Positions 1 to 64,000 are shown, counted from the stretch's first letter. The stretch is DNA of 64,000 nt from an uncultured Cytophagia bacterium (GCA_964647995.1 CAZYNP010000015.1:6108-70107); one strand, 5' to 3'. The notes: generated by a model from the letters alone, not told the origin. Made by a program: numbers and translations.

Positions 1-11
1 ATTCCAGAGAC

Positions 12-2150
12 ATGAATAGCAATATTGATTTTGAATCGCGGTTCACACTTTATGAAAATCATAGTTGTATTATCATCGAGGCATCCTGTAAAAATGTTAC
101 GACTCATGATCTGGTACTAAAAAATATCGAGCCAATCTGTGCCATCGAAGAAATTGATGGTGCTCTGAACTGGTCCGGCGCATCCAGAGTACTTACCAAT
201 GGTCCGATGTATTATGATCCTGGCATGATACATGATTTCGGTTCCTCCTATAAAGCGCCTGAGCCTTATGGTCCAATAAAAACCGGCTTAATGACTCCCG
301 ATTTTCAATACCCAGCCAGTGATAGAGTGGGCAGTTGGTGGAACATCGGCCTGTTTCGCGGCTACGATAAAGAAGGATTGGTTTGTGGCTTTATCGAAAA
401 TAAATCTGGCTTTGGTCAAATGATCATTTCGAAAACAGCGACCGGTGAACTATCGCTCTATACGGAATCGGTCTTTGCGCCAGCAACCATCCTCAAACCC
501 GGGGCAAGCATCAGTTCCAATCGCCTCATGATCAATATCGCCCCCAATCCTTATGCCGCACTGGAAGATTATGCCAGCCTGATGGGAATGCTCAACGGCG
601 CACGGGTAAACTCTATCGTGAATGGCTGGTGTGAGTGGTTTTTTACGTACGAATTTATCACTGAAGATGAAGTCATCCGCAATGCCGAATTTGCTGCTCG
701 ATATCTAAGGCCGTATGGTCTGGAATATATTCAGATCGACGAAGGCTACCAGCGCTACCATGGAGATTGGGAAGGCAATGAACGATTTCCACATGGCATG
801 AAATGGCTGGCTGACCAGATTAAATCACTGGGATTAAAACCGGGGATCTGGCTGGCGCCCTATGTCATCTCCGAACCAACCGAAGTTTTTCAAAAACATC
901 CTGAGTGGTTATTAAAACACCCCAATGGGCAACTCATGCGAGTCGGTCCCTGGCCAGGTGAAGACAGCGATTGGGCGAGACATGAAAATCCGAAACGCTA
1001 TGGACTCGACGTGACTCACCCGGGCGCTGCCGATTGGCTGTTTAACCTGTTCGATACGGTTGCCAATCAATGGGGTTATGAGATGTTCAAAATCGACTTT
1101 GTCGCCTGGTCGCTATTATCGGCGCACCAATATCACGATTCGACTGCGACGCCGGCGCAAGCCTATCGTAAAGGCATGGAGATCATTCGAAGCGCAATCG
1201 GTCCACAGCGTCATGTCAACGATTGTGGGCCAGGACCGGTTTCAGTTGGCTTGATCGACAGCATGCGCATTGAAGCAGATCAAAATTATGGCTATCGAAA
1301 AGCGGCCTGGCAGCAATATTTTCTTGAATCTTCCAGCAGTGCCCCGGCGGCAGCCAAGCGGTACTATTTTCATAAGAGAACCTGGATTAATGACGCCGAT
1401 CACGTCTGCCTGAATCTGCTTTCGATCCCGCAGGCTCAAGCAGCAGCAACGATCATCGCCCTGAGCGGTGGCAACATTATTTCGGGTGACCGACTGCCAG
1501 ACCTTGATGTGAATCGCCTCGAGATTCTGAAAAAAATATTTCCAGCTTATGGCGAAGCTGCCCGGCCGGTCGATCTGTTCGATAGCGATCGTCAGTCAGT
1601 TTTTTCACTGAAAATAACAAAGCCATTTGGCGAGTGGACCATTGTCGGCTTATTTAATTCAAGTGAGACAGACGTTATCGAAAAGTCTTTTCCCTTGGAA
1701 CGATTATGGTTGCATCCTGAAAAGGTATATGTCGCTTACGATTTCTGGATGGAACGATTTTGCGGAGAAGTTACCGGGTCGTTGATAGTCAAAGTATTAC
1801 CGGCCAGTGTGACGTTACTATCGCTGCATGAGAAAACCGGCGTCCCACAAATCATTTCGACCGATCGCCATGTGCTCCAGGGCGCGATCGAGCTTGAGGA
1901 AGTAACCTGGAATGCGGCAGCCTATATGCTGTCTGGAATTTCTGTTGGGCCGAGCAACACTTCGCACAACGTCGCGATATATCTGCCTGAAGAACAAAAC
2001 TGGGTTCAGGGCAAAAAATCGCTCCATCATGATTTTGAAAGCTACAGCTTGAAGCTAATGGACAATCATATCCTTCGAGTGCACGTCAAATTTAATGATT
2101 CGGAGCGTGTCAGGTGGCAAATTAAATTTGATGAGCTTTTCAAATCATAA
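12..2150 (+). CDS. Glycoside hydrolase, clan GH-D (GH36/GH27 alpha-galactosidase/melibiase-like); may continue upstream of the window
   Basis: 712-aa ORF. The central TIM-barrel-like region has IQIDEGYQ..., GLKPGIWLAPY and a KxD motif (MFKIDFVAW), which are typical of the alpha-galactosidase catalytic core. The frame is open back to nt 3, so the N-terminus could be truncated by the window edge. Confidence 0.5.
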   Translation: MNSNIDFESRFTLYENHSCIIIEASCKNVTTHDLVLKNIEPICAIEEIDGALNWSGASRVLTNGPMYYDPGMIHDFGSSYKAPEPYGPIKTGLMTPDFQYPASDRVGSWWNIGLFRGYDKEGLVCGFIENKSGFGQMIISKTATGELSLYTESVFAPATILKPGASISSNRLMINIAPNPYAALEDYASLMGMLNGARVNSIVNGWCEWFFTYEFITEDEVIRNAEFAARYLRPYGLEYIQIDEGYQRYHGDWEGNERFPHGMKWLADQIKSLGLKPGIWLAPYVISEPTEVFQKHPEWLLKHPNGQLMRVGPWPGEDSDWARHENPKRYGLDVTHPGAADWLFNLFDTVANQWGYEMFKIDFVAWSLLSAHQYHDSTATPAQAYRKGMEIIRSAIGPQRHVNDCGPGPVSVGLIDSMRIEADQNYGYRKAAWQQYFLESSSSAPAAAKRYYFHKRTWINDADHVCLNLLSIPQAQAAATIIALSGGNIISGDRLPDLDVNRLEILKKIFPAYGEAARPVDLFDSDRQSVFSLKITKPFGEWTIVGLFNSSETDVIEKSFPLERLWLHPEKVYVAYDFWMERFCGEVTGSLIVKVLPASVTLLSLHEKTGVPQIISTDRHVLQGAIELEEVTWNAAAYMLSGISVGPSNTSHNVAIYLPEEQNWVQGKKSLHHDFESYSLKLMDNHILRVHVKFNDSERVRWQIKFDELFKS

Positions 2151-2405
2151 AGAAAGAATGAGCGGGGGTGTTTTTTTAATTCGTCGCTCCTGATAATAGC
2201 CATTGAAATGGCGAATAGATTAAAGAGAAAACAAAGGATACATTTTTGTATGACTTTAGAATATCCAATCGAGTAAAGCAAATCCCCAAATCTGCCATCC
2301 ATGAAATGACCAGACTATCGAAACAGATCGAGGACGTGGAATTTTTATCCTGAGCAAAGCCGATCTCGGGTGCCCCTGCCCACATTTGAGAAGCTGACTT
2401 CAAAG

Positions 2406-2640
2406 CGATCCACAAGTGACTGGTGGACGGCTATTCGGAGAGCGCTGGCTTATTGGAGTTGCGGTAGGCCATTGCTGAAAAGCTCATTCGGGATAATCAC
2501 ATCGACGCCAATCCAGGTCAGATTTTGGCGACGGTCGGTGCCATCGAAGGGCTCGCAGCGGCCATACTGGCGGTGATCGATCCCGGCGATGCAATGAGCG
2601 TATCACATCAACAGTGGGTCGATTCTATACCCCGATTAAT
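2406..2640 (+). pseudogene. Remnant of a class I/II aminotransferase gene (internal fragment with an in-frame stop)
   Basis: The frame translates as ...LVDGYSESAGLLELR*AIAEKLIRDNHIDANPGQILATVGAIEGLAAAILAVIDPGDA.... This matches the aminotransferase motif Y..S.G...LR.AIA......I.VT.GA.EAL......PGD. It is interrupted by a TAG, has no N- or C-terminal remainder, and sits in a 900-bp gap with no intact ORF. Confidence 0.4.
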
Positions 2641-3075
2641 CTTGAATTTTTTGCACGATATTTTAAATAATAAAAAGCAACTATTCAGAGATTATTTTCG
2701 AGACCGAAAAATGAAGTACAGAGAGATAGTGTTCGAGCCTTGCCTGCATCGTTACTGATGACGGGCACGATCAAACGATTAGTTACAGTCGGTCGGTTGA
2801 ATTGGGGGAAAAGCTCTCCTGGCGAATTTGAAAAGCTGACCCATCAAGATTTTATTTTTTCTTGCTTGATTCTGATTAATTTTTTTTGTAGCTTTGCACG
2901 CTTTTAATGCTTTGATTAGCAAATTTCTAATTCATTGTCAATTCAGAAATCAAACCAGCTCGGCGGATAGTTGAATGGCGAGCGCAATTTGATCCGGCAA
3001 TAAAAATCAGCGACACGATCGAGAAACTGGTATGACATTTTAGGCCGACGCATTTTCAAGAAAAGGACCATCTTT

Positions 3076-3951
3076 TTGAAACCTGAAAACGAAACTACTA
3101 TCAAAGTGACCTATGACTGTATTCCGTGCGCCATCGGCAGCTTGATTACACTTTTTAAAAACGGGCTGGTCGCCCCAGCGAAGCAAGAACCAACCCTGCG
3201 GGCATTATTGGATTATCTCAGCAAAATTAACTACAACCAAACCCCACCGCAATTGGGCCGGGAAATGCACCGCATCATTCGGCAGGTTATTCAGAATCCT
3301 GACCCGTACGATGAAATCAAGCAAAAATTCAATCGATTGATGCTGGACTATTATCCCGATTTGAAAAAATTGGTCGTCAAAGCTGATGATCCTTTCCAGA
3401 TGGCATTGCGACTGGCTATTGCGGGCAACATCATCGACTATGGGCCGAACCATTTATTTGATATCAACCAGACATTGGAACGAGCAAAGTCGATTGCTCT
3501 GGCGATCGATGATTCTGAATCTTTGCGGCAAGCCATTTCGCAGGCGAAAATGTTGCTCTATCTGGGCGACAATGCCGGTGAGATTGTGATGGATCGGGTT
3601 CTGTTAGAAACGATCCGTCATCCCCATGTCTATTTTGCCGTCCGAGGAGCGCCCATCATCAATGACGCATTGCTCGAAGATGCCCAACTGGTCGGCATTG
3701 ATAAAATTGCAAAAGTTATCACCAACGGCGATGATGCGCCGGGAACAATTTTGGAGACCAGCTCGACTGAATTCCGGGCTATTTTTGAAGAAGCCGATCT
3801 GGTTATTTCCAAGGGCCAGGGCAATTACGAAGGTCTGTCCGATGTGAATAAAAATATCTATTTCATTTTGATGACCAAGTGCGATCATGTGGCCAATCAT
3901 CTGGGAGTGAAAAAAGGGGATTTTGTGGTGAAACAAGTGCGCCGTTGGTGA
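3076..3951 (+). CDS. DUF89 / ARMT1-like damage-control phosphatase family protein (TTG start)
   Basis: 291 aa with the GDNAGE...KGQGNYEGL motifs characteristic of DUF89 metal-dependent phosphatases. No in-frame ATG lies near the 5' end, so a TTG start is inferred. Confidence 0.65.
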   Translation: MKPENETTIKVTYDCIPCAIGSLITLFKNGLVAPAKQEPTLRALLDYLSKINYNQTPPQLGREMHRIIRQVIQNPDPYDEIKQKFNRLMLDYYPDLKKLVVKADDPFQMALRLAIAGNIIDYGPNHLFDINQTLERAKSIALAIDDSESLRQAISQAKMLLYLGDNAGEIVMDRVLLETIRHPHVYFAVRGAPIINDALLEDAQLVGIDKIAKVITNGDDAPGTILETSSTEFRAIFEEADLVISKGQGNYEGLSDVNKNIYFILMTKCDHVANHLGVKKGDFVVKQVRRW

Positions 3952-4197
3952 GTTTTATTAAATTGCACCGGGCGATCATTTGGTTATCAGCAACGGGTCA
4001 AAACAACAGGAATTTGGGAATAGCGGGATAGTGGAATAGGGGAGTAATGGCGCGCAGCGAGGAAGAGCTGGCAGGTTGCCGACAGATTGTAAATTGATTT
4101 CATTATTCCAAAATTGCTTGTTCAAAAAAGGATAACTCAAACCCTGTGGTAACGGATTGTATTTTGGAAAGGCTAATAACTTAAAATGGAGTGAACC

Positions 4198-4998
4198 ATG
4201 TTTCCTGTTTTATTCAAGATCGGAGCATTTGAACTGCGGAGCTACGGTCTGGCACTGGCGGTCAGTGTGGCGCTGGGTATCTGGATTTCGTTGAAGCGAG
4301 CGCCCCGCTTTGGCGTGAAGCCAGAGACCGTCATGGATCTGGCGGTGATCATTATGCTGGCGGCAATTATCGGCAGCCGTTTCTGGTATGTGATCTATCA
4401 TGTCGATGAATTTCGGGGCCATTGGCTCGATACCATCAATCCGTTTCAGGGGGGAACCATCGGCATCGCTGGGCTATCCATGGTCGGGGGCGTGGTGCTG
4501 GCGATCATTTCAGCGTTGATTTATTCGTTGATCAAAAAAGTCAATTTTGTGAAGCTGGGCGATACCATTGCCCCGGTTTTTTTGCTCGGCGAAGGCATTG
4601 TGCGAGTTGGCGGCTGTTTCTTGAACGGTTGCTGTTTCGGGCGGCCTACCGATAGCCCGCTGGGTATTGTATTTCCACCCGAAGGGGTGGCGGGTTCCGT
4701 TTTTCCCCACACCCATCTCTGGCCCGCCCAGCTATTTGCCTCGGCATTGGGATTTTTCGGCTTTGCCCTGGTGCTATGGCTGGATCGGAAGGCTAAATTC
4801 TCGGGATTTACCTTCTGGCTGGTATTTGGTTATTATGCCATCGACCGATTCATCGTGGATCAATTTCGTTACTATGAGCAGCCACAGGTGCTGGGCACTT
4901 TGGGGCCGGTTACGTTCAATGCCAATCATCTACTGCTGCTGGGATTGTTTGGAGTGAGTGTTTATTTTCTTATTCGCGGCTGGCGCCGATCACGTTGA
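4198..4998 (+). CDS. lgt: Prolipoprotein diacylglyceryl transferase
   Basis: 266 aa, polytopic membrane protein. The N-terminus MFPVLFKIGAFELRSYGLALAVSVALG and the RVGGCFLNGCCFGRPTD region parallel E. coli Lgt (IGPVALHWYGL..., GRLGNFINGELWGR). Confidence 0.85.
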   Translation: MFPVLFKIGAFELRSYGLALAVSVALGIWISLKRAPRFGVKPETVMDLAVIIMLAAIIGSRFWYVIYHVDEFRGHWLDTINPFQGGTIGIAGLSMVGGVVLAIISALIYSLIKKVNFVKLGDTIAPVFLLGEGIVRVGGCFLNGCCFGRPTDSPLGIVFPPEGVAGSVFPHTHLWPAQLFASALGFFGFALVLWLDRKAKFSGFTFWLVFGYYAIDRFIVDQFRYYEQPQVLGTLGPVTFNANHLLLLGLFGVSVYFLIRGWRRSR

Positions 4999-5322
4999 TT
5001 TGACAAAAGAACCTCTGGTCGTTGAATTTTAGAAAATTTGTTACCTAACGATCCAACACGCGCAATAGAGTGGACGTGATGCCAGGTCATTGGGTTTTCG
5101 TGATTCACAAGCGAACGGAGCGTTATTGCAATGACCGGACAAATGTCTGCAATTGCGTCTGGATCGTTTTGGTTCAGCAAAGTATACGATCTGTTATCTG
5201 ATATTCGTTGGCTACTGTGTTGGTGCATGAAGTTTTGCTGGTGGAACGATCGATGATACGGCGATGAATTTGCCGGCCGATTCATTCCCATAAGAATAAA
5301 TATTCGTTAAAGCAAAATTATC

Positions 5323-5351
5323 TTGACAATGAAATTTAAAATTAATATTAT
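5323..5351 (+). promoter_or_regulatory. Near-consensus sigma70-type promoter (TTGACA-N17-TATTAT) about 75 nt upstream of the repeat-protein gene
   Basis: TTGACA at 5323-5328, a 17-nt spacer, then TATTAT at 5346-5351. A strong SD (GGAGAGG) follows 6-12 nt before the ATG at 5425. Confidence 0.4.
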
Positions 5352-5424
5352 AAGCCTAAGGCCAAAGTCGTTCTGAAGTTCTCCGGTCTATGATTGGTAG
5401 AAATTTTCTCAATGGAGAGGATTT

Positions 5425-6321
5425 ATGATCAATACGCTCAGAATATATGATGAGTTGAAAGAGACCATGGAATCGAGCGCGGCCAGGAAGATTTCTGAAA
5501 TTATTACCTGGATCTATGAAGATCTTCAAAATACTGTTACTAAAAAAGAATTCAACGAACTAACGAGTGCCGTTAGGGAATTAGCGGCTGCCCAGAAGCA
5601 AACGGAATTGAAAGTTGAGGAGCTGGCAGTAGCGCAGGCGCGGACGGAGCAGCGGGTTGAGGAACTGGCAGCAGCACAGGCGCGGACGGAGCAGCGGGTT
5701 GAGGAACTGGCAGCAGCGCAGGCGCGGACGGAGCAAAAAGTTGAGGAGTTGGCAGCGGCGCAGGCGCGGACGGAGCAGCGGGTTGAGGAGCTGGCAGCAG
5801 CGCAAGCACGAACGGAACAAAAAGTTGAGGAGTTGGCAGCGGCGCAGGCACGAACGGAACAAAAAGTTGAACTGTTGGCTGATGCTCAACTTAAAACCGA
5901 AAAGCAACTTAAAAACCTGGCGCAACAGGTTGGCGCCTTGAGTGAAAAATTAGGCGGATCACTGGAAGATCTTTCTTACGATGTATTGCCAGCTTGCCTG
6001 GAAAAATATTACCAGATTGAAGTTGACGGCTTAGCCAGAGAATTTTTCCGGGTGAATGGAAAGGAAATCGAAGTCAATGTTTTCGGCAAGGGACTGGAAA
6101 AAACGACCGGGAAGAGATTGGTAATCATTGGAGAAGTCAAGACAAATATTACTCTGAAAGAAGTGAAAGATTTCATCCGAGTATTGAAGTTGCTCCAGAA
6201 ATCATTCGACGAGGAAATATTCCCATTGCTGTTTGGTTTTAGAATTCGATTGGATGCCAGAGAATTGGCAAAAGCAAATCAGATTCGGATGTTTGTTTCC
6301 TATGGCAAAGAGATAAAATAA
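5425..6321 (+). CDS. Coiled-coil tandem-repeat protein with a C-terminal PD-(D/E)XK-nuclease-like domain (uncharacterized)
   Basis: 298 aa. Residues ~60-160 are seven near-identical 14-aa units [13 protein letters not shown](R/K), i.e. two heptads per unit. The C-terminal ~130 aa show a D...(E)VK arrangement ([12 protein letters not shown] ... [10 protein letters not shown]) consistent with a restriction-endonuclease-like core. Confidence 0.7.
5611..5904 (+). repeat. Seven tandem 42-bp direct repeats (coding, in frame) inside the 5425-6321 gene
   Basis: The unit gttgagga(a/g)ctggcagcagcgcaggcgcggacggagcagcgg is repeated with only synonymous or conservative changes. The opposite-strand ORFs 5573-5851 and 5581-5925 are artefacts of this repeat. 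Confidence 0.9.
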
Positions 6322-6429
6322 CCAAAAGATCGACCGTGGAAAAAATCGATATTTGGTTAAATAGAAATTGAGCAATTTTAATAAGCGGTGAACAAGGCCG
6401 GCCAATTTTGTTATGTCAAATTGAAAGGC

Positions 6430-6645
6430 GTTTTATAACAGAACTGGATCCTATTCAATTGCTGCAGGGAAGACGGTGCAAATCCGTCACAGCCCCGCTA
6501 CTGTAAGGGGTTACGAAAGTCACAAATGAGGTGCTATCGCTAAAGGGATTGCGCTGCGATAGCAAGGTCACTGTCCGCCAATCAGCGGATGGGAAGGCGT
6601 GGCGAGTAGGTTTGAGCCCCAAGTCAGGACACCTGCGATATTTTG
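6430..6645 (+). ncRNA. Cobalamin (adenosylcobalamin/B12) riboswitch aptamer
   Basis: GCAGGGAAGACGGTGCAAATCCGTCACAGCCCCGCTACTGTAAGGGG fits the conserved cobalamin-riboswitch core (GGGAA..GGTG..AATCC....CCCGC.ACTGT). The downstream AAGTCAGGACACCTGCG resembles the conserved AGCCAGGA.ACCTGCC segment. It lies directly 5' of a B12/siderophore-type ABC importer operon. Confidence 0.85.
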
Positions 6646-6734
6646 TTGTCCTACAAATCGGCGCGAGAACGCTCGATTGGCTGGTAGGCGACCTTCGAGG
6701 GCGAGGTCAAGGACGCATTACATCATGGATTGAT

Positions 6735-6768
6735 CCCGACAACTGGAAGGTCGGGATTTTTTATTTTG
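6735..6768 (+). terminator. Rho-independent terminator, probably the riboswitch expression platform
   Basis: cccgac-aactggaag-gtcggg hairpin followed by attttttatttt, sited between the aptamer and the btuF-like start at 6792. Confidence 0.6.
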
Positions 6769-6791
6769 GATTGGATTTCCGTGGTTGAGGA

Positions 6792-7700
6792 ATGGTCATG
6801 CCCAAAAAGATATTTTTGATTTTGTTGTGTTCGATTATGTCATCGAGCAGGATAATGAATGCGGTTGGAGCAATGCCATCCCAATCGCCTCAGCGAATCG
6901 TTTCGTTGGCTCCGAATATTACCGAGATTCTGTTTGCGCTCCACCTGGATGAGTCGATTGTTGGCGTTACGGACTTTTGCAATTATCCACCGCCAGCGGC
7001 CACAAAAGTGAGAGTCGGGGGTTACCTGAATCTCAATCTGGAGATGGTGTTAGCACTACGGCCAACATTGGTGATCATGTTGAGCTATCAACAGGCATTG
7101 AAAGAAAAATTGGATGCGTTGCAAATTTCATCGCTCATGATTAAAAGTGACAGTATTGAAGACATTTTGGAAGCAATTGTTCGGATTGGTGCGGCAACAG
7201 ACCGGTTGGAGGAAGCGCAACAGCTTTCTCGAACCATCTCTCAGAAACTAAATTGGTATCAACACCACCTGGCGACGGTGCCACCGAAGACGGTGCTATT
7301 TATCATTGGGCGCAATCCTGGCACGTTAGAGGGTATCACCGCGGTGGGCGGTAAGTCTTTTCTGAATCAATTGATTGAATATGCTGGCGGGGAGAATATT
7401 TTTGCCAATATCAGTATGCTTTATCCCAAAGTTACCCAGGAGGAGATCGTCGCGCGAAATCCTATGATCATCATCGAGGCATCGCCATTTACCAATCCGA
7501 CCCCGGCGCAGTTAGAGCACCATCGCCAGGCCTGGCAGCAATTGTCGTCGCTGACGTGTGTTCAAAGCAAGCAGATTTTTTTCCTGGAACAGGACTATAC
7601 GCTGATTCCAGGGCCGCGCATTCTGCAGTTGCTGGAGCAATTGGTGCAAATTCTTCATCCAGATATCTATGAGAAAGTCAAATCGAACCATGAGCCATAA
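6792..7700 (+). CDS. ABC transporter periplasmic substrate-binding protein, BtuF/FecB-like (cobalamin/iron-siderophore family)
   Basis: 302 aa with a signal peptide. IVSLAPNITEILFAL...GVTDFCNYP is typical of the class III PBP (BtuF/FhuD) family. It lies downstream of the B12 riboswitch. Confidence 0.8.
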   Translation: MVMPKKIFLILLCSIMSSSRIMNAVGAMPSQSPQRIVSLAPNITEILFALHLDESIVGVTDFCNYPPPAATKVRVGGYLNLNLEMVLALRPTLVIMLSYQQALKEKLDALQISSLMIKSDSIEDILEAIVRIGAATDRLEEAQQLSRTISQKLNWYQHHLATVPPKTVLFIIGRNPGTLEGITAVGGKSFLNQLIEYAGGENIFANISMLYPKVTQEEIVARNPMIIIEASPFTNPTPAQLEHHRQAWQQLSSLTCVQSKQIFFLEQDYTLIPGPRILQLLEQLVQILHPDIYEKVKSNHEP

Positions 7701-8475
7701 ACAAGAAATCATCGCCTTTGAGCAGGTGTCATTTCGCTATGCTCAGGTGGATGTATTGAAGGAAATTTCCTTCAGTGTGCTGGCTGGCGAGTTTATTGGT
7801 ATTCTCGGCCCCAATGGCGCGGGAAAGTCGACGCTATTGAAGCTTTGCAATCGGATTTTAAAACCCACGGCCGGTCGCATCTGGCTGGAAGGTGGCGATA
7901 TTGCGCGATGCTCCCAGCGGCAGATTGCGCAGCGGGTCGCCATGGTCGCACAAGAAAATTATGTACCATTCAATTATTCGACCATTGAAGTTGTGCTAAC
8001 CGCGAGGCATCCTTTTATTCCACCGCTGGGTTTTGAAACCAAAAACGACTGGGCGATCGTGAAACGCGCGATTGAGATGCTGGAGATTGATGATCTATCG
8101 CAGCGACCGTTTGCTACTCTTAGCGGCGGCGAGAAGCAGCGTGCGCTGGTAGCAACTGCCCTGGCACAAACTCCCAAGCTGCTATTGTTGGACGAGCCGA
8201 CGTCATCGCTGGATTTGAAGCATCAGATGGATATTTACACACGGTTGAAAAAAATCCAGCAGACGGATGGGCTAACCATTCTGGCAGTGACCCACGATGT
8301 AAATCTTGCCGCGATGTTTTGCGATCGGCTGATTCTTCTGAAGCACGGCACTGTGGTGGACTATGGCAAACCGGGTGATCTGGTGACAGGGGCGAAGATG
8401 GATGCTCTTTACAATATTGCTGTTAGTGTGCTGCCGCATCCCATACACGGCACTCCCCTGGTCTTTCCCAATTGA
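7669..8475 (+). CDS. ABC transporter ATP-binding protein (BtuD/FecE-like)
   Basis: Walker A GPNGAGKST, signature LSGGEKQR and Walker B LLLDEPTSSLD. The 5' end overlaps the preceding gene; the true start may be the Met at ~7690. Confidence 0.9.
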   Translation: MRKSNRTMSHKQEIIAFEQVSFRYAQVDVLKEISFSVLAGEFIGILGPNGAGKSTLLKLCNRILKPTAGRIWLEGGDIARCSQRQIAQRVAMVAQENYVPFNYSTIEVVLTARHPFIPPLGFETKNDWAIVKRAIEMLEIDDLSQRPFATLSGGEKQRALVATALAQTPKLLLLDEPTSSLDLKHQMDIYTRLKKIQQTDGLTILAVTHDVNLAAMFCDRLILLKHGTVVDYGKPGDLVTGAKMDALYNIAVSVLPHPIHGTPLVFPN

Positions 8476-8492
8476 GAAAGTGAGCACTGGCT

Positions 8493-9506
8493 GTGGTAAC
8501 TCGCAAAACCCTCTTTGTCCGATTGGCGTTGCTGCTGCTGTTATTATTAGCCGTCATCGGATTCGCACCATTGATCGGCTCAACCGCGCTGGATTTCAGT
8601 CAGGTGTTTGCCTGGCCTATTCGGTTGACCGAAAATCGTGACGCCCAGATTTTTTTCTCATTGCGCTTGCCGAGAGTATTGATGGCGGGACTTACCGGCG
8701 CAACACTGGCCGCTGCCGGCTTGGTGTTCCAGGCGTTGCTGAGGAATCCTCTCGCCGATCCATTCACCCTGGGGATTGCCAGCGGTGCCGCATTGGGCGC
8801 AGTTCTGGCCTTGAAATTGGGTTGGGTGTTCCAGGTGCTGGGCTTTTCAGCCGTCTCGTTGCTGGCTCTCGCCGGGGCGTTGCTTTCTATTCTCATCAAT
8901 CTCTTGTTTGTCAGTTTGCGAAAGCCGCGTTTTTCGACCTACGCCATGATTCTGGCGGGCGTGAGCATTAGCTTTTTCTTCTCGTCACTCATCCTTTTTA
9001 TACACTATCTTGCGGATTTTACTGAGACGCAGCAAATGGTGCGCTGGATCATGGGCGGAGTTGACATTGTCAATTACCGTGTCGTCGTTCGCTTGTTACC
9101 ATTCTGCCTGGTTGGTTTTATGGTGCTAATCTATTTTAGCCGGCACTTGAATCTCATCAGCCTGGGAGAAGAGGCGGCAATTGCTCGAGGGATTCAGATA
9201 ACTCGGGTGAAAATGACGATTTTTGGTGTGGCATCGGTTTTGACGGGGCTGGTAGTGGCACATAGTGGTCCAATTGGCTTTGTCGGCCTGATGGTGCCGC
9301 ATATTTTGCGATTGCTGGTCGGCTCGGACCATCGGTTGCTGGTGCCAGCATCGCTGCTGTTTGGTGCAACCTTTTTGATCGGTTGCGATACCATCGCCCG
9401 CGTTATTATTGCGCCAGCCGAAATTCCAGTAGGCATTGTGACTGCGCTTTGTGGTGGCCCGTTTTTCCTCTGGCTTATTTTGAGGCGAAAAGCACTATTT
9501 AGTTGA
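8493..9506 (+). CDS. ABC transporter permease, FecCD/BtuC family (GTG start)
   Basis: 337 aa, about 9 TM segments, the usual FecCD-family length and hydrophobic pattern. It completes the riboswitch-controlled importer. Confidence 0.85.
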   Translation: MVTRKTLFVRLALLLLLLLAVIGFAPLIGSTALDFSQVFAWPIRLTENRDAQIFFSLRLPRVLMAGLTGATLAAAGLVFQALLRNPLADPFTLGIASGAALGAVLALKLGWVFQVLGFSAVSLLALAGALLSILINLLFVSLRKPRFSTYAMILAGVSISFFFSSLILFIHYLADFTETQQMVRWIMGGVDIVNYRVVVRLLPFCLVGFMVLIYFSRHLNLISLGEEAAIARGIQITRVKMTIFGVASVLTGLVVAHSGPIGFVGLMVPHILRLLVGSDHRLLVPASLLFGATFLIGCDTIARVIIAPAEIPVGIVTALCGGPFFLWLILRRKALFS

Positions 9507-9942
9507 GATGGGAGATCTTCCAGGTCATCTTCTGAAACAATTTCCATATTGGCAGCGCCAGAAATTTATGAAACGGCTCATGGCGGTCGGGATAAGGGAA
9601 CTCATGATAAACTTTTAACACCTGGAGCGGTCCAAAGGCACGTTTGATTTCCCTGGAAGACATCCCATCCGGGGCCTTTATCTGGATGGTATCGGTGGCC
9701 TGCGATTTTCTAAGGATGATGATGCGGTCATCCGACTGCCATCGAACGAGTTCCTCCAGCGTAACGTCTTTTTTGAATTTAAGAAACTTTTCCATGATCC
9801 GAAAATCCCTCAAGTCAAATGCCAGTTGCAGTCCTCTGGCAGCAATTCGATGCTCATCCAAATTAGAAATCTCACATAATCTGTTTAGCCCATAAATGGC
9901 AGGCCAATGATATTTGTATTGGGAAATCAATTTTTCGGCCAC
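9499..9942 (-). CDS. Hypothetical protein (147 aa), no recognizable domain
   Basis: This is the only ORF of any size in the interval. It is convergent with and slightly overlaps the permease gene. Coding status is uncertain. Confidence 0.3.
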   Translation of the reverse strand: MAEKLISQYKYHWPAIYGLNRLCEISNLDEHRIAARGLQLAFDLRDFRIMEKFLKFKKDVTLEELVRWQSDDRIIILRKSQATDTIQIKAPDGMSSREIKRAFGPLQVLKVYHEFPYPDRHEPFHKFLALPIWKLFQKMTWKISHLN

Positions 9943-10325
9943 CCAACCTGGCGGGAGCAGACTGCAATTTGTTATCGAAAATGAATTGAATTATCCGGTT
10001 CAAATTCGTTGATCATTACAAACGGTAAGGCGTTGCCAGTGCGAATGGGCAGGTTAATTCCAAATAACCGTCAAACAGCGCCCCAGTTATGGTTCAAATT
10101 TTGACAATAGTATTCGCATTCGATGCTGCAAGCAAAGTATAATTATTCATTCAATCAATCGCAAGGATAAAAATGCCTATTACAAAATTATAATTCCCTT
10201 CTAATAAAGATCAACGATGATTCGATTCGAAAATATCACTCAAAAGTGTTGGCAGAAATTGCGATTTAACCTGTCGAATATAACAGGTTAGGCGTGGCTA
10301 TTAAGCAAATGTCCCCGCCGAAATT

Positions 10326-10362
10326 TACGCGTTCGCTCTTTCAAAATTGAAAGTGAACGCGC
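10326..10362 (-). terminator. Candidate terminator hairpin downstream of citF
   Basis: Imperfect inverted repeat gcgttcgctctttcaa / ttgaaagtgaacgcgc about 130 nt 3' of the citF stop on the minus strand. The U-tract is weak. Confidence 0.3.
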
Positions 10363-10489
10363 CAGGCTTGATCTCGCTCTCTGTGGATCAGGGATGACCA
10401 ATTGGTAAACAAACAACCTGGAGCGGTTGCTATGAGCAATAGAAAGGAATAGAGCCACCGATCTTCCCGAAAAATAGCGCCATTGAAAT

Positions 10490-12061
10490 TTAGGTTAAGG
10501 TTTGAACCTGATAGATGCTATCCAAAACGGTGCCATCGACCCACTTGACCACGGCTACGATTTTGGGCCCGAGTTGCGGTTTGTCCGGTTTGCCGCCGCA
10601 AATATCTTCAACCTCGGCCTGTATCTCTGGCAGCGAGCGAATGGGCAGCGAGGAATGGCGGGTGGCGTCAATCAAATCCTGGCGCAACGGATTGATGGCA
10701 ATGCCGCGTTCGGTGACGATGACGTCGATCAATTCGCCGGGCCCGCAGAGTGTGGTAACTTCATCCACGATGACTGGAATGCGATCCCGAAATGAAGGGA
10801 TAGGCAAAATGGTGCATTTTGAAAATAGGCAATTCTGCCAACCACCAATGCCATGAAGCAAGCGGCCATCGGAGTGCGTGACCACATTGGCGTTGAAATG
10901 AAGATCCACTTCTGTAGCACCCAAGACCACAACATCGACCAGGGATGAAAAATTGCCTTTGCTGTGGTAGTTATAGCTGGTGAACGGGCTGGTATTGACG
11001 TGCCGCGGGTTTTCGCGCATGGAGCGTACCCCTTCCAGATCGAAGGTCTGGCCGTCCAGGATATAATCGGTCAGCCCTTCTTCCAACATCTGAACCAGAT
11101 ATTGATTACTGCCCCCGCGAACGAAGCGCGCCCGGACTCCTTTTTCTTTCATCAAATCTCGCAAAAAAATGGCAAACGACAATGCTGTGCCCCCGGCGCC
11201 GGCTTGAAAGGAAAAACCGTCTTTCAAGATACCGGCTTCCTGGACGAAACGCGCGGCTAACTCAGCAATGAGCAGCCGATCGGGACTGCGAGTAATTTCG
11301 GTCGTGCCGGAAACGATCTTGGAGGGCTCACCGATTTTATCCATGACCACCACCATGTCGACATAGTTACCGTGGATTTGCCAGGGAATGCAGGGAAAAG
11401 GAACCAGGTTATCGGTGACGACAATTACTTTGTCGGCATATTGCGAATCGGCCAGCGCAAAGCCCAGCAGGCCGCAGGCGGAGGGCCCCATCACTCCATT
11501 GGCATTGCCAAAGGCATCGGCAGTTGGAGCGGCAATTACCGCAATGTCGATATGCACCTCGCCATCCTGAATCGCCTGGTAGCGACCGCCATGGGATCGC
11601 AGAACGGCCGTGCCGCGCATTTTGCCCTCAGAGCAATAATCTCCCAGCGGCCCATTCATCGACCCTTCGATATGATGGACCACCCCACTTTCCAGATGTC
11701 GCAGAATTGGCGCATGGCAGGGGAACGAGGCACTGGGAAACCAGATCAGGTCTTTAACACCAATTTCGGCAGCGGCATCGAAAATTTGATTGGCCACCAG
11801 ATCTCCGTTGCGAAAATGATGATGGGTGGATATCGTCATGCCATCCCTGATGCCAGCTTTGATGAGGGCACTTTTTAAATCGGGCACAATTTTATTGCCA
11901 TCCGCCGGATAATCGGCACAGGACGGGATGGGAGGCGCTGCCTTTCGGCCTTGCGGCCGATATTTGCCAATTCCCATGTAGGGAATCGCGGGAATACCGT
12001 TGATCGTAGCTGGCACGAAACGGCCAGCGGCATTTTTCACGAGCTGTTTATTTTGAGTCAT
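10490..12061 (-). CDS. citF: Citrate lyase alpha subunit (citrate CoA-transferase)
   Basis: Clear collinear similarity to E. coli CitF: DGMTISTHHHFRNGDL ~ DGMTVSFHHAFRGGDL; SHGGR; FGNANG; HGIAINP ~ HGIAVNP; IVAVVKWVDGTVLD ~ VVAVVRYRDGSVID. The start is set at the internal Met (MTQNK...) to limit overlap with citDE. Confidence 0.9.
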   Translation of the reverse strand: MTQNKQLVKNAAGRFVPATINGIPAIPYMGIGKYRPQGRKAAPPIPSCADYPADGNKIVPDLKSALIKAGIRDGMTISTHHHFRNGDLVANQIFDAAAEIGVKDLIWFPSASFPCHAPILRHLESGVVHHIEGSMNGPLGDYCSEGKMRGTAVLRSHGGRYQAIQDGEVHIDIAVIAAPTADAFGNANGVMGPSACGLLGFALADSQYADKVIVVTDNLVPFPCIPWQIHGNYVDMVVVMDKIGEPSKIVSGTTEITRSPDRLLIAELAARFVQEAGILKDGFSFQAGAGGTALSFAIFLRDLMKEKGVRARFVRGGSNQYLVQMLEEGLTDYILDGQTFDLEGVRSMRENPRHVNTSPFTSYNYHSKGNFSSLVDVVVLGATEVDLHFNANVVTHSDGRLLHGIGGWQNCLFSKCTILPIPSFRDRIPVIVDEVTTLCGPGELIDVIVTERGIAINPLRQDLIDATRHSSLPIRSLPEIQAEVEDICGGKPDKPQLGPKIVAVVKWVDGTVLDSIYQVQTLT

Positions 12062-13286
12062 GCGTCTCACCTCCTTCTCGCCAATTGGACGGTAATTTTC
12101 CGCTGTCAAGTGCCAATTTAATGGTACGAAGTGCTCGTTTTACTACTGGCGGATCGATCATTTTGCTGCCCAGGGAAACCACCGACCGGCCCTGGGCCTG
12201 AGCGTCTTCGAAGGCCAGAACGATCTTCTGGGCTTTTTCAATTTCTTCTGGAGTGGGGGCAAACGCATCATGAATCACCGCAATCTGGCGTGGATGAATG
12301 CAGCCTTTGCCATCGAAACCCAGTGATCGGGCATCGAGTACGCTCTGGCGCAAACCTTCCATGTCATTAACATCAGAAAAAACCGTATCAATGGGCTGAA
12401 TGCCCGCGGCTCGCGCCGCATTCACCACCTGGCAGCGGGCCCAATAGCTTTCTCGACCCTCGGCGGTGCGCTGGGTGCCAATATCGGCGGTATAATCTTC
12501 CAGGCCGATCGCCAGAGCGACATTATTTGCCGAAGCAGTGGCAATTTCATAGGCGTTGATAACGCCCAGGGCGCTTTCAATGATCGGCATGAAAAAGATC
12601 GGCATTGACAGACGCTGCTCGGTCTGAATTTGGGCAATGGCGGCGGCGACCGCGTGAACCTGTTCTGCTGTCTCGCACTTGGGGATTAAAATCGTATGCA
12701 CATAGTGGGGAATCAGATAGTTCAAATCTTCCAGTCCTCGTGGAATCTGATTGATCCGAACCATACGCTCGGCGCCGTGAAAATTGAGCTGCCGCAGCGC
12801 ATTGCGCACCAGGCATTGAGCGGCATCTTTCTCCGCCGGAGCCACACTGTCTTCCAAATCCAGGATGATACCATCCGGTTTGTGAAGACCGGCGTTAATC
12901 ATAAATTTCGGTTCGTTGCCCGGTAAATAAAGTCGCGAACGCCGAAAGCGATCGCGAGTCGTCTCGTAGCAGCAATATTCTTTCAATTCCGGCAGCCATT
13001 GCAGGCCCCGGTCCTTTTTCAAGCGCCGCACGGCGGTTTCTAATCGGGCCATGATGGCAAACGGCAACGCGCCGCTGTCCACCAATTCGATCCGGGCATG
13101 TTCAATTCCGAAAAAGGCCATGCATGTCGTTAATAGTTCATCGATGGCTGCACCATACAAGACATTGACCTTGCTTTCTTTTTCAAATTGGATTCCCCCA
13201 CTATCGGTTAGCGTAATTCGGATCCAGCAATCGGAACGAACGTCCGGACCTTTCCTGCCGGCTTCGGCAGATGCATTCATAACCAC
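12048..13286 (-). CDS. Citrate lyase gamma (acyl-carrier, CitD) and beta (citryl-ACP lyase, CitE) fusion protein
   Basis: 412 aa. The N-terminal ~95 aa resemble CitD (IRITLTDSGGIQ..., with a prosthetic-group Ser in an ESGD-like context). The remainder is an HpcH/HpaI/CitE-family TIM-barrel lyase. Confidence 0.75.
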   Translation of the reverse strand: MVMNASAEAGRKGPDVRSDCWIRITLTDSGGIQFEKESKVNVLYGAAIDELLTTCMAFFGIEHARIELVDSGALPFAIMARLETAVRRLKKDRGLQWLPELKEYCCYETTRDRFRRSRLYLPGNEPKFMINAGLHKPDGIILDLEDSVAPAEKDAAQCLVRNALRQLNFHGAERMVRINQIPRGLEDLNYLIPHYVHTILIPKCETAEQVHAVAAAIAQIQTEQRLSMPIFFMPIIESALGVINAYEIATASANNVALAIGLEDYTADIGTQRTAEGRESYWARCQVVNAARAAGIQPIDTVFSDVNDMEGLRQSVLDARSLGFDGKGCIHPRQIAVIHDAFAPTPEEIEKAQKIVLAFEDAQAQGRSVVSLGSKMIDPPVVKRALRTIKLALDSGKLPSNWREGGETHDSK

Positions 13287-13593
13287 CCCTCCTTGACAAA
13301 AAATGATTTGACATTGCCCATCATTTTTGATATATTTGGCATTCCAATATACAAAAATCTTGCAACGAACACAATAAAAATATTTCCAGTGGTGGCTGGC
13401 AGCGCTGGCTGCCAGTCGGTGGCTAAGTACTCGCCTGGCAAGACAATTGGGGATCCACCGGAAGATCTCTCATTCAAAGAAGCCAATTGCTGCTCAATGA
13501 CCAAAATTCTGGCCCAACGGGCAAAGGCTGGTTGGCTTTCCGACTTCGAGATTTTCGTGTGGTTCTAACCAGCGGGTCACGCTCAGGCAAAAA

Positions 13594-14286
13594 ATGGAAA
13601 CAGAAATGGCCGGAAAACATCAACAACCACAAGTCGCTGCGATAGTGATGGCGTTGGAGGAACGGTTTGGTATCCCACAGCGCACCGAGGTAATGGATCC
13701 GCTGAGCAATCTGATGCTCACGATTCTCTCTCAAAATACGAATGATAAAAATCGGGATCAGGCCTATCGCCGGCTGCGCGAACGATTTCCAGGCTGGGAA
13801 GATGTGATGCGAGCAGATGTGAACGCCATCGAAGAGGCCATTCGACCGGGAGGATTGGCCCGGCAGAAGAGTGAGCGCATCCAAAACATTCTGAACTGGA
13901 TTGAGGAACGATATGGCCGACTTAATCTGGATGTTCTCTGCCAGATGCAACCGCAACAGGCGATTGATCTATTCTGTCAACTCAAAGGGGTCGGAGTGAA
14001 GACGATCAGCGTGGTGCTGATGTTTTCCTGCGGCATGGATATTTTCCCGGTGGACACGCATGTCCATCGGATTTGTCGGCGGCTGGGATTGGTGCCGGAT
14101 AAGGCCTCTGCCGAAAAAACCTTCTGGCTGATGAGACCCCTGGTGCCGGCTCAAAAGTCATTTTCATTGCACATGAATCTGCTCCGCCTGGGCAGAACCA
14201 TCTGCCTGGCACGCAAGCCCCGCTGCGAGCAGTGTCCGCTATCTGCCTATTGCCATTTTTACCGGCAGGCGGTCAATCGAAAATAA
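13594..14286 (+). CDS. nth: Endonuclease III (HhH-GPD DNA glycosylase with [4Fe-4S] cluster)
   Basis: HhH motif LKGVGVKTISVV, VDTHVHRICRRLGL, and the C-terminal Cys cluster C-x6-C-x2-C-x5-C (CLARKPRCEQCPLSAYC). Confidence 0.85.
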   Translation: METEMAGKHQQPQVAAIVMALEERFGIPQRTEVMDPLSNLMLTILSQNTNDKNRDQAYRRLRERFPGWEDVMRADVNAIEEAIRPGGLARQKSERIQNILNWIEERYGRLNLDVLCQMQPQQAIDLFCQLKGVGVKTISVVLMFSCGMDIFPVDTHVHRICRRLGLVPDKASAEKTFWLMRPLVPAQKSFSLHMNLLRLGRTICLARKPRCEQCPLSAYCHFYRQAVNRK

Positions 14287-14404
14287 CAGGAGCTCAGCAC
14301 CACCACCAACCTGGATTCCAATAACCCGATTGGCATTTAACCAAAACCGCCATTGTCATCAGGCTGCTGACAATGGCGGTCGCGTTCGGCGGTCAGCGGG
14401 CACC

Positions 14405-16450
14405 TCAACTGGAGGTGCCATTTTCGATTTTGCCGACCATCGGAATAAGCAACTCGTCATCGGAATTCAGTTGTTCCAGATTTTTATTGGGATTATATTT
14501 CAAAACCAGCCAGTAGGGAATTTCATAAACCTGATTGCACAAGTACCAGATATTTTCGCCCCGCTTGATTTTATGGACCACCACGCTGTCCACCCTAAAA
14601 GAAGCAAAAAAGTCCTCTTCAATGCCGCGATGGTATTCGTTCCGTTTCTGCTGAAATTCCTTTTCCGTGACTACTCCAAACGGGATTTTGATTTTTTGAT
14701 TCAAATGGATTTCAACACCGTAACGCAGGCCGTTTAGATTGCGAAGCAATTGGGTCGGGACCCCGAGCCAATCGGCATAGTGTCCCAGCGTCTCCTCGGG
14801 TTGCACGTAAATGTAACCAAACGTAGGTTTCAACCCGCTCGAGGTCGACGCCGCCGCGACACTGGTGGATGGCGTTGACGGAGCGGTTCTCGATTCAGCC
14901 ACGATATCTTTGGGCATCGACTTGGGAGGCGTAGGTTTCGGCTCGACTGCTGGTTTGGTCGGAGGCGTTGCGATTCGGTCTCGTTGCTCGGCCAGCACGG
15001 GTGGCCGGGACGCCGGTGGTCGTTGGATCTCTGATGTCCCTGTCCACCTGGAGGCGGCGCTATCCACGGTGGTGCTGGTGGCAACTGCAGCCGGTGCAGG
15101 CGCTTCTGTTTTTAGTTTTAGTACCTGTCCCGCGCGGATTTTATGCGGGTTATCAATTTCATTCAATTCCAGAATTCGGTCGACGGTGGTTTGATAGCGC
15201 CGGGCGATGGCCGCCAGATTGTCGCCGGCTTGCACTTGATACCACTCGGTGGCGATGGGTTCTTCTGGCTCCGGTGCCGGAATTTGGGCCGCTGCCAGCC
15301 GCGCATCGAAATCTTCGCGTGGCGGGATGCGCAGGGCAAAACCTTTTGGCAAAGCACGACTGGAGTTCAACACGGTTTTTCGGAGCGATGGATTGAGCCG
15401 CTCGATGTCCTTTACCGAGAGATTCAATTGTTTAGCCAGTGTCGCCAATTTGACATTATTGGGTACTTCGAACACGATGTATTTATCTGGCGTGTCAAAT
15501 TGAATATCGCCAAAGTACTGTTTATAATTTTTTCGAACTTCGACCGCAGCCAGGAATTCGGCGTAAAAATTGCTGGAAGCAAATTTGAAATTTCGACTCT
15601 TGTAATTGCTTACAATGACGCCGAGATCCGTGGTCCCCAACTGGGAAACCGCGCGTTGCATGCCGTTTACGCCATGATTGTAAGCGGTGATGGCCAGTGG
15701 CCACGCGCCCAGGGTTTCATAGTTTTCGCGCAGAAGTTTGGCCGCGGCTTCGGTCGAAAGATACGGATCGAATCGCTCATCCACCAGATAGTCGATGCGG
15801 AGAAATCGGCGACCGGTGCTGCGGGTAAATTGCCAGATGCCAGCCGCACCGAATTTGGAATAGGCGCGCAGATTGAAGGACGATTCCACATGTGGCAAGG
15901 CCATGAGTTCCTGAGGGATATTGTATTGAGCGAAAATTTCCTGAATATGAGGAGCGTATTTGCCGGAAATGATCAAGCCCTGGCGAAATCGGTCGCGCAA
16001 ACCTTGTTGGGAGCGCACATTTTCCGCTGCTCGTTGGAATCTGGCCGGCGAGGCTTCTGATTGATACAAATTGTAGACTTTCAGTTCCTCAGGAGTCAAA
16101 GCCGCTGGGTCGACCGGGCCCCGGGCAGCCAGGCGCAGCAAAATGGAGCGATAGTTATCCCGAACCCGTTCCGCAGTTCGCCTGCTACTTCGGGAATAAG
16201 CCGAGAAATCGCTGTCAAATTCATCCGCGTTAACAACTTCAAAAATGATAGTTAGATCTTCCGCATCATGAATCACAAATTGATTGCTATTATAAACTGA
16301 AAAAATCTTGATCCAGAATTGCACATTTTGTTTCAAATTCTCGGGCACTGGAAAAGTCTCGTTGCCACCATCGAACGCCAATAAATGTATTGAACTGAAA
16401 CATGTCATCATCCAGATGATGATACAATTGATCCACAGCCGTCTCATCAT
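14405..16450 (-). CDS. Membrane-bound lytic murein transglycosylase D-like (SLT domain plus LysM repeats)
   Basis: Start set at MMRRLWINCIIIWMM..., which gives a signal peptide. SLT-domain motifs are present (AYNHGVNG) and LysM repeats at the C-terminus (YQVQAGDNLAAIARRY...; YVQPEETLGHYADWLGV). Confidence 0.8.
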   Translation of the reverse strand: MMRRLWINCIIIWMMTCFSSIHLLAFDGGNETFPVPENLKQNVQFWIKIFSVYNSNQFVIHDAEDLTIIFEVVNADEFDSDFSAYSRSSRRTAERVRDNYRSILLRLAARGPVDPAALTPEELKVYNLYQSEASPARFQRAAENVRSQQGLRDRFRQGLIISGKYAPHIQEIFAQYNIPQELMALPHVESSFNLRAYSKFGAAGIWQFTRSTGRRFLRIDYLVDERFDPYLSTEAAAKLLRENYETLGAWPLAITAYNHGVNGMQRAVSQLGTTDLGVIVSNYKSRNFKFASSNFYAEFLAAVEVRKNYKQYFGDIQFDTPDKYIVFEVPNNVKLATLAKQLNLSVKDIERLNPSLRKTVLNSSRALPKGFALRIPPREDFDARLAAAQIPAPEPEEPIATEWYQVQAGDNLAAIARRYQTTVDRILELNEIDNPHKIRAGQVLKLKTEAPAPAAVATSTTVDSAASRWTGTSEIQRPPASRPPVLAEQRDRIATPPTKPAVEPKPTPPKSMPKDIVAESRTAPSTPSTSVAAASTSSGLKPTFGYIYVQPEETLGHYADWLGVPTQLLRNLNGLRYGVEIHLNQKIKIPFGVVTEKEFQQKRNEYHRGIEEDFFASFRVDSVVVHKIKRGENIWYLCNQVYEIPYWLVLKYNPNKNLEQLNSDDELLIPMVGKIENGTSS

Positions 16451-16647
16451 GCCCAATGCTCCCTCAACCTGGTGTTTGTTGTCGTTGAACTTAGTTGCGC
16501 TTTTAGTTTGATAAATTAAACATCTTTTGACGCGTGAAGTTTCACCGCCATTTTTACAAAAAAAATGCCATGCGCTGTTGGGACAGGTATAAAAAAGCCG
16601 TTGGCTCCCACTGGATCCCAACGGCGCAAATAGAAAACCAAGGCAAT

Positions 16648-17136
16648 TTAATCGATCAAACCATCGACATTTAGCTCTTCCTCGGTATACTCGTCTGGAT
16701 TGATAAATTGAACATTGCGCGGGTCGTTTTGAATCATCCGCTCCAGAGCGCCGATCAGTTCCTCTTTATTCATTTGATACAATTGTTCGACCGTATGGCC
16801 GATATTTAGAAAATCTTGATGATCGTTGATCCAGGAATAGAGAAACGCGACAATGTGCTTGCAGGCGCCCTCCCGGGTGCCACAGGTGCAGGAACTCATA
16901 ATTTCATGCTCGCTGACCACAATTTGAACATGAAACTCTTCCAGGTATTCCCGAATGGTGCCGGAGATGCGATTTTTGTAAACCGCCGCTCGTACAATCT
17001 GACCGTTGCAATAATAATCCCATCCTTCGCCGTTAGCACTCTCTTGATCTAAAATACTAACCTGCCGCTCGGTAATGGCTTTTAACTCGGGCGCAATCTC
17101 ATATTCTTCTTTAATGAATGCCATGATTTTCATCAA
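16648..17136 (-). CDS. SWIM zinc-finger domain protein (stand-alone, 162 aa)
   Basis: A CxCx6CxH SWIM signature (SCTCGTREGACKHIVAFLYSW). It is the last gene of the minus-strand rSAM/PHP block. Confidence 0.55.
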   Translation of the reverse strand: MMKIMAFIKEEYEIAPELKAITERQVSILDQESANGEGWDYYCNGQIVRAAVYKNRISGTIREYLEEFHVQIVVSEHEIMSSCTCGTREGACKHIVAFLYSWINDHQDFLNIGHTVEQLYQMNKEELIGALERMIQNDPRNVQFINPDEYTEEELNVDGLID

Positions 17137-17413
17137 CCAAATGCTTGTTTTACGATTGTTACCGTTTCAATATATGCTATTATCGGGAAAAAATCAAGCG
17201 GTTTTTTGAGCTGAATTCACTCGATCGCGACCGCCCTGCGGGCATGATTACGCTTAAGTAAATGACCCGCAACGTGCCAGTCAGAGAAATCTTCGCCTGG
17301 CTGACTGCAAAAATGAGGCCGTGATACCAGGGCCAATCTTGTTGGAATTGGGGAAGTCGAGGCATTGAGATGGATATTCTCGATGCGCAGCATTTGTCGC
17401 GCGGCGACTGTCT

Positions 17414-19117
17414 CTATTTTGGGCCTTCGAACCAAATGGGAGTGGTCAAGCAGCGAGATGTTCGACCATCGGGCAGTTGGGCTTGCAAATCCAGCCTGAG
17501 ATAGCCTGCGGATGTCGGCGGATGCACACGATGCTGGAAGGAAAACTGATAGGGCTGTGAAAATTTTTCGATGGTCAAAATGGCTCGCTCCTGTTTTGCA
17601 ATCAGGTCGCCACAGTGGATGACAAGTGATTGCAGTCGGCCAAATTCGGCAGTGGATTGGCAATTGATGAACAGCTCGAAGTGACGACTCCTGATGGTGT
17701 CGCCGATGCCGGCCGGTGCTCCATGCGATTCCAGCGATCGGGCCTGAACATCCACCATGGGCCCGTTGCTAATGACGGTGCGCCAGCTCTTGACGGCTTC
17801 GATTAGCTGCGGCAAGTTAAAATGAGGGGCTACTCTCACGCCGGTTCGCATCTTCCCAAAGAGCTGCGATTCGGATTCGGCAAAGGTAAAAAATGGGAAT
17901 CCGATCTGGCGAAAGCGATTGAAGTTGCCATGCGCGTCGTTGCCCGCAATCAGGCTTATTTTGTGACCAGTTAGTAGCAATTTTCGCCAGGCATCTGGCT
18001 GTCGCTGAAATGAATGATCTTCTTCGCCATTCCATAGCTGGTAACCATGCAAATTTTTATGCTCGAAGTCGGATCGGTGCCAGCGGCCCCGGCGGATGAG
18101 AAGCCATTGCAGCCACGGGACGCTCATCTCCGGATGGGCGGCGACGGCCAGGGCATTGTTTTCCAATTGATTGAGAATCTGTGGGATGGAGAGATCGGGC
18201 CGGGTGCGCAGCCAGCGTTCGGCACTGTCACCCTTGCCCGGGAAAAATTGCTGGTTGTTCAAAACAAGTAGATGAACGTTGCGATGATTCCGGTTACCAG
18301 CCGAGACCTCCTCCCCGGGGATGATGACGAAGTTGCTGAACTGATGATTGATCCGGGCGACTTCGGTTAGCATGCGGTGCCATTTGGGCAGACGAGCATC
18401 ATTGTCAATCCAGGAGTCTTCTCGATCATCCAGATCGTAGGAGTGATCGGTGACGGCGAAGAAATTCAAACCCAGCGCCTGAGCCATGGCGACGGCCACC
18501 TCCAGCGGCGCACCAAATTCGACCTGGTCTTCGGTATGATGGCTATGATAATGAAAATCGCCCCAATACCAATTTCGCTCCCGGGGCAGTGGCTCGCTGG
18601 CGAGATAGGTTTTCAGGGGACGATGGGATGAGAGGCGGTAATTGTCGTTGCGATAGGACTTGATCTGACCAGCGACTTCGATGATCAGCTCGACATCGAT
18701 GGACAGGTCGCCCGTCACATCGGCCATTGGTTCTAAATAAAAGATGCGATGCCAGAGTCGTTCTCCGGCGATCTGGGTGTTCAGTTGAAATGTCTGCTGC
18801 CGCAACAATTGCTGAGCGGTCTGCAAGGTGATAGCAACTTTGATGAGTTTGATCGGATAGCGATGGGCGTCTTTGATCAACACCAGCACCGGGATGGCCT
18901 GGCCGGGTTCGATCCGGAACGGTGCATCGGCGATGATTTCCGGCTCTTGTTTGAAAAGAAAACTTGGGATGCCCTTGAATTTGTAATGGGTTTCGGCATA
19001 GAGAATAATCGGCAAAAGATAATCCAGATTAAAATCGATCATAAAACCCTTCTCGAAGAATTTGTTATCCTGCCAGCCGATGATCATCAGAGCCGTGCGG
19101 TCTATCGCCAGCGGCAA
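17414..19117 (-). CDS. PHP-domain (CehA/McbA-like) metal-dependent phosphoesterase with an N-terminal ~180-aa domain of unknown function
   Basis: GDFHYHSHHTEDQ...AVTDHSY... shows the His-rich metal-binding motifs of the PHP/amidohydrolase-like family. Its 5' end overlaps the radical-SAM gene by 16 nt. Confidence 0.55.
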   Translation of the reverse strand: MPLAIDRTALMIIGWQDNKFFEKGFMIDFNLDYLLPIILYAETHYKFKGIPSFLFKQEPEIIADAPFRIEPGQAIPVLVLIKDAHRYPIKLIKVAITLQTAQQLLRQQTFQLNTQIAGERLWHRIFYLEPMADVTGDLSIDVELIIEVAGQIKSYRNDNYRLSSHRPLKTYLASEPLPRERNWYWGDFHYHSHHTEDQVEFGAPLEVAVAMAQALGLNFFAVTDHSYDLDDREDSWIDNDARLPKWHRMLTEVARINHQFSNFVIIPGEEVSAGNRNHRNVHLLVLNNQQFFPGKGDSAERWLRTRPDLSIPQILNQLENNALAVAAHPEMSVPWLQWLLIRRGRWHRSDFEHKNLHGYQLWNGEEDHSFQRQPDAWRKLLLTGHKISLIAGNDAHGNFNRFRQIGFPFFTFAESESQLFGKMRTGVRVAPHFNLPQLIEAVKSWRTVISNGPMVDVQARSLESHGAPAGIGDTIRSRHFELFINCQSTAEFGRLQSLVIHCGDLIAKQERAILTIEKFSQPYQFSFQHRVHPPTSAGYLRLDLQAQLPDGRTSRCLTTPIWFEGPK

Positions 19118-20139
19118 AATTTATCCAAACCATATTTGAGCTTCGAAATCAAGCTCCAGGCCCAAAAACGATCCAGCTTGTACAGAAACGAAGGATCAAA
19201 ATAACAATTGATCGTGCAACCGTCACAGAAAGGAAAAGTTCCCTGTTGCGCTTTCATGGCTTGATGCTCATGAGTGCCGAGACGTTGCATTAAATTGGAT
19301 TGAATCGGCAGGGCGAGCTGAGCATGATGATAGCAGGGGAGCAGCAATTCGTTTTTGGGTGAAATAACGATGGTAGCAGTAACCGCCCGACAACGGGGGA
19401 AATGCCGTTGGTTTCCACCATAGCGTATTAATTGATGGAGCGCCTGATTGATGTACACGAAAGGCTGATATTGAAAGCGATCCAGATAATTGAGATCATG
19501 GGGCGATAATGGCTGCTGCTGGTGATATTTGAAAACGGGGTTGACGATGAGAATCAATTGTTGGGATTGAGCAAAGCGGGCGAGCTTGTCGATGGCACGC
19601 ACATTGTGGGGGGTGACGGTAAACAACAGATCAGGTTTTTCGCCCAGCATTCTGGCCATGGACAGGCTGGTCATTACGCTGGCAAACGAATGACGCCCGC
19701 GCAGACGATCGTTTTCGGCAGCATTCATCGAATCCAGGGAAAAGTGCAGCAAATCAACCAGCCCGGCAATCTCTCGGGCGCGTTGGGGATAAAGCAGACA
19801 GTTGGTAGTCACCGAAGTATAAAACCCCCATTGTCGCGCAAGTTTCAACATGGCCGGCAATTCGGGATGCAGCAGCGGCTCACCGCCAGTGAAGTCGATG
19901 AAGCGAACGCCAATTGCTTTGAGCTGAGGTAAATTGGTTGCGACGTCGCTCAGGGAGCAATCACGTGCGGTTTGCTGCCGGAGCCGATTGGGAATATCGC
20001 AATAGGCACAATGGGCATTGCAGCGCTCGGTGATGTAATAATTGCAGAGAATTGGTTTCATTCTATCGCCTGTTAGAACTACCTCTAAAATCGAACCGAT
20101 GCCACGGCCAGTTTGTGATATTTGGTCTGTTATCAACAA
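19102..20139 (-). CDS. Radical SAM enzyme with a C-terminal SPASM/twitch-like Cys cluster
   Basis: N-terminal CNAHCAYC (CxxxCxxC) and the FTGGEPLL glycine-rich SAM motif. Additional C-terminal cysteines sit in CDGCTINCY. Confidence 0.85.
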   Translation of the reverse strand: MLITDQISQTGRGIGSILEVVLTGDRMKPILCNYYITERCNAHCAYCDIPNRLRQQTARDCSLSDVATNLPQLKAIGVRFIDFTGGEPLLHPELPAMLKLARQWGFYTSVTTNCLLYPQRAREIAGLVDLLHFSLDSMNAAENDRLRGRHSFASVMTSLSMARMLGEKPDLLFTVTPHNVRAIDKLARFAQSQQLILIVNPVFKYHQQQPLSPHDLNYLDRFQYQPFVYINQALHQLIRYGGNQRHFPRCRAVTATIVISPKNELLLPCYHHAQLALPIQSNLMQRLGTHEHQAMKAQQGTFPFCDGCTINCYFDPSFLYKLDRFWAWSLISKLKYGLDKFCRWR

Positions 20140-20189
20140 TCGGTTGGATGAACTTCAGTGGCAGGTGGCCACAGCCCCCGCGGCGATAG

Positions 20190-21305
20190 TCAATGCGCGG
20201 CATATTCAGTCCCTTTCCAACGAATTCTTCGATTGAACAACAGCACGACGGCGAGGATCGTGACATAACACACCAAGAAAATTTTATATAGAACGAGATA
20301 TGGGTTCAGGCCGCGCTGCTTGAGCTTCTTGAGCGCGATGCTTACCAACATTTGATCGCTGAGCCAGAGAATAAGTCCCGCCAGAACGGCGACCGAATAT
20401 TGGCGCCAGCACACGATTAGACCCAGGATCGAAACCCATGCTGTGAGGCTGGTGACGACGAGCAGTTTTCCCCACCAGGAAACTGAACGGCCACCGATTG
20501 CCCACCGTTTGCGCTGGGAGAAGAAGTTGCGCCAGCCGCGTGTGGGCCGGGTGCGAACCAGTGTTTGGGGATGAATGGAGAATGCGATCTTCCACCGGGT
20601 TCGCCTGGCAATGCCTTTGAGCAGAGCAAAGTCCTCGGTTACGCTAAAACCAACGCCTGCATAACCCCCGATCTCGTCGTAGACGGACCGTCGCAGGGCA
20701 AAATTGTTGCCCATACAGGTGAGCGGCAGTCCCAGGCGGATCGATCCTGCCGCCACACCAAGCAGGTAGGCGGCATCCAGCAATTGCAGTTGGTCAAAGA
20801 GACCTGAGCCTGGTTCCGGTAAGGTAAAGCCGGCCACCACTCCGACCTCTTCCTCGAAATAGGCCATGGTTTGTCGTACCCATTGTGGCGGCACCACGCA
20901 ATCGGCATCGGTAATAAACAAAAATTCTCCAGTGGCGTTGGGAATGGCCTGCGAAATTGCGCTGGCTTTGCCTGATAACTGGGGCAGGGCTGCGGTAATG
21001 TGCTGATAGTGAAAAAAAGGTTTGTTGGCGATAAACCGCGTAATCAATTGCTGCGTTTCGTCTTCGGAGCGGTCGTTGATGATGATAATTTGCAGCAGCT
21101 TCCGGGGATAATCCAATTTAGATAACGATTCCAGGCAATTTAGAATATGCTCGGCTTCATTTCTGGCGGCAACGATGACGGAGACGGAACGTGTTGGGCT
21201 GGTTGGCTGCGGTTCTTTTCGAGCCAGATACAGGCCGAACAGCAATGAAAACGCCGCGTAGGATAGAATCGGCAAGCCGACAATGACCAATTCGATTGGA
21301 TCCAA
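20190..21305 (-). CDS. Family 2 glycosyltransferase (membrane-anchored)
   Basis: VSVIVAARNEAEHI..., DxD (ITDADCV) and C-terminal TM helices. The GT-A fold is typical of GT2. Confidence 0.8.
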   Translation of the reverse strand: MDPIELVIVGLPILSYAAFSLLFGLYLARKEPQPTSPTRSVSVIVAARNEAEHILNCLESLSKLDYPRKLLQIIIINDRSEDETQQLITRFIANKPFFHYQHITAALPQLSGKASAISQAIPNATGEFLFITDADCVVPPQWVRQTMAYFEEEVGVVAGFTLPEPGSGLFDQLQLLDAAYLLGVAAGSIRLGLPLTCMGNNFALRRSVYDEIGGYAGVGFSVTEDFALLKGIARRTRWKIAFSIHPQTLVRTRPTRGWRNFFSQRKRWAIGGRSVSWWGKLLVVTSLTAWVSILGLIVCWRQYSVAVLAGLILWLSDQMLVSIALKKLKQRGLNPYLVLYKIFLVCYVTILAVVLLFNRRIRWKGTEYAAH

Positions 21306-21307
21306 AA

Positions 21308-22135
21308 CTATTGCCCCTTATGAAAAGAATCCAGGATGATCTGCGTTTGCACCGATGTTTGTTGATAGAAAATTTTTAGGGGATAGCGGTAGCGGTCATT
21401 ACTAAAGTAAACCAATAGCTCCGAGCCCGGCGCGGTGAGGCGATTGGTCAACAGATCGGTTTTCCAGGGCCGGGATGTTCGTATTCCCGGAATGAATTTG
21501 AGTTGCAACGCAATAGCCTCAAAGCGGCCGGCCGGAACGCTGACGGGTTTTGGTTCTTTCAGTACCACCACCTCAACGTTAGATAGACGATACTCTGAAT
21601 CGAGATAGAATCGCAGCGTATCGTCCAGGATCAGTGGCTGAGTTCGCAGAAAGTAGAGCATCGAAAAGTAGTCGTAGCAGGGCTCAGGAATGGGCCAATT
21701 AAGAGAATCGTCGCAGGCTGCCTGTCGTTGTAAGTGATCGAATGTGATGGTTCGTTGATAAGCGACATTCTTCTGGCGGATGGTTTTATGAATTTTGACT
21801 GGCAGCAGGGTTTGCTGTTCCAGATCGATTTCGTAACGATTGTTCACCGAGAACAGCCAGGTGGCCGCGCCGGTGGATTTGGCAGTGATGTTGAGGTGAA
21901 AAAATTGAGGATGGTTGCGCTCATTGTCTGGCGCAACATAAAAATCCAATGTGGCCACCCTCAAATTAAGATACTCCATCTGGTAATGAAGTCGTTCGCC
22001 CTGGAACTGATCCAATGAGAGGGACGGTGGCGTCTCGGGCTGTGACCGGAGCCATGGCGCAGCCAGCAAAAACCAGATGAATGGCTGAACAACCAACTGC
22101 GGAAATTTAGCTTGGCGCATGGTGAAAATTGACAT
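21308..22135 (-). CDS. Secreted DUF3108-like protein
   Basis: Signal peptide, then FQGERLHYQMEYLNLRVATLDFYV, which resembles the conserved start of the DUF3108 family. The stop is 3 nt from the GT2 start. Confidence 0.4.
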   Translation of the reverse strand: MSIFTMRQAKFPQLVVQPFIWFLLAAPWLRSQPETPPSLSLDQFQGERLHYQMEYLNLRVATLDFYVAPDNERNHPQFFHLNITAKSTGAATWLFSVNNRYEIDLEQQTLLPVKIHKTIRQKNVAYQRTITFDHLQRQAACDDSLNWPIPEPCYDYFSMLYFLRTQPLILDDTLRFYLDSEYRLSNVEVVVLKEPKPVSVPAGRFEAIALQLKFIPGIRTSRPWKTDLLTNRLTAPGSELLVYFSNDRYRYPLKIFYQQTSVQTQIILDSFHKGQ

Positions 22136-22288
22136 TAAGATTCATAGTCGCCGCTTCCATTTCCCCGCCAGATTATGGAACCATTGCGGCATCCTCGGTA
22201 TTGGCGATATTTTCGTCGTTCCCCCCAGGGACTGATTCCATCACTGCAACGGTGATGGAATCAATCCCCAATAATTGGGCAATAGGTG

Positions 22289-23557
<1,269 letters not shown>

Positions 23558-23713
23558 CTATCAGGATCAATTGCGAATAGCGACAGCTTGCCCGAAATCG
23601 GGCGGGATTATGGCTGTTGCTATGCTGTGACAAAAATTATTTACCAAAAACACCAGATATCTCCTGGAAATTGGCGTCAAGCGATCAGTGCCTACGCCAA
23701 CTGGAATCGGGAA

Positions 23714-24847
23714 TTACCTGGCCAGTACTTCCACCATATCGTTCTTCTCCCAGGTGAAGGTCGGCTCTAACCGGCCAAAATGACCATAAGCTGCGGTTTT
23801 GCGATAGATGGGGCGTCGCAATTGCAGCCGCTCGATAATTCCTTTGGGCGTTAAATCAAAATGTTTGCGAATGAGCTTTTCAATTTCAGCATCGGGAATC
23901 ACGCCGGTGCCATGGGTGTCCACCATAAGCGATACTGGTTCGGCCACGCCAATCGCATAGGCCACCTGAATCGTGCACTTCTCGGCTAATTTGGCGGCCA
24001 CAATGTTCTTGGCGACATGCCGCGCAGCGTAACTGGCAGAACGGTCGACTTTCGTCGGGTCTTTGCCTGAAAAGGCTCCGCCACCGTGCGGCGCATAGCC
24101 ACCGTAGGTGTCCACGATAATTTTGCGACCCGTCAATCCGGTGTCGCCCTGGGGACCGCCCACCACGAACCGGCCAGTGGGATTGATGTGATATACAATT
24201 TCATGATCGTTGACCATATTCGGCGGCAACACCGGTTTGATGACATGATGAATGATTTCGTTGCGCAAATCCACCAGTTTCACATCGGGGTCATGCTGAG
24301 CGGCAATGACTACCGTGTCCACCCATTTGGGCTGGCCGTTCTCGTATTGAATGGTAACCTGCGATTTGCCATCCGGCCGCAAGAAGGGCAGAATATTTTT
24401 CTTGCGAACCTCGGACAGGCGCTTGGTGAGTTTGTGAGCCAACAGGATGGGCAACGGCATCAATTCCTCGGTTTCATTGGTGGCAAAGCCGAACATCATC
24501 CCCTGATCACCAGCACCGTCACGATCCACCCCCATGGCAATGTCCGGCGATTGCTGATCGATGGTGGTCAGGATACCGCAAGTTTCCCAATCAAAACCAT
24601 AACTGGCATCAATATAGCCAATATCGCGAACCACCTCGCGAACCACCTTCGGAATGTCCACATAACATTTGGTGCTAATTTCACCGCCCACGATGGCCAG
24701 CCCGGTCGTCACAAACGTTTCACAGGCGACCCGCCCCATTGGATCTTCGGCGAAAATTGCATCCAGCACTGCATCAGATATTTGATCGGCCATCTTGTCG
24801 GGATGGCCTTCAGTCACCGATTCGGATGTAAAATAATATGATTTCAT
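23714..24847 (-). CDS. metK: S-adenosylmethionine synthetase
   Basis: [25 protein letters not shown]..., [19 protein letters not shown]; full-length at 377 aa. Confidence 0.95.
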
Positions 24848-25153
24848 TGTTAGACTCCTATTTAAGATTTCTCAATTTGAGTAGTTAGGTTCGATATTCA
24901 TAATCCATTGTGATCCACCGTTGGTTGCGATTTGGCGCGGCAGCCATGACCGAGTTGGTGCCGGTTCTTTCACCCACTGGTTCGTCCCTTTCGCCAGCCC
25001 ACCTCGCAATGACCAATCAATTGCACCAGTCGATGGGTGAAAAATAAAAAAAATGCTCTTGCCAAACCTGGTAGCTCGCCTGGCGAACAGCGCCGGATTT
25101 TGAATGGCACTTCCTGATAATACCTCAGCGCTAAACCATCCGCCGGCGGGAAC

Positions 25154-26068
25154 TCACCGATTCAACCATGCGATCAGTTTTCGATGCAGGGGCTCATTGC
25201 TGGCGGCTACGCAGGACAGGATGGTATTGCCCATGAGCGGCATATTTTCCAATGAATTGCCAAGGTCATCGGAGAGAACGCAGCCCGCCTCTTTGGCGAT
25301 AACGTAGGCGGCTGCAATGTCATACGCAAATAAACCGATGGTTGGTTGATGATTCGGAAGCTGTGGAGCGGGTTGGTTTTGCGCCACCGCTTTCGCCGTC
25401 CTCCCAGAAATCTCAACATACGCATCCAACTGTCCACTGACAATTCGAGTCAATGCGAAAGAAGAGCAGTTGAAAATGAAAACGCCACCTTTGTAGGACG
25501 ATTGATCGATCAGGCCGGCTAGCTCGCCGATAACTTGCGAGGCCGGGCGGCCAACGATTTCAAAACACCATCGCAAATGATCGAGGCGCTGATTCGACGA
25601 GAGATTCACTTTCAGAAACGGATCTGAACTCTGAATGAGCACCCCCTGGTCCGCCGCGGCATAAAAAAGATTGCCCGTTTTCAATTCCAGCACCACGGCA
25701 TGAGACAGATCTTTAAATGTCGCATGATCATGATAGGGGCAATAGGCAATGGATACAGCGGCTGATTCAAAGCCGCTGAACGCCGGCCGGGTGCCATCAA
25801 TCGGATCGATAATCAGCAAGCCGGTTGGTGAATTGGCCGGCCGCACCAGCCCGCGATCCTCCGTGTAATAAGCCAGGTCGAGCGGGTGTGCTTCAAAAAA
25901 ATCGGCAATTTCCTTTTCCGCCAGCACGTCGATGCGAAAGGTCGCATCGCCGCTGTAAGCCACTCCATCCACCTCGCGCGCAGTAGCCGTGCCCAAATAG
26001 GGATAAATTCGCCGCCGGATCGCATGCGCCAGAGCGATGAGCCAGTGCTGAATGTCTCGGTCAATCAT
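25154..26068 (-). CDS. Inositol monophosphatase / FBPase-family phosphatase (SuhB/CysQ-like)
   Basis: IDPIDGT metal-binding motif (LLIIDPIDGTRPAF) and the overall ~300-aa length. Confidence 0.7.
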   Translation of the reverse strand: MIDRDIQHWLIALAHAIRRRIYPYLGTATAREVDGVAYSGDATFRIDVLAEKEIADFFEAHPLDLAYYTEDRGLVRPANSPTGLLIIDPIDGTRPAFSGFESAAVSIAYCPYHDHATFKDLSHAVVLELKTGNLFYAAADQGVLIQSSDPFLKVNLSSNQRLDHLRWCFEIVGRPASQVIGELAGLIDQSSYKGGVFIFNCSSFALTRIVSGQLDAYVEISGRTAKAVAQNQPAPQLPNHQPTIGLFAYDIAAAYVIAKEAGCVLSDDLGNSLENMPLMGNTILSCVAASNEPLHRKLIAWLNR

Positions 26069-27116
26069 GAATGGCTCGCAGTCGATCTTTTAACGTTTGA
26101 ATTTTCTCGATCGTCGTTGGATCGAGGTCATTGAAAATAGCCAGATAGTAACTCACCATATCACCCAGATAGATCAGTGAAAAAATCCGCGCCAGTCGTG
26201 AATGGCCTTCGGAGAAGATTTCGATGATTGGCCCGCAGAGCGGTTCCAGAATTGCGCGCGTGATTTCCATGCGTCGCTGAATCCGAAGATGATCCCGATG
26301 ATCGCGTAGATAGATAATCTGGAAATTATGGAACAGCTCCGGACGTCGCTCCCAGCCAACAATTTCATTATGATTTAGTTCCGGAAAAACATTCTGGAAT
26401 GCCAGTACCTTAGAATTTTCGGAGAACTGGCCTTTCCACCGCGCGGCTACGGCCTGCAGCATCTCCACCGAGCTATACAAAATCGGTATTTTATCGATCA
26501 GTTTCTGGGCCAGCGCCATCGCCCGATTGTTGTCAATACCTGGCGCATATTGATTGGCCTTGTCGATCAAAAGCTGAGCCGTTTCCTCGAGATCGATCAT
26601 ATCGTGCGGCACAATCCCCGACCGCTTCAAGAATACCAGAATCGGGATGCTCAAGTAGGCCAGCGCGGTGCGCGGGGGATTGCCCCCAGGAATCGCAATG
26701 AACGGCACCCCATCCCGCCGGGCACGGGCGGCCAATTCGCCCCCTGACGTAATGCAAATGAGATTGGCAAGTCGGGCCTTTGCTTCTTCATAACAACTCA
26801 GTGACTCCTCGGTGTTGCCCGAATAGCTGGAAACGATGACCAGCGAGTGCTGATTCGTATACGGCGGCAAAGCATAGTGACGAACCACGGCCGCCGGAAC
26901 TTTCAATTGGTTTCCCAGGCTGGCAATGATCAGATCCCCGCCGATGGCGGAGCCACCCATGCCCGCGAAAACAATATGGTGCAATCGCGACGGGGCGCAA
27001 CTATAATCGAATGATTCCCCAATTTGACGCGCTTGCTGAAATTGCCTGGGAAACGAAGTTAATAACTCCAGCATGTTAGACCGATCCAAACGATGGATAT
27101 TTATAAGTGCAGCCAT
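26061..27116 (-). CDS. Bifunctional phosphoglucose/phosphomannose isomerase (SIS-domain, archaeal-type PGI/PMI)
   Basis: GMGGSAIGGDL motif in a two-SIS-domain, ~350-aa architecture. Confidence 0.65.
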   Translation of the reverse strand: MAALINIHRLDRSNMLELLTSFPRQFQQARQIGESFDYSCAPSRLHHIVFAGMGGSAIGGDLIIASLGNQLKVPAAVVRHYALPPYTNQHSLVIVSSYSGNTEESLSCYEEAKARLANLICITSGGELAARARRDGVPFIAIPGGNPPRTALAYLSIPILVFLKRSGIVPHDMIDLEETAQLLIDKANQYAPGIDNNRAMALAQKLIDKIPILYSSVEMLQAVAARWKGQFSENSKVLAFQNVFPELNHNEIVGWERRPELFHNFQIIYLRDHRDHLRIQRRMEITRAILEPLCGPIIEIFSEGHSRLARIFSLIYLGDMVSYYLAIFNDLDPTTIEKIQTLKDRLRAIHD

Positions 27117-27133
27117 ATCGCCTCGCGTAAAAA

Positions 27134-28921
27134 TTAAATAATTTTTTGCTTGAACCGGGAGGCCATCACATTGCGCATATAGGTCTCCACCTGCTCGGAG
27201 GTTTTCTTCTCGAGGGCTTTGAGCGCGATTTTTTGGGCCTCCTCGAAGGTGGTTGAACGGATGATGTTTTTGATTTCGGGCAGCATCGATGGGCTGACGC
27301 TCAATTCATCCAGGTCCAATCCCACCAAAATCAACGTCGCCAGGGGATCGGCAGCCATCTCGCCGCACATGCCCACCCAAACTCCTTTTTCGTGTCCGGC
27401 ATCGACCACATTCTTGATAATTCGCAGCACCGCAGGCGGCAGGCGTTTGTACAGATGCGCCACCCGCGTATTGCCGCGATCCACAGCCAGAGTGTACTGA
27501 ATAAGATCATTGGTGCCAATGCTTAGAAAGTCCACTTCTTCGGCAATTTCTTTGGCCATGATGGCGGCAGACGGCACCTCGATCATCGCTCCCAGTTCGA
27601 TGGCATCGTCAAACGAAATCCGCTGATTTTTTAATTCCGATTTCACCTGCTCCAGAATCGCTTTGGCGCGATAGATCTCTTCCAGATGCGAGATCATGGG
27701 CAGCAGGATTTTGATATTGCCGATAACGCTGGCCCGCAAAATAGCTCGCAGTTGCCGCTTGAACAGGTCGACGTGCTCCAGGCACAGACGAATGGCGCGC
27801 CAGCCCAAAAATGGATTATCTTCCTGCGGAATCTGAATACAGCGGGGATTTTTATCACCCCCAATGTCCAGCGTGCGGATAATCACCGGGTAGGGGCTCA
27901 CCTTTTCGGCAACTTTATAGTACTCCTGGAACTCTTCCTCCTCATCGGGTAGTTCCGGTCGGGCCAAGTATAGATTTTCGGTGCGAAACAAGCCAATGCC
28001 GCGCGCGCCATAGGTTATGATCGAATTGATTTCGGCCGCAAACTCAAGGTTGGCGGAAAGCTCGATGTCTTTGCCATCCAGGGTTCGACTGGGCAAGTCG
28101 CGGATCTTGGACAGCTCTTTGGTGAGCTCATGATATTCATCGCGCAGCCGGATGTATTTTTGCAACTCCTGGGCGGAGGGATGGATTATCACCAGCCCGT
28201 GATTGCCGTCCACAATGACCGAATCACCCGTTTGAACCAGACTGCTAATCTGCTTCAATCCAACCACCGAGGGAATTTCCAGCGAGCGGGCCATGATGGC
28301 AGCGTGAGATGTCTTGCCACCCAGGTCGGTGACGAATGCCAATACCTTGGCGCGATCCAGGAGCACGGTATCCGACGGTGTCAAATCCGGCGCCACGATG
28401 ACGGCCGGCGTGTTAATGCCGTTCAGATAGCGCGGTTCTTTGCCCTGAATATGGCGTATCAGGCGCCGCTTCACGTCCTTGATGTCCGCCAGGCGACCGA
28501 CAAAATATTCGTTATCCACCTCTTCCAGCGAATTTTGGAATTGTTGCAGCACCTGGTAATAGGCAAAATCGGCGTTCTTGTATTCAAATTGGATTTTATG
28601 GATCGTTTCTTCATTGATGACCTGGTCGTTGAGCAGCAATTGATGCGCATCAAAGATTCGAGCGCCTTCTTTGCCCATCCGCTGGCGAGCTTGGGCTTGA
28701 ATTTCCGCCAATTCTTTTTGGGTTAATTCGATCGCGTGTTGGAATTTTTTGACTTCTGCGTTCACTGCTTCTGGCGGGATGCGCCGTTCTTCAACCTTCA
28801 CCACATCGCCGGTGAGCAGGAACGCTTTTCCGATGACAATGCCTGGTGCTGCTGCAATCCCCCTCAAACGGATCATTCGTTTGGGACTCTTTTTGCCAGT
28901 CATCTTTGCATCATTCTTCAT
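27134..28921 (-). CDS. ptsI: PTS Enzyme I (phosphoenolpyruvate-protein phosphotransferase)
   Basis: 595 aa. Contains the phosphohistidine domain and the PEP-utilizer C-terminal motifs (MIEVPSAA, GTNDLIQY). Confidence 0.9.
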   Translation of the reverse strand: MKNDAKMTGKKSPKRMIRLRGIAAAPGIVIGKAFLLTGDVVKVEERRIPPEAVNAEVKKFQHAIELTQKELAEIQAQARQRMGKEGARIFDAHQLLLNDQVINEETIHKIQFEYKNADFAYYQVLQQFQNSLEEVDNEYFVGRLADIKDVKRRLIRHIQGKEPRYLNGINTPAVIVAPDLTPSDTVLLDRAKVLAFVTDLGGKTSHAAIMARSLEIPSVVGLKQISSLVQTGDSVIVDGNHGLVIIHPSAQELQKYIRLRDEYHELTKELSKIRDLPSRTLDGKDIELSANLEFAAEINSIITYGARGIGLFRTENLYLARPELPDEEEEFQEYYKVAEKVSPYPVIIRTLDIGGDKNPRCIQIPQEDNPFLGWRAIRLCLEHVDLFKRQLRAILRASVIGNIKILLPMISHLEEIYRAKAILEQVKSELKNQRISFDDAIELGAMIEVPSAAIMAKEIAEEVDFLSIGTNDLIQYTLAVDRGNTRVAHLYKRLPPAVLRIIKNVVDAGHEKGVWVGMCGEMAADPLATLILVGLDLDELSVSPSMLPEIKNIIRSTTFEEAQKIALKALEKKTSEQVETYMRNVMASRFKQKII

Positions 28922-29177
28922 AAAATTTATTATTGATTAAATCGACAAGCGCGGCCATCGCCTGTTCCTGATCATCGCCGTGGACCTTAATAACCAAATT
29001 GCTGCCCTTTTCTGCTGCCAGCATCATCACCCCCATAATGCTTTTGCCATTGACCTCGCGGTTGTTCTTGGCCACATAAACATCCGACTTAAACTTGGAA
29101 GCAATTTTGACAAATTGCGCCGCGGGTCTGGCGTGAAGTCCTAGCGAATTTAAAATTGTCACTGTTTGTATAAGCAC
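28911..29177 (-). CDS. ptsH: Phosphocarrier protein HPr
   Basis: 88 aa. ILNSLGLHARPAAQFV carries the active-site His (the region whose Ser is phosphorylated). Confidence 0.85.
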   Translation of the reverse strand: MLIQTVTILNSLGLHARPAAQFVKIASKFKSDVYVAKNNREVNGKSIMGVMMLAAEKGSNLVIKVHGDDQEQAMAALVDLINNKFYEE

Positions 29178-29178
29178 G

Positions 29179-29931
29179 CTATATCATCAACCCAATAATA
29201 ATTGCACTCATGATTACAATCACTACCAACATATCAACGCTTAACCGGGTTTTGCGCAGCATCATGGCAGAAATGATCATTGCTGCGGCAAACGCCACCG
29301 GTCCAGCCAACGATGATTCCTGCTGATAACTTTTGGCGGCAACGATGGCTATTCCGCCACCAAACAATATGCTGAACAAATATTTCATTATCTGAAAATA
29401 TTTCTTCGTGCCGCGCAAGGATAGTTCGCGCACAATATCGAATCCTTTGGCAAAGCCACTGAATATTCCTCGAATTCGGATCGAGAAATGCAGCAGATTG
29501 TACAAAATAAAAAAGATGATTGCGCCACACCAGCCACACACCAACAGCAAGACCACTCCCAATAGACCACAGGCTGGCCGAATGAGCTGCCAGAACAACG
29601 TATCGCCGATCGCGCCCAGTGGGCCGACGATGCGGGTCTTAAATAATGAGATCGATCGGGTATCCTCCCAGCCGCGCAGCAGGGCCTGTTGCTCGATTGC
29701 AGCAATGGCCCCCAGCGCATACGGTGCCAGATAGGGATGTGAATTGAAAAAATCCAGATGGCGCTGCATGAAAAAGCTAATGCTCTTGCGATCTCGAAAC
29801 AGCCGCCGGGCCACGGGAATCAGACAAAAGCCGAAGCCCAGGCCCAACAATCGTTCGGCATTCCAGGCACTCTGAATATAGAACGACCGCAGCAAAATTT
29901 TCAGCAAATCTATTTTACGAATCTGGCCCAT
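29179..29931 (-). CDS. PTS mannose/fructose/sorbose-family IID component
   Basis: SAWNAERLLGLGFGF and the overall hydropathy fit IID. The start is moved to the internal Met (MGQIRKIDLL...) so it abuts IIC without a long overlap. Confidence 0.65.
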   Translation of the reverse strand: MGQIRKIDLLKILLRSFYIQSAWNAERLLGLGFGFCLIPVARRLFRDRKSISFFMQRHLDFFNSHPYLAPYALGAIAAIEQQALLRGWEDTRSISLFKTRIVGPLGAIGDTLFWQLIRPACGLLGVVLLLVCGWCGAIIFFILYNLLHFSIRIRGIFSGFAKGFDIVRELSLRGTKKYFQIMKYLFSILFGGGIAIVAAKSYQQESSLAGPVAFAAAMIISAMMLRKTRLSVDMLVVIVIMSAIIIGLMI

Positions 29932-29951
29932 GCGTAACTCATCGTCTTCTG

Positions 29952-30668
29952 CTAAAAAACATAGATGCCAACCAGCGCCGCGGCGCTTAGTGCGAACCCC
30001 AGCGCAGCGTACCATCTGGTCTCGCTGGTTATAAACATGGTGCCGACCACGCCAAAACCAACCCCCAACATGGCATAACGAGCCAGACCAAACGCAGAAT
30101 CAAACGTTGGGTGAATGAACCTGGCCAAAGGCTTCAGAATCAGCCAGCCAAGTCCAAAACCAAAACCTACCAGGATGAAGCCCAGGAAAAATGCCTGGAT
30201 CAGTCCAACCGTATTGAGCCAGGTGATCTTGCCCAAATTGGCCTCACTGGCTGCAATGTCGGCGGCATACATGAGCCTCAAGTTGGTTCGCCGCATAAAA
30301 TCCACCAGGTGATTTCCCAAAAAACTGACAAATAAGCTATACAAAATCGAAATGATGATGATAATATTTTCAGTACTTGCCTGGTCGGCCAACAAATAAA
30401 TGCTCAATGCGGTTGCCGTCACTGCCCCCAGATTGGCCTCAGAGCTGTGACGTCCACCAGTCGGGATAACGATCAACCAGGGCAATTCCAGCAAACTGCC
30501 CATGACGACGCCCAGTTCCAGATGTCCCAGGACAAGCCCCACCAGCGGACAGGCGATAATGGGTTGGGATACCATCACCTGCCATCCAGCCGCAATGTCG
30601 ATGGATACCACGCCCCCAATCACACAGATGAGCAATAAATCCGGGAAGAATTCCATACTGCTACGCAA
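29952..30668 (-). CDS. PTS mannose-family IIC component
   Basis: 238-aa polytopic membrane protein immediately upstream of IID. The length and Gly-rich TM pattern fit the ManY/IIC family. Confidence 0.6.
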   Translation of the reverse strand: MRSSMEFFPDLLLICVIGGVVSIDIAAGWQVMVSQPIIACPLVGLVLGHLELGVVMGSLLELPWLIVIPTGGRHSSEANLGAVTATALSIYLLADQASTENIIIIISILYSLFVSFLGNHLVDFMRRTNLRLMYAADIAASEANLGKITWLNTVGLIQAFFLGFILVGFGFGLGWLILKPLARFIHPTFDSAFGLARYAMLGVGFGVVGTMFITSETRWYAALGFALSAAALVGIYVF

Positions 30669-30930
30669 TAGTTTGACAATTTTTGGCTCGAAGTCAGTAA
30701 TGTTGAACGATGCCTGAGCGCATTCGAAATACCGCCTCTGCCGTTAAATTTGCTAATGGCACCCACTTGAATATCGATAAAATTAATTCGCCGATTTTCA
30801 TCCACCAATTGGCGAACGGCCAGGGCCTTCTCAAAGCGAACGATGCGTTGAAGCGATTCCTCTCAATGCCCGCATTGCCAGGTGCTACTTCGCTGATAAT
30901 TAGCCGGCCCGGTTTCCCGGGCGCGGGTGA

Positions 30931-31902
30931 TCAGAATTTACGCTCATTTAGCCAGCGACAAAGCATTGCCAGGTCATCACGCGAAATTGAAGCTGGCAGT
31001 TGTTGCAGCAGCGACTGAGCCCGATTGAAGCGGGTGGCAACTTCCTGCCGCGCATATTGTAGCGTGCCATTGTCTTCAAACAGTTGCCGTACCGCGATAA
31101 CATCTGCTGCCTCAATCGAGTCCTGATGAAATATGTCCATGATCTTTGCCTTCATCGATGCCGATGCGGTGCCCATGGCATGGATAAACAGGAACGTCCG
31201 TTTTTTCTGCTTGATGTCGCTGCCAAATGTCTTGCGCGAGGTCATTTCCATGTCCAGCAGATCATCCTGAATCTGGAACGCGTTGCCCAGCTCGCGCGCA
31301 AATTCTCGCAGCAGATGTTGTTGTTCGGCACTACCACCACCGAGAATTGCGCCGATTTCCGTGGCTACCATCAGCAATCGTGCCGTCTTTTTTTCGATCA
31401 TAACCAGATATTCATCCAGATTGATATCCAGCCGGCTTTCAAATTCTTTGTCCAGCGCTTGCCCCTCGCACAGCTCGATGATACCTTGAGTGAAAATCGT
31501 GGCAATCTCCTGAATGCGATTTGATTTGCTGTTCAGCAAATACTGATACGCCAGCCCCACCAGCCCATCGCCCACCAGGATGGCCGTTGCCTCGTCCCAT
31601 TTTTTATGAACGGTTGGTCGCCCGCGGCGCAGATCATCCTGATCCATGATGTCATCATGAACCAGGGTAAAATTGTGCAGAATTTCCACCGCAATGGACG
31701 CATCCAGGGCATTGCTGACGTTACCGCCGACCGACTGGCAGGCGAGCAGTAGCAAGATCGGGCGAATCCTTTTGCCCTCACTGTCCATGATATATTCAAC
31801 CGGTTCATAAAAAGACCGAGGCTGCTGTTTGGTAGCCACTTGTTTCAGGCGTTCCTGAACCAGGTCCCGGTAATATTGCATTCGTGATTCAAACGTCTTC
31901 AC
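30931..31902 (-). CDS. Polyprenyl diphosphate synthase (trans-isoprenyl diphosphate synthase family)
   Basis: First Asp-rich motif LVHDDIMDQDDLRRG and second motif FQIQDDLLD. Confidence 0.85.
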   Translation of the reverse strand: MKTFESRMQYYRDLVQERLKQVATKQQPRSFYEPVEYIMDSEGKRIRPILLLLACQSVGGNVSNALDASIAVEILHNFTLVHDDIMDQDDLRRGRPTVHKKWDEATAILVGDGLVGLAYQYLLNSKSNRIQEIATIFTQGIIELCEGQALDKEFESRLDINLDEYLVMIEKKTARLLMVATEIGAILGGGSAEQQHLLREFARELGNAFQIQDDLLDMEMTSRKTFGSDIKQKKRTFLFIHAMGTASASMKAKIMDIFHQDSIEAADVIAVRQLFEDNGTLQYARQEVATRFNRAQSLLQQLPASISRDDLAMLCRWLNERKF

Positions 31903-32032
31903 CAGATGCTCCTAAATTGAAAAAAAGGCATCTGCCTGGCGATGCCTGTCCTTAAAAAAAATGGTGCGCTAAAAATAATAAAGTTTCGCGTGAGAATCAA
32001 GTAAAACTTTTTGAATTTTAAAATATTGGCAG

Positions 32033-33106
32033 CTAAGTGACGGCAGCTTCATCGAAGATGAGTACCTGTTGATCAGCATCCAGGGTGACAGTGATTCCCA
32101 GCGGCAGCGTCGGTTTGTCCGCCTCATGCCCCAGGGCTAAGCCAAAGAGCACCGGGCAGTTACAGCCTTGCAACCGGTCGATGACAACTTCTTCCAGACT
32201 GAAGGTGTTAGCGAAGGCAGGTTTGTAATCCCGAGGCTTGCAATCCGGACATTTATCGAAAACTACGCCGGCAACCTGATCCAGCTTGCCCGCCAGCAGC
32301 AATTGGGTCAACATCCGATCCACGTCGTATGGCTCCTCACCCGTCTCTTCCAAAAACAGGATGGCATCGGTGGTATCGATTTCAAATGGCGTTCCCAGCA
32401 ACGCCGTGAGAATGGTTAAATTGCCCCCCACCAATCGACCCGTGGCCCGGCCCGGCCGGATAGTGTTCAAATAGGCGGTCGGGCGCAAGGGATTATCTGG
32501 CTTGGGCCGGCTGATTTTGCCCAGCGGTTCCGGTTGCGTCACGATTTTCATAAAATATTCGGTAGTATAACTCGAAAAACTGGAGATGGCCACCGGGCCG
32601 TGAAAAGTGATCAGACCGGTTTGCTGATAAATGGCCAGATTGAGCGCGGTAATGTCGCTGTAACCCACAAAAATTTTAGGATGCTTTTTGATCAATGCAT
32701 AATCAATTTGTGGCAGTAGCCGCATGCTGCCATACCCGCCACGAAGGCAAATAATCGCCTGTACCTCATCATCCTGGAACATCTGGTGCACATCATGCAG
32801 CCGGTCGGCATCGGAGCCAGCCAGGTAGCCCCACTTTTGCGCGATATGGTCACCCGTTTTTACCCGAAACCCAAGTGATTGCAGTGTTTCGATACCCTCG
32901 CGAATCGTGGTGGGCTCAAAAGCTGGGCTGGCGGGGGTAATTAAGCCTACTGTTGCGCCTGGTTGCAGCCGAGGCGGTTTGATAGGGGCACGTTGCGCTG
33001 AGGCAGCAAAGATTCTTTGGGGTGCCAAAACACCGGCCACGGTCATCCCGGCCAGTCCCTTGAAAAATTGCCGGCGAGCGAATGAAGAACGTAGCTCGAA
33101 TATCAT
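32033..33106 (-). CDS. LD-carboxypeptidase (peptidase S66 family) with twin-arginine signal peptide
   Basis: N-terminal RRQFFKGLAGMTVAGVLA...A fits the Tat consensus S/T-R-R-x-F-L-K. The S66 catalytic region contains GYSDITAL. Confidence 0.75.
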   Translation of the reverse strand: MIFELRSSFARRQFFKGLAGMTVAGVLAPQRIFAASAQRAPIKPPRLQPGATVGLITPASPAFEPTTIREGIETLQSLGFRVKTGDHIAQKWGYLAGSDADRLHDVHQMFQDDEVQAIICLRGGYGSMRLLPQIDYALIKKHPKIFVGYSDITALNLAIYQQTGLITFHGPVAISSFSSYTTEYFMKIVTQPEPLGKISRPKPDNPLRPTAYLNTIRPGRATGRLVGGNLTILTALLGTPFEIDTTDAILFLEETGEEPYDVDRMLTQLLLAGKLDQVAGVVFDKCPDCKPRDYKPAFANTFSLEEVVIDRLQGCNCPVLFGLALGHEADKPTLPLGITVTLDADQQVLIFDEAAVT

Positions 33107-33155
33107 CGCTGATCTTCCTGTTTAAAACTCGATGAAATGGCGCACAGGCGTCGCG

Positions 33156-33614
33156 TTATTTAATTCTTACAATCATCTCCAATTCCACGGCGGCGCCCAG
33201 TGGCAACTCGGCGACACCTACAGCACTGCGGGCATGAGCGCCCTGAGTGCCAAAAATTTCTTTAAAAAACTCCGACGCACCATTGATCACAGAGGGCTGT
33301 TCGGTAAAGCCCTCGGCACTGGCAACGAAACCGACGACCTTCACGATTTGCTGGATGCGATCCAGATCACCAATGACACTTTTGATCGCGCTCAATGAAT
33401 TCAGGGCACAGATACGCGCAGCAGCATACGCTTGCTCTTTGGTCACGTCTTGGCCCACTTTGCCTTTGGCAGCCAACTGGCCGTTTGAAAGTGGCAACTG
33501 TCCCGAGGAAAACACCAGGTCGCCGGCGGCAATCGCGGGGACGTAGGCGGCTACCGGCTTGGGGGTTGGTGGCAGACTGAAACCCAACGCAGTGATCTTT
33601 TCTTCAATAGTCAT
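33156..33614 (-). CDS. RidA/YjgF-family reactive-intermediate deaminase
   Basis: 152 aa; typical YjgF/chorismate-mutase-like fold sequence features. Confidence 0.7.
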   Translation of the reverse strand: MTIEEKITALGFSLPPTPKPVAAYVPAIAAGDLVFSSGQLPLSNGQLAAKGKVGQDVTKEQAYAAARICALNSLSAIKSVIGDLDRIQQIVKVVGFVASAEGFTEQPSVINGASEFFKEIFGTQGAHARSAVGVAELPLGAAVELEMIVRIK

Positions 33615-34190
33615 TGTGACTTCCCTTTTCAGTTACTGGATTGATGAGAAAAACGTATTGCTATTTTATCGAGCGATAGAGGTCAAGCTATTTATAAACA
33701 TATTTTAGCAAAAAGTCAAGGCATTTTTTTAAGTTGAAGTAAAAGCGCACTTATGAGTGCACCGAGCTACTGACCGGTCGCCTGACTTTCTGAAATTTTG
33801 GAAGCATTTCATTTTTAGGCGACCGGTCCGTCCACCTATAACTGATCGTTTACAAATTGAACATAAAGGATTGTTGCCGGTGGTGGTGATGGCTGTTGCG
33901 CCCAGAACATGAAAGTCCATTCGAGCAGCCGTCCGCCAGAGGTCCAGGTATCTGGCTTACCGGAGGGATAGCTTAATGGCCGAGATCCATTCCGGATACC
34001 AATTGATACCCGGCAGGTGACAAGTGATTTGGGGGTGCTGGAGTTGCGATTTATCAAATGTTGTGGTGTTGAAAGTGAATTGGTGAAGCGGGCGGCGAAC
34101 CAGGGCAAAGTCTTCCTGAGCCAATGGAAGGAACAGAGCAACACCGGGATGATCCCTGCTGGAGGCCAGAATGATCCAGCAGGGTTAGTT

Positions 34191-35990
34191 TCAGGATTTG
34201 GGAACCGTGAAGTAAAAAGTTGCTCCTTTTTCTAATTTTGACTCAACCCAGATTTTGCCCTGATAATGCTCGATGATTTTGCGGCAGATGGTTAGGCCAA
34301 CACCGGTGCCGTCATGATCGTGTTCTTTGCTCGGACATTTCTGGAACACCTTGAAAATGTGCTCATGGTATTCCGGGTCGATGCCGATGCCATTGTCCTT
34401 AACCGCAAATTCAAAATATTTCTTGTTATCTTTGCACAGGATTTCGATCTGCGGTTGTCGTTTGGGCGAGGAAAATTTGAGGGCATTGATAATCAAGTTT
34501 TCAAATACGGTTTGGAATCGTTGCCGATCGCCGAAAATGACAGGCAGATCTTTCGAGATCACAAAATTCACATTCCGCTGCTGAATTTGCGGATACAGGC
34601 TCATGTAGATTTCTTTTACCAACTTGAAGGTTGAGAATTTGCGCCTGGCACCGACCACGCGGCCGGCACGGGACAGTTTGAGCAGATCGTTGATCATCTG
34701 CTCCATGTAGTGAGCGTTGCCCAAAATACGCTCCAGATACTCGGTTGTAGTGGCATCAAGATGATCCTGCAAATGCTCCCGGAACAGCTCGAGATAGCCG
34801 TGCAGTGCGATGATCGGAGTCTTTAAATCGTGCGACACTGTAAACACAAAAGAACTTAATTCGGCGTTTTTCGCTTCGACCTCTTTCGTCTTTTTCTCCA
34901 GAGCATCGAATAGAATGGCATTTTCGATATGAATCGAAAGCTGGTGGCAGAGGGCGGAAATGAACTGCTTTTTCTCGCTATCGAATCGAATTTGCTTTTT
35001 GCTGGTTAACACCAGAATGCCGAAGCTATTTTTGCGAATAATCAAGGGCATTAACACCAACGATCGGCACCGGGGCTGTTTCATAAACAGATCCTTGAAA
35101 AAGCCAGTACTCGGATTGAGAAACAGCGCTTTCTTTTTTTTCTTCACCTGCGCCACCAGCGAGAGATTTTGTTCCAACAACTGCCGGGCGCCGTCACAAG
35201 TCATACCGAGCGCAACGATCGGTCGCAGGTTTTTCAGTTGCTGATTGCCCAGATATAACGCTGCCATTTCAAAGCAAATGGCGTGGCCGATTCTTTCGGT
35301 TACCTGTTGCAGCAATTGCTGCAAATCCCGCGGCTGCTTGATCGACCGCGAGATGGAATTGAGGATGGTCAACTCTCGATTTTTTCGTAGCAATTCCTGC
35401 TCGAATCGCTTACGATCGGTGATATCATTCACAAAAACCATTATTTGATTCTGAGTGGGAATTGGGACACAGCACAACTCAACTGACCGAATCGAAAGAT
35501 CTTTGGCCAGGAAGTTCGCAGTAATGGTCTGTCTGGTAGCCTCAGCAGAGGCATGAGCGCATTTGAACAATTGGTCGATCTTTTTGCGATCTTTTTTCAG
35601 GATGAGCTCGGTAAACACCAGGAGCGGCCTGGCTTCGGTTGGATCATAGCCACTCAGCCGGGCAAAGTGCTCGTTCATTTTCACGATCCGCCGCTTCCTG
35701 TCAATAATAACGATGGCAGCCGGGCTATGTTCAAAGATGGCGTTAAAGCGCTCTGTTAATATTGCGTTCTCAACCAGAATTCGATGCTGATACTGCTCGA
35801 CATTGGCCTGAAGTTGCTCCAATTTTTTATGGATCTCCGCCGGCGGGTATTCGGAGGCGGCAATAAGCGAAGCCGTGCTGGACGCGAAACTCGCAGATCC
35901 GGATTCATTTGTTACCTTGGTTGGGGTCACAAAATTGGAGGGCGGCAAAAAACGTTCATCTTTCACATCGATTATTGGGGTTCGGTTCAT
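34191..35990 (-). CDS. Sensor histidine kinase (PAS + GAF + HisKA + HATPase_c), cytoplasmic
   Basis: H-box SHDLKTPI and G-boxes (DNGIGI, GTGVGL). There is no TM segment. No response-regulator gene is adjacent. Confidence 0.85.
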   Translation of the reverse strand: MNRTPIIDVKDERFLPPSNFVTPTKVTNESGSASFASSTASLIAASEYPPAEIHKKLEQLQANVEQYQHRILVENAILTERFNAIFEHSPAAIVIIDRKRRIVKMNEHFARLSGYDPTEARPLLVFTELILKKDRKKIDQLFKCAHASAEATRQTITANFLAKDLSIRSVELCCVPIPTQNQIMVFVNDITDRKRFEQELLRKNRELTILNSISRSIKQPRDLQQLLQQVTERIGHAICFEMAALYLGNQQLKNLRPIVALGMTCDGARQLLEQNLSLVAQVKKKKKALFLNPSTGFFKDLFMKQPRCRSLVLMPLIIRKNSFGILVLTSKKQIRFDSEKKQFISALCHQLSIHIENAILFDALEKKTKEVEAKNAELSSFVFTVSHDLKTPIIALHGYLELFREHLQDHLDATTTEYLERILGNAHYMEQMINDLLKLSRAGRVVGARRKFSTFKLVKEIYMSLYPQIQQRNVNFVISKDLPVIFGDRQRFQTVFENLIINALKFSSPKRQPQIEILCKDNKKYFEFAVKDNGIGIDPEYHEHIFKVFQKCPSKEHDHDGTGVGLTICRKIIEHYQGKIWVESKLEKGATFYFTVPKS

Positions 35991-36585
35991 GGTTCATCAC
36001 CTCCACACACGGGTCCACCTGGCACCAGTGAATTTCAACCCATCGATTGGATTGGAGAAAAATGGCTATGGGCAAATATTGGATCAGAATAATAAATTCA
36101 TATCTGCAATGATAATTTTTTGTGAAAATGAAACTGATCAATTTTTCATAGGTAAAATTAAATAAAGTTGTAATAATTGTCAAGCAAAAAAGCCAATATT
36201 TCTTTTATTTAATTTGTGAACAATCACTGCTAATTTTGAAAAATAGAAATCCAGGAAAGCCTGGAACCCCTAAATCCACTGCCGTGGCAAGCACTTTCTT
36301 CGGTTGCTTCAACGGGGGCCTTTGCCGCTTCGCCAGCGCCAGTCACCGGTGCGCCCGGGGGAGATGCCAATGAAAAAAATGCTTGTGTATTTATCTTGTG
36401 ACCGGTTACGAATCCAGACCGGGAAATGGGATGGAAAAGATGGTGCGCCGCCTTGGCAGGTGGCTATCCTGAGACATGGGGAATTTTTTTATTATAAATT
36501 ATACTTTGCGCTTGATTTTGCCTGATAAATGTTTTAAATTAATGCCAGCAATCCCGACATCGACCATCCAGTAAGGAGTAAAAGC

Positions 36586-37410
36586 ATGAGAAAAGCACTC
36601 ATCGGGCTCGCGATTCTAAGCGGTTTGATATATTCAAATGCCGCCTTCGGTCAGATTCAAATCTGGGGACGGGAGGAGCAGAAGAAAAACCAACAAGAAG
36701 AAGTGTTTCAGCGGTTTCCCCCAATTAATATCATTGATAATCCTACTGCAAATTTTATGAGTCGCAAATATTTTGAGCTGCAATTGCGCGTGTATCACCT
36801 GGGAGGCATGTTAGGCGGCCTGGCGGTTGGCCTGACGCAGCGATTGATGTTTGGAGTCAGTTATGGCGGTCAAAATATCATTGGCCAGGGCGCGGTGAAA
36901 TGGAATCAGTCGCCAGGCGTCAACATTCGCTATCGCCTCAAGGTGGAGGACTATCGGTTTCCTGGCATTTGCATCGGATTTGATTCGCAGGGCTATGGAA
37001 CATTCTACCCCCAGGTGGGACGATATCAAATCAAATCGAAGGGCGCTTACCTAGTGGTTAGTAAAAATTATTCGATTCTGGAAAATTTTGGCATCCATGG
37101 CGGCGTAAACTACAGCGGGGAGAACAAGAGCAACGAAAAGGACCTCAATTTCTTTTGCGGCGCACATCTGATGTTAGATCCCGAAATCACATTGCTCTGG
37201 GAATATGATTTTGCTATTAATGACAACGATGACAAATCCCTCGGCTCTGGCAAAGGTTACATGAATGCGGGCGCTCGCTGGCATTTTTCCCCGCGGCTGA
37301 TCTTCGAGTTTTCGGTTAAAAATCTTTTGGGCAATATGAAAACCATTGAAGGTGAGCCCGTGCCAACGACCAATCGGGAATTGAAAATTATCTATTATGA
37401 AAGCCTTTAA
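36586..37410 (+). CDS. Secreted beta-rich hypothetical protein (possible outer-membrane protein)
   Basis: Signal peptide MRKALIGLAILSGLIYSNAAFG, followed by alternating hydrophobic/polar stretches. Confidence 0.4.
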   Translation: MRKALIGLAILSGLIYSNAAFGQIQIWGREEQKKNQQEEVFQRFPPINIIDNPTANFMSRKYFELQLRVYHLGGMLGGLAVGLTQRLMFGVSYGGQNIIGQGAVKWNQSPGVNIRYRLKVEDYRFPGICIGFDSQGYGTFYPQVGRYQIKSKGAYLVVSKNYSILENFGIHGGVNYSGENKSNEKDLNFFCGAHLMLDPEITLLWEYDFAINDNDDKSLGSGKGYMNAGARWHFSPRLIFEFSVKNLLGNMKTIEGEPVPTTNRELKIIYYESL

Positions 37411-37440
37411 CTCCAATCTGCATCCTATTCGGCGTTCAGC

Positions 37441-38064
37441 GTGTTGAAAAATCTGTTAAAAATGCGAGATCGAATCATGAGAGCAAAACCAATTTTTCCG
37501 ATTATTTCCATTGGTGTGACCATCGCCACCTGCTTGCTGCTGGCGCAGTGTTACACGACGCTCCGCCATCCGATCCTTTATTCCGTGGCGGATTCATTGG
37601 CGGCACCACAACCCCAGGAAGTAACCTTCATGGATGACTGCTCGAGCTGCCACAATCAGACCCATCCACTAATCCACTCCCCGGTAGCTTTTCAGGGCGA
37701 GCCGCTGACCGACTATGATTACTCCTGGCAATATTTCTATACCATGCCCTGGTGGCTGGATTCGTATTACTACGAAAATTCGCCGGCTGATTTAGAAAAC
37801 CCATTGCCGCCAACAGAACGCCGAAATTTTGATCGCCGCGAGGTGCCACCATCGTCAGCAGCGGAAAACCCCGCCAGTGGCGCCGCATCGCTCTCAAAAC
37901 CTGCCTCCGATGTTCCGTCGCCGGCAGCGCCGCCGCCACCGCCACAGCGTCATGAGCGCCGACAAATATCCACCAGCGAAAGCAACAAGGTGGAGCGGCC
38001 AGCTACCCCACCGATCCAGGAGAAAAAACAGAGCGACAATCCCAAGAAAAAAGAGAAGGAATAG
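37441..38064 (+). CDS. Membrane-anchored hypothetical protein with a CxxCH (heme c-type) motif and a Pro-rich tail
   Basis: N-terminal TM helix, DDCSSCHNQTH (CxxCH), and a C-terminal proline- and lysine-rich low-complexity tail. Confidence 0.35.
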   Translation: MLKNLLKMRDRIMRAKPIFPIISIGVTIATCLLLAQCYTTLRHPILYSVADSLAAPQPQEVTFMDDCSSCHNQTHPLIHSPVAFQGEPLTDYDYSWQYFYTMPWWLDSYYYENSPADLENPLPPTERRNFDRREVPPSSAAENPASGAASLSKPASDVPSPAAPPPPPQRHERRQISTSESNKVERPATPPIQEKKQSDNPKKKEKE

Positions 38065-38122
38065 CCAGGTTGTTTTCGAAGCTTCATGTACTTTCGTCAA
38101 TGACTTCCTGTTGATCGGATTG

Positions 38123-40561
38123 ATGGATGGAAAAGATATGCCGCGAGCGGTGAAAATCGTTTCTGGAATTTTGGGAATGGTGGTGATTATTGCGCTGGCT
38201 GTAATGGTAATTGGATTGAGGCTACTTAAAAAATCCCAGCCGCAAACCGTAGGCACAGTTGTCGTGCAGGGGTTGCATCAACCAGTTAGCATCTACCGCG
38301 ATGCCTATGGCGTGCCGCATCTATTCGCCAATAACGAAGATGATCTGTTTTTTGCCCAGGGATATGTTCATGCGCAGGATCGACTGTGGCAGATGGACTT
38401 GAATCGCCGTGCCGCGCTGGGCACGCTGTCCGAAATATTGGGGCCTCGGACCATTGATTATGATAAACTGATTCGCACGATTAATCTCCCGGCTATTGCT
38501 AACCAGCTTTCTTCCAATCTTTCCCGTGAGTCACAGCGGATTCTCACCGCGTATGCCGCTGGCGTCAATGCCTTTCTCAAACAACAACAGCAGGAGTTGC
38601 CCTTCGAATTCATTATCCTGGATTACCGGCCCGAGGTCTGGGAGATCGATCATAGTTTAGCCTATCAGCGCCTGGTAGCCTGGCTGTTGGAAATGGCCTG
38701 GCGCGTGGATCCGGTATTTGGGCAAATCGTCATGCGCGTGGGGCCTGAGGCGGCCCAGGAAATTTTTCCCGACTATCCAGACAGCTCCCCCTCCATTATA
38801 CGCCAGTCCGTAGCGCGCTGGAGCGATGTTTATGACCTGTTCCATAATTTCAGTGACAATTCTACGGGGCTGGCCAGCTTGTTTGGGCCAGGATTGGGCA
38901 GCAATAGCTGGGTCGTCGGCGGAAGTCGTACGTTGTCTGGCAAACCCTTGTTAGCCAATGATCCCCATCTCGGGCATCAAAATCCCGGCATCTGGTATGA
39001 GGTGCATTTGAACGCGCCCGGCATCGATGGTTATGGGGTCTCCTTTCCCGGGCTCCCGGGAATTGTTATTGGCCATAATCCGTCGATTGCCTGGGGCTTG
39101 ACCAATGTCATGGCCGATGGTTGTGATTTTTTTATCGAGAAGTTGAATCCCGTGAATCCAAATCAATATTGGTTTCGGGATTCATGGCATGACATCACGG
39201 TGACTGAGATCGAAATACCGGTCAAAGGCCAGCCGCCAATCAAGCACACCATTCGGGCGACGCAGCACGGCCCCATCGTCTCTAAGCTACATCCATTGCT
39301 GCAAGACACCGCCACGGTTGTTGCCATGAAGTGGAGTGGACAGTCGCCGAGCGATGAACTACTTGCTTTTTATCGAATAATGAAGGCTGGAAATTGGGAT
39401 CAATTTGTGTCCGCACTGCGTCATTTTTCGGTGCCACCGCAGAATTGGATCTATGCCGATCGGGAAGGCAATATCGGCTATTACTGCGCCGGTTCGATCC
39501 CCATTCGCAAGCAGGGCAATGGTCTATTGCCTCAGCCCGGTTGGACCGGCGATTTTGAATGGCTGGGCCAGATACCGTTCGACCGATTGCCGCACCTGTA
39601 CAACCCGATTGAGGGTGTGATTGTCACCGCCAATAACAAAGTGACGGATTCCCATTACCCTTATTTCATTTCCACTTATTGGGAGCCACCCTATCGCGCC
39701 CACCGGATTCAGGAGCTATTGGCTGGGAAAAATAAACTTCAGGTAAGTGATTTTAAGGCGATCCAGTTGGATGTGTTTTCGGTTCATGCCCAGCACTTGA
39801 TGCCTGTAATTCAGGCGGCGCTGCCAATGTTCGATCGCAGCACCAAATTGCGAGCTTATTTTGCCAGTTCTTTGAAGGATTGGGATTTTCAGTCCACCGA
39901 AAATTCCATCGGAGCGACCATATTTGAAATATTCCTTACTCATTTTATAAAGAATATCTTCCAGGATGAGCTGGGCGATACCCTGTATGCCAAATTTATC
40001 GAGCTGCCCAATATTCCCATTAGAATCACCGATCAATTGGTTGCCAAGGGCCAATCCATTTGGTTCGATGATAAACTGACGCCAGATAGCGTCGAAACCC
40101 TGAATGATATCGTGGTGCTCAGCCTGGAGGAAGCCTTCAGCTATTTGTGCATTGAACGCGGTGAGATCGTGTATAATTGGCGCTGGGGAAGCATACATCA
40201 GGTAAAATTTGAGCATGCCCTGGCCCGGGGCAATGTACTGGATCGCTGGCTGAACATTGGACCGGCACCGATTGGCGGTTCTAATACTTCGATCAACGCG
40301 GCCAGTTACTCATTGGATCGTCAAAATTTTCGCACCGTGGTCGGTCCATCGATGCGCCAGATCGCGGATTTATCCAATCGAAAAAAATCACTGCTGGTCA
40401 TCCCAACCGGCCAATCGGGCCATCCATTCAGTCGTCATTATCGTGATCAATACCCGCTATGGCTTAGCGGCGGCTATCATGCGACGTTAGTGGATAGTGC
40501 ACAAATCTGCAACTCCAATTTGGAACTGCTCATGCTGACGCCTGCAGCCAGCACCCACTGA
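38123..40561 (+). CDS. Penicillin-acylase-family Ntn hydrolase (peptidase S45; penicillin/AHL acylase-like)
   Basis: The start is moved to MDGKDMPRAVKIV... with a TM or signal anchor; the upstream part of the tracked ORF overlaps the previous gene. GLGSNSWVVGG carries the nucleophile Ser after autoprocessing. The length (~810 aa) fits. Confidence 0.8.
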   Translation: MDGKDMPRAVKIVSGILGMVVIIALAVMVIGLRLLKKSQPQTVGTVVVQGLHQPVSIYRDAYGVPHLFANNEDDLFFAQGYVHAQDRLWQMDLNRRAALGTLSEILGPRTIDYDKLIRTINLPAIANQLSSNLSRESQRILTAYAAGVNAFLKQQQQELPFEFIILDYRPEVWEIDHSLAYQRLVAWLLEMAWRVDPVFGQIVMRVGPEAAQEIFPDYPDSSPSIIRQSVARWSDVYDLFHNFSDNSTGLASLFGPGLGSNSWVVGGSRTLSGKPLLANDPHLGHQNPGIWYEVHLNAPGIDGYGVSFPGLPGIVIGHNPSIAWGLTNVMADGCDFFIEKLNPVNPNQYWFRDSWHDITVTEIEIPVKGQPPIKHTIRATQHGPIVSKLHPLLQDTATVVAMKWSGQSPSDELLAFYRIMKAGNWDQFVSALRHFSVPPQNWIYADREGNIGYYCAGSIPIRKQGNGLLPQPGWTGDFEWLGQIPFDRLPHLYNPIEGVIVTANNKVTDSHYPYFISTYWEPPYRAHRIQELLAGKNKLQVSDFKAIQLDVFSVHAQHLMPVIQAALPMFDRSTKLRAYFASSLKDWDFQSTENSIGATIFEIFLTHFIKNIFQDELGDTLYAKFIELPNIPIRITDQLVAKGQSIWFDDKLTPDSVETLNDIVVLSLEEAFSYLCIERGEIVYNWRWGSIHQVKFEHALARGNVLDRWLNIGPAPIGGSNTSINAASYSLDRQNFRTVVGPSMRQIADLSNRKKSLLVIPTGQSGHPFSRHYRDQYPLWLSGGYHATLVDSAQICNSNLELLMLTPAASTH

Positions 40562-40565
40562 TGGG

Positions 40566-40625
40566 CAACCAACCGAATGCTCGATAGGAAGCATGGTCGG
40601 TTGGTCAAATAGAGTTCTTTAAGTT
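40566..40625 (+). terminator. Candidate terminator: interrupted 14-bp hairpin 5 nt after the acylase stop
   Basis: accaaccga-atgct-cgatagga-agcat-gg-tcggttggt followed by caaatagagttcttt. Confidence 0.35.
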
Positions 40626-40790
40626 ACCGTACCGGATCCATGGAATAATTGCTGCAGTTCGACATCTGACTCCACTCATTCCAACACCACATCCGCTTGA
40701 CAACAGATTTTCACCGGCACTGCCCCAGCCATCCAGGCCGCGGGGCTAACTAAAATTCTTTAATCTATCGGGCACTGATTATTTCAAAGC

Positions 40791-41792
40791 GTGCGCCAAT
40801 CCATAGGTGAATCTATGAAACAAAAATTGATTGCCAATTTAGAGCCGGGTGATACTATCCTCTCCTTCTTCCTGGTGCGGAAGAAAGAAATCAAGCAGCA
40901 AAAAGTTTCGAAAGAATTTTATCTCTCCCTGGAGCTTGGCGACTGTTCGGGAAGGATTCACGGCTCGCTATGGAACGATGCTGCGGCTATAGGCCAAACG
41001 ATCCAGGTGGGCGATGTGGTCAAGGTGAAAGGCAAGGTCATTACGTTCATGGAAAAGAACCATATCGCTATTGATAAAATTCGCAAAGCGCATCCCGGGG
41101 ATGATATTGAGCTGGAAGCTTTTCTTCCGCGATTTTCGGGCAGCATTGAAAAATTGAGAAACGATCTGCACCAGCAGTTGGCAGCTATCCGAGAGCCGAA
41201 CTTGAAGCAGTTGGTGGATTTATTTTTACAGGACCAGCACTTCATGGCTCAATTTTGCAAAGCACCCGGAGGAAAATTGTGGCACCATGCCTACCTGGGC
41301 GGTCTGTTGGAGCATTCGCTTTCGGTTATCGAGATTTGTCGGTTAATTTGTCGGCATTATGATGGCTCGGTCAATGCGGATCTGGTCACAACAGCCGCAT
41401 TTTTGCATGATATTGGCAAAATCCAGGAATTCAGCCTGAACGGTTTTATCGAATATTCCACTTGCGGGCGACTGCTGGGTCATATTACTCTGGGCGCCAA
41501 TCTGGTTCTGGCCAAAATCGCCGGGTTGGGCAATTTTCCAGAAGCACTTAAAGAACAAGTGATTCATTGCATCCTGAGCCACCATGGCCAGAAGGAGCGA
41601 GGCGCGCCGGTCGTGCCCATGACGCTGGAAGCCCTGATATTGAGCTATGCCGATGATCTGGATTCATCTGTGGCGGCCTTTCAGCGGATAATGACTCGGG
41701 AACGAGAGCCCGGCAAGGTCTGGAGCAACTATGTGAACTTGATTGACCGTTTTATCTATTTGGGGGTAGAAGAAAAACTGGAGCATGATTAA
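40791..41792 (+). CDS. YhaM-like 3'-5' exoribonuclease (OB-fold + HD domain)
   Basis: An N-terminal OB-fold-like region, then HD motifs (HHAYLGGLLEHS..., FLHDIGK, H..Q). Confidence 0.6.
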   Translation: MRQSIGESMKQKLIANLEPGDTILSFFLVRKKEIKQQKVSKEFYLSLELGDCSGRIHGSLWNDAAAIGQTIQVGDVVKVKGKVITFMEKNHIAIDKIRKAHPGDDIELEAFLPRFSGSIEKLRNDLHQQLAAIREPNLKQLVDLFLQDQHFMAQFCKAPGGKLWHHAYLGGLLEHSLSVIEICRLICRHYDGSVNADLVTTAAFLHDIGKIQEFSLNGFIEYSTCGRLLGHITLGANLVLAKIAGLGNFPEALKEQVIHCILSHHGQKERGAPVVPMTLEALILSYADDLDSSVAAFQRIMTREREPGKVWSNYVNLIDRFIYLGVEEKLEHD

Positions 41793-42198
41793 TTCCCGGT
41801 CACAAAAGAGGCTGAAAGAAAGTATTTCCCTGCTGTTGATTCTTCGATAAGCAACCTCCTTAACCGCGAACACCATGCGCATTGGTCAGGGGATTCACAT
41901 GGTGTTCGCTTGACAAATATTTGCTCAAATCGTTTTGAACTTCAAGCAGCAGCCAGTTGAATTTTGATGTAGAAATCGGGATTCGCATGATTTATCAGCC
42001 AAGAAGCCACCAAAACACCAAGCCCATCTGGAAACGAGGCTAATTGATTGCCTCGAATGAATTCAACAGGACCAATTAGTCCTACTTATTGCCATGGCTT
42101 TGGTATCTCGGTGGCTTCGTGCTTTGTGGCTAATGGCAACGCATGATCCGGAATAGCCACCCTCCCAGGTCAAATTAAGATGAAAAATGGGTTAGGTG

Positions 42199-44001
42199 CT
42201 ATTTCAGCATGGCCATTTTCTTGGAAACCGCATAGCCTGACGCTTCCAGCCGATATACATAGATCCCCGATGCCACTTTCTGGCCGGCATTGTCGAGCCC
42301 GTTCCAGGAAACCGTATACGCACCGGCTGTCTTGTTTTCTGAAACCAGTGTTCTAATTAGCTCTCCGGTCATGTTATAGATGGCCAACGAAACATGGGTT
42401 TCGCCGGGAATCTGATAGCTAATACTGGTTTCAGGATTGAAAGGATTGGGGTAGTTCTGGGACAAAACGAAATTAGCCGGTGGCTGGGCTGCCACTTGCA
42501 GCTCGGGTTTCGGTTCAAACTGCTTTGGCAGCGGCGGAGTCGCCGTGGGCGCTTTGCCTGCTTCCCACACTTCCAGTTCGCCAATTTGAATCCATTCAGC
42601 ATCCATTGGCGATAGCAACGTCAGCTTAACAAACATGGCGCTGTCGGCTTCAAAGGCAAACACTTCCCAGCCGCCTCCGGTTTTGCAGGTGTCAAGGACA
42701 GTGCGATAGCTCTGGTTATCTTTAGAAATTGCGACCTGAAAATCCTGCAACCAGCGTCGGACGGGAATGGTCCCGGTGTCGGTGATCAGGCGGATTTTGT
42801 CGACTAAGTGATTGGCATTATCGGCGAATTTAAAAATGGCGAATGCCGGTGACACCGCAGCGATGGTGGCCGTACCATCCCACCACCAGAAATCCTTATC
42901 GATCACGTTGGCCCAGGGTTCAGCGTAGTACGAGGGGCTGCATTCGACCATTTCCATTTCCACCGGCGCCGAAGCGGGATCATAGACGATGACGAAGTCT
43001 TCGCGGGTAAGCTGATGTTTGCCAACCAGCGGCGGTCCCCAGGCGGTGAGGCTGATATTAAAATTGCCGATACCGAACTTATGAAATGTATCTTTTTCGA
43101 TGGAGAAAATGCTGTCATTGACTTCCCAGAAGAAATCGGTGATGGTTCCGGTGGCTAAGTTTTCAAAATTCACGAACAGTTCGCCCACACCGATGTTCAC
43201 TGGCGTGTTGAAATCCAGCACGATTGGTAGATAGCAGGTGATATAGTCTGTTTTTACCATCGTGTCCTCGACGCCATCCGGGTTATAGGCGGTCAATTTG
43301 ACCGTAAACATGGGATCGGTCGGAGGCAGGTAGGTGTGGATGGGATCTCTCTCAGTGGAGATTTCGCTGCCATCGCCGAAATCCCATTTCCAGGCCACGG
43401 CGCACTTGGAGAGGTTGGTGAATTTCACCGTCATCGGCGCCACCCCAATTAATGGCTCGGCCGTAAAATCGGCCACGGGCGGATTCCAGTCCCAATAGAC
43501 CACCAATCTTGACCAATCGATGGTCACGGCCCACCAGCGTTGTTCGTGCGTGGCGTCGATGTCAATCCAGACCTCCAAAGCACCATCTTCCAGGAGTGCT
43601 GGATCGATGTCAAAAGTCGTCGTGCTCCAGGTATCGTCCTCGCCTTCGAGGTCGCCCAGGTAGACGTCATCGGCATAGACTTTGTCCACCTCACCGGAAC
43701 ACATGTCAACATCCCAGGCCCGGATTCGTAACGAAGCCCGCTTGATGATTTTGCAGCCAGCATCAAACGTATGCGTCCAGCCGAAATCCTGGTCATACCA
43801 GCGATATTCGTCCATGCCGGGGGCGTTGCCGATGGTTTGGGTGGTGCGGTAGGAGTTGGCGGGTTCAGTTTCCGAGTAACTATCATCATCTTCGCCAGCC
43901 GGGGGAGCGATGTTAACATCATCCTGGGCTAAGATGAAAGGTGAAAACGCCAGCAGAAAAATCAAGCTTATGATAGCGAATAAGATCGATTTTGAACTCA
44001 T
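42199..44001 (-). CDS. Secreted PKD-domain protein with a type IX secretion system (T9SS) C-terminal sorting domain
   Basis: Signal peptide, PKD motif (WKWDFGDGS), and a C-terminal ~80 aa NYPNPFNPETSISYQIP...IYNMTGELIRTL...GIYVYRL characteristic of the T9SS type-A CTD. Confidence 0.75.
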   Translation of the reverse strand: MSSKSILFAIISLIFLLAFSPFILAQDDVNIAPPAGEDDDSYSETEPANSYRTTQTIGNAPGMDEYRWYDQDFGWTHTFDAGCKIIKRASLRIRAWDVDMCSGEVDKVYADDVYLGDLEGEDDTWSTTTFDIDPALLEDGALEVWIDIDATHEQRWWAVTIDWSRLVVYWDWNPPVADFTAEPLIGVAPMTVKFTNLSKCAVAWKWDFGDGSEISTERDPIHTYLPPTDPMFTVKLTAYNPDGVEDTMVKTDYITCYLPIVLDFNTPVNIGVGELFVNFENLATGTITDFFWEVNDSIFSIEKDTFHKFGIGNFNISLTAWGPPLVGKHQLTREDFVIVYDPASAPVEMEMVECSPSYYAEPWANVIDKDFWWWDGTATIAAVSPAFAIFKFADNANHLVDKIRLITDTGTIPVRRWLQDFQVAISKDNQSYRTVLDTCKTGGGWEVFAFEADSAMFVKLTLLSPMDAEWIQIGELEVWEAGKAPTATPPLPKQFEPKPELQVAAQPPANFVLSQNYPNPFNPETSISYQIPGETHVSLAIYNMTGELIRTLVSENKTAGAYTVSWNGLDNAGQKVASGIYVYRLEASGYAVSKKMAMLK

Positions 44002-44811
44002 GTTACACCTCCATTTAGAAATGAACAGCGGTTGAGTAAATTAAAAAGTGACGATTAGGTTTTGTTGAATGATGTGGATTTAATCATACCTACCTCCTAT
44101 TTTTGGTGAATGGATCATGGTGGATTATTGAAAAAATGGTATTGTGCAGGGCACCAGCAAAGGATACTCGGCCATTCAGAAAATTCGCTAATTGTCCTGC
44201 AAAACGACATGATAGTGTCTTGCAGCAAAATGGTATCATTATAGGCATCAGCAGAGGTAGCGGCTCAATAAACCGAAGTCGATTCAGGAGCAGTATTCGA
44301 TGTCAGAACAAGTGGATATCGTAGTTATCAATTCCAGATGAATGGGGAATGAAATAAACACGCATTGAACTATTTTGCGTGGAAATCAAAAAGAACAGGT
44401 TGCCGCATTCTTAATATAAAAATCATTTCAATAACTAACTGCTAATATAATAAAAAAATATTAAATGTCAAGTAAAAAAATTAAAATTTTAAAAATTTTT
44501 TGGCTGAATGTAAAAGGGAAATTTATTTGAATATATTTTGCTGGTCGCAGATTCAACAATGATCGAGCACAGCTAACACCGAGCTGGAAATAAACAATTT
44601 CCTTGACTGAGAGCAGAAATTTGTTAAATTATTCTCTCGGCCGATAATGATCTATTGTCGGAAAGGGCCAGGTCAATTTAAAAAATATAATCCGGTGGCA
44701 TTGAGGTCGGCCGCAGGATGTGGCGCTGCGAGTCACTGCCAATTCGGGCAGCCGCATTCGGTGACTTCCGGATTGTGCTGAATACGTTTAGTTTAATGCG
44801 AGGTGCTTGCA

Positions 44812-46467
44812 ATGAAACAAATTCGTTTTAATTTCTTTGCAGTTATCATATTCTTATTGGTTCTCAAACTGACAGGCGAGGCGCAGCCATTGCTCACTCG
44901 CGCAGAAGCGAGCAACTATACCGAAACCTCCCGCTCCAGCGAGGTGATCGAGTTTTTAAACTCGTTGCAAACCTTGAGTCATAAACTAAAGTTAACAACC
45001 ATAGGTCGTTCCGCCGAGGGCAGAGACATCTGGCTGGCCATTGTAGGAGATCCGGTACCAGCGACGGCAACTCAATTGATGCATAGCAAAAAAGCCGCAG
45101 TTTATATCCAGGCCAATATCCACGCCGGCGAAGTGGAAGGCAAGGAGGCCATGCTGATGCTGATGCGCGATATTCTCCGGGGCGAACTCCCGAGGCTGCT
45201 CGATCATCTGGTACTGTTGATCGTGCCTAATTTTAATCCCGATGGCAATGATCGCATCAGTCCCCAAAATCGGCGCAACCAATTGGGTCCTGCCGGGGGC
45301 GTGGGTGTGCGTCATAATGGGCAATTTCTGGATTTGAATCGCGACTATATGAAGTTGGAAAGCCCGGAGAATCTTGCAGCCGTTCAGCAGATCCTGAATC
45401 GCTGGGATCCCTTACTGTTGCTCGATTTGCACACGACCAATGGCTCTTACCACCAGGAACCCTTGACCTACGACACCGCGCACAATCCAAATGGGAACAC
45501 CATGCCCGTCAATTATTTGCGCCAGAAGCTATTTCCCTGGGTGGCACGTCAATTGAAGTCCCGTTACAATATCATGAGTGTGCCCTATGGCGATTTTGTT
45601 GATAATGCCGATCCGAATAAAGGGTGGGAAACGTTCGATCATTTGCCCTACTATAGCACCAATTATTGGGGTTTGCGTCATCGCTTTGCCATTTTGAATG
45701 AAAACTATGCCTACGCCGATTATCGGACAAGAATTCAGGCCTGCTATCATTTTGTCGAATTGGTACTGGAATATGCCAACGACCATCTGGCTGAGATGCA
45801 AGATCTTATCCACCAGGTGGATGCCAGCACGGTAGCCTATGGGACCGCGTCCAATACCAGCCAGGTTTTCGGGACCCGCTTTCAGCCGTATGCGATGCCA
45901 CAATTGCTTTTGGTTCATAGCTATGAATTTGAGAACTATCGCGATGAGCGGGGCCGGCTGCGCGTTCGCAAGACCGATCGACTGAAAGATTATGAGGTAC
46001 CGTACCTGGCGGATTTTCGAATTGTGGAACAGGTTCGGTTTCCCAAAGCCTATATCTTTCCTGCCAGCTTGAACGAAATAGCCGCCAAATTGCAGCAGCA
46101 TGGCATTGTGGTCGAACAACTTACTGCTCCAGAGACACTGTCGGTCCAGGCGTTCAAGGTTGAAGATATTGGTGTTGATGAACGAATTTTTCAGGGACAT
46201 CGGCTGACGCGTGCCAAAGGCCATTATGAGATGATTCAAAAAGAATTTCCAGCCGGAAGCTATTTCGTGGGGCTGGATCAACCTCTGGCCAACCTGGCGG
46301 CGTATTTATTGGAGCCGGCCAGTGATTGTGGCCTGGTGGTGTGGAATTTTTTGGATCGCTATTTTTATAGCAGCCAATGGAGTCGCGAATTCAATCAGGT
46401 TCCGATTTTTAAATTGTTACAGCCCGCTCTGTTTGCGCGCACTATCGTGAATCCTGCCCTTAATTGA
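44812..46467 (+). CDS. Secreted M14-family zinc carboxypeptidase
   Basis: Start at MKQIRFNFFAVIIFLLV (signal peptide). The zinc-binding HxxE is in QANIHAGEVEG. Confidence 0.75.
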   Translation: MKQIRFNFFAVIIFLLVLKLTGEAQPLLTRAEASNYTETSRSSEVIEFLNSLQTLSHKLKLTTIGRSAEGRDIWLAIVGDPVPATATQLMHSKKAAVYIQANIHAGEVEGKEAMLMLMRDILRGELPRLLDHLVLLIVPNFNPDGNDRISPQNRRNQLGPAGGVGVRHNGQFLDLNRDYMKLESPENLAAVQQILNRWDPLLLLDLHTTNGSYHQEPLTYDTAHNPNGNTMPVNYLRQKLFPWVARQLKSRYNIMSVPYGDFVDNADPNKGWETFDHLPYYSTNYWGLRHRFAILNENYAYADYRTRIQACYHFVELVLEYANDHLAEMQDLIHQVDASTVAYGTASNTSQVFGTRFQPYAMPQLLLVHSYEFENYRDERGRLRVRKTDRLKDYEVPYLADFRIVEQVRFPKAYIFPASLNEIAAKLQQHGIVVEQLTAPETLSVQAFKVEDIGVDERIFQGHRLTRAKGHYEMIQKEFPAGSYFVGLDQPLANLAAYLLEPASDCGLVVWNFLDRYFYSSQWSREFNQVPIFKLLQPALFARTIVNPALN

Positions 46468-46791
46468 CGTGGCAGTGGTTGTGTCTATCGGTTCTGCATG
46501 GTGGTCGGTAGGCGATCTCTCCACCGAAAAGAAATGCCGGGGAAAGGCGATCGCCTCCTGACCGGAGGTTACGAGCTTACTTCACTATCAGCCTGAAGGT
46601 TATAAGTTCGGCGGCTATTCGGGCCGCCGCATGGTTTGGGTGGTGCGATTCGGCGCTCCCAACTGGGCGAATGGTTAGGTTGGGCCGTATAATGCCGCAA
46701 AAAATTCATAATCTTTTCTTGACTAACTGGGAATAATTTCATATATTCAAGATTCAAGAAAAAATTGTGGCCGTAACATCAGAAGTGATCG

Positions 46792-47712
46792 GTGATGAAG
46801 ACGAACATTTTCATTGGTCCGGCGGGCTGGATTTACAAAGATTGGGAGGGCCGCGTTTATCCCGCGCCCCAGGAAAAAGGATTCGATCCGCTGGTTTATA
46901 TTGCCCACTATTTTAATGTAGTGGAAATTAACAGTTCTTTCTATCGCCCGCCGACGGCGAATTCGGCCAGAAAATGGGTGGATAAGGTCAGCGATCGTCC
47001 CGATTTTCTGTTCACCTATAAATTGTGGCAGGGCTATACGCACAATCGGGACAATTTTCCCGATAGTCAGGCCGAAAAAGTGGTCAAAGCGAGCCTGGAT
47101 GTTTTGCAGCAACAGGGGCGCCTGGGCGCATTATTGATTCAATTCCCGTGGTCGTTTAAAAATTCGGCAGAAAATCTCCACTGGCTCGAACGGGTGATTG
47201 CAACGTTCAGAGATTACCAGCCCGTGGTGGAGGTGCGACATGGTTCCTGGAATACGGCGGCTTTTTTTGAATTTTTAGCTTCCGCGGGCGCGACATTTGC
47301 CAATATCGATCAACCGGTCATCGGTCAATCGATTGGATTGACGGCCATCGCGTCGCGTCAGATGAGCTATTTGCGCTTACATGGCCGCAACAGGAAAAAT
47401 TGGTTTGCTCCCAATCGCTACGACTACTATTATCCGGCTGAGGAGCTGGCCAGCATCCGAGCCGCGGTTGAAAAGATGATCAGCGAAAGTCCCCGCTCAT
47501 TCATTATTTTCAACAACCATTTTCGGGGGCAGGGGATTGCCAACGCGCTGCAAATGATGTACTTGTTGAGTGATAGCAAGGTGAAGGTTCCGGCGCCCCT
47601 GCTGGAGGTTTTTCCACAATTGCGAGCCATTGCCCAGGATGAGGCGGCGCCGATTGAGGGCCAGGCGGAACTTTTTTATGAAAGAGGCGAGGGACTGTCG
47701 CCGGAAAAATGA
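46792..47712 (+). CDS. DUF72 (YecE-like) family protein
   Basis: The N-terminus IFIGPAGWIYKDWEGRVYP matches the DUF72 signature (GTSGWSY..W.G.FYP). Confidence 0.7.
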   Translation: MMKTNIFIGPAGWIYKDWEGRVYPAPQEKGFDPLVYIAHYFNVVEINSSFYRPPTANSARKWVDKVSDRPDFLFTYKLWQGYTHNRDNFPDSQAEKVVKASLDVLQQQGRLGALLIQFPWSFKNSAENLHWLERVIATFRDYQPVVEVRHGSWNTAAFFEFLASAGATFANIDQPVIGQSIGLTAIASRQMSYLRLHGRNRKNWFAPNRYDYYYPAEELASIRAAVEKMISESPRSFIIFNNHFRGQGIANALQMMYLLSDSKVKVPAPLLEVFPQLRAIAQDEAAPIEGQAELFYERGEGLSPEK

Positions 47713-47963
47713 GTTAATTTTGGTGCCAGCGGGCCTCGAGCATTAACAAGCTGAGAGTTATTCGCCGATAGATTGGTGTTCCGCCCACCGGCTATCAGCC
47801 TGATTGCTGCTCATCCCGCCAGCCATTGCTATGGAGCAACTTCGCCAACGAATGGCCTGGCGCAATAGGTAGAATTGGCGTCATTACCGGTCACGCCTTA
47901 ATTCCAGGCTGACCCGAATAGAATGGTAACGCTTTTTATCGTGATGGAGGAGAAAAAGACACA

Positions 47964-48320
47964 ATGACAATGCTGGGATATTTTTTGGTGGGAACGGTGG
48001 CCGGCATTTTAGGAGGAGCATTTGGTATTGGTGGCGGGATTGTCATGGTGCCGGCGTTTATGTTGCTCTATAAGCAGCCCATTCATACTGCGATTGGGAC
48101 GTCGATGCTGGTGATTGTACCGATTGCCATAGCCGGTGCCTGGCGGCATTGGACGCTGGATAATGTTCTGGTTCAAATCGCGTGGATCGCTGGTCTGGGA
48201 GGCATTGTCGGCGCTATTATTGGGGCATCGGTGGTCGAACATATCCCGGCGCTGTATGTGAAACGGATTTTTGCTCTGTTTCTGGTTTATTCGGCTGTAC
48301 GATTGTGGCTCTCTAAATAG
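47964..48320 (+). CDS. TauE/SafE (DUF81)-like half-size membrane protein
   Basis: 118 aa with 4 TM segments. The G-rich first helix (GILGGAFGIGGGIVMVP) is typical of sulfite-exporter TauE repeats. Confidence 0.5.
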   Translation: MTMLGYFLVGTVAGILGGAFGIGGGIVMVPAFMLLYKQPIHTAIGTSMLVIVPIAIAGAWRHWTLDNVLVQIAWIAGLGGIVGAIIGASVVEHIPALYVKRIFALFLVYSAVRLWLSK

Positions 48321-48481
48321 TCTGTCCGAAAAAAAGTACTGACTGGTCGTTCATTGATTTAGTATTGAGCAAATTTCAATGACTTATTGATCTCTCCGAA
48401 GCAAACAATCGGGGCATCATTTGATTTTTCAGACAGACTCTAATATAGTATGGCTAAATTTGAGATTCAAACTGGTTAATT

Positions 48482-51400
48482 ATGAACAAGCTTCCTGCAT
48501 TTGTAACAAAACTTTTGCCTGGCGAGTTTTTGGCCGCTGGTTGGAAATTTATTCAAGGTAAGCAATTTGCCAATCCGGATTTTATCCGAAATAGTTATAC
48601 AGCTCAATTCAAAGACCGACGGGGATCATATTGGCCGATAGTCAAAAAGAAGTCTGAGAAATTGGGATTTCAATTTTCCTGCAACTGCCCCACCTTCATC
48701 CGCCAGATGAGCTGTCCGCATGTGGTAGCGCTTTTTTTCCTCATCTATTCTCATGATCAGGAGGCCGCGGATGTGGACGCAACGTTGTCGAAATATTACG
48801 AACAAACCATCTGGAACCATCTGGCGCGGCTGGGCTTCGAATATTGGGGGAGCGATAAGCTGACCATAAAGGCCGAACTCGAACAGCGCGGGGGCATTAC
48901 CAATATCTGGTTGCGAGGTCTGGATAGCGATCAGTCAGAAATATTTCGCTTTCTATTGCCAGGATTAGTTGCTCATCGGTTGATTCAAAAATATCGCTGG
49001 CAATTTTTCAATGAGCTGGATGAGAAAGCGCTTCTGGAATTCGTTACTGAATTGCCTCTGGAACAATTGCCGGCGGAAAGCTCTGAACTGGAAATTCGGA
49101 TGAACATCGCTGGTTATCAATCCTGGCAACAGAAATTTGAACAAAGCTTTTGGTTCGATTTTGGCAAGGCCTGGTTCTGGGGATTTGATGATCTCGGTTA
49201 TTCGGTCAGCTATTCGGAGCAAAGTCAAAGCCTCAAAATTTATGTGGATAAAGGTCAATTTGGTTTCACCTTGCCCCGGCCGCAAATTGCGACCATCATC
49301 GCGAAATTAGCCCAAAACGAAGCGATCCGCGATACGTTGAATATTGCAACCCAGACTGCCATCCTGAACTATTCGCTGGAAGTGACCGACACGCACGACC
49401 TGAAGATTACGCCAGTGTTGCAGTTGCCAGATGCCAAGCAGCCGCTTTTTCTGACCGAAGATGTCAAGCCAGCAGCGATTATCTTTGGTCGATACATCTA
49501 TGTTCCTCACAAAGGCTTCTATCCCTTTGAGCGTAAAATTAAATATTACGACAGTCGATTGTTTGGCCTGGAGCCAGTCACCGTTCCCAATGAGGATATT
49601 CCTCTCATCATTCGCGAATACCGCCGGTTTATCGATACCGGCGATTTTTATGCTGCCAGCCCGTCGCTGCGCAGCCGGGATTTTGTGAAAAAAGCGAAGG
49701 TGGTGGAGTTGTTTGTCGAGCAGATCGAGGATGACTGGTTATACTTATCGGTGAAATATACCATAGGCAACGATGTCATCTCCCTGTATGACATCTATCA
49801 CGCGCTCCGGACTGGCAAGCGTTTCTTGATCGGCAAGAATTACTGGATCGATTTATGCAGCACTGACTTCGCCTGGTTGCAAACATTGATGGAACAGCAG
49901 GCGGTTTCCTTCAGTCAATTGAGTGATCGTAGCCTGCGGCTGAAGATCGATAAAATGAATTTTATCAAAATTCATGCGCACCTGCCGCGAAAAAGCCAGC
50001 TTTCGGCTCGACCGGAGTTCAGCGGGGCGCTGGAGCGGCTCAGAACCCTTCAGCCCAGCACCGAGGCACCACCCCTGAACGGCCGTAACTATGAGTTACG
50101 ACCCTACCAGAAGACGGGTTATGAATGGCTCTGGTTTCTCTATGAAAATCATCTTTCCGGTCTGCTATGTGATGACATGGGGTTGGGAAAAACCTACCAG
50201 TCTTTGGCCTTGCTGGATGCGATCATGATGGTGCAGCAGCGGCCATTGAATTTTTTGGTCGTTTGTCCCACATCGGTGCTGCCACATTGGCATGAGAAAT
50301 TGACTCAGTTGAAAAAGAAGGTGCATCTTCATCTTTATTATGGCAGTGAACGCCATATCAAGAATATATCCCGGCAGAAGTATGCAGTGGTGCTCACGTC
50401 CTATGGCATTTTGCGGAATGATCTGGATAAGTTAGCAGAAATTCCGTTCGAAGTGGCCATATTTGATGAGATTCAAACCGCGAAAAATAAGGCCAGTTTG
50501 ACCAATGCCGCGGTAAATCAACTTAAGAGCACCATGCGCATCGGCCTGACCGGAACTCCAATCGAGAATAATTTAAATGAGCTGAAAGCGCTGTTCGACA
50601 TTATTTTGCCCTCGTATCTGGGTAGCGATGCGCAATTCAAAAAGCGCTATTTTACCCCCATCGAGCGGCGAAGCAATGAAAGCCGGCTGTCCGAATTGCA
50701 GCAAATCATTCGGCCTTTTATCCTCCGCCGCACCAAAAACCAAGTGCTCCAGGAATTGCCTCCCAAAATCGAAGAGATTCGGCGCTGCGAATTGAGCACG
50801 GATCAGGTGCGATTGTATCAAGAAGTGTTGAATACGCGCGCCAGCGCCTTGTTGTCCCAGCTCTATCGCCAGTCCGAAAATGTGCCCTACATCCACATTT
50901 TTGCTGTGTTGAATTACCTGAAACAGATTTGCAACCATCCCGCGCAGCTCGAAGACGGCTGCCGGGATTACAACAAATATCAGTCCGGCAAATGGGATCT
51001 GTTCTGTGAACTGATGGAGGAAAGCCTGAATAGCGGCTTCAAGGTGATTGTCTTTAGCCAATATCTGAACATGCTCGCGTTGATCGAGGCCTATCTCGAA
51101 GACAACCACATCGAGTATGCGACCATCAAGGGCGCGACCCGAGATCGGAAGGCGATGATCGATCGGTTTAATAATGATCCGCGCTGTCTGGTATTTACAG
51201 GTAGCCTGCGGGCTTCGAGTTTCGGCATTAATCTCACTGGTGGCTCGGTGGTCATTCACTACGATCGGTGGTGGAATTCGGCAGTGGAGAATCAGGCGAC
51301 TGACCGTGCGCACCGAATTGGTCAGACGCGGGGCGTGCAGGTGTTCAAACTCGTTACCGAGGGCACCCTGGAGGAAAAAATTGATCGATTGATTCAAAAG

Positions 51401-51499
51401 AAGCAGCAATTAATCGATGATCTGGTGAAGGAGGACGATGCCAATATCGTTAAAAGGTTTACCCGAGATGAATTGATCGATCTATTGACATATCAGTAA
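48482..51499 (+). CDS. SNF2-family DEAD/H helicase with an N-terminal SWIM zinc finger
   Basis: SWIM CxCx9CxH (FSCNCPTFIRQMSCPHVVALF). SNF2_N motifs are DDMGLGKT and the DEAH-like FDEIQTAKN. The helicase C-domain has YATIKGATRDRKAMIDRFN and QATDRAHRIGQ. Confidence 0.9.
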   Translation: MNKLPAFVTKLLPGEFLAAGWKFIQGKQFANPDFIRNSYTAQFKDRRGSYWPIVKKKSEKLGFQFSCNCPTFIRQMSCPHVVALFFLIYSHDQEAADVDATLSKYYEQTIWNHLARLGFEYWGSDKLTIKAELEQRGGITNIWLRGLDSDQSEIFRFLLPGLVAHRLIQKYRWQFFNELDEKALLEFVTELPLEQLPAESSELEIRMNIAGYQSWQQKFEQSFWFDFGKAWFWGFDDLGYSVSYSEQSQSLKIYVDKGQFGFTLPRPQIATIIAKLAQNEAIRDTLNIATQTAILNYSLEVTDTHDLKITPVLQLPDAKQPLFLTEDVKPAAIIFGRYIYVPHKGFYPFERKIKYYDSRLFGLEPVTVPNEDIPLIIREYRRFIDTGDFYAASPSLRSRDFVKKAKVVELFVEQIEDDWLYLSVKYTIGNDVISLYDIYHALRTGKRFLIGKNYWIDLCSTDFAWLQTLMEQQAVSFSQLSDRSLRLKIDKMNFIKIHAHLPRKSQLSARPEFSGALERLRTLQPSTEAPPLNGRNYELRPYQKTGYEWLWFLYENHLSGLLCDDMGLGKTYQSLALLDAIMMVQQRPLNFLVVCPTSVLPHWHEKLTQLKKKVHLHLYYGSERHIKNISRQKYAVVLTSYGILRNDLDKLAEIPFEVAIFDEIQTAKNKASLTNAAVNQLKSTMRIGLTGTPIENNLNELKALFDIILPSYLGSDAQFKKRYFTPIERRSNESRLSELQQIIRPFILRRTKNQVLQELPPKIEEIRRCELSTDQVRLYQEVLNTRASALLSQLYRQSENVPYIHIFAVLNYLKQICNHPAQLEDGCRDYNKYQSGKWDLFCELMEESLNSGFKVIVFSQYLNMLALIEAYLEDNHIEYATIKGATRDRKAMIDRFNNDPRCLVFTGSLRASSFGINLTGGSVVIHYDRWWNSAVENQATDRAHRIGQTRGVQVFKLVTEGTLEEKIDRLIQKKQQLIDDLVKEDDANIVKRFTRDELIDLLTYQ

Positions 51500-51550
51500 T
51501 AATGAATTCAGCATTAACGACAACCCTGTACAGCTTTAGAAGGAGCAACT

Positions 51551-53362
51551 ATGGGCAAGACCATCATTGAAAAGATCATGGCCGCGCACTCCAGCCAGCC
51601 GGTGCGCGTGGGAGAGATCCTGGATCTTCAGATTGATGTGCGAGTAGCACGAGATTTCGGCGGCGCGAATGTGATCCGACATATTCAGACCAATAATTTG
51701 CCAATCGATGATCCGACTAAGACTTTTTTCACATTCGACTGCAATCCCGGGGGCTCCAGCCAGAAATATGCCACCAATCAGCATCTTTGCCGCTTATTTG
51801 CGCGCGAGCATGGGATCAAGGTTTTCGATGTGGAGAGCGGCATCGGTACGCATGTGGTCATCGAGGAAGGGCTGATTGGACCCGGCGATACGTTTGTATC
51901 CACCGATTCCCATGCCAATATTATGGGCGCGATTGGTGCGTTTGGCCAGGGGATGGGGGATCAGGATATTGCCGCGGCGTGGGCTTTGGGTAAGGTGTGG
52001 TTCAAGGTGCCGCCCACGGTAAAAATTGTTTTGAAAGGTCAACCCGGCGAAGTGGCCTCGGCCAAGGATATTGCCCTGGCGATCTTGAAGGTCACTGGTG
52101 CCAATGGATTATTGGGCTATGCCGCTGAAGTGTATGGCGACATTGTGGAGCGGCTGGGGCTGGCAGAGCGCATTACCATTGCCTCCATGAACACCGAGAT
52201 GGGCGGAACCATCATGTTTTTTGCTCCGAATGAAGAAGTGCTCGATTTTTGCAGCCATGCCACCGGCCGCAAAGTAGTGCCGGTCCTGGCCGATGCCGAT
52301 GCTGTCTACGATCATGAATTGGTGATTGATATTGATGGTTTGGAACCGTTGATTGCGCAACCGGGCCATCCCGAAGATGTGGTTAAGTTGTGCGATATTG
52401 CCGATATAAAAATCGACTCGGCGTTTATTGGATCCTGTACCAATGGTCGATACGAGGATATGGTGGAAGCCGCGCGCGTGTTGAATCGGCGCAAGGTTGC
52501 TCCTGGTGTGGTGCTGAAAATTGTGCCGGCCACTAATTCTGTCTGGCGCCGCTGTCTCAGCGACGGTTTAATCGAGATTTTCAAAGAGGCGGGGGCGCTG
52601 GTGGGCAACGCCGGCTGCGCGGGCTGCGCCGATGGTCAAATTGGACAAAATGGCCCGGGCGAGATAACCATCAGCACCGGCAATCGCAACTTTACCGGCA
52701 AGCAAGGGCAGGGCAAGGTATATCTGGCCTCGCCGGCGACGGTGGCGGCTTCGGCGGTGGCTGGTGTCATCACTGCGGCCAAGCGAATCCCACGCCATCC
52801 GGCGCTGTTTCAAACCGGTATGTCCCGGCGTAAAGCTCGCACGATCCCGTCGGAGTCAGTGGTTACTGCCACCCGGCCTACTCAGATTACCGGCCGCGTC
52901 TGGGTGGTGCGACAGGACAATATTGATACGGATATGATCTTCCATAACCGACATCTGACCATTACTGCAATTGATCAAATGGGACAGTACACGTTTGGCA
53001 ATCTCTCGGGGTGGGAAGATTTTGCCCAAAAAGCCAGGCCAGGCGACATAGTGGTGGCCGGCAAAAATTTCGGCGCCGGCAGTTCTCGTCAACAGGCCGT
53101 GGATTGTTTTAAAAGTCTGGGCATTGCGCTGATTATTGCCGAGTCGTTCGGTGCGATCTATGAACGCAATGCCATCAATGCTGGCTTGCCGATCCTGACG
53201 GCCAGTCTCTCTCGCTCCGACATTGCAGATGGCGAGGAGATACAAGTTGATCTCATCACCGGCAAAATAAGGCGGGTCAAGAATGACGAAGTCATCGAGG
53301 GGCAGCCATTTTCGACCGTGCAAATGGAAATCTATCAGCGCGGCGGTCTGTTGAATTTTTAG
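51551..53362 (+). CDS. Aconitase-family hydro-lyase with fused large (LeuC-like) and small (LeuD-like) subunits
   Basis: The N-terminus MGKTIIEKIMAAHS... resembles archaeal-type LeuC/HacA. The C-terminal ~170 aa show LeuD motifs (VWVVRQDNIDTDMI..., VAGKNFGAGSSRQQAV) after a basic linker. Confidence 0.8.
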   Translation: MGKTIIEKIMAAHSSQPVRVGEILDLQIDVRVARDFGGANVIRHIQTNNLPIDDPTKTFFTFDCNPGGSSQKYATNQHLCRLFAREHGIKVFDVESGIGTHVVIEEGLIGPGDTFVSTDSHANIMGAIGAFGQGMGDQDIAAAWALGKVWFKVPPTVKIVLKGQPGEVASAKDIALAILKVTGANGLLGYAAEVYGDIVERLGLAERITIASMNTEMGGTIMFFAPNEEVLDFCSHATGRKVVPVLADADAVYDHELVIDIDGLEPLIAQPGHPEDVVKLCDIADIKIDSAFIGSCTNGRYEDMVEAARVLNRRKVAPGVVLKIVPATNSVWRRCLSDGLIEIFKEAGALVGNAGCAGCADGQIGQNGPGEITISTGNRNFTGKQGQGKVYLASPATVAASAVAGVITAAKRIPRHPALFQTGMSRRKARTIPSESVVTATRPTQITGRVWVVRQDNIDTDMIFHNRHLTITAIDQMGQYTFGNLSGWEDFAQKARPGDIVVAGKNFGAGSSRQQAVDCFKSLGIALIIAESFGAIYERNAINAGLPILTASLSRSDIADGEEIQVDLITGKIRRVKNDEVIEGQPFSTVQMEIYQRGGLLNF

Positions 53363-53448
53363 AATCATAGGCATTGGACGACGATCGGAGGTCATCGAAT
53401 CCTTTTTTATCTCCGGACATCAAATGATCACAGGAGGATAAAAAGACA

Positions 53449-53658
53449 GTGACAAAATCCGATCAAATAATCCAAAGATATTGTGGCTCAGTGGAAGAGC
53501 GGGTCGAGGCCTGCTGTGATGAGCAGGTGGCTGAATGCTTGAAGGAGAGCATTTATGCCCAACTTAAACAGAGCTGCGACAATGAAGAGATTATCCGATT
53601 TATTGGGCGTTACCTGGACAATCTGATCCAGGCGCGATTTGCCGGCAAGGAACAATAG
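53449..53658 (+). CDS. Small Cys-rich hypothetical protein (69 aa)
   Basis: Five Cys, including a CC pair; it sits immediately upstream of the DUF1858/OsmC genes. Confidence 0.3.
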   Translation: MTKSDQIIQRYCGSVEERVEACCDEQVAECLKESIYAQLKQSCDNEEIIRFIGRYLDNLIQARFAGKEQ

Positions 53659-53889
53659 GTGGCGGCGATGGCAACGATTAATGCTGATATTTTAATCGAA
53701 GAGCTGGTGGCAAAATATCCGGCGTCGGTGCCGTTTTTGCTTCAAAAGGGTATCCAATGTATTGTGTGCGGCGAGCCGATATGGGGCACGCTGGAAAATG
53801 CCATCAAAGAAAAAGGTTTTGCCGACGACGCAGCCGTGGCAATTGTCGATGAACTAAATCATTGGGTCAATTCCGAGGAACGAAAATGA
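53659..53889 (+). CDS. DUF1858-like small redox (CxxC) domain protein
   Basis: 76 aa. IEELVAKYPASVPFLLQKGIQCIVCGEP...LENAIKEKG...VDELN matches the DUF1858 pattern, which carries a CxxC motif. Confidence 0.5.
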   Translation: MAAMATINADILIEELVAKYPASVPFLLQKGIQCIVCGEPIWGTLENAIKEKGFADDAAVAIVDELNHWVNSEERK

Positions 53890-54311
53890 AGGCGACGATC
53901 AAACAGGTACGCGGGCTCACGCTCGTGGGGAAGGCCGGCTCCAATCATTGGGTGCCGATAGACACCGTGGAAGAACTGGAGGGGCAAAATGCGGGCACGA
54001 AACCGCTGGAACTGGTGCTGTTGGGTCTGGGAGGATGTACAGGGATGGATGTCATCTCGATTTTAAAAAAGATGCGTTCGCCCATCAAGGATTTTGAGAT
54101 GGAATTGGAAGCCGAACAGGCGCCGCAACATCCCAAAGTATTTACCCGCATCAAAATGAAATATATCTTCTATGGCGACAAAGAGCAAATAAAATCCAAA
54201 GACATCGAACGGGCGATCCAGTTGTCGGAGTCAACTTATTGTCCGGTTTCCAACATGCTGGGCAAAATATTGCCGATTACCAGAGAGTACGAAATCCGCG
54301 ATTTTAAATAA
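53877..54311 (+). CDS. OsmC/Ohr-family peroxiredoxin-like protein
   Basis: Start placed at MKATIKQ.... GLGGCTGMDVISILKKM and the second conserved Cys (STYCPVSN) are present. Confidence 0.75.
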   Translation, partial: GTKMKATIKQVRGLTLVGKAGSNHWVPIDTVEELEGQNAGTKPLELVLLGLGGCTGMDVISILKKMRSPIKDFEMELEAEQAPQHPKVFTRIKMKYIFYGDKEQIKSKDIERAIQLSESTYCPVSNMLGKILPITREYEIRDFK

Positions 54312-54465
54312 ACGACGCTATGCTCCCTGATCCTGGTGGCGGATGGGGTGATGAGTTTTGGGCGGTTCGACCGATGAGCAGCGGTGGGATTTCCACGCCG
54401 ACAACAAATAATGCTTGTGTTTTTCATCCTGATTTATTATCTTCAGGCCATCAAACGGAAATGGG

Positions 54466-55050
54466 ATGAAGATACGAGCTATGGAAATTTCAGAAAAAGA
54501 ATTAGTCGAACGGGCTAAAAATGGTGATCTTTCTGCGCAAGCCAAAATTGTGCTCAATCATGAAAAAATGGTTTACAATCTGGGACTAAAACTGTTGGGG
54601 AATGCGGAGCAGGCTGAATGTGTGTTGCAGGAGACATTTTTAAAGGTGCTGCAGGCATTGCCACAATTTGAGGAACGCTCCCAGCTTTCGACGTGGATCT
54701 ACCGCATTGCCACCAATCAGGCGTTGATGCGGCTGCGCAATCGCAAGCGTCAACAAGTTTCTTTCAATGATATGGCCAATGAGGATGGAGCAGATTATTC
54801 TGAGTTTGTTCGTTCGCTGGATGCCACGCCGCTGGACAATTTATTGAATCAGGAATTAAAAGAAAAGATGGAACGTGCCATCGAGAAATTGCCCGAAAAT
54901 TATAAAACCGTATTCGTTATGAAAGATATCGAGGGGCTGCCATTGAAGGAAATTGCGGATATTCTTGACCTCTCATTGCCCGCGGTAAAGTCAAATCTAC
55001 ACCGGGCCAGAGTGTTTTTAAGAAATCAATTAGCCGATATGTGGAACTGA
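54466..55050 (+). CDS. ECF-type RNA polymerase sigma-70 factor
   Basis: 194 aa with region 2 (YNLGLKLLGNAEQAECVLQETFLKV) and region 4 HTH (LKEIADILDLSLPAVKSNLHRAR). Confidence 0.85.
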   Translation: MKIRAMEISEKELVERAKNGDLSAQAKIVLNHEKMVYNLGLKLLGNAEQAECVLQETFLKVLQALPQFEERSQLSTWIYRIATNQALMRLRNRKRQQVSFNDMANEDGADYSEFVRSLDATPLDNLLNQELKEKMERAIEKLPENYKTVFVMKDIEGLPLKEIADILDLSLPAVKSNLHRARVFLRNQLADMWN

Positions 55051-55066
55051 GTGAGGAGGTGCGACC

Positions 55067-55300
55067 ATGGAATGCATGGAAAATATCCAGCAAATATGCG
55101 AAGCCCTGGGCGAGGACATCGATAGCCCATTGTGCAAGGAAATTCAGGAGCATCTTGACCAATGCCAAACCTGCTGCGCCGAAGTGGATTCCATTAAAAA
55201 AGTGGTTCACCTCTATCAGCGTCTGGGAGATGCCGATGTCCCCGAATCGGTGGATCAGCGGTTATGGAAAGTGCTGAATCTACCAAAACCAGCAGTTTAA
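55067..55300 (+). CDS. Putative zinc-binding anti-sigma factor (ZAS-type, soluble)
   Basis: 77 aa, 14 nt after the sigma gene, with HLDQCQTCC (Hx3Cx2C). There is no TM segment. Confidence 0.55.
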   Translation: MECMENIQQICEALGEDIDSPLCKEIQEHLDQCQTCCAEVDSIKKVVHLYQRLGDADVPESVDQRLWKVLNLPKPAV

Positions 55301-55377
55301 AGTAGCGGTTTGGTTCGTCTCGTTGGGCGTGCACCGTGATCCTCCGAAAAAAATAGGGCAAGAATCAAACTCCCGGG

Positions 55378-56064
55378 TTGATCAGCATGAAAGCGTTAGA
55401 AAAAAATCTGGCCGCCGTGATCGATCATACGCTGTTGAAACCAGACGCCACCGATGATCAAATTCGCCGGTTGTGCCAGGAGGCAATGGCTTATCATTTT
55501 GCTACGGTCTGTGTGCAGCCCTGCCATGTTCGTTTGGCGGCGGAATTGACTGTCGGATCGGGCGTCAAAGTTTGCTCGGTGGTGGGCTTTCCTTTGGGGG
55601 CAAATGTGACCGCCGTGAAGGTCGCAGAGGCACAGCGGGCAATCGATGATGGCGCGGCTGAGATCGACATGGTCATTCGGATTGGTGCACTGAAAAGCGG
55701 CGATGGGGCAACCGTGCTTGGCGACATTCAAGCCGTGGTTGATGTTTGCCATGAGCACCAGGCTATTTGCAAGGTGATTATCGAAACCGCATTGCTGACG
55801 GATGAGGAAAAAATTCAAGCCTGTGAACTGGTGCGTCAGGCAGGAGCAGATTTTGTTAAGACGTCGACCGGCTTTGGTCCTGGCGGTGCTACGGTGCAGG
55901 ACGTGGCGCTCATGAAGCGAGTCGTAGGCGGAAGCCCCGTGCAAGTGAAGGCTGCGGGAGGCATCCGTACCCTGGAAACGGCGCTGCAAATGATCGACGC
56001 TGGCGCTACACGGATTGGTACCAGTTCAGGGGTGGCCATTATTCAGGCTGCGAATCAGACTTGA
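55378..56064 (+). CDS. deoC: Deoxyribose-phosphate aldolase
   Basis: [15 protein letters not shown]... and the Schiff-base Lys context (DFVKTSTGF). Confidence 0.85.
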
Positions 56065-56258
56065 TGCGATTGGGCTTGCAGTATCTGTCCGGGAGAGTTT
56101 ATCGGCGGCAGCTCAGGAGCCGTTACCAAATGGCAGCCGTGATCATTCAGCAGTGTGTTTGAGCCGTTGATGCTCATCATTTCAACTCTGGCGAAACTAA
56201 CTGTGGCAGCCTCGGAACCAGCCATAATGATGTCCCTATCATGAATTAAACAGCAGTT

Positions 56259-56822
56259 ATGAATACCCCCTTTTTAATTGGTGACAAAATCTATCTTCGC
56301 CCGATCTCGTTGGAAGATTCGGTGTTGTTGAGTCAGGGCGAGAACGATCCCCTGATTAGAGAAACGCTTTTCCTGGCCTTTCCCCTGGCTGTCTCGCAGG
56401 CAGAAGAAAAAATCCGGCAATACATCAATTCTCGCGAGGCCATTGTGCTGGTTATCGTTGAAAAGGATAGCGATCGATCGATCGGCCAAACCGCCTTTTT
56501 CCGACTTGATTATGTCAGTCGAGCCGCGGTTTTTTATCTTGCCATTCTTGATCCTTCATTTTGGTCGCGCGGACATGGTACCGAGGCCACTCAGCTTATG
56601 ATTGATTATGCGTTTGCCACGCTGAATCTCAATCGCATTCAATTGCATGTCTGTGCCGAAAACACGTCGGCGATTAAAATTTATCAGCGAGTGGGTTTCA
56701 TCAAAGAAGGCGTGCTGCGCCAGGCCATGTTTCGGAATAGCCATTATGCGGATTTCTGGGTAATGGGAATGCTTCGCAGCGATTGGCTGGCTCGAAAGGC
56801 CGAAGAGCGAAGAACAGAATGA
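56259..56822 (+). CDS. GNAT-family N-acetyltransferase (RimJ/RimL-like)
   Basis: 187 aa with acetyl-CoA binding motifs (RSIGQTAFF..., WSRGHGTEA). Confidence 0.65.
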   Translation: MNTPFLIGDKIYLRPISLEDSVLLSQGENDPLIRETLFLAFPLAVSQAEEKIRQYINSREAIVLVIVEKDSDRSIGQTAFFRLDYVSRAAVFYLAILDPSFWSRGHGTEATQLMIDYAFATLNLNRIQLHVCAENTSAIKIYQRVGFIKEGVLRQAMFRNSHYADFWVMGMLRSDWLARKAEERRTE

Positions 56823-56959
56823 AAAACAGGGGGGAATCAAGCCGATCCAATCCAATAGTTTTAACCTTCTGGAGTCCTGCGCGATAAATTTGCGGTCGTG
56901 CTTTCAATTTCATAACACGCATTGATCAACTTTAAAAATGTCAATTCAGGTGAGCGAAA

Positions 56960-57874
56960 ATGGCGGTTTACGCAGTAATTGATATTGGCACCAATGCGGT
57001 CAAATTTCACCTGGCGGAACGGATGCCAGGGGGGAAATGGCAAACCATTGCGGATCGCGGGGAAGTCACTCGCCTGGGGGCCGGGCTAAATCAGACCGGT
57101 CGACTCAGTGAGCAGGCCATGGTCCGAACGCTGGCGGTCATCACCGAAATGGTGCAGGAGGCGCGGGGCAGGGGTGCGCAGCAGATTCTGGCCATTGGGA
57201 CGATGGCGCTCCGCACGGCCAGCAACGCGCTGGATTTTGTTGAGCTGCTACGACGAACCTGTGAGCTTGAGGTAGAAATAATTTCGGGCGAAGCGGAAGC
57301 TCGCTTTTCATTTCTGGCGGTGCAATCCAGCCTGAACCTTGGCAGTGATGCGTTCGGGATATTTGATATCGGCGGCGGCAGCACGGAATTCATGTTAGTG
57401 CATCATGGCCGCCTGCAGCATCGAATGAGTTTGAATATCGGCGTGGTGCGACTGACCGAGGACATCCTGCGCTCAGATCCGGTGACCCCAGCCGAATGTG
57501 CCAGAACCATTCAGGAAATCGAAGCGGCATTTCAGAATCTTCCAACCACAAATCCGCTGTCAAAGCTCATTGGCGTGGGCGCCACCATGACCACCCTGGG
57601 CAGCATGAAGCATCATCTGAAAGTCTATGATGCCGAATTCATTCATGGCCAAAAATTAGCCGCAACCAATATTGCCGATCTGGTATCATTGCTGCAAGCG
57701 AAAACTATTGCCGAACGAAAACAGATAGTTGGCTTAGCGCCCAGCCGGGCCGATGTCATTCTGGCCGGTGCCCTGATGGTGCTGGTAATTATGAATAAAT
57801 TCCAACAGCCAGCGGTCATCATTAGCGATCGTGGGGTGCGGCATGGCGTGCTGTTCGATCGCTTTGGTTCATAA
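56960..57874 (+). CDS. Ppx/GppA-family phosphatase (exopolyphosphatase / guanosine pentaphosphate phosphohydrolase, short form)
   Basis: AVIDIGTNAVKF and DIGGGSTEF are the ASKHA-fold phosphate-binding motifs. Confidence 0.8.
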   Translation: MAVYAVIDIGTNAVKFHLAERMPGGKWQTIADRGEVTRLGAGLNQTGRLSEQAMVRTLAVITEMVQEARGRGAQQILAIGTMALRTASNALDFVELLRRTCELEVEIISGEAEARFSFLAVQSSLNLGSDAFGIFDIGGGSTEFMLVHHGRLQHRMSLNIGVVRLTEDILRSDPVTPAECARTIQEIEAAFQNLPTTNPLSKLIGVGATMTTLGSMKHHLKVYDAEFIHGQKLAATNIADLVSLLQAKTIAERKQIVGLAPSRADVILAGALMVLVIMNKFQQPAVIISDRGVRHGVLFDRFGS

Positions 57875-57944
57875 GCGCTGTGGCCGGCTTCATGGCAATG
57901 TAGCGGAATACCGGAGTACGGTCCCTCGAGCAAATAGAGTTCTC

Positions 57945-59225
57945 TCACGCTTCGTTTGCCACTTCTGCTAAGATGTACGGGCCTTTGGGAATCACGGCAA
58001 TGGTGGCATTTTTTCCATGGCGTCGTTGCGCCCGGCGAAGGCCCTGGGCGACGGAATCGATAGCCACCACGGGCATGTTCGCCTGGTCGGTGGCAGGAAT
58101 CCCCTCACTGAACAGATAGACCTCGGCTTTGCGGCAAGCCTTGGCTAACTCTTCCAGTTGCCACTGATCGATGACGAAAAAGTCATCCCGCCAGATCCTG
58201 TTCATGAATTCTTGCAAATCAGATGTCTCCCGGACCAATTGGCTGAATTCCGGGCTTCCCAGTCCCTCAGCACATTCAGCCGCTAGAATAATCGTTCCTC
58301 CCAATTTAACAATAGGCAACGCGGCGGTGACGCCTTTGATCGATTGATAAAAGGTGGCATCCAGCGGAAAACCTGCCGAAGTGGTGATGACAATATCTAC
58401 GGGTTGACGAACGGTGTCCCGCACATGAGATCGGACCTGCTCCACGCCTTGCTGGTGGGCTTGCTCCAGATCGCCGGCGAAAATACCGGTGATGCGCCGT
58501 TGCTCGTCCAGCGCCACGTTGACGATGAAGTCGACGCCTGCTGCGTGGGCAATTTCCAGGGCCTCTTCATGAAAAGGATTGCCGTTCAGCCGGCCCTCGC
58601 AGGCATGGACGTTTTCCAGGATGCGCGGACTATGCATGACCCGAATGGTATCCAGGCTGGCGATCCCGGGACAGATCAATTTCCTGCCGCCGGAGAACCC
58701 AGCCATCAGATGGGGTTCGATAAAACCGGTGGTGATTTTTAGATCCGCCTGAACATAGGTGCTATCCACCCAGATGGGTGTGCCGCGGGAGGTCGTCCCA
58801 AGATAGCTGTGGCTGGATCGCTGCCGAGCATCGTGATTGACAATGCGATAGTTCGCTGCAATCTCCGCGCCCACCAGATACTCCAGTTCTGCGCCCCAAT
58901 TGGGTCGATGCAGGCCGGTGGCGATGAGAATGGTAATATTCTTGCGCTCAATACCGTTAGCTTCCAGCAGCGAAAGGATCGGTGGTAAAATGGTTTTATT
59001 GGGCACAGGACGCGTAATATCGCAGATAACAATGCAGGCACTTTTGTGCTGCTGCGCCAGAATGGCCAGGGGCTTCGAAGCAATGGGCGATTGCAGCGCG
59101 CGGTTGACAGCTTCCATGGGCTGGATCAATGGTTCCCCCGATTTCATTTTCAAGACTTTTACCAGATTCCGCTCGGGTACATCGATCCATAACCCGGTTT
59201 TGCCATAATCTATTTGAACCTTCAT
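57945..59225 (-). CDS. LarA-family (DUF2088) nickel-pincer-cofactor-dependent racemase/epimerase homolog
   Basis: 426 aa. The N-terminus MKVQIDYGKTGLWIDVPERNL is typical of the lactate racemase N-terminal domain. Confidence 0.6.
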   Translation of the reverse strand: MKVQIDYGKTGLWIDVPERNLVKVLKMKSGEPLIQPMEAVNRALQSPIASKPLAILAQQHKSACIVICDITRPVPNKTILPPILSLLEANGIERKNITILIATGLHRPNWGAELEYLVGAEIAANYRIVNHDARQRSSHSYLGTTSRGTPIWVDSTYVQADLKITTGFIEPHLMAGFSGGRKLICPGIASLDTIRVMHSPRILENVHACEGRLNGNPFHEEALEIAHAAGVDFIVNVALDEQRRITGIFAGDLEQAHQQGVEQVRSHVRDTVRQPVDIVITTSAGFPLDATFYQSIKGVTAALPIVKLGGTIILAAECAEGLGSPEFSQLVRETSDLQEFMNRIWRDDFFVIDQWQLEELAKACRKAEVYLFSEGIPATDQANMPVVAIDSVAQGLRRAQRRHGKNATIAVIPKGPYILAEVANEA

Positions 59226-60607
59226 GACGCTGGCTCCCGAAAATATTTAATATGATTTCAATCGTTCAACGAAATCCGCATCAAAAAAATTAGATCATTT
59301 TTGTCCTGATGTGACCTGAAACCGCTATTAAAAGAGTTGCAGACCGAAACAATGCCGGCTCCTTTAGGCCGAATTAAGGTAAAAAGGGTTTTGCCGCTGA
59401 ATACACTCTTGTCCGAAATCGGTCGTTATTTTGGACCGCACCTGCTTCGTGATACAATAATAGGCATTTGCAGCGGAATCAAATAAACCCGAACAATCGA
59501 TCGCTTCATTTTTCACTATGTATGGTCACTCCTGTCCCAAATAGGATTTCCCGTTTGGCATTTGGGACAGCAGAATACAACAAGAATCTAATAGCGTTCA
59601 ATCGTTAGTGGAATGGGTTGGTTACCAAATACACCATTTCTTAATTTCTGGTAGAGTTATTAAAAGGTTTACAACTTAATCCCATTTTGCTGAAATATTC
59701 AAAGCGAGAAGCAATTGAATTCGTTGGACACGATTTTATTTCAATTACCAAAGTTCGGTTTAATGGACCAAATCCATTAGACCTTATTAACCTTAGTAGC
59801 ATAAGATGATCCACTGATGCTAAACCTTATTGGCTTATTTTTTTAAAGGAATATTCCCGATAAGGTAATAAGGTTCGGGCGGTCCTGGGTCGACCTGGTT
59901 ACTAAGGTTAATTTTTTTTCGGCCAGGGGAATGGATCAAATCCCATGAACCCTGCTGAATCTGGTACACTATTTCATAATTTTATGCGGGAGCATTTTAG
60001 GGTTATCACGATAACTCCATCGCACGAAGTTGACATAGTCAAAGCCAGCAGGAATTGATCCTGCTAAACGGGATGTTTCTTTTAATAGTCGGACGTTTGC
60101 AAACCCTAAACGGATTTTTGAAATCAAGCACTGAGGTTAATCAGGTTCTCTGAGTTGGTCTGGTTCGTAGCCTGATTAAAACCTCAGTAACATATCAAAA
60201 TCCTTGAGAGCTGAAGCCTTATTACCTTCGCTCTTGTTCTTCTCATTGAGCATTATGGACAGCCGTGAACTGAATCAGTAACCAACCACAACGCTAATAA
60301 AACACCGGGCTGGCCCCCAAAAATTGCCATCGGTGATCGAAAATGGATGCCTGCGACAAAAATGCTGGTTGCCATCGCTTGCATTCTTCCCTCCGGATGG
60401 CTCGCTGCTGCGCAGGACAATAGGCCGTGCGTTCAGGATATCTGCTAATCGGTGGCCCATAACGGTAAAAATACCAGAAGGAGGACCAGGCCATAGCCAA
60501 TTGGTTCGGAAAACATGACGTTCGAGGTCGATGGTTCCGCCAATCGATTGCTGCGCAGACTGATTCTACCGTCCAGCGCCGGACACCTATAGGCCCGCAA
60601 TTGGCCA

Positions 60608-63600
60608 TCAACTTCCTGGTGTTCTGGTGCTGGTCAGGAAGATCTTGATAGGAATGCGGGCCAGCTCGATCTTGTTGCCGCTCAAGTTCAGCGGTATGAT
60701 TTTGGTCAACAAACTGGCTTTGGCCAGGTGGATGGTTGGATATAGATTATCGTGTTTGATCTCGATCGAAACCAGCCGTGGCTTATAGCCCCAGCGCAGC
60801 AAGCGCCGGGTACTCTGAATGCTTTTATCTGTGCCTTTGGGATCCAGCGATTGCAGGGCATTGTCCATGAATTGCGGTCCGATCTGAGTGACATAGAGAT
60901 AGCCACCCACTTCAAATTTGGTGGCCGGATCTAAACCGGTGCCGGCCAATTCCAGATTCATGTTCAGCTCCGATCCTTTGGTTTTCAGATTCATTGCGGG
61001 CAGCAACTTGGCAGAGTTCATGCTGGCCAGATTCGCCTTGATTCGCCAATCGAGCAAATCCGGGGATCCGTCGTGCAGGTTCACAAAAAGAAAACCAGAG
61101 AGATTGCCGTCGTACAGCTTGAGTGAGAACCGCGGCACTTCCACGCGTTCGTTGGAAATCAGCAGATCGACCTTGATATCGGTAGCAAAATAGCCCGCGG
61201 CTTCGATTTTGCCAATGTGGAGCGATGAGAAACGATTCTGTTGTTGGTAATAATAGGGCCGCAGCACATCATAATGATAAGTTCCCGATTCGGCAAGAAA
61301 CGATGGTTGCTGGCTTTCGTTGATGATGGCTGACGTGGTTACATTGATTTTTTCCGAAAACGGAATGCGGCCATTGACCGCGGCTACATTGGCCAGTTCC
61401 ATTAGCGCCAGATCCACATTTCGGAAATCGATGTCACCGCTAATCTTAGCAATGTCCCCACGGAGGTCGATATGCGTCTGCTGGGTGATTTTGCCAGAGA
61501 GTTGCAGCAATTTTTCGAGCTGCAGGTCCTGGCGCGTAGCGTCGAGCACAAGATAGCTATCCATCCTGAAGCCGGTATTGCCGGATAGGCTGTCGATCAC
61601 CGCCGTAAAGCGGATGGTTGTGGCCAGATCTGGAATGACCACGGTAGAGGTATCCAGGTGGATGGTCTCCACATCCGGAAAGTGCCCCCGGATCGAGCTG
61701 GTGATGTTGCGCAGGGGCTGTTCCAGTATGCCGCCGAGCAACAGGCTATCCAGCCGGATTTGACCATCGAAGGTCCCGGCCAGGCCATCGGTTCGAAAAT
61801 TCGCCTGAGCGGTAAGCGACTTCAGTGTCAGCGATTGATCGGGATAGTCAAGGCTACCGCGCAGATCACCTGTTCCCCGAAGATCCATGATGATATCGCC
61901 TACGTCGGGAATGTCGACGATCAGCTCGGCCTTTACCAGCGTCTCGCCCAGAAATTTCAAGGTTTCCCAACCCTCCCGCAAGCTATCCGGCAGATAGGCT
62001 AAGAAGGGGGGATGGGAGATGCGAAATGGATCGAGAAAGAGGCGCAATTGCTGCTGCGGCAGCAAGGAAAAATCCCCTCGCAGCAGACCAGTACCAAAAT
62101 TGTTGAGCTTCACCGGTGACGGTTTGAGTACGATCTTTTCAAATGAGGAGTCGGTGGTCAGTACCAGATTCCCGGTCAATGACAGCGGATTGAGGCCGAT
62201 CGGCTCGGGGTCGGTGGGATACAGCAGCAGTGCGCTGGTTTGCATATTGACCTCGGTCGAAATTCGATCCAGCGATTGGGAGACCAGCGCGATGGCCACA
62301 TCGATGCGGCCGTCAACCACCTCTTCTGAAATCTGGCGCAGCGGCATTTGCTGGATGGTCAGTAAACCATTGGCCAGATAATGGTCCAGATCTCCGGTGG
62401 AGGCAAAGTTGAAATCGAAGATCAGAGGTACCTCAAAGAATTGTTCGATGCGCAAATTGCCTGTTAGCGATGTGGGCAAAAAATCGGCATTGAGCATCCC
62501 ATGCATGCCGAAATGGATATCGCGAAATACATAATTCAAGGTATCGACCGCGGTGGTGAATGAATCGATGCTCACGGTGCTGTGCAATTTGGTCGGTTGC
62601 AGGCCATCTGCGGTGTAAATGCCCGAAAGGCTGATGTTGCCCATGGCGTTTCCCAGGTAGTACTGGACACTGCTATCGCCAATCGAGCAATCGGCCACCG
62701 ACAGATTGACCTGAAACGCCAGTCCCTCCTCAGGCCTGCTGCTCATTGGATTGCCCCGAATTTCTGTCCCTCGCAGCGATGCGGTGCCAGTAAGGGCAAG
62801 ATTGGAGTACTCGTTTCTCAGCGTATCCGGCAGAACCGGAATAAATAGCTGCAGCCAATTGGCGAGATTGGCCCTGCTATCGACCACAACCAGATCGAAT
62901 TGCGGCTGATCCAGAGCATTGGTGATGCTGCCCTGCAGCTCTAAAATAGGCTCGCCGGCCAGATGGGCCGCCATTTCTTTGATGAATAGATCGCCAGCGT
63001 CGGCATTGGCAGTGAGCGCAAGGGCCAGCTCGAAACAGGGAGAAAGTGGAAAGCGAATCGTTCGCTCAGGAGTCGCCGTGCTGTCGCTCAAGCTGATCTG
63101 CAGATTATGCAGCGATAGTTCACCAGCGACTTTTATTTTTTCCAATCCATCGATCTGGGTGTCGATTTTCAAATCCAAATTGGAGCTGATGTCGAGGTGA
63201 CTGGCTGTGGATTTGATAGCCGCCGCCAATTGCCAGGGACGATCGTCGGAATAAATGGTCACATGGGCCCGAGCGCCCTTTTTCAGTTCAGCGTACGTTT
63301 TTCGTGGGAGGACCAGGTCCTCGATTCGGCCGGAGATGCCACCGGTGCGAAGGGTGTAGAGGGTATCCGTTTGCGCAATGGCAACGTAGGCCGTCAGCTT
63401 CTCAAGCTGGAATTGTTGCAGCACGACGGTCAGCGGAACACTCAACTCCGTGGCCGCAGTATCCACTGCGGTGGAGTCGACGACCAGCAGGTCATCAAAA
63501 TTCCAGCGGAGGTCGGGATCCTGGGAGAGGTAGATTTCCGGTGCGTCGATGAGGATTTCATAGATCTCGATTTTCTTCTTGAGCAGGGACGACAGCCGAT

Positions 63601-63904
63601 AATGCAGGTGAACCTGATGACAACGGAAAAAGTAGTTGGCGGATGCGTTTGTGACCTCTCGGTCATAAATCACAATATCGTTGAGGGTGAATCCGCGCAA
63701 TGGATTGAAGCGCAATTCTCCCAGCGTGGTACGGCGGTTCAAACTCGCTTCGATTTCGGCGACCAGCAGCCGTTTGATTTTTGTCGTTGGGAAAAAGATG
63801 CGCAGGGCGAGCAGCGCCAACAAGAGTAGAACGACCACCACGCCGATTGTCCCGAGCGATAGTTTGAAAATTTTCTTGACCATTTCGTTCAGACCTTTAT
63901 TCAT
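60608..63904 (-). CDS. TamB/AsmA-like giant envelope protein (N-terminal TM anchor, long beta-rich repetitive body)
   Basis: 1098 aa with a single N-terminal TM helix, very high Leu/Ser/Thr/Gly content and repetitive beta-strand-like segments. The size and architecture resemble the translocation-and-assembly-module TamB / AsmA family. Confidence 0.5.
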   Translation of the reverse strand: MNKGLNEMVKKIFKLSLGTIGVVVVLLLLALLALRIFFPTTKIKRLLVAEIEASLNRRTTLGELRFNPLRGFTLNDIVIYDREVTNASANYFFRCHQVHLHYRLSSLLKKKIEIYEILIDAPEIYLSQDPDLRWNFDDLLVVDSTAVDTAATELSVPLTVVLQQFQLEKLTAYVAIAQTDTLYTLRTGGISGRIEDLVLPRKTYAELKKGARAHVTIYSDDRPWQLAAAIKSTASHLDISSNLDLKIDTQIDGLEKIKVAGELSLHNLQISLSDSTATPERTIRFPLSPCFELALALTANADAGDLFIKEMAAHLAGEPILELQGSITNALDQPQFDLVVVDSRANLANWLQLFIPVLPDTLRNEYSNLALTGTASLRGTEIRGNPMSSRPEEGLAFQVNLSVADCSIGDSSVQYYLGNAMGNISLSGIYTADGLQPTKLHSTVSIDSFTTAVDTLNYVFRDIHFGMHGMLNADFLPTSLTGNLRIEQFFEVPLIFDFNFASTGDLDHYLANGLLTIQQMPLRQISEEVVDGRIDVAIALVSQSLDRISTEVNMQTSALLLYPTDPEPIGLNPLSLTGNLVLTTDSSFEKIVLKPSPVKLNNFGTGLLRGDFSLLPQQQLRLFLDPFRISHPPFLAYLPDSLREGWETLKFLGETLVKAELIVDIPDVGDIIMDLRGTGDLRGSLDYPDQSLTLKSLTAQANFRTDGLAGTFDGQIRLDSLLLGGILEQPLRNITSSIRGHFPDVETIHLDTSTVVIPDLATTIRFTAVIDSLSGNTGFRMDSYLVLDATRQDLQLEKLLQLSGKITQQTHIDLRGDIAKISGDIDFRNVDLALMELANVAAVNGRIPFSEKINVTTSAIINESQQPSFLAESGTYHYDVLRPYYYQQQNRFSSLHIGKIEAAGYFATDIKVDLLISNERVEVPRFSLKLYDGNLSGFLFVNLHDGSPDLLDWRIKANLASMNSAKLLPAMNLKTKGSELNMNLELAGTGLDPATKFEVGGYLYVTQIGPQFMDNALQSLDPKGTDKSIQSTRRLLRWGYKPRLVSIEIKHDNLYPTIHLAKASLLTKIIPLNLSGNKIELARIPIKIFLTSTRTPGS

Positions 63905-64000
63905 TTCGGTCGCGGCGGGATGACCTGCCTCAAGGCATCGACGGGCACGGATTCGATGAATACCTGACGATGAGGAAATGGAATTTCGATGCCTGCTTGA

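Follow-up and report, generated by a model that had tools for sequence, protein, structure and literature searches.

A probable stand-alone member of the DUF3782/DUF8196 coiled-coil predicted nucleases, with a repeat-built stalk, in an uncultured Cytophagia bacterium

The gene and its locus

The window analyzed here, i.e., a 64,000-nucleotide stretch of DNA from an uncultured Cytophagia bacterium, carries on its + strand an intact open reading frame encoding 298 amino acids plus a stop codon (positions 5425..6321). The window lies within a JGI metagenome contig of 152,864 bp. The gene is flanked by lgt (4198-4998, PF01790) on one side and, on the other, by a cobalamin riboswitch (6411-6654, 79 bits) which stands at the head of a BtuF-like/ABC/FecCD operon. 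With both flanks located, it does lie alone between lgt and a B12 riboswitch, as stated in a preliminary description of this DNA, and it has the promoter and Shine-Dalgarno sequence of its own that were claimed for it (first two entries below). No intrinsic terminator was found in a scan for one, a hairpin past the stop codon being not significant (z = -1.8) and devoid of a U-tract, and no second copy of the gene was found within the 64-kb window. The features of the gene and its product are listed below, with structural assignments from AF2 models and conservation counts taken over 136 independent family representatives at 50% identity.

5323-5328 and 5346-5351, + strand: sigma-70-like promoter, TTGACA and TATTAT with a 17-nt spacer (11/12 in a consensus scan; may not be the promoter type of the host)
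5414..5421, + strand: Shine-Dalgarno-like GGAGAGGA, 3 nt 5' of the ATG (read from the sequence)
5425..6321, + strand: coding sequence, 298 aa, with syntenic orthologues in assemblies L005 (298 aa) and L003 (242 aa)
5425..5535, + strand: N-terminal helical head, aa 1-37 (AF2 helices 4-12 and 17-37)
5524..5553, + strand: beta-layer-like nonad L34-Q-N-T-V-T-K-K-E-F43 (AF2 helix break at V38-T39)
5542..5943, + strand: heptad coiled-coil stalk, aa 40-173, ~20 nm (single helix in AF2, pLDDT 93-98)
5572..5613, + strand: degenerate 14-aa unit, aa 50-63
5614..5865, + strand: six near-identical 14-aa (42-nt) units VEELA[A/V]AQARTEQ[R/K], aa 64-147 (Tandem Repeats Finder)
5866..5907, + strand: degenerate 14-aa unit, aa 148-161
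5932..5961, + strand: Gly-rich hinge, aa 170-179, with the signature motif (A)RQVGGLSE..GG
5962..6318, + strand: PD-(D/E)XK domain, aa 180-298
5965..5970, + strand: motif I, E181-D182, on helix alpha-1 (E in 133/136 and D in 122/136 representatives)
6070..6078, + strand: motif II, E216-V-N218, on strand beta-2 (E216 in 125/136, plus 3 with D; at position 218, 75 have N, 60 have D and one has H)
6133..6141, + strand: motif III, E237-V-K239 (ExK), on strand beta-3 (E in 136/136; K in 123/136, plus 9 with R)

The order lgt-gene-btuF is shared with a MAG of the KSB1 candidate division (L005), whose 298-aa orthologue has a C-terminus 92% identical to that of the window protein, and synteny is kept in a third assembly (L003), where the orthologue has 242 aa. 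Between the window gene and the L005 orthologue, dN/dS is 0.05 at a dS of ~1.14, with similarly low values for each part taken separately (0.06 for the head, 0.07 for the repeat array and 0.04 for the C-terminal domain). Synteny in three KSB1-type assemblies at this level of divergence, together with such a low dN/dS, argues for long vertical inheritance: the window gene is real, old at its locus and under purifying selection throughout. Conservation of the neighborhood, which had been proposed as a check, is thus seen in these three assemblies and is limited to the lineage, since no recurring partner gene emerged from nine Pfam-annotated contexts and a clustering of neighboring ORFs over ~50 family loci.

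The family and its predicted nuclease domain

When the C-terminal 154 aa were used as a query, 73 metagenomic relatives were retrieved (60-87% identity), and a profile made from these reached remoter homologues (35-50% identity), several of which carry precomputed matches to PF26618 (DUF8196) and PF12644 (DUF3782). A profile search of 1.84 billion cluster representatives returned 737 clusters (50% identity) at E <= 1e-3 and 365 at E <= 1e-10, with the domain at or near the C-terminus in all of the 150 matches listed; the names given to the representative clusters at their source were either "hypothetical protein" or misleading automatic names. Overall, the family is found across Chloroflexota, Cyanobacteria, Spirochaetota, Acidobacteriota, KSB1 and other phyla, with a patchy distribution and often in multiple copies. 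The subfamily of the window protein is tight and metagenome-only (60-92% identity, from KSB1 and from unnamed or Deltaproteobacteria-labelled MAGs), with Asn at the D/N position of motif II. Matches to SMC, Rad50, JetC, tape-measure, flagellin and similar coiled-coil proteins were discarded as due to composition and periodicity, not homology.

With 11.7 bits against DUF3782 (E 0.31, aa 144-201), the window protein falls short of the gathering threshold of 24.4 bits, and it has no precomputed DUF8196 record. The DUF3782 threshold is cleared by two homologues, P0116 at 26.1 bits and P0094 at 25.6 bits, both of which match the profile of the window family at E ~1e-28 to 1e-30. For DUF8196, a number of homologues have precomputed matches, most of them graded "weak" or "faint"; one of these homologues is P0039, which shares 65% identity with the window protein. 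Taken together, profile E-values of 1e-26 to 1e-39 tie the window protein to DUF3782- and DUF8196-positive proteins. Since homologues pass the curated cut-off and the window protein does not, its membership in DUF3782 is one by transitive homology.

According to Hartmann et al. (2016, PMC4786415), DUF3782 comprises the coiled-coil stalks belonging to a family of PD-(D/E)XK endonucleases in prokaryotes. The mention of DUF3782 in the preliminary description was therefore right at the level of the family, with homologues above threshold and the organization on record, and the combination of stalk and nuclease, which it had called unusual, is not so, because a whole catalogued family, of several hundred clusters, shows it. 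The whole of the evidence is best explained, and quite probably correctly so, by the window protein being a stand-alone member of the DUF3782/DUF8196 coiled-coil PD-(D/E)XK predicted nucleases. Both the family and its architecture are already known and catalogued, and the window gene adds a member to them, without categorical novelty.

The domain itself was modeled with AF2 over aa 155-298, with an alignment of 43 sequences as input. Confidence in this model is high (mean pLDDT 87, and >90 within the domain), and the chain runs through a helix, four strands, a second helix, a strand, a third helix and two more strands, with the motif residues on helix 1, strand 2 and strand 3. The closest folds to this model are those of NucS/EndoMS and Hjc-like enzymes, the top fold matches being active nucleases, and a BFVD structure search returned generic PD-(D/E)XK folds only. 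Nothing significant was found in PDB sequence searches with the protein and two profiles. Structure prediction and fold search, both suggested beforehand, thus bear out the proposed PD-(D/E)XK-like fold, for a domain whose presence is confirmed at a size of about 119 aa (180-298) instead of ~130 aa.

The modeled domain combines the fold of the PD-(D/E)XK superfamily with an acidic residue on beta-2, (D/E)xK on beta-3 and a Glu on alpha-1, and departs from the classical site in having Asn (N218) at the position of the motif-II Asp. Two residues ahead of N218 in the same strand, E216 points to the same face and can supply the carboxylate from there, which makes it the likely motif-II carboxylate. 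IIGEVK had been correctly read as motif III (E237-x-K239). The Asp of "EVDG" (D201) had been taken for motif II, a reading that has to be abandoned: the residue is variable in homologues (D, E, G, A or N), and the conserved acids are E181/D182 and E216.

Like the DUF3782 (PF12644) and DUF8196 (PF26618) proteins, the window protein consists of a coiled-coil stalk, an (A)RQVGGLSE..GG.LED junction and a C-terminal REase-fold domain, and it differs from them in its sub-threshold score, in the Asn at the motif-II position and in a stalk that is among the longest. A related group is DUF1626/PDDEXK_10 (PF07788, COG5493; archaeal and bacterial), for which a coiled coil plus PD-(D/E)XK architecture was described in silico in 2007, with DUF91/NucS as the nearest family and often Thr in place of the motif-III Lys (Knizewski et al.). 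Its function was listed as unknown in 2012, and its distribution as patchy (Steczkiewicz et al., 2012, PMC3424549), and the stalks of its crenarchaeal members contain nonad arrays (PMC4786415). DUF1626 resembles the window protein in topology and in having NucS as nearest neighbor, whereas K239 is conserved in the window family and the window stalk is made of pure heptads after one N-terminal motif. A HMMER search with PF07788 gave no match at E <= 10 to the window protein or to its C-terminus, and PF07788 is also absent from the family listings of two sets of relatives (105 and 43 proteins).

The C-terminal fold is also common to NucS/EndoMS (2VLD, 5GKE) and AF1548 (1Y88), at 15-19% identity to the window domain, and no sequence-level match to NucS was found in Pfam, NCBIfam or the PDB. 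NucS dimerizes through an N-terminal beta-barrel domain. In contrast, the N-terminus of the window protein is modeled by AF2 as a long helical coiled coil with no beta-barrel.

The stalk, its beta-layer-like motif and its length

In the full-length AF2 model (pLDDT 89), confidence drops below 50 at aa 170-177 and the chain is non-helical at aa 174-179, i.e., in the hinge, which holds (A)RQVGGLSE..GG, the best conserved linear motif family-wide. At the other end of the stalk, the head differs in sequence among subfamilies and contains no recognizable binding domain. Between the two, the heptad register runs without a break from F43 (position a) to L176, with V and Q alternating at a, and L and T at d. 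The polar layers of Q(a) and T(d), with Ala at e and g, fit several oligomeric states, antiparallel ones included. A single-alpha-helix (SAH) stalk was also considered and appears not to apply, with ~36% of the unit residues charged, few i/i+4 pairs of opposite charge and a clear V/L seam.

The register of the stretch L34-F43 reads L34(a)Q(b)N(c)-T37V38T39-K(e)K(f)E(g)F43(a), which places an [aliphatic]-x-T-K-polar-[DE] motif in register with the flanking heptads. A beta-layer pattern a-b-c-beta-beta-beta-e-f-g-a was defined on MPN010 (LKNFVTKTEF, 2BA2) and Tcar0761 (MATKDD, 5APZ), and bacterial members of the DUF3782 endonuclease family were described as having no nonads in their stalks (PMC4786415). 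MPN010 (DUF16) and Tcar0761 share with the window protein a nonad motif in the same register, where AF2 breaks the helix of the latter, and they come out as the top two in a PDB sequence search with aa 24-77, with the alignment centered on the motif but short of significance (E 0.17 and 0.22). Unlike the beta-layer trimers, the window protein has a single motif at the junction of head and stalk, with no repeated array. Beta-layers of the kind matched by the VTKxEF motif have so far been seen in trimers only, and for this reason the protein would most likely form a parallel trimer via its stalk.

Most of the stalk is built from a tandem repeat, which Tandem Repeats Finder reports with a 42-nt period over 5614-5858 (5.8 copies, score 336). 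The preliminary description had counted seven almost identical repeats, and the array of 14-aa, two-heptad repeats stands, with six near-identical units plus one degenerate unit on each side. These six units are 74-93% identical at the DNA level, with 9 of the 14 codons variable, 7 of them synonymously only. Across the family, the unit has the consensus LAxAQxRTE (L4 92%, A7 93%, Q8 95% and R10 84%, anchored on [RKQ]TE). Of 143 family representatives, 106 contain it, and the unit number has a median of 2 and goes up to 8. The 8 LAxAQx[RKQ]TE units of the window protein place it at the long end of the stalk range among these 143.

Stalk length varies by whole heptads. Among close relatives, lengths differ by multiples of 7 aa only, with a constant C-terminal part of 121-122 aa, and up to six stalk lengths occur within groups sharing at least 95% identical C-termini. 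The distance from T[KR]x[DE]F to G..LED, which ranges from 47 to 152 residues across the family (138 in the window protein), equals 5 mod 7 in 100 of 106 family proteins, and in 22 of the 27 independent 50%-cluster representatives (~4 expected by chance). Short-read assemblies can miscount tandem repeats, and part of the variation in length could be an assembly artefact.

On one Caldilineaceae chromosome, four near-identical paralogues lie head-to-tail with 5, 2, 4 and 3 units, and a fifth copy elsewhere has ~13 units; tandem pairs of family genes are also found in Thermosynechococcus MAGs. Given the divergent sequences of the units, this chromosome-level assembly and the trio of syntenic orthologues (298, 298 and 242 aa), we argue that much of the variation in stalk length is real. 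Because the steps are whole heptads, head, nuclease domain and stalk register remain in phase with one another. A heptad-quantised and fast-varying stalk, a conserved LAxAQxRTE unit and a beta-layer-like motif are the features which stand out here.

Alternative readings and possible role

An assembly or annotation artefact behind the repeat array is a hardly credible reading. Repeats of 42 nt over 252 nt are indeed prone to collapse or expansion in short-read assemblies, and spurious ORFs exist in other frames and strands inside the array, but the units differ at 7-26% of their nucleotides, mostly synonymously, and two independent assemblies yield a 298-aa product with different unit sequences. 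The array is moreover under the purifying selection reported above (dN/dS 0.07), and the unit recurs in the family representatives as well as in a complete chromosome-level assembly. It is also unlikely that the REase-fold domain has lost its catalytic activity, or now serves to bind nucleic acid or as a sensor, within a protein that would mainly be a structural or scaffolding coiled coil. Such a domain would account for N218 in place of the canonical motif-II Asp (N in 75 of the 136 representatives), for weak Pfam matches to NA-iREase3 ("NACHT-associated inactive REase") in 10 of 43 members (best E 0.0015), and for the presence of two non-catalytic PD-(D/E)XK folds, RPB5 and TBP-interacting protein, among the fold matches. 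Every NA-iREase3 match is below threshold, however, the top fold matches are active nucleases, and E216, on the same side of its strand as N218, can give the carboxylate. E237 is invariant, and E181, E216 and K239 are kept at 90-98% across 136 divergent representatives, as expected for a working site.

A selfish, toxin-like or anti-phage nuclease, i.e., a single-gene and horizontally mobile element with a stalk made hypervariable by an arms race, is an unlikely reading, if one with a number of observations on its side. Family members occur in several, sometimes tandem, copies per genome and patchily over phyla, as does the related DUF1626 (PMC3424549); repeat number is hypervariable; and GC is ~40% in the non-repeat parts of the gene vs. 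50% for the window. One homologue lies near Uma2, an IS3-type transposase and a HigB/HTH pair, and an MNT-like nucleotidyltransferase adjoins homologues in a Thermoflexales/Anaerolineae subset. Against this, the long vertical inheritance of the window gene has to be set, as well as housekeeping surroundings in the other eight of the nine annotated contexts, and no immunity gene recurs beside family members in the annotated contexts or the neighbor clustering. No match was obtained by tblastn with three family members against 72,556 plasmids or with the window protein against 50,697 phages, and neither the PADLOC-DB 2.0 HMMs nor, for the window protein, the PHROGs gave a genuine match: the former returned coiled-coil noise (JetC, DndD, PbeC and similar) and one Csn2, the latter coiled-coil noise only. 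The Csn2 match (C-terminus, E 2.4e-4) is dismissed as spurious because, of 43 family members, only the window sequence reproduces it (E 0.009). The mobile-element or defense role first suggested for this gene thus finds no support in the context, plasmid, phage and PADLOC searches.

The stalk could also act as a molecular ruler, as the preliminary description had likewise proposed, setting the distance from a point of anchoring or recognition (the head or a partner) to the cut, or the spacing of two nuclease heads in an antiparallel dimer; specificity would in that case be tuned by the number of units, by analogy with the spacer repeats of Type I HsdS, which set the spacing of half-sites. This would agree with length steps of strictly whole heptads, which leave the two ends in phase, with four tandem paralogues graded from 2 to 5 units on one chromosome, and with a 14-aa unit better conserved across phyla than the nuclease domain (13/14 vs. 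~36% identity between the window protein, of KSB1 type, and a Caldilineaceae paralogue). We nonetheless consider it improbable, as the head has only ~37 residues, varies among subfamilies and lacks a recognizable binding domain, and as heptad steps would be the trivial result of in-frame gain or loss of 21-/42-nt repeats combined with selection for an intact coiled coil.

For the preferred reading, that of a stand-alone coiled-coil PD-(D/E)XK predicted nuclease, we propose the following organization. Chains would come together in parallel along their heptad stalks, probably forming a trimer that starts from the putative beta-layer, and the hinged nuclease domains (three if a trimer) would be gathered at one end of the rod, ~20 nm from the head. 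These domains are predicted to be active metal-dependent DNA endonucleases, and their substrate may be structure- or lesion-specific, which is likelier than sequence-specific because the nearest folds are NucS/EndoMS and Hjc-like. The same folds, a promoter that looks strong, transmission by descent and the fact that no immunity gene accompanies the family favor such a structure- or lesion-specific DNA endonuclease over an indiscriminate toxin; its role may lie in repair or recombination, or else in genome conflict. Slippage, or else unequal recombination, within the 42-nt (sometimes 21-nt) repeats would change the number of units, and only in-phase products would persist.

It is tempting to go one step further and to picture the family as trimeric "adjustable-stalk" nucleases, in which the number of LAxAQxRTE units would be a fast-evolving, selected parameter (of reach, cut distance or partner choice), the graded set of 2/3/4/5 paralogues would be kept deliberately, and the unit itself would be a specific interaction module; we hold this to be a long shot.

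The window gene offers a clean case, seemingly strongly expressed, inherited vertically and with a stalk among the longest, of a large family which has been a predicted nuclease since 2007. Heptad-quantised variation of the stalk, even between near-identical alleles and tandem paralogues, makes this family experimentally testable. The alternative to a trimer with a beta-layer would be an ordinary uncharacterised nuclease; if such a trimer is true, a rare structural element would be extended to a bacterial enzyme family.

Composition and internal reading frames of the gene

The GC content within the gene at 5425-6321 is sharply bimodal, with a head at 39.7%, a repeat array at 64.7% and a nuclease domain at 40.4%, as compared with 49.9% for the window mean and 52.7% for lgt. 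Three ORFs of 92-114 aa each lie inside the array, in other frames and on the minus strand (5573-5941).

ORFs inside the repeat array
5573..5851 (-)
5581..5925 (-)
5657..5941 (+)

These ORFs are by-products of the repeat, their translations being low-complexity (P/A/L- or R-rich) and without homologue support.

Flanking regions

An imperfect hairpin (UAACCAAAAGAUCGA...UCGAUAUUUGGUUA) begins at the stop codon of the gene (6319-6359), without a U-tract and with a folding energy that is not significant (z = -1.8), and no terminator was detected between the gene (5425-6321) and the downstream cobalamin riboswitch (RF00174, 79 bits). Of all intergenic sequence in the three syntenic assemblies, the core of this riboswitch is the best conserved (94-95% identity), and three genes follow directly 3'.

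Genes directly after the riboswitch (riboswitch and genes together, window 6411-9506)
BtuF-like periplasmic binding protein
ABC ATPase
FecCD permease

Among the genes upstream on the parent contig (window 1-4000, L001:1-6726) are those for two Por_Secre_tail (T9SS-sorted) proteins, a GH31 glycosidase and an ARMT1-like (DUF89) protein, which is consistent with this KSB1 bacterium having a secretion system like that of the FCB group.

Family members in other genomes

A Caldilineaceae chromosome (OY282381.1) carries four near-identical, head-to-tail paralogues (L032:4906-8097) separated by 132-nt spacers, whose near-sole difference is the count of VEELAEAQQRTEHR units.

Caldilineaceae tandem paralogues, in order (L032:4906-8097)
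253 aa, 5 units
211 aa, 2 units
239 aa, 4 units
225 aa, 3 units

Away from this array, the same chromosome holds a fifth copy of 365 aa with ~13 units (L045:5332-6429). A variable-region setting was seen in one of nine inspected family contexts, that of homologue P0103 (L058:6001-11474, JGI 3300071516 contig), which lies next to a Uma2 (DUF820) PD-(D/E)XK gene, a transposase of the IS3 type, three genes with TRL domains and a HigB/HTH toxin-antitoxin pair.

Among Thermoflexales/Anaerolineae MAGs (L010, L018, L021, L022, L024), the family gene shows synteny with two others, one for a minimal, MNT-like nucleotidyltransferase (motif GSFARGD..DVDLL) and one that is dTDP-glucose-dehydratase-like. 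The arrangement in these MAGs is reminiscent of a DUF1626-MNT/HEPN association that has been noted in archaea (PMC3710099).
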